Source: Candidatus Hodarchaeota archaeon
Lineage (GTDB): Archaea; Asgardarchaeota; Heimdallarchaeia; Hodarchaeales; Hodarchaeaceae
DNA: 16,049 nt
Reading direction: 5' to 3'
NCBI GenBank assembly: GCA_016840035.1
Contig: JAEOTC010000223.1
Location: 1 to 16,049, forward strand
Under the pieces are notes generated by a model. It saw only the letters and a list, made by a program, of their open reading frames with translations. It was not told where the DNA came from and did not search any database. Of this stretch, positions 1 through 16,049 are shown piece by piece. Position 1 is the stretch's first letter. Each line of letters opens with the position of its first letter. The translations under genes were made by a program, and so were the position numbers.

Positions 1-2
1 CC

Positions 3-824
3 AATCCTGGAGAAGAAATCATCATAGAGCGTAAAAGTCATATTTTTCTCTATGAAGTTGGAAGTGCTGCTAGAATCGGAGGATTGACAACTAAAGCTTT
101 TGAATCTTCAAGTGGAGTACCTAACATCGATAAACTTGAAACTATGCTTCGTCCCAGAGATGATGTGCATCAACCTTGGACAACATTACTCGCAGTCGAA
201 AACACCCATAATACTCATGGTGGAAAGGTAGTACATCCTAATGACCTAGCAAAATTATCTAAATTCACTAAGGAGCATGATATGAAATTACATATGGATG
301 GGGCGAGAATCTTCAACGCAGCGACAGCAGCTGATCTTCCTTTACCAAAATTTACTGATCATGTGGATTCAGTTATGTTCTGTTTATCTAAAGGAATGGC
401 ATGTCCTGTGGGATCATTAATTGTAGGATCACAAGAGTTTATTGATCGTGCACGAAAATTCCGTAAAATGCTTGGTGGAGGTATGAGACAGGCGGGTGTA
501 ATTGCCATTATGGGACTTGTAGCCCTTACACACGATTGGAAAAAACAGCTAAAGCAGGACCATATCCATGCAAAGCGATTAGCCACAGCATTAAGGGAAG
601 AAAATGAACAAATAGTGGTTACTATGCCAGAGACGAATATAATCAATTTTTCTTTCTCTGAAGCCGCTCCAACGAAAGAGATTCATGATGAGTTGGTGAA
701 ACGAGGTGTCTTGGGTCTACATAAAGGACACTATCAGCGTCTAGTGACTCATGTGGGTCTTTCAAGTGAGGATATTGATGAAATCATTACTATTTTAAAT
801 TCTACATTTAAGCAATACCTTTAA
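3..824 (+). CDS. ltaE: Low-specificity L-threonine aldolase (PLP-dependent), 5'-truncated by the window edge
   Basis: Frame is open from position 3 (NPGEEIIIERKSHIFLYEVG...), so the track's start at 84 is internal. Motifs ENTHN..GG, LHMDGARIFNA, SVMFCLSKG (PLP lysine), RKMLGGGMRQAG and RLVTH are present. Confidence 0.93.
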   Translation, partial: NPGEEIIIERKSHIFLYEVGSAARIGGLTTKAFESSSGVPNIDKLETMLRPRDDVHQPWTTLLAVENTHNTHGGKVVHPNDLAKLSKFTKEHDMKLHMDGARIFNAATAADLPLPKFTDHVDSVMFCLSKGMACPVGSLIVGSQEFIDRARKFRKMLGGGMRQAGVIAIMGLVALTHDWKKQLKQDHIHAKRLATALREENEQIVVTMPETNIINFSFSEAAPTKEIHDELVKRGVLGLHKGHYQRLVTHVGLSSEDIDEIITILNSTFKQYL

Positions 825-863
825 TGTATAATTCTTAGTATCTCATCTGCTTATTACATGCAC

Positions 864-884
864 AAAGAGGAAGGCTTTTAAAAA
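864..884 (+). promoter_or_regulatory. Putative archaeal BRE/TATA promoter for the small-ORF operon
   Basis: Purine-rich AAAGAGGAAGG (864-874) followed by TTTTAAAA (876-883). Expected transcription start at about 903-909 coincides with the start of a hairpin. Confidence 0.45.
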
Positions 885-903
885 CAATTGAAGATATGTC
901 TAG

Positions 904-932
904 TTGACAAAAGGCCAGGAAGCTTTTGTCGA
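904..932 (+). other. Stem-loop at predicted 5' end of transcript
   Basis: GACAAAAG (906-913) pairs perfectly with CTTTTGTC (923-930), extendable by U-G and U-A pairs; 9-nt loop GCCAGGAAG. Confidence 0.55.
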
Positions 933-948
933 TATCTGATGTGATATT

Positions 949-1020
949 ATGAAACAACTGAAGGCGCATATTTGGTGCCCTAATGGGATTCTTATTGTCA
1001 CACAACGCTATTTTATGTAA
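949..1020 (+). CDS. Putative 23-aa leader/micro-peptide MKQLKAHIWCPNGILIVTQRYFM (not in ORF track)
   Basis: ATG at 949, TAA at 1018-1020. The start context GTGATATTATG is identical to that of the SDR gene at 7130. Confidence 0.4.
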   Translation: MKQLKAHIWCPNGILIVTQRYFM

Positions 1021-1028
1021 ACCAAAAA

Positions 1029-1056
1029 TTCCTTACAATTCCTGGGTGTATAGGAA
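1029..1056 (+). other. Bulged stem-loop between the leader ORF and the zinc-ribbon RBS
   Basis: TTCCT-TACA (1029-1037) pairs with TGTA-(T)-AGGAA (1047-1056); ends 7 nt before GGAGGT (1064-1069). Confidence 0.45.
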
Positions 1057-1080
1057 GAATAACGGAGGTTTCTAAGAAAA

Positions 1081-1227
1081 ATGTTTTGCGACGAATGCGG
1101 TACTGTTTTATCCCCGCCCAAAGATGCTGATAGCCTTGGAGTTTGCGTAAATTGTAGTAAACGCGAGCTCGTGGCATCAGAAGAGCAATTATTGGTAGAA
1201 AATACCAGTGAGGTACGAGCAGCATGA
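1081..1227 (+). CDS. 48-aa C4 zinc-ribbon protein MFCDECGTVLSPPKDADSLGVCVNCSKRELVASEEQLLVENTSEVRAA (not in ORF track)
   Basis: SD GGAGGT at 1064-1069; C-x2-C-x15-C-x2-C; MFCxxCGxxLxP start; stop TGA overlaps the next ATG (ATGA 1224-1227). Confidence 0.8.
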   Translation: MFCDECGTVLSPPKDADSLGVCVNCSKRELVASEEQLLVENTSEVRAA

Positions 1228-1430
1228 AAAATGATCCAAGGTATTGTTCAGTTTGTAAAAAGCTTCTCTTGCGACAAAATCTCTTCGGTTATGTCTTATT
1301 GACATCCTGTGATAGCTGTACTGAAATTATTCACGAGAGTTGTTATTTGGAGCATCACCAGATTGCCCACAACTTGATTGCTTTAGTCATGGAAGAAGAG
1401 GAAATTGAAGCTGAATATTACAAACACTGA
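1224..1430 (+). CDS. 68-aa Cys/His-rich binuclear zinc-finger protein (B-box/PHD-like spacing) with acidic tail
   Basis: C8-x2-C11-x17-C29-x2-C32-x4-H37-x2-C40-x3-H44-x4-H49; ATGA coupling to the upstream ORF; tail MEEEEIEAE. Confidence 0.75.
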   Translation: MKNDPRYCSVCKKLLLRQNLFGYVLLTSCDSCTEIIHESCYLEHHQIAHNLIALVMEEEEIEAEYYKH

Positions 1431-1465
1431 GTGTACCTGGATCATTTCACGTGTTGTCTAGGGTT

Positions 1466-2611
1466 TCAAGGCATCCAGTCTAGTAACTTCGGATATCCAA
1501 CCTCTGCAAACTCCTTTTTAATAAGAACGATTTTCTCAAAAATAGGTTTCTTCAAACCGTCGATTTGAAGATCTGTTACAATCTTTCCTAACTTAGGTTG
1601 GATATTTTTCAAACCTGCTGTTAATCTAGAGTACTCATTCGGGAGCTGGATCTCTGTGAGGATTTCGTTTGTGTACATGGGGATCTCTTGATTCAATCCA
1701 CCAGAGAGGACTTTCAAACCATCATCTTCTGAGAGAGTATCTGGATTCATACATAATCGACTTAGTTGAGTAAACGCTTCCCTATAAGGATGGAAAATAT
1801 TGCGCGCTACTACGCCTCGAAGATACATCTGTTTTGTTTGTTCGGCTTGAAATAGAGCGAATGGGATGGTGGTCATTAGTTCAGTCATAAGCAGATCTTT
1901 GGAACTAACTAATGATTCAGCGGTCTGAGCTTTATCATATAGATCCATCGGAAGAACTATCCCACTAAGCTCACGATAATCAGTAATTACTTCTCCTGGG
2001 CTTAATCGAAACTGAACATAGTATACTCCCACGCCACTGAGAAAAATGAAAGGTTCTCCCCTTGTTTCTTCAAATCCTGTAACCGCGAAATCGGGTAAGA
2101 ATATCACATTGTCGTGTATGATTTCATATACAGGTTGGTTGAGATAAAATCCATTAAAAGGTCCAGTTCCAAGAAGTTTCCCCCAAGATGGGATTAAAAG
2201 AATCTGCTTTAAATTCGGAATTCCCTCAACACCAGCCTCTGGGTCAACGGGTACTTGGGTTGAGTCTTCATAAATTTCCAATCTGGCCTGTAGATATTCC
2301 TCTGTTTCTTTTTTCTCAAGTTCTTTTTTGCTTTGAGCCTTTCTGCGACCCATTTTCTCCAACTCTCCCAATCTTTTGTTAATTTTGTCTTGAACATCCG
2401 AGAGAAACTGTTCACGTAATGCGTTATAGCCATTACCATGTAAATAATTCTTATATTCAACTAATGATACACCAGATGCAGGATCAAACGTTCCTAACCT
2501 CTCAAAATATGGTTTGATTGTTTTTAATATCCTTTTTTCAAGGATAATCTTTTTTAATTCTTCTCCCAACTCGCGTGGTGTATCTGAGTTCTTTTTACTA
2601 TCTTCAGTCAT
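1466..2611 (-). CDS. Hypothetical protein, 381 aa, with charged helical/coiled-coil N-terminal third and globular C-terminal region
   Basis: Long ORF with purine-rich RBS-like GAGGGA upstream on the minus strand; no motif recognised. Confidence 0.85.
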   Translation of the reverse strand: MTEDSKKNSDTPRELGEELKKIILEKRILKTIKPYFERLGTFDPASGVSLVEYKNYLHGNGYNALREQFLSDVQDKINKRLGELEKMGRRKAQSKKELEKKETEEYLQARLEIYEDSTQVPVDPEAGVEGIPNLKQILLIPSWGKLLGTGPFNGFYLNQPVYEIIHDNVIFLPDFAVTGFEETRGEPFIFLSGVGVYYVQFRLSPGEVITDYRELSGIVLPMDLYDKAQTAESLVSSKDLLMTELMTTIPFALFQAEQTKQMYLRGVVARNIFHPYREAFTQLSRLCMNPDTLSEDDGLKVLSGGLNQEIPMYTNEILTEIQLPNEYSRLTAGLKNIQPKLGKIVTDLQIDGLKKPIFEKIVLIKKEFAEVGYPKLLDWMP

Positions 2612-2724
2612 TACTTATCCCTCTAACAATCTCATGGTGAATCTACACAATTATAGATTTATGAACCTATTCAATTGTCTCAATAAGAAATTTTAAATCA
2701 AGAACATTAGAGTTTGTACATAAA

Positions 2725-3519
2725 TTGATTTGTGAATCACAGGAGCTACCGAATATACTCGATCAAGAGTCAATAAAAATTGTTCAGGAAAGAGCAAACA
2801 ATATTTGGCCAGCTGAATTTTCTTATCTTTTAAATGGGTGGATATTACGTTTCAGTAAGGGAGTAACATGGAGAGCAAATTCTGTTCTTCCGTTAAATTA
2901 TTGGGGGAAGAATATCAACAAGGATATTAGTAAAGTAGAAGAAATCTACAGAAAATTTAATTCCTCTTCAAAGTTCATGCTACATGATCAGCATGATCCT
3001 CCAGAACTTCTTTCCGTATTAACCGAAGCATCCTATAAACCAGTGATGCCAACGCATGTAATGGGTAAACTTTTTGCTGATATTGATATCCAAAGTCACG
3101 ATAATGGATATAGCTATCATTTCATGACTAATAGAGATCCAGAATGGTATTCAGCATTAACTCGACTTAGTCCAAATCGATCCCCTTACAAGATGACCGT
3201 AATCGGTGAAATAATGGATCGAGTGCATATTCCCCAAAAGAGGTTCTTTTATGCAAAGAATAAATCAGACATTATCGGTGTAGTTCTCGCAATCATTGAT
3301 AGCGGATACATGGGAATCATGAATCTAGCGGTAGATCCAGAGTATCGAAATCAAGGTGTGGCAACAAACCTTATGTATCAGACTATAAATTGGGGAAAAA
3401 AAGAAGATACTAAATGGTTGTTTCTCCAAGTAGAAAAGTCTAACACCTCCGCAAGAGGTCTTTATGAAAAAATCAGATTGGAAGACTGGTATAGCTATAC
3501 TTATTACGAAAAAGAATAA
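2725..3519 (+). CDS. GNAT family N-acetyltransferase
   Basis: N-terminal GWILRFSKGVTWRANSVLPL; C-terminal acetyl-CoA motif A LAVDPEYRNQGVA and motif B LQVEKSNTSARGLYEK. TTG start is uncertain. Confidence 0.9.
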   Translation: MICESQELPNILDQESIKIVQERANNIWPAEFSYLLNGWILRFSKGVTWRANSVLPLNYWGKNINKDISKVEEIYRKFNSSSKFMLHDQHDPPELLSVLTEASYKPVMPTHVMGKLFADIDIQSHDNGYSYHFMTNRDPEWYSALTRLSPNRSPYKMTVIGEIMDRVHIPQKRFFYAKNKSDIIGVVLAIIDSGYMGIMNLAVDPEYRNQGVATNLMYQTINWGKKEDTKWLFLQVEKSNTSARGLYEKIRLEDWYSYTYYEKE

Positions 3520-3695
3520 TCTTCTAATTAGAAGAAGGAAAAACTATCAGATTTTTCTTTGCCAACAACAGTGGGAATATAAAGTGACATTGGAACTCAT
3601 TACAAGTTACGCTCAACATGGATCATTTAGTATGGGGATTGTTACTTCATTCTCTTTATTTTAAATGCCTTTAATCCAACGTTGGTGGAGATAAA

Positions 3696-6600
3696 ATGCA
3701 AGATACTAGTCCGCTCAATCAAGAAAAATCTCAATTTGTTCGAAAATTAACGCGTACAAAAGATGATTTCGAACGACTTGCACGTTGCTATAATTCGTTC
3801 AAGGATCCTGAAAGTTGGCCTGGAGGTTTCGGAGGAACTAGAATATTTACGGGTGAATTTATCGAAAAAGAGATGAAGGCGCAAGATTTGGAAGGGCATT
3901 TTGTTGCCATAGCTCCCGATGACCCAGATAAGATCGTTGGGGTTTGTTTCATCGGAAAATCGTGGAATAGTCCCAATTCTTACTATGTTCAATTTCTGGG
4001 CGTTGATCCGGCATATCAGGGTCAAAAGCTTGGAAAAGCAATGCTTTTACATGCAACAGATTACGTAACAAAATTAAAAGCTCTCCTGCTTTCATTACAC
4101 ACCTGGGGAGGTAATTTAAAGGCAATGCCACTGTATAAACGACAGGGGTACAAATGGAGACCCAATACTTCTGTGTATATGGAGAATTATCTTCCACAGA
4201 TTCTTAACTACCCGTATTTCCAAGAATTCTTCTCGAACCTCTCGAAGTCTTGGTACGAGTGCTTTGTTCCTAAGATAACACAGGAACCAGATACCAACTT
4301 AGATGATCAAATGCAAATATATGAATATGAATTTCAAGATCAAGACCAGCGTTTAGTTATCTGGGTGGATAGATCCATAGGCAAGATTAGTGGGTTTCAT
4401 TTAAAAACAACAACTGAAGATATCCTAATCCAAGGAAAAATATCAAATTCACATGGTTTTATTGGCTCTGAGGAATTTCCCATCAATCTTAGATTCACCA
4501 ACAATTCAGAAACAGATCTAAATATATCGTATGAGGTTGAACCTACCCCAAAAATTAAATTACTTAATTCCAAGATGAAAAACCAAATTAAAATACCAAA
4601 TTCTTTATCTAAATCGATAGAAGTTCAAGGGTCTTTCCTAGTCGACACAAATGAACTTGATACAAAGATTCATACCCACACATTAACTGAACATGGAATC
4701 ATTTTTAAAATTAAACATAAAAACCAAATTTTCCCATTAACCGTGGGAAAAATTCCAGTTAAGGCTATTAAAGTCGATCCTTATCCTACCAATTTTGCTA
4801 CAATACCAGAAAATGATGTGACAATTCCCTTAACCTTACAGAATAATATTGGTGAGGAGACTCATTTAGTAGTTAGTGTTAAGGACGGAAACAATATTTC
4901 TTTCAAAAAACATAGAGAAGAACTTATTCTCGGGAAATATGATTCAACCGTCAAATTCAATGCATCAACGCAGTCAACTGGGAGTGTAGTTGATTGGTTC
5001 GAAATTGAAATTAGATCTACTGAAGATAAACTTCTTACCAAAGAAACTATTCCAATAATGATCTTTAATAAAAATAAATCTCTTTATTATGAACGAGATC
5101 AACAGATTTTTATTGAGAATAAGCATATCCGAATAACACTATTCACAGAATCCCAACCGGGGAGTAATGAGGTCTTCATCACCGATAAACTGAGAAAATT
5201 GCAAGTATTTGGTCTACCCATTGTACTTGGGTATCCATTCGATGTTGAGGGGAGTGAATTTTATTCAAAAAAGCATACTCACGAGACTCGACAAGATGAA
5301 GGAGGGGTTTGGTTATTAAGCTCCTCAACCTCCGATCTAAAGTCTGGGATTGAGGTTACAAGGAGAATTTATCTTCCTAATGAAGGTGATTTTCTTTCAG
5401 TAGAGTGGGAGGTTAGAAATAACTCTGAAAAGGTGCAAGAGAATCTAGGAGTGGTAAATCATACTTATTGGTGGCCCTCCACAATTTCTCTTCTGAGTCG
5501 TGTCCTTCCCTTGAAATCTGGTGTGAAAGAATTGGATATTCTTGCTTTTCCTATAGATTTGGGAAAGGAACCCTCGATGTATTCAGAGGGTTGGCAAGCA
5601 GCTGTGTACAAAACAGGTGCATTTGGAGTATTCTTTGATCAGGAGAACATTGATAAAATAACCATTGGACGAGCTCAACCAAATATCGATATTAAAGTCC
5701 CAAATTTAGCCGTTGGCGAATACTATCTTACTGAACCGATTTATCTTACCTTTGCTGATAATTGGCAGACAATTCGAAAGAAATGGAAGGAACAGTATCA
5801 ACCCTCTCCGATTAATGAGGTTGAATATTCACGTGTTGCTAGTTCGCTTAAACAAATAGGCCTGAGAAATTCATGCGAAGGAAACACCATTGCTTACGGG
5901 GCTTTTCTCGATCGAAATAATCACAACTTAGAACTAAGTATCGATACTTTCCGAGAGACCTCCTTTAAGGGCTCTATGGAATTAACAATGGGAAAATTAG
6001 GATCAGATCTGAAAATTGATCTGCCAGAGGAAAAAGGGCAATATTTCAATCGTTCTGTCGATCTCGATATTCCCGAAGAAGAGCAAATTCTGGAAGGGAT
6101 GTTAAGCATCGACTCTTTGACACGAATTTTCGAATATCCAGTTGCATTAGGAATATTTGATACATCTCAAAATGTCACAATTACTCACACTGCGGATTCA
6201 GACGTGTACGAAGTTTCTAACAGTGTTTTTACTTTTAGAGGAAGTGAGAAGTACCGTGGAAACGTATTCCACCTATCACTAGACGGCAAAAAAGAGAATT
6301 TACTTCATACAGGCTCTGCTCCTTTTCCTGAAGTAAAACCATTTCTTTGGTTTCATCAGTTTTTTGGAGGTATTGGACCAGTACTGCAACCTGAAGGATT
6401 AAGGGATGTAGAAAATTTCAATACTCTTATATTTAAGTATTACCAGCCTTCTGCCGGGAAATGGAAAGGAATTGGTTTCAAATCTAGCATTATTGAGTAT
6501 TCACCCAAGATTAAAGGTTTACAGATAGCAACAGAGTATTTAACGCTCCCAAATTCTCCATTCCTTCTCGTTCAGACTCATGTGTATAATCACTCTGATA

Positions 6601-7034
6601 TAATTCGAAAATTCTCCCTCCAGATTGAAGGAAAAATGAAAACAACTGGCACGAGTAAAGATTTTTATTTCATTGATGATATAGAATCACCGAATCATTA
6701 TCTAAAATATCGACTCCAGGACTGGGAAGCTTTAGTTTGGCTTGAGAAAGGACCTCAGCCTAAATGGTGTGCTTATAAAAATGAGAATTGCGACTTTTAC
6801 ATGGCTGCAGTAATCCCAACCGTGAATATGAACGAATATGCATATCCTTATGCTCCAAATCTGAAGATAATAATGCTGGATCTTATAACAAATTCTGAGC
6901 AAATCTTACCTCAACAAATGTTGACATTCCGTATGTTATACTTCTTTACAGATAGTCTTGAGAGTGTTCATCCTTTTACACAGTCGAATCTGCTAGATTT
7001 ATTCCCTGAACAACAGAGATTTCCAGTAGACTAG
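3696..7034 (+). CDS. Large (1112 aa) GNAT-domain protein with long beta-rich C-terminal extension
   Basis: GGTGGAG RBS; motif A LGVDPAYQGQKLGKAML and motif B TWGGNLKAMPLYKRQGY within the first ~165 aa; remainder shows beta-strand-like patterning; no signal peptide or TM seen. Confidence 0.88.
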   Translation: MQDTSPLNQEKSQFVRKLTRTKDDFERLARCYNSFKDPESWPGGFGGTRIFTGEFIEKEMKAQDLEGHFVAIAPDDPDKIVGVCFIGKSWNSPNSYYVQFLGVDPAYQGQKLGKAMLLHATDYVTKLKALLLSLHTWGGNLKAMPLYKRQGYKWRPNTSVYMENYLPQILNYPYFQEFFSNLSKSWYECFVPKITQEPDTNLDDQMQIYEYEFQDQDQRLVIWVDRSIGKISGFHLKTTTEDILIQGKISNSHGFIGSEEFPINLRFTNNSETDLNISYEVEPTPKIKLLNSKMKNQIKIPNSLSKSIEVQGSFLVDTNELDTKIHTHTLTEHGIIFKIKHKNQIFPLTVGKIPVKAIKVDPYPTNFATIPENDVTIPLTLQNNIGEETHLVVSVKDGNNISFKKHREELILGKYDSTVKFNASTQSTGSVVDWFEIEIRSTEDKLLTKETIPIMIFNKNKSLYYERDQQIFIENKHIRITLFTESQPGSNEVFITDKLRKLQVFGLPIVLGYPFDVEGSEFYSKKHTHETRQDEGGVWLLSSSTSDLKSGIEVTRRIYLPNEGDFLSVEWEVRNNSEKVQENLGVVNHTYWWPSTISLLSRVLPLKSGVKELDILAFPIDLGKEPSMYSEGWQAAVYKTGAFGVFFDQENIDKITIGRAQPNIDIKVPNLAVGEYYLTEPIYLTFADNWQTIRKKWKEQYQPSPINEVEYSRVASSLKQIGLRNSCEGNTIAYGAFLDRNNHNLELSIDTFRETSFKGSMELTMGKLGSDLKIDLPEEKGQYFNRSVDLDIPEEEQILEGMLSIDSLTRIFEYPVALGIFDTSQNVTITHTADSDVYEVSNSVFTFRGSEKYRGNVFHLSLDGKKENLLHTGSAPFPEVKPFLWFHQFFGGIGPVLQPEGLRDVENFNTLIFKYYQPSAGKWKGIGFKSSIIEYSPKIKGLQIATEYLTLPNSPFLLVQTHVYNHSDIIRKFSLQIEGKMKTTGTSKDFYFIDDIESPNHYLKYRLQDWEALVWLEKGPQPKWCAYKNENCDFYMAAVIPTVNMNEYAYPYAPNLKIIMLDLITNSEQILPQQMLTFRMLYFFTDSLESVHPFTQSNLLDLFPEQQRFPVD

Positions 7035-7042
7035 CTCTTCTG

Positions 7043-7057
7043 AGAATATGATATTCT
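7043..7057. promoter_or_regulatory. Perfect palindrome AGAATAT-G-ATATTCT, possible operator
   Basis: 7-bp arms with a 1-nt centre in the intergenic space upstream of the SDR gene. Confidence 0.3.
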
Positions 7058-7129
7058 GAGAGAAACGTATTTTGTTTCATCAGTTCTGCGGAAGAAATGT
7101 AACCTTTTTACTTCGAATAAGGTGATATT

Positions 7130-7867
7130 ATGGTTCATAATGGTAAAGTAGTAATTGTGACCGGTGCATCAAAAGGGATTGGCAGAGCTATCAGTCACAA
7201 GTTAGCGAGTCTTGATTTTAATTTAATGCTTGTTTCTCGTGATTTATCGTCATTGAATAAAGTGAAATCAGAAATCTCTAGTTTAGGAGGGGGAGAAATA
7301 GAGGTTCTCTCTTGTGATTTGACTCAAGAGGATGAGATACAGAATTTAGTTGAGAAAACATTAGAACGATTTGAAAAAATTGATGTTTTAGTGAATAACG
7401 CAGGAGTTGGACGTTTTAAACGTGTAGATGATTTTACTCTTGATGATTATGATTTTATGTTTGATCTAAACGTTAAAGGACTATTTCTTTTAACAAAATA
7501 CATTATTCCTTACCTAATTACCCAAAAAAGTGGACATGTCATAAACATTAGTAGTATTGCAGGAAAAAACGGATTCAAGAGTGGATCTTTATATTCTGCG
7601 TCTAAACATGCCGTACAAGGATTTACATGGTCTTTAAGAGAAGATGTAAAAGAATTTGGAATAAAAGTTACTGCAGTGTGCCCAGGAAGTGTTCTAACAA
7701 GGTTTGGAGGGAAAAAGGCAGAAAATGTAGACTGGTCTCTTGAACCAGAGGATGTGGCCCACGCTATTGGATTTCTAGTTACAGAATCTGACTATGTTAA
7801 CACAGCTGAAATCATAATTAAGCCTCGTTATAATCCACGAACAGTGAATTGGGAAACAAGAATTTAA
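7130..7867 (+). CDS. Short-chain dehydrogenase/reductase (classical SDR)
   Basis: TGASKGIG Rossmann motif, NNAG, catalytic S and YSASK, PG motif; SD AGGTGAT. Confidence 0.95.
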   Translation: MVHNGKVVIVTGASKGIGRAISHKLASLDFNLMLVSRDLSSLNKVKSEISSLGGGEIEVLSCDLTQEDEIQNLVEKTLERFEKIDVLVNNAGVGRFKRVDDFTLDDYDFMFDLNVKGLFLLTKYIIPYLITQKSGHVINISSIAGKNGFKSGSLYSASKHAVQGFTWSLREDVKEFGIKVTAVCPGSVLTRFGGKKAENVDWSLEPEDVAHAIGFLVTESDYVNTAEIIIKPRYNPRTVNWETRI

Positions 7868-7895
7868 GAAAACCACCAATGGGCGGTTACAGTTT

Positions 7896-8225
7896 ATGCA
7901 GGAAAAAATAAACCTCGCTCGTGTCTATTATCAGAGTTGGGCAAATCAAGACAAAAAGACTGTCAAGGAATGTTTAGCTAAGAATTTTACATTTTATAGT
8001 CCTCAAGATAAATTTACTGATCCAGTGGAATTTATCTCATCCTGTTGGATTTATTCACAGGGATTAGTTAAGGTTGAATTTATTAAAGAAGCTTATAATC
8101 AGGATCAAGTTACACTGCATATGCTTTGGCATGGAGAAGATGGATCAACTTTCACTAGTACAGAACATGTTACAATCAGAGATGGTAAGATTACTACAAT
8201 TGTAGTAGAAAATAATAATTCATAA
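7896..8225 (+). CDS. SnoaL-like / NTF2-fold protein
   Basis: 109 aa; YYQSW...D...LAKNFTFYSP at the N-terminus and IRDGKITTI at the C-terminus are typical of SnoaL-like domains. Confidence 0.8.
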   Translation: MQEKINLARVYYQSWANQDKKTVKECLAKNFTFYSPQDKFTDPVEFISSCWIYSQGLVKVEFIKEAYNQDQVTLHMLWHGEDGSTFTSTEHVTIRDGKITTIVVENNNS

Positions 8226-8485
8226 ATCAATTATCGCTATATGATACTTACATGTGTCTTGTTATCATAATTTAGAATTATTTATGAACCTCTGTCGCTA
8301 ATTAAACCTTAATTGATGTTTTAATGTCCAGTTTAACATATTTAGGTCATGTTCAAGGTCTGTGTAACTGAAAACAAAAAAGCGTACCTATAAACTATTT
8401 AATTGGTATCAAACAAATTTTTCCTTGAATAGGAAGATTGAAACTCACTTACTCCAAAGAAAAGAAATCAAACCAGTGAAATCAT

Positions 8486-9985
8486 ATGCGTCATATCTCA
8501 AAAATTGCCAATATAATGATTGGAGTTTGTATTCTTGCATTCATAATCCCTTCAGTAGTCAATGTAAGTTCTAGCTCTAGTGCTGGAATTGATGAAATGA
8601 ATATCGTTTTTATAACTAATAATGATGCTGATTATGAGCTTGCTACTGCTGTAAACCAAACACTCAATCTTAATGCGACTATTCTAGACATAAAGACGAG
8701 TGAGGATCTAAATGAAGTAATCTCTGCAGGGAATTATTACGAAAATTATGATTCAATTATCCTCATCCTAAATCAACTATCTCCATTAAGTAATTCATCT
8801 ATAGCGGATTTAGAATCTTATGTAAGTAATGGGAATTTATTTGGAATTATATCCACACAGATCTGGCGATTTAACACATCATTTCATACGTTAATGGGTT
8901 TAAGCATCGAAATGCAAGGTCAAAAGGTTTATCCGATGGGGAATGTTTCAGATTCAATTGAAATATCCATTACAAATGGCACATTATTAACAGAACCATT
9001 TTCTTTTTATGAAAATACTACGCTATCCCTAGAGGGAGGCGTGGGTATTACACAAGCCATATCACAATCATATCAAATAGCAACGAGTTCGAATCCCCCT
9101 TATGGAAATACAAGTCTAAATGCTTTTGAATATGACTCTGGCTTTATCTTTGCGCTACCCATATCACCAATTGACGTTTCTCCCTCACTAACTGGATTAT
9201 CCCAGTTTGTATCCGCAATTACTTCATCAGGATTAAATTCATTGGAAAGAAATGAGATTGATAATGGAGATGAGTCAACCACAGCTCCTGCTAGGATTTT
9301 ATTTATGCTTACGAATGAGGAATTAGAAACGGGAGTTACAATCGGATTAATCTCAGTATTACTTGTTATTCTTGGGTATTTTGTCTCAAAAATTACTATT
9401 AAGCCCCAAGTAAACCTTGATCTTCCAAAAGATAAGACGTTGATGGCATATCTACTAACTCCCATAATTTTCATTGGACAAATTTTATATCCCCCCATTG
9501 TTAGACGAATAGATACCTACGATGTCATGGAAAATGAATATCGAAACCAAATCCTAACGATTCTTGATGAAAGAGAATTTCTACATTTTAGAGAACTTAA
9601 AAGAGAGCTTAATATAGGCACATCAAGTCTTAGATGGCATTTACAAGTCCTTGAGGATTTCAGACTTATTGATAGACAAGTTTTTGGTCAATATGAGATT
9701 TATTACTTAATACGTCGAATCCCCGACCCTGGTTTTCTAGTATTATACTTTTCAATTATATCAGGAGGAGGTTACCGCATCGCACAGGCTTTTTCACGGG
9801 TGAATACATGGGAGTTAAGCACTCTGGCAGATTATTTGGGTCAATCAAAGGAAGCTGTCAGGTACCATCTCAAAAAATTGGAACAAATTAATTTAATTCA
9901 TCATATTAACAATAAGTATATTCTGAATTCCCAGAAAGGTTCTATTCTAAAGTCTGCACTTGAAAGACGCGGTAAAACGAATTAG
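8486..9985 (+). CDS. Membrane-anchored transcriptional regulator: signal/TM, ectodomain, TM segment(s), two winged-helix domains (COG3398/ArsR-like)
   Basis: Hydrophobic aa ~9-26; N/S/T-rich domain with several N-x-S/T sequons; TM GVTIGLISVLLVILGYFV and hydrophobic LMAYLLTPIIFIGQILYP; HTH1 ENEYRNQIL...LHFRELKRELNIGTSSLRWHLQVLEDFRLI; HTH2 LSTLADYLGQSKEAVRYHLKKLEQINLI. Confidence 0.82.
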   Translation: MRHISKIANIMIGVCILAFIIPSVVNVSSSSSAGIDEMNIVFITNNDADYELATAVNQTLNLNATILDIKTSEDLNEVISAGNYYENYDSIILILNQLSPLSNSSIADLESYVSNGNLFGIISTQIWRFNTSFHTLMGLSIEMQGQKVYPMGNVSDSIEISITNGTLLTEPFSFYENTTLSLEGGVGITQAISQSYQIATSSNPPYGNTSLNAFEYDSGFIFALPISPIDVSPSLTGLSQFVSAITSSGLNSLERNEIDNGDESTTAPARILFMLTNEELETGVTIGLISVLLVILGYFVSKITIKPQVNLDLPKDKTLMAYLLTPIIFIGQILYPPIVRRIDTYDVMENEYRNQILTILDEREFLHFRELKRELNIGTSSLRWHLQVLEDFRLIDRQVFGQYEIYYLIRRIPDPGFLVLYFSIISGGGYRIAQAFSRVNTWELSTLADYLGQSKEAVRYHLKKLEQINLIHHINNKYILNSQKGSILKSALERRGKTN

Positions 9986-10175
9986 ATTTCTGAAGATTGA
10001 TTTCTGTTTTTTTGAAATTCTTATTGTATAAAAAATTCAATTTCAAAACTTGATTGCGAATTACTCATTCTTCCAAAAAAGTGTTCCTCAAATCATTAAT
10101 AATTAGCCGAATACAGACTACCTGACTTAATCAATTGTTTAACATTAAGTTTGATATACTAAGAAGTGATAATAA

Positions 10176-11267
10176 ATGAAAAAGAAATTGAGTATTCCAA
10201 TAACTCTTATATTCGGAGTCCTCCTTCTAAGCTTCGTCAGTCAAGCAGCATCTGCTGATACATATGTTGTAAAACAAGCTATTGCTACAGCTGATCCTCC
10301 TACTGACGGATGGCAGAATGTTGAGAATGGTGTAAGAGTAAATATTTCGGCAGGAAATCGAACACGTTTGAGGACACAAAATGGTACTCAAATTCGTCTT
10401 AGAACTCAGGAAAATGTTAGTCTTCATTTAACTGAGACAGACGATAATCCTGAAGGGCCATTACCGAATAAGACAAGAAATGTTATACGTTTTATGAATG
10501 TTGAGTTAAATGGTACAACAGCTATGAATGCAACCATGTTTCACAACTTTACTCATGTCGAATTGACAGGTTTAGGGAACTATTCAACATTTCGGTGGGC
10601 GTATTATAACGAAGAATCCTTTGAGTGGCAGTATGCATATGAAAATTGGGTAGAAGAACGTCCTGATGGAGCAGCTGTATTTTGCAATACAACTCACTTC
10701 TCAACTTGGGTTATTTTAGCTCCTCAAGTTGTAGACGCACCACCAGTAGATAAACCCAATCCAGAAAATGCCTATAATTCTAAGAACGGTACAGCTTTTG
10801 CTCTTCAAGGTGGAAACCGTTACCAGATCCGAACACAGAGTGGATTTTCTCTACAGATCCAACTCAATAAGAGTGCAGAAGTTACTGTCACAGAATATGA
10901 AGAATCTCCGCAGCTTATGAACAGAGAAAGACATCGAATTCGAACTCAAACTATGAGTGTTGAGTTAAATTGCTCCGCAGGAATCAATGCTACATTTGCA
11001 TATGAATTTTCGCATGAGAACCGTACTCAAATGGGTATAAAGAATATGGAGAAACTCAAATTCATGTTTTACAATGAAACATCCAATGAATGGGAAGCTC
11101 CCAAAAATCAATGGATAGAAGGTGATACGTTATACTGTAATACAACTCATTTCAGTTTGTGGACTATTGCTGAAGAAGAAGTTGATTCATCTTCAACCCC
11201 GAGTTTTACCTTACTACCTCTGTTAGGCACTCTAGCCACAATTATCATCATAAGAAGAAGGAAATAA
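10176..11267 (+). CDS. Cell-surface glycoprotein with two tandem ~135-aa domains each ending in CNTTHFSxW, and a PGF-CTERM-like anchor
   Basis: Signal peptide (MKKKLS...AASA); internal duplication; 17 N-x-S/T sequons counted; C-terminus SSSTPSF + hydrophobic helix + RRRK; SD AAGTGAT. Confidence 0.85.
   Translation: MKKKLSIPITLIFGVLLLSFVSQAASADTYVVKQAIATADPPTDGWQNVENGVRVNISAGNRTRLRTQNGTQIRLRTQENVSLHLTETDDNPEGPLPNKTRNVIRFMNVELNGTTAMNATMFHNFTHVELTGLGNYSTFRWAYYNEESFEWQYAYENWVEERPDGAAVFCNTTHFSTWVILAPQVVDAPPVDKPNPENAYNSKNGTAFALQGGNRYQIRTQSGFSLQIQLNKSAEVTVTEYEESPQLMNRERHRIRTQTMSVELNCSAGINATFAYEFSHENRTQMGIKNMEKLKFMFYNETSNEWEAPKNQWIEGDTLYCNTTHFSLWTIAEEEVDSSSTPSFTLLPLLGTLATIIIIRRRK
10494..11162 (+). 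repeat. Intragenic domain duplication visible at DNA level
   Basis: ATGAATGTTGAGTTAAAT (10494) vs ATGAGTGTTGAGTTAAAT (10953); TGCAATACAACTCACTTC (10683) vs TGTAATACAACTCATTTC (11136). Confidence 0.8.
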
Positions 11268-11302
11268 TTTCCCTCTTCTTCTTTTTTTTTATGCTATTTT
11301 TT
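11268..11302 (+). terminator. Oligo-T/pyrimidine-rich archaeal-type terminator between convergent genes
   Basis: TTTCCCTCTTCTTC followed by T9 (11282-11290) and a further T run immediately after the stop codon. Confidence 0.6.
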
Positions 11303-11313
11303 CAGAGAGAAAA

Positions 11314-12354
11314 TTAGGTTTTAAATTTCTTAACATCTTCTACTAAGACTCTACTCATCTCTTGTAAATCCTGAGTAGCTGAAGTTAATTGTGACATCGA
11401 AGCTATTTGTTCCTCACTAGAAGCAGCAACCTCCTCACTACTTGCAGAAAACTCTTCTGCCTGAGTAGCAAAATTTTGGAAAGCCTCCTTTATTTTTGTA
11501 CTGGATCCTTTAATATTTTGAGTGAAAGAATCAGTAATTTCGGTGATATCTTTACTATGACTCTGTGTTTCCTCTGCTAACCTGCGTACATTATCTGTAA
11601 CGACTGCAAATCCACGTCCATACTCTCCAGCTCTTGCTGCCTCAATTGCTGCATTTAAAGCAAGAATGGTTGTTTGAGAGGCAATATCGTTAATTGTACC
11701 CAAGGTGCTTTCAATCGCAATGAACGCCTCATCAACAGATTTGGTCATGTCACTTACATCCTGATATCCCTGATTCGCTACTTCAGAGATCAAAGCGGCA
11801 CCTTGAGAAATTTGATTAATCGAAAGCGAAATTTCGTTACTTAAGGAGTTTAACTCATTACTTAATGTCATTAATTCACTAGAAGATCCATCCACTTGGA
11901 AAGATGATTTTTTTACCGTTGTAATAATATCTCGAAGGTTTCTAATTGCAGTAGAGTAGGATACGTACGATTTTTCAATTTCATCTTCACTCGTAGAGCT
12001 GGTATATTCAGGTACTGTCGATAAATCATTGTCCGAAATCTGGTCAGCAAATTTTTCTAGCTGTTTTATTGGATTCATTAATACACGACTTAGGAGTAGT
12101 GCTATGACAATTGCTAATACGACTGAAAAAGTAATTGTGGTTCCACTTCTAAACATAATTCCTTGATATCTTGCCTTCAAATTGTCTCCTTCCTCACCAG
12201 ATACCAAGGGTTGTGTATACCGGAAGAAGTCCGCTGTTCCTGTGGTTGCGATCACCATCACAAGACTTAGGGGCCCTAATCCTACAAGCAACATTCCGAT
12301 AAGTAATTTTGTTCTTATTCCTCATTTATTAAATATTTTGTCAAAAAATTTCAT
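11314..12354 (-). CDS. Methyl-accepting chemotaxis protein (TM-short loop-TM-HAMP-signalling domain); full frame interrupted by an in-frame TGA at codon 11, possibly a pseudogene or restarting at 12294
   Basis: Signature [29 protein letters not shown]; HAMP NPIKQL...DEI. The upstream in-frame reading is [19 protein letters not shown], starting from ATG 12354 with GGAG upstream. Confidence 0.88.
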
Positions 12355-12705
12355 TTAATCAGCCTTCTCCAATAACCCAATAAAATTAGATACAGAAGTT
12401 GATATTTCAGATATTATAATCTTGACAGCTTTTAGTAACATTTAGAAATTCATAGATTTTTCCCAAATGATGCAATGATTGACATAAGGCAATTTTGTAC
12501 CAAGGAGAGGGCAATCCTTTTCATTTTTATTAAACTAATTAAGTAAAAATGTTGGATACAAATAAACAAATTGAGAGAAGCATTATACGAATTTTCCTTG
12601 GAATAAGGTCAAAACTAGCAAACCAAGAAAACGTAGTACAAACTAGTCTTAGAATCTTGCCTTATTTACTTATGTTTTAATATAAGCTTGGTAATAATCA
12701 ATTGA

Positions 12706-14016
12706 ATGACATCAAGTGATTGGGCCAAAATTTCTGATAATGTAAAGAAGTGGTTTAATAAGATAACTGAACCCTCTCCTGAAATTGATGAGGAAGAATT
12801 ACGACTAAAGATAAGATTTTTTAATTCAACATTCTTTTTTTTCTTTATCTTCTCCAATTTACTGTTTTTTTTCAGAATTTTCCTTCTTCTAATTTCCTCT
12901 ACACCACTACTATCGTGGGGGTTTATTCAATCACTAGTTCTTTCAATAATAGCATTGTCTTTCTTATGTATAGGAAGAACCATTTACTATCAATATGCAC
13001 TCACAGCGATATTTTGGGTACCATTAATCCAGCCTTTAATCACAATTTCCTTGTATAACTCCGTTGATGATGCAGATATGATTATTATCAATCCTACGAT
13101 GATTTTTATTTTAGGGATTCTGCTAGTAGGTATTATTTATTCACGAAAAGGAACAATTGTTTTCAGTACTATTAGCATAATGGAGTTGTTTCTCTTTTAT
13201 GGAATAATCCTAGAATATCCTATCACCTGGATTACGCCAAAAGTAGTCTTTTTACTAATTATTGCTTTTATTACAATCATTGGGATACTGTATCGGGAAC
13301 AATTAGATAGATTCAAAGAAGGATTCAAAGATCAACGTGATAGATTTATCTTTATGACAAATCACGAATTGAGGAATCCATGTACAGTCATTAAAGGGTA
13401 TAATGAGTGGTTATTATCAAATTATGACAAGATCAATGATCAACAGAAGATTTCGATTCTTGGCAATATCAGCAATAATGTTGCACGGTTAGAACGTCTT
13501 ATTGAAGAAGTTTCGGATGTTGATCAAATCGAACGGGGGATATTTCAAATCAAAAAAGAAGAATTTGATTTTAATGCCTTTTTTGAAGAATTTCTTGATC
13601 CGTATAAAGCCAGTTTGTCTAATGTCTTAGAATATCATAATTTATTGAAAAATGAAGAACATACAATCCTAGGAGATCGTGATCGTCTCTCACAAGTTTT
13701 TATTAACATCCTTGAGAATGCTCTAAAGCAGACTCCTCAAAATAAGCGAAAAATATCTATAATCTTGGACAAGGTGGAAGATTATCTTCGGGTATCTATC
13801 ATGGATAATGGAGCAGGAATCGCCTCGGAGAATTTGGAAATTATCTTTGATCAATTTGTCTCTATTCAAACTGAATATTCTTCAACTGGTACAGGTATTG
13901 GACTTTATGTTGCGCGTCAAATCGTCAATAATCTTGGAGGGGAAATTCGTGCTGACAGCAAAGGAATCGGATCTGGCTCCACATTTATTGTAAAGCTCCC
14001 CTATTTTAAGAATTAG
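12706..14016 (+). CDS. Membrane-bound sensor histidine kinase (multi-TM, HisKA, HATPase_c)
   Basis: About six hydrophobic segments in aa 40-195; H-box HELRNP, N-box QVFINILENALK, G1 DNGAGI, F-box IFDQF, G2 GTGIGL. Confidence 0.95.
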   Translation: MTSSDWAKISDNVKKWFNKITEPSPEIDEEELRLKIRFFNSTFFFFFIFSNLLFFFRIFLLLISSTPLLSWGFIQSLVLSIIALSFLCIGRTIYYQYALTAIFWVPLIQPLITISLYNSVDDADMIIINPTMIFILGILLVGIIYSRKGTIVFSTISIMELFLFYGIILEYPITWITPKVVFLLIIAFITIIGILYREQLDRFKEGFKDQRDRFIFMTNHELRNPCTVIKGYNEWLLSNYDKINDQQKISILGNISNNVARLERLIEEVSDVDQIERGIFQIKKEEFDFNAFFEEFLDPYKASLSNVLEYHNLLKNEEHTILGDRDRLSQVFINILENALKQTPQNKRKISIILDKVEDYLRVSIMDNGAGIASENLEIIFDQFVSIQTEYSSTGTGIGLYVARQIVNNLGGEIRADSKGIGSGSTFIVKLPYFKN

Positions 14017-14053
14017 AGGATAATAATCTCTAGGAATAGTGTTTAGGATAGTG

Positions 14054-14097
14054 CATTTCGTCTTCAAATGTGTTTGAAGACATTCGGATGAAATGTC
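14054..14097. other. Inverted-repeat / stem-loop element downstream of the kinase
   Basis: GTCTTCAAA (14060-14068) / TTTGAAGAC (14073-14081) perfect 9-bp stem; flanking CATTTC (14054-14059) / GAAATG (14090-14095). Confidence 0.45.
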
Positions 14098-14269
14098 GGA
14101 AGCATCTGCAAAAAGAATAATGGATGAAAATAATTCATTTTATGACCTGATTCACAAATAGAGATTAAGATTATTATTTGTGAAGAAAAACTAAAATAAG
14201 ACAGAATGGATACTAATTTATATGTACTTTAACAGTATTGAAATATATTTTCAAGGATTCTGATATAAC

Positions 14270-14833
14270 TTGAGCTATTTTGACGATGAGAGTAATGTTG
14301 AACAGTATATTAAAATGGCTGAAGGATTCAATGGTCAGGAAATAATTAATCATTTAATTAACTATTTACCGCATGGTTCATCAGTGCTTGAATTAGGAAT
14401 GGGGCCTGGAACGGATATTCCTCTCTTAGAGAAACATTACAAGGTCACAGGATCGGATTATTCCAAAATTTTTATCGATCGTTATCAAAAATTGCATCCT
14501 GAGGCTGATTTGTTAGTCTTAAACGCAATCACCCTTGAAACAAATCGTAAATTCCATGGTATATATTCTAATAAGGTTTTAATTCATCTTACTCGTACTG
14601 AGTTAATACAATCTATTAGGAGACAAGCAATGATTCTAAATCCATATGGGGTCATTTGTCATTCATTCTGGAGAGGAATCAAAGAGGAAAACCATCATGG
14701 GTTACTTTTCACCTATTATGAAGAAAATGATCTTAGAAATTTGTTTTCAGAAAACTTTACTATCCTTGAAATAAAGAAATATAGAGAATCAGAACCAGAT
14801 GATTCAATTTTACTAATAGGAAGAAAAATTTAG
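14270..14833 (+). CDS. Class I SAM-dependent methyltransferase
   Basis: Motif I VLELGMGPG, VTGSDYS, FHGIYSNKVLIHL, ILNPYG; TTG start. Confidence 0.9.
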   Translation: MSYFDDESNVEQYIKMAEGFNGQEIINHLINYLPHGSSVLELGMGPGTDIPLLEKHYKVTGSDYSKIFIDRYQKLHPEADLLVLNAITLETNRKFHGIYSNKVLIHLTRTELIQSIRRQAMILNPYGVICHSFWRGIKEENHHGLLFTYYEENDLRNLFSENFTILEIKKYRESEPDDSILLIGRKI

Positions 14834-14945
14834 TGTCCTTTCTCACTCGTTTCGTGACCTGTATTTGACGAAAGCCAGTTTTAAAAATTCAAATCCGAGT
14901 TTGAAGATGTTTTCAAAAAGTTGTATAACCAAGGCAAAATGATCT

Positions 14946-14980
14946 TTGTAGTATTGTAGTCAATATTGTATTTATGTAGT
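14946..14980 (+). promoter_or_regulatory. Repeated TGTAGT boxes upstream of the toxin-antitoxin operon, putative autoregulatory operator
   Basis: TGTAGT at 14947, 14955 and 14975, TGTATT at 14967; reverse complement ACTACA at 15031-15036. Confidence 0.4.
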
Positions 14981-15021
14981 AAAACTTATTAGTATCATTT
15001 CAATATTAAATTTGAAATAAT

Positions 15022-15294
15022 ATGGGATCTACTACACGAAGAGTATCAGAGGCAGAACTACAGAAACTGAAAGAAATTCAAATCCATCTTAAGCAAATTG
15101 GAATTGATATTAGTCAAGTAGAACTGAGTGAAACTATCACCAATTATGTTTTAGAACGTTTCGATGATTTTATTAAAGAATATCGCGCCAAAACAGAGCA
15201 TGACAAGCAAGACACTCTTTTAAATTGGATAAACACTCCTTTTGATGGTGAAGAACAAACTGATGCTGTTAAGGAACATGATGTGACTCAGTAA
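15022..15294 (+). CDS. Putative VapB-type antitoxin
   Basis: 90 aa; N-terminal TTRRVS strand followed by helices (RHH-like); acidic C-terminus ending TDAVKEHD; TAATG overlap with the PIN gene. Confidence 0.7.
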   Translation: MGSTTRRVSEAELQKLKEIQIHLKQIGIDISQVELSETITNYVLERFDDFIKEYRAKTEHDKQDTLLNWINTPFDGEEQTDAVKEHDVTQ

Positions 15295-15689
15295 TGTTCA
15301 TAGATAGCGTAGTATGGATTGCGCTCAAATATAAAAAAGATCAATGGCACAAAGAAGCTACCCATCTAAAGAATAGAATCGTGAGATTAGAAAAAATTCT
15401 CGTAACTGATTTTGTTATTGTAGAAACATATAACTTCTTATTAAGAAAAATTTCATTGACAGCCGCACAAGAAACGCTTGTAATGTTCCTCGAAAGTCAA
15501 AAAGTTGTGATCTTGTACAATAATTTTCTCACTCTATCAAATTCAAAGAAAATTTTGGAAAAACATAATCATCTTAGTCTAACAGACGCGAATATTGTGT
15601 GGTTTTCCAAAAATTTAAACATTGAAGAAATAATAAGCTTCGATAAGGGATTTGATAGCGTTTCTGGAATTGAAAGGATATCTAAGTGA
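15294..15689 (+). CDS. vapC: PIN-domain ribonuclease toxin (VapC family)
   Basis: MFIDS..., D..H, VIVET, LSLTDA and SFDKGF give the conserved acidic PIN residues; 131 aa. Confidence 0.92.
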   Translation: MFIDSVVWIALKYKKDQWHKEATHLKNRIVRLEKILVTDFVIVETYNFLLRKISLTAAQETLVMFLESQKVVILYNNFLTLSNSKKILEKHNHLSLTDANIVWFSKNLNIEEIISFDKGFDSVSGIERISK

Positions 15690-15710
15690 ATTCTCAATTG
15701 ATCTTCCAAG

Positions 15711-15893
15711 ATGGATTTCTACAAGAACATTATTATGATGAACTTCCATAATATAGCTAATCATGCAGAACCAGATCATTCTGGAACATTTAATAAAGTT
15801 TTAACATTGTATCCAGATGCTCAAGTGGTTTGTACGGAGAAAGGGATATCCCAATTTATGTTCTCCAAAAAGGTATCTCTTACTATATTTTGA
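15711..15893 (+). pseudogene. fprA: Fragment of a flavodiiron protein (FprA/NorV-type metallo-beta-lactamase domain)
   Basis: IANHAEPDHSG...YPDAQVVCTEKG (about 15753-15845) matches the H-x-E-x-D-H diiron motif region; the rest of the ~400-aa protein is absent. Confidence 0.7.
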
Positions 15894-15974
15894 TATGCAG
15901 AAAATAACTTATCTGAAGTTTAGGTCATATATCAAATTTCATCCATTCTTCACCGTTTTCCCTGATCCTTTAAG

Positions 15975-16005
15975 AAAAAAAAAAGATCTTAGGTGTTTAC
16001 CTAAG
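15975..16005 (-). terminator. Hairpin plus T10 terminator for a minus-strand gene entering from the right edge
   Basis: CTTAGGT (15988-15994) / ACCTAAG (15999-16005) stem with 4-nt loop; A10 at 15975-15984 reads as T10 downstream on the minus strand. Confidence 0.55.
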
Positions 16006-16049
16006 CAGAATTTGAAGTTAAACTAAGTTCAGTACCGAAACAATCTTGA

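Follow-up and report, generated by a model that had tools for sequence, protein, structure and literature searches.

Does a GAIN-type domain cut itself at the surface of an archaeon, in a protein that has almost nothing else for the cut to release? The question is raised by a gene in a 16,049-nt stretch of DNA (the window) from a Hodarchaeota metagenome-assembled genome of 4.3 Mb that is 87% complete. Mechanosensing by the adhesion receptors of animals depends on self-cleaving GAIN-type domains. GAIN-type self-cleavage was shown in bacteria only in 2026, and so far it has been tied there only to the release of large passengers. The Hodarchaeales family described here is a minimal case among the closest known archaeal relatives of eukaryotes, with two domains, no passenger, a predicted lipid-type anchor and an adjoining, conserved membrane-bound transcription factor. 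We consider it fairly probable that the gene encodes a secreted, N-glycosylated tandem protein in which both domains are cis-autoproteolytic and which is held by an archaeosortase-type lipid anchor.

Organization of the gene and its product

The tandem HFS-domain gene, its parts and its upstream neighbour are arranged in the window as follows.

8486..9985, + strand: P0214, upstream neighbour, membrane-tethered winged-helix regulator of 499 aa (Pfam HTH matches at residues 343-483)
10176..11267, + strand: P0001, gene for a probable tandem HFS-domain surface glycoprotein of 363 aa (ORF list and translation)
10176..10256, + strand: signal peptide, residues 1-27 (MKKK, hydrophobic core, SQAASA), read from the sequence, with a presumed cleavage position
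10305..10727, + strand: domain 1, residues 44-184, predicted GAIN-B/ZU5/MAIN-type beta-sandwich (pLDDT mostly >90; domain profile A3, E 5e-56)
10695..10703, + strand: H174-F175-S176, predicted scissile bond between F175 and S176 (invariant in 57 orthologues; turn 173-176)
10761..11180, + strand: domain 2, residues 196-335, membrane-proximal, predicted GAIN-B/ZU5/MAIN-type beta-sandwich (single-domain model, pLDDT 90.4, pTM 0.82)
11148..11156, + strand: H325-F326-S327, predicted scissile bond between F326 and S327 (invariant; turn between strands 318-323 and 328-334)
11196..11264, + strand: Heimdall-CTERM sorting signal, residues 341-363 (TPSF, hydrophobic helix, RRRK; NF045529)

The protein has a size of 36 kDa, and residues 44-335 are filled by the two HFS domains. 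The signal peptide is of the Sec type; its region is modelled as a helix (residues 8-18) followed by a short, disordered linker, and an acidic, Ser-rich spacer lies between domain 2 and the C-terminal tail. A Pfam scan of the protein at E<=1 returned nothing, including GPS (PF01825), ZU5 (PF00791), Nup98 and FIIND, and together with the extent of the two domains this upholds the earlier note's picture of a two-domain, passenger-less protein. An NCBIfam scan returned nothing except the C-terminal tail. The kinship with PGF-pre-PGF domains that the same note had suggested was not borne out, as NCBIfam gave no such match at E<=1. A profile search of PDB sequences gave spurious weak matches only (arenavirus GP2, E 0.07, through a common 'NxTHFS').

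The two halves of the protein (residues 28-190 and 191-345) align with each other at 36% identity (internal alignment, E 9e-29), and the two HFS motifs thus lie in register within a true internal duplication. Recomputed coordinates agree with the spacing first read from the sequence: AYYNEESFEW is followed after 18 residues by CNTTHFSTWVI in the first repeat (H174 at nt 10695), and MFYNETSNEW after 14 residues by CNTTHFSLWTI in the second (H325 at nt 11148). The protein also contains 17 N-x-S/T sequons, most of them conserved, as against 4.9 +/- 1.9 in shuffled sequences. Thus, it is very probably a heavily N-glycosylated surface protein.

A three-residue motif is short, and this is the one point that speaks for a chance motif or a spurious ORF. 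When the protein was shuffled 200,000 times, two HFS tripeptides turned up in 45 cases only. The internal repeat, the confident fold prediction and the approximately 65 orthologue clusters of the same length and architecture rule out this reading, to which we give practically no weight.

Predicted fold and position of the HFS turns

AlphaFold2 was run with the orthologue alignment on the whole protein and on domain 2 alone. The whole-protein model has a mean pLDDT of 84, with both domains mostly above 90, and a pTM of 0.46; the relative orientation of domains 1 and 2 in this model is uncertain. Each domain is modelled as an all-beta unit of ~140 residues with one short helix, and in both the HFS turn separates the penultimate and last beta-strands. 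In domain 1, HFS occupies a non-strand turn (residues 173-176) between strands 165-172 and 177-183. Such a placement is what had been proposed from the sequence, namely a GPS/GAIN-, ZU5- or Nup98-like module with an HFS turn before its last strand.

A Foldseek search of the PDB with the whole protein placed the ankyrin ZU5A-ZU5B tandem at the top (E 3e-6), with domains 1 and 2 paired against it, and NLRP1 FIIND and GAIN domains next. The top matches of domain 2 were the GAIN domains of CD97, BAI2 and BAI3, NLRP1 FIIND and the ZU5 domains of ankyrin and UNC5 (probability ~1.0, TM 0.41-0.62). Similarly, an exhaustive VIA-align alignment of the domain 2 model to 48,161 representative chains returned only the GAIN-B, ZU5 and FIIND families in its top 17, with Z-scores of 9.9-8.1 over 115-132 of 140 residues. 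The GAIN domains scored 9.9 (CD97), 9.7 (BAI3), 8.2 (CELSR1) and 8.1 (GPR126 and GPR110), the ankyrin ZU5 domains 9.4-9.0, and the FIIND domains 8.5-6.5, with CARD8 at 8.5. The structural comparison that the earlier note had recommended thus gave the same families by both methods, with GAIN-B, ankyrin ZU5 and NLRP1/CARD8 FIIND on top. Assignment of the fold to the GAIN-B/ZU5/MAIN superfamily is made with high confidence; it rests on fold, motif, topology and weak sequence similarity.

The end points of these alignments are informative on the position of the predicted cut. The N-terminal chains of cleaved GAIN domains (6v55_A, 8hc0_A, 5kvm_A, 7qu8_A and 8vti_A), whose last residue is the one ahead of the cut, all give alignments that stop at model residue 131, which is F326, the -1 residue. 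In human NLRP1, the ZU5 chain stops at F1212, and its alignment reaches model residue 132. For uncleaved or single-chain entries, the alignment runs on across the last strand. The last residue of chain 5kvm_A is 382, and we take the cuts to lie between L382 and T383 in GPR56 and between F1212 and S1213 in NLRP1. Since the cleaved chains end aligned on F326, the predicted scissile bond between F326 and S327 is structurally equivalent to known cleavage sites.

Conservation of the HFS motifs

The approximately 65 orthologue clusters (36-77% identity) conserve both length and architecture, and all come from Hodarchaeales, Heimdallarchaeota or 'Promethearchaeota' metagenome-assembled genomes. Among 57 aligned orthologues (37-77% identity), H, F, S and the next W are invariant at both sites, and the invariant stretch of domain 2 extends over all of C-N-x-T-H-F-S. 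Each domain has one conserved Cys (C170 and C321). The sequon N322-T-T, just ahead of the second HFS site, is kept in all 57 of these orthologues, and the corresponding sequon of domain 1, N171-T-T, in 32. N322 lies five residues ahead of the predicted scissile bond, and a glycan there could affect the reaction.

In the wider family, HFS is found in 270 of 289 near-full-length domain copies, and HLS, the GPS form, in five. The 14 copies scored as lacking H-x-S/T are truncated sequences, degenerate copies and one regex miss (P0087, in which HFS is actually present). Copies with a degenerate motif are often the membrane-distal ones of multi-domain proteins.

These patterns bear on a reading in which nothing is cut. 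The protein could be a structural or adhesive glycoprotein whose ZU5-like sandwiches serve as building blocks of the envelope, with T-HFS-W kept for folding, as a tight turn with buried Phe and Trp. The ZU5 domains of ankyrin and UNC5, which have the same fold, do not cut, and the tandem HFS protein has no passenger to release. In addition, H and S are no better conserved than the W, T and C beside them, and so the catalytic pair does not stand out by conservation alone. However, both the Ser nucleophile and the His base are present in 270 of the 289 copies, and the sole common variant, HLS, retains both. Copies without the motif have lost His or Ser along with the family signature and are mainly extra copies in multi-domain proteins, and bacterial domains of the same fold and motif do cleave. 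A non-cleaving protein is regarded as rather unlikely, and cleavage at one HFS site at least is predicted as quite likely.

Another alternative is that a single site is active, most likely the membrane-proximal one between F326 and S327, with domain 1 being in effect the 'passenger' of a single MAIN-like domain. The cleaving domain adjoins the anchor in canonical MAIN and GAIN proteins, and domain 2 is the better conserved of the two, with C321-N-T-T-H-F-S invariant as against an N171-T-T sequon that only 32 of 57 orthologues keep. Yet H174, F175, S176 and W178 of domain 1 are invariant too, and the three-domain relatives P0071 and P0072 have HFS in all three copies. There is also a precedent in PIDD1. 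HFS, cut between F and S, is the cleavage sequence of PIDD1 and of Nup98, and in PIDD1 two tandem ZU5-type domains each carry such a site and are both cut. Activity of one site only is considered improbable, and the balance tips slightly in favour of predicted cleavage at both.

Relation to known autoproteolytic domains

The closest known kind is the MAIN (Microbial Autoproteolysis INducing) domain, a name given to prokaryotic GAIN-B-like domains and a kind already known in bacteria (Brogan and Rudner, bioRxiv 10.64898/2026.05.12.724683). In several bacterial proteins, Edman sequencing placed the cut of HFS between F and S; S-to-A mutants no longer cleave, and the products of the wild type are stably associated. 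In archaea, the report of MAIN domains is bioinformatic only. MAIN proteins have essentially one architecture, in which a signal peptide is followed by an adhesion or enzymatic passenger, the MAIN domain and an anchor (mean 158 kDa), and examples include YfkN of B. subtilis and the IgA-Fc receptor of S. agalactiae. According to the authors, the anchored MAIN stub has not been connected with any signalling. Their text makes no mention of Asgard archaea, of tandem or passenger-less forms, or of PGF-type anchors (all from bioRxiv 10.64898/2026.05.12.724683). In the literature, no paper was found that links Asgard archaea with a GAIN domain.

The tandem HFS protein shares with MAIN proteins the GAIN-B-like beta-sandwich (Z 9.9-8.1; Foldseek probability 1.00), the conserved HFS in a turn ahead of the last strand, a signal peptide and a surface anchor directly C-terminal to the domain. 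It differs in the type of anchor, which is of the sortase, cell-wall or SLH type in MAIN proteins and a Heimdall-CTERM of archaeosortase type here. MAIN proteins also carry N-terminal adhesion or enzymatic passengers, whereas the 36 kDa comprise two domains and nothing else, and the tandem HFS gene is paired with that of a membrane-tethered transcription regulator. As there is no passenger, the architectural part of the MAIN description does not apply. The protein most probably works like a MAIN domain, through cis-autoproteolysis between F and S of HFS with the last strand holding the products together. An alignment of the Asgard profile with the HFS domain of an Acetatifactor protein (Bacillota) reached a probability of 95.9% in hhalign (E 6e-9), over the C-terminal 57 columns only.

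GAIN domains of adhesion GPCRs and polycystin-1 provide the best structural matches and have H-x-(S/T) at the equivalent turn, in a juxtamembrane position, with a short C-terminal strand that would likewise stay membrane-tethered in the archaeal protein. In contrast to these, the tandem HFS protein lacks a helical GAIN-A subdomain as well as the cysteine pairs of GPS, each domain having a single conserved Cys, and it does not match Pfam GPS; domain 2 leads to a 23-residue sorting tail and a stop codon instead of a 7TM or 11TM receptor. An intact consensus does not always result in cleavage among GAIN domains, as the BAI2 entry 8oek ('uncleaved state') shows.

The ZU5 domains of ankyrin (ZU5A-ZU5B), PIDD1 and NLRP1/CARD8 FIIND share the fold, and the ankyrin tandem is the best whole-protein match in Foldseek. 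Those proteins are cytoplasmic, belong to eukaryotic signalling and carry UPA and death or CARD domains, whereas the archaeal protein is predicted to be extracellular and glycosylated; Pfam ZU5 (PF00791) does not match it in hmmscan. In a six-frame scan of the source genome, Pfam ZU5 was silent, as it was in the control genomes. The protein falls outside the definitions of both the GAIN and the ZU5 families at the level of sequence and context.

ZU5, GPS and the Nup98 autoproteolytic domain have been placed in one superfamily, and polymorphic toxins and surface proteins of bacteria have been predicted to contain ZU5 autopeptidases (Zhang et al., 2012; PMC3482391). These autopeptidases resemble the protein described here in being prokaryotic, secreted and predicted to process themselves at the cell surface. 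Their hosts are very large RHS/toxin or adhesin proteins, whereas no toxin, RHS or adhesin module is present here. The Acetatifactor relative, L078, has an architecture of the kind in which such autopeptidases were predicted.

Surface anchor and proposed cleavage

The earlier note had placed the second motif about 15 residues before a membrane anchor, in the manner of a GPS. The distance stands, with S327 lying 15 residues ahead of the P-S-F hydrophobic tail, but more than a TM helix follows, namely a Heimdall-CTERM sorting signal of the archaeosortase type. NF045529 (Heimdall-CTERM) matched it at 23.3 bits in hmmscan of the protein and at 28.6 bits in a genome scan, against a cut-off of 24. 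Most orthologues have PGF in the sorting signal, where TPSF is found here. The source genome encodes at least 23 Heimdall-CTERM tails. An archaeosortase-like gene on contig C112 is 67% identical (E 8e-99) to a weakly EpsH-like gene that adjoins the orthologue in locus L006; Pfam Exosortase_EpsH itself had no match in the source genome. No paper on Heimdall-CTERM was found in the literature. The tail is probably removed and swapped for a lipid by an archaeosortase.

The proposed chemistry is the same in each domain. His at -2 would activate Ser at +1, which would attack the Phe-Ser peptide bond, and an N-to-O acyl shift would be followed by ester hydrolysis. Three products would result, namely residues ~28-175 (17 kDa), residues 176-326 (17 kDa) and a short anchored peptide starting at SLWTIAEEE. 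As the last strand of each sandwich would form the N-terminus of the piece that follows, the pieces would remain associated after cleavage, and force or a ligand could strip one or both of the ectodomain pieces. The release rationale of MAIN proteins is not obviously applicable, since there is no passenger domain to release. Lipid anchoring, ectodomain release and any signalling by the protein are what we infer from this arrangement. If the protein cleaves, it would be a small, tractable system for what the domain does alone, and it could show whether a tethered stub signals, a question left open by the MAIN paper (bioRxiv 10.64898/2026.05.12.724683).

Distribution and eukaryotic relatives

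A search of 1.84 billion representative proteins with the single-domain profile found 252 proteins at E<=1e-3. The number of domain copies per protein is one to four, and nearly all of the proteins begin with a signal peptide and end in a hydrophobic tail. In 76 distant relatives, Pfam recognised nothing on the HFS domain. Of 201 genomes of the Asgard phylum, 55 contain a match. The two-domain form occurs only in the genus-level group of the source genome (5 of 9 other genomes), a sister family has three-domain forms, and single-domain forms of ~230 aa are present in 34 of 40 genomes of another Asgard family. In the source genome itself, the HFS domain is found in the tandem gene only. The tandem, passenger-less form is confined to Hodarchaeales.

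Among 185,579 species genomes, a pattern scan added ~44 Bathyarchaeia and two bacteria. One of the two bacterial additions, the Acetatifactor protein L078 (1,221 aa), contains two CBM2 domains, the HFS domain and a C-terminal DUF6402. Two kinds of protein make up the structure neighbours in the atlas (TM 0.68-0.76), namely small ones of Bathyarchaeota and large surface proteins of bacteria, the latter with VWA, TSP3, DUF11, Peptidase_M23, Big_13 or SBBP domains in a MAIN-type architecture. A word-indexed search for longer relatives among 8,000 candidates returned the same family only, with no large bacterial proteins. One candidate, P0123, a 2,824-aa PKD protein of Cloacimonadota, had been matched through its PKD repeats only, has no HFS and is not a member.

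Among the 143 matches listed, ~31-35 have a small-residue stretch and then an uncharged hydrophobic tail right behind TTHFSTWGVYG. These tails have the look of GPI-attachment signals, as judged from their sequence. Where a source is recorded, the proteins are from eukaryotes, namely the chytrid Fimicolochytrium jonesii, the amoebozoan Planoprotostelium fungivorum, the malawimonad Gefionella okellyi and an MMETSP transcript. Their E-values against the whole library are 3e-14 to 8e-7, with alignments that span the full domain, and they have no match to Pfam GPS or ZU5. Through this sequence-level link to GPI-type proteins of eukaryotes, the evolutionary origin of GAIN-like juxtamembrane cleavage becomes open to concrete study.

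In a FastTree analysis of 181 domain copies, the eukaryote-type sequences group in a single clade (local support 98), and domains 1 and 2 of Hodarchaeales together form a separate clade (support 95). The tree has no root, is built on few columns and leaves out bacterial MAIN and canonical GAIN sequences, and it says nothing on direction or donor. As domains 1 and 2 share one clade, the domain duplication arose within the Hodarchaeales lineage.

The neighbouring regulator gene

The gene directly upstream on the same strand, P0214, encodes an exported, sequon-rich ectodomain, one or more TM segments and two cytoplasmic winged-helix domains. Of six other loci, four (L001, L002, L003 and L006) have an orthologue of P0214 immediately upstream of the surface-protein gene, at 45% identity in L001 and 28% in L002; the two loci that do not have one belong to the most divergent members of the surface-protein family. 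The homologue lists of the two genes have at least 16 contigs in common, including consecutive locus tags. The pairing of the tandem HFS gene with the regulator gene is real. A T-run follows the stop codon of the regulator gene and 190 bp separate the two genes, and they may thus be separate transcription units.

The pairing invites a wider, joint reading, in which the two proteins form a surface-to-DNA module with the HFS protein as its sensing half, and in which the HFS families of Asgard archaea and the GPI-anchored ones of eukaryotes are linked by direct ancestry. Force or a ligand would strip the cleaved pieces, and the lipid-anchored stub SLWTIAEEE or the shed pieces would act on the ectodomain of the regulator. 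The eukaryotic GPI-tailed proteins with HFS domains, from a chytrid, an amoebozoan, a malawimonad and marine protists, would, as part of this reading, be a previously unannotated family. Taken as a whole, it is speculative and seems quite unlikely. If the module were real, it would be an archaeal counterpart to the tethered-agonist logic of adhesion GPCRs, and with a common ancestry, juxtamembrane GAIN-type autoproteolysis would be common to Asgard archaea and eukaryotes.

By sequence, the ectodomain of P0214 was not detected as a copy of the HFS fold (hhalign probability 0.5%). In an atlas feature search, this ectodomain scores 0.91 to unnamed clusters.

Genomic neighbourhood of the HFS gene

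The gene for the tandem HFS protein is preceded by a gene encoding a membrane-tethered regulator, whose orthologues occur only in Hodarchaeales and in almost all cases adjoin the tandem HFS gene. An hhalign comparison of this regulator's ectodomain with the HFS domain found no similarity (probability 0.5%). Two sensory genes downstream cluster around this pair in the window, and were not kept as neighbours across the other loci examined. A further gene in the window encodes a protein of which the GNAT domain is the sole recognised part, with about 950 residues belonging to no family.

3696-7034, + strand: 1,112-aa protein whose N-terminal residues 51-153 form a GNAT acetyltransferase domain
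8486-9985, + strand: membrane-tethered regulator; exported sequon-rich ectodomain, TM segment(s), pair of winged-helix domains
11314-12294, - strand: signalling protein of the methyl-accepting chemotaxis type (MCPsignal), with a membrane segment at its N-terminus
12706-14016, + strand: histidine kinase (HisKA/HATPase)

Candidate archaeosortase

At one orthologous locus in another genome (L006), the HFS gene is immediately followed by an archaeosortase-like gene, and a 67% identical homologue is present on another contig (C112) of the window's own genome (G000).

L006:6274-6990, + strand: archaeosortase-like gene, weak Exosortase_EpsH match
G000:C112:39891-40547, - strand: homologue of the L006 gene

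This gene is a candidate for the enzyme processing Heimdall-CTERM tails. Across the whole G000 genome, the open frames ending in a Heimdall-CTERM signal number at least 23 above the cut-off, or 33 at E<=0.01; its surface proteome of archaeosortase type is large.

Relatives of the HFS domain

Among archaeal relatives, H-L-S replaces H-F-S in P0085, P0126, P0138 and P0159, the same form of the motif as in the animal GPS. The multi-domain relatives P0096, P0115 and P0128 each retain HFS in one copy, while another lacks the His (RFG, RLL, RTA); a third copy is present in P0096 alone.

A bacterial relative is encoded in an Acetatifactor sp. MAG.

L078:1138-4803, + strand: 1,221-aa protein carrying an HFS domain

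In addition to two CBM2 domains and Asp-rich repeats of TSP3-like type, this protein has an HFS domain in its middle part (…SCKTTHFSTWLVV…) and a DUF6402 at the C-terminus. Its HFS domain adjoins no anchor, a placement resembling that of the polymorphic-toxin-type ZU5.

An unannotated eukaryotic HFS-domain family was also observed (P0104, P0109, P0113, P0116, P0168, P0185, P0110 and P0131), with sources including a chytrid, an amoebozoan, a malawimonad, MMETSP protists and many metatranscriptome-like contigs of about 1 kb. In its members a signal peptide precedes one or two HFS domains, which end in TTHFSTWGVYG and are followed by a GPI-signal-like tail; the family forms one clade in the domain tree.
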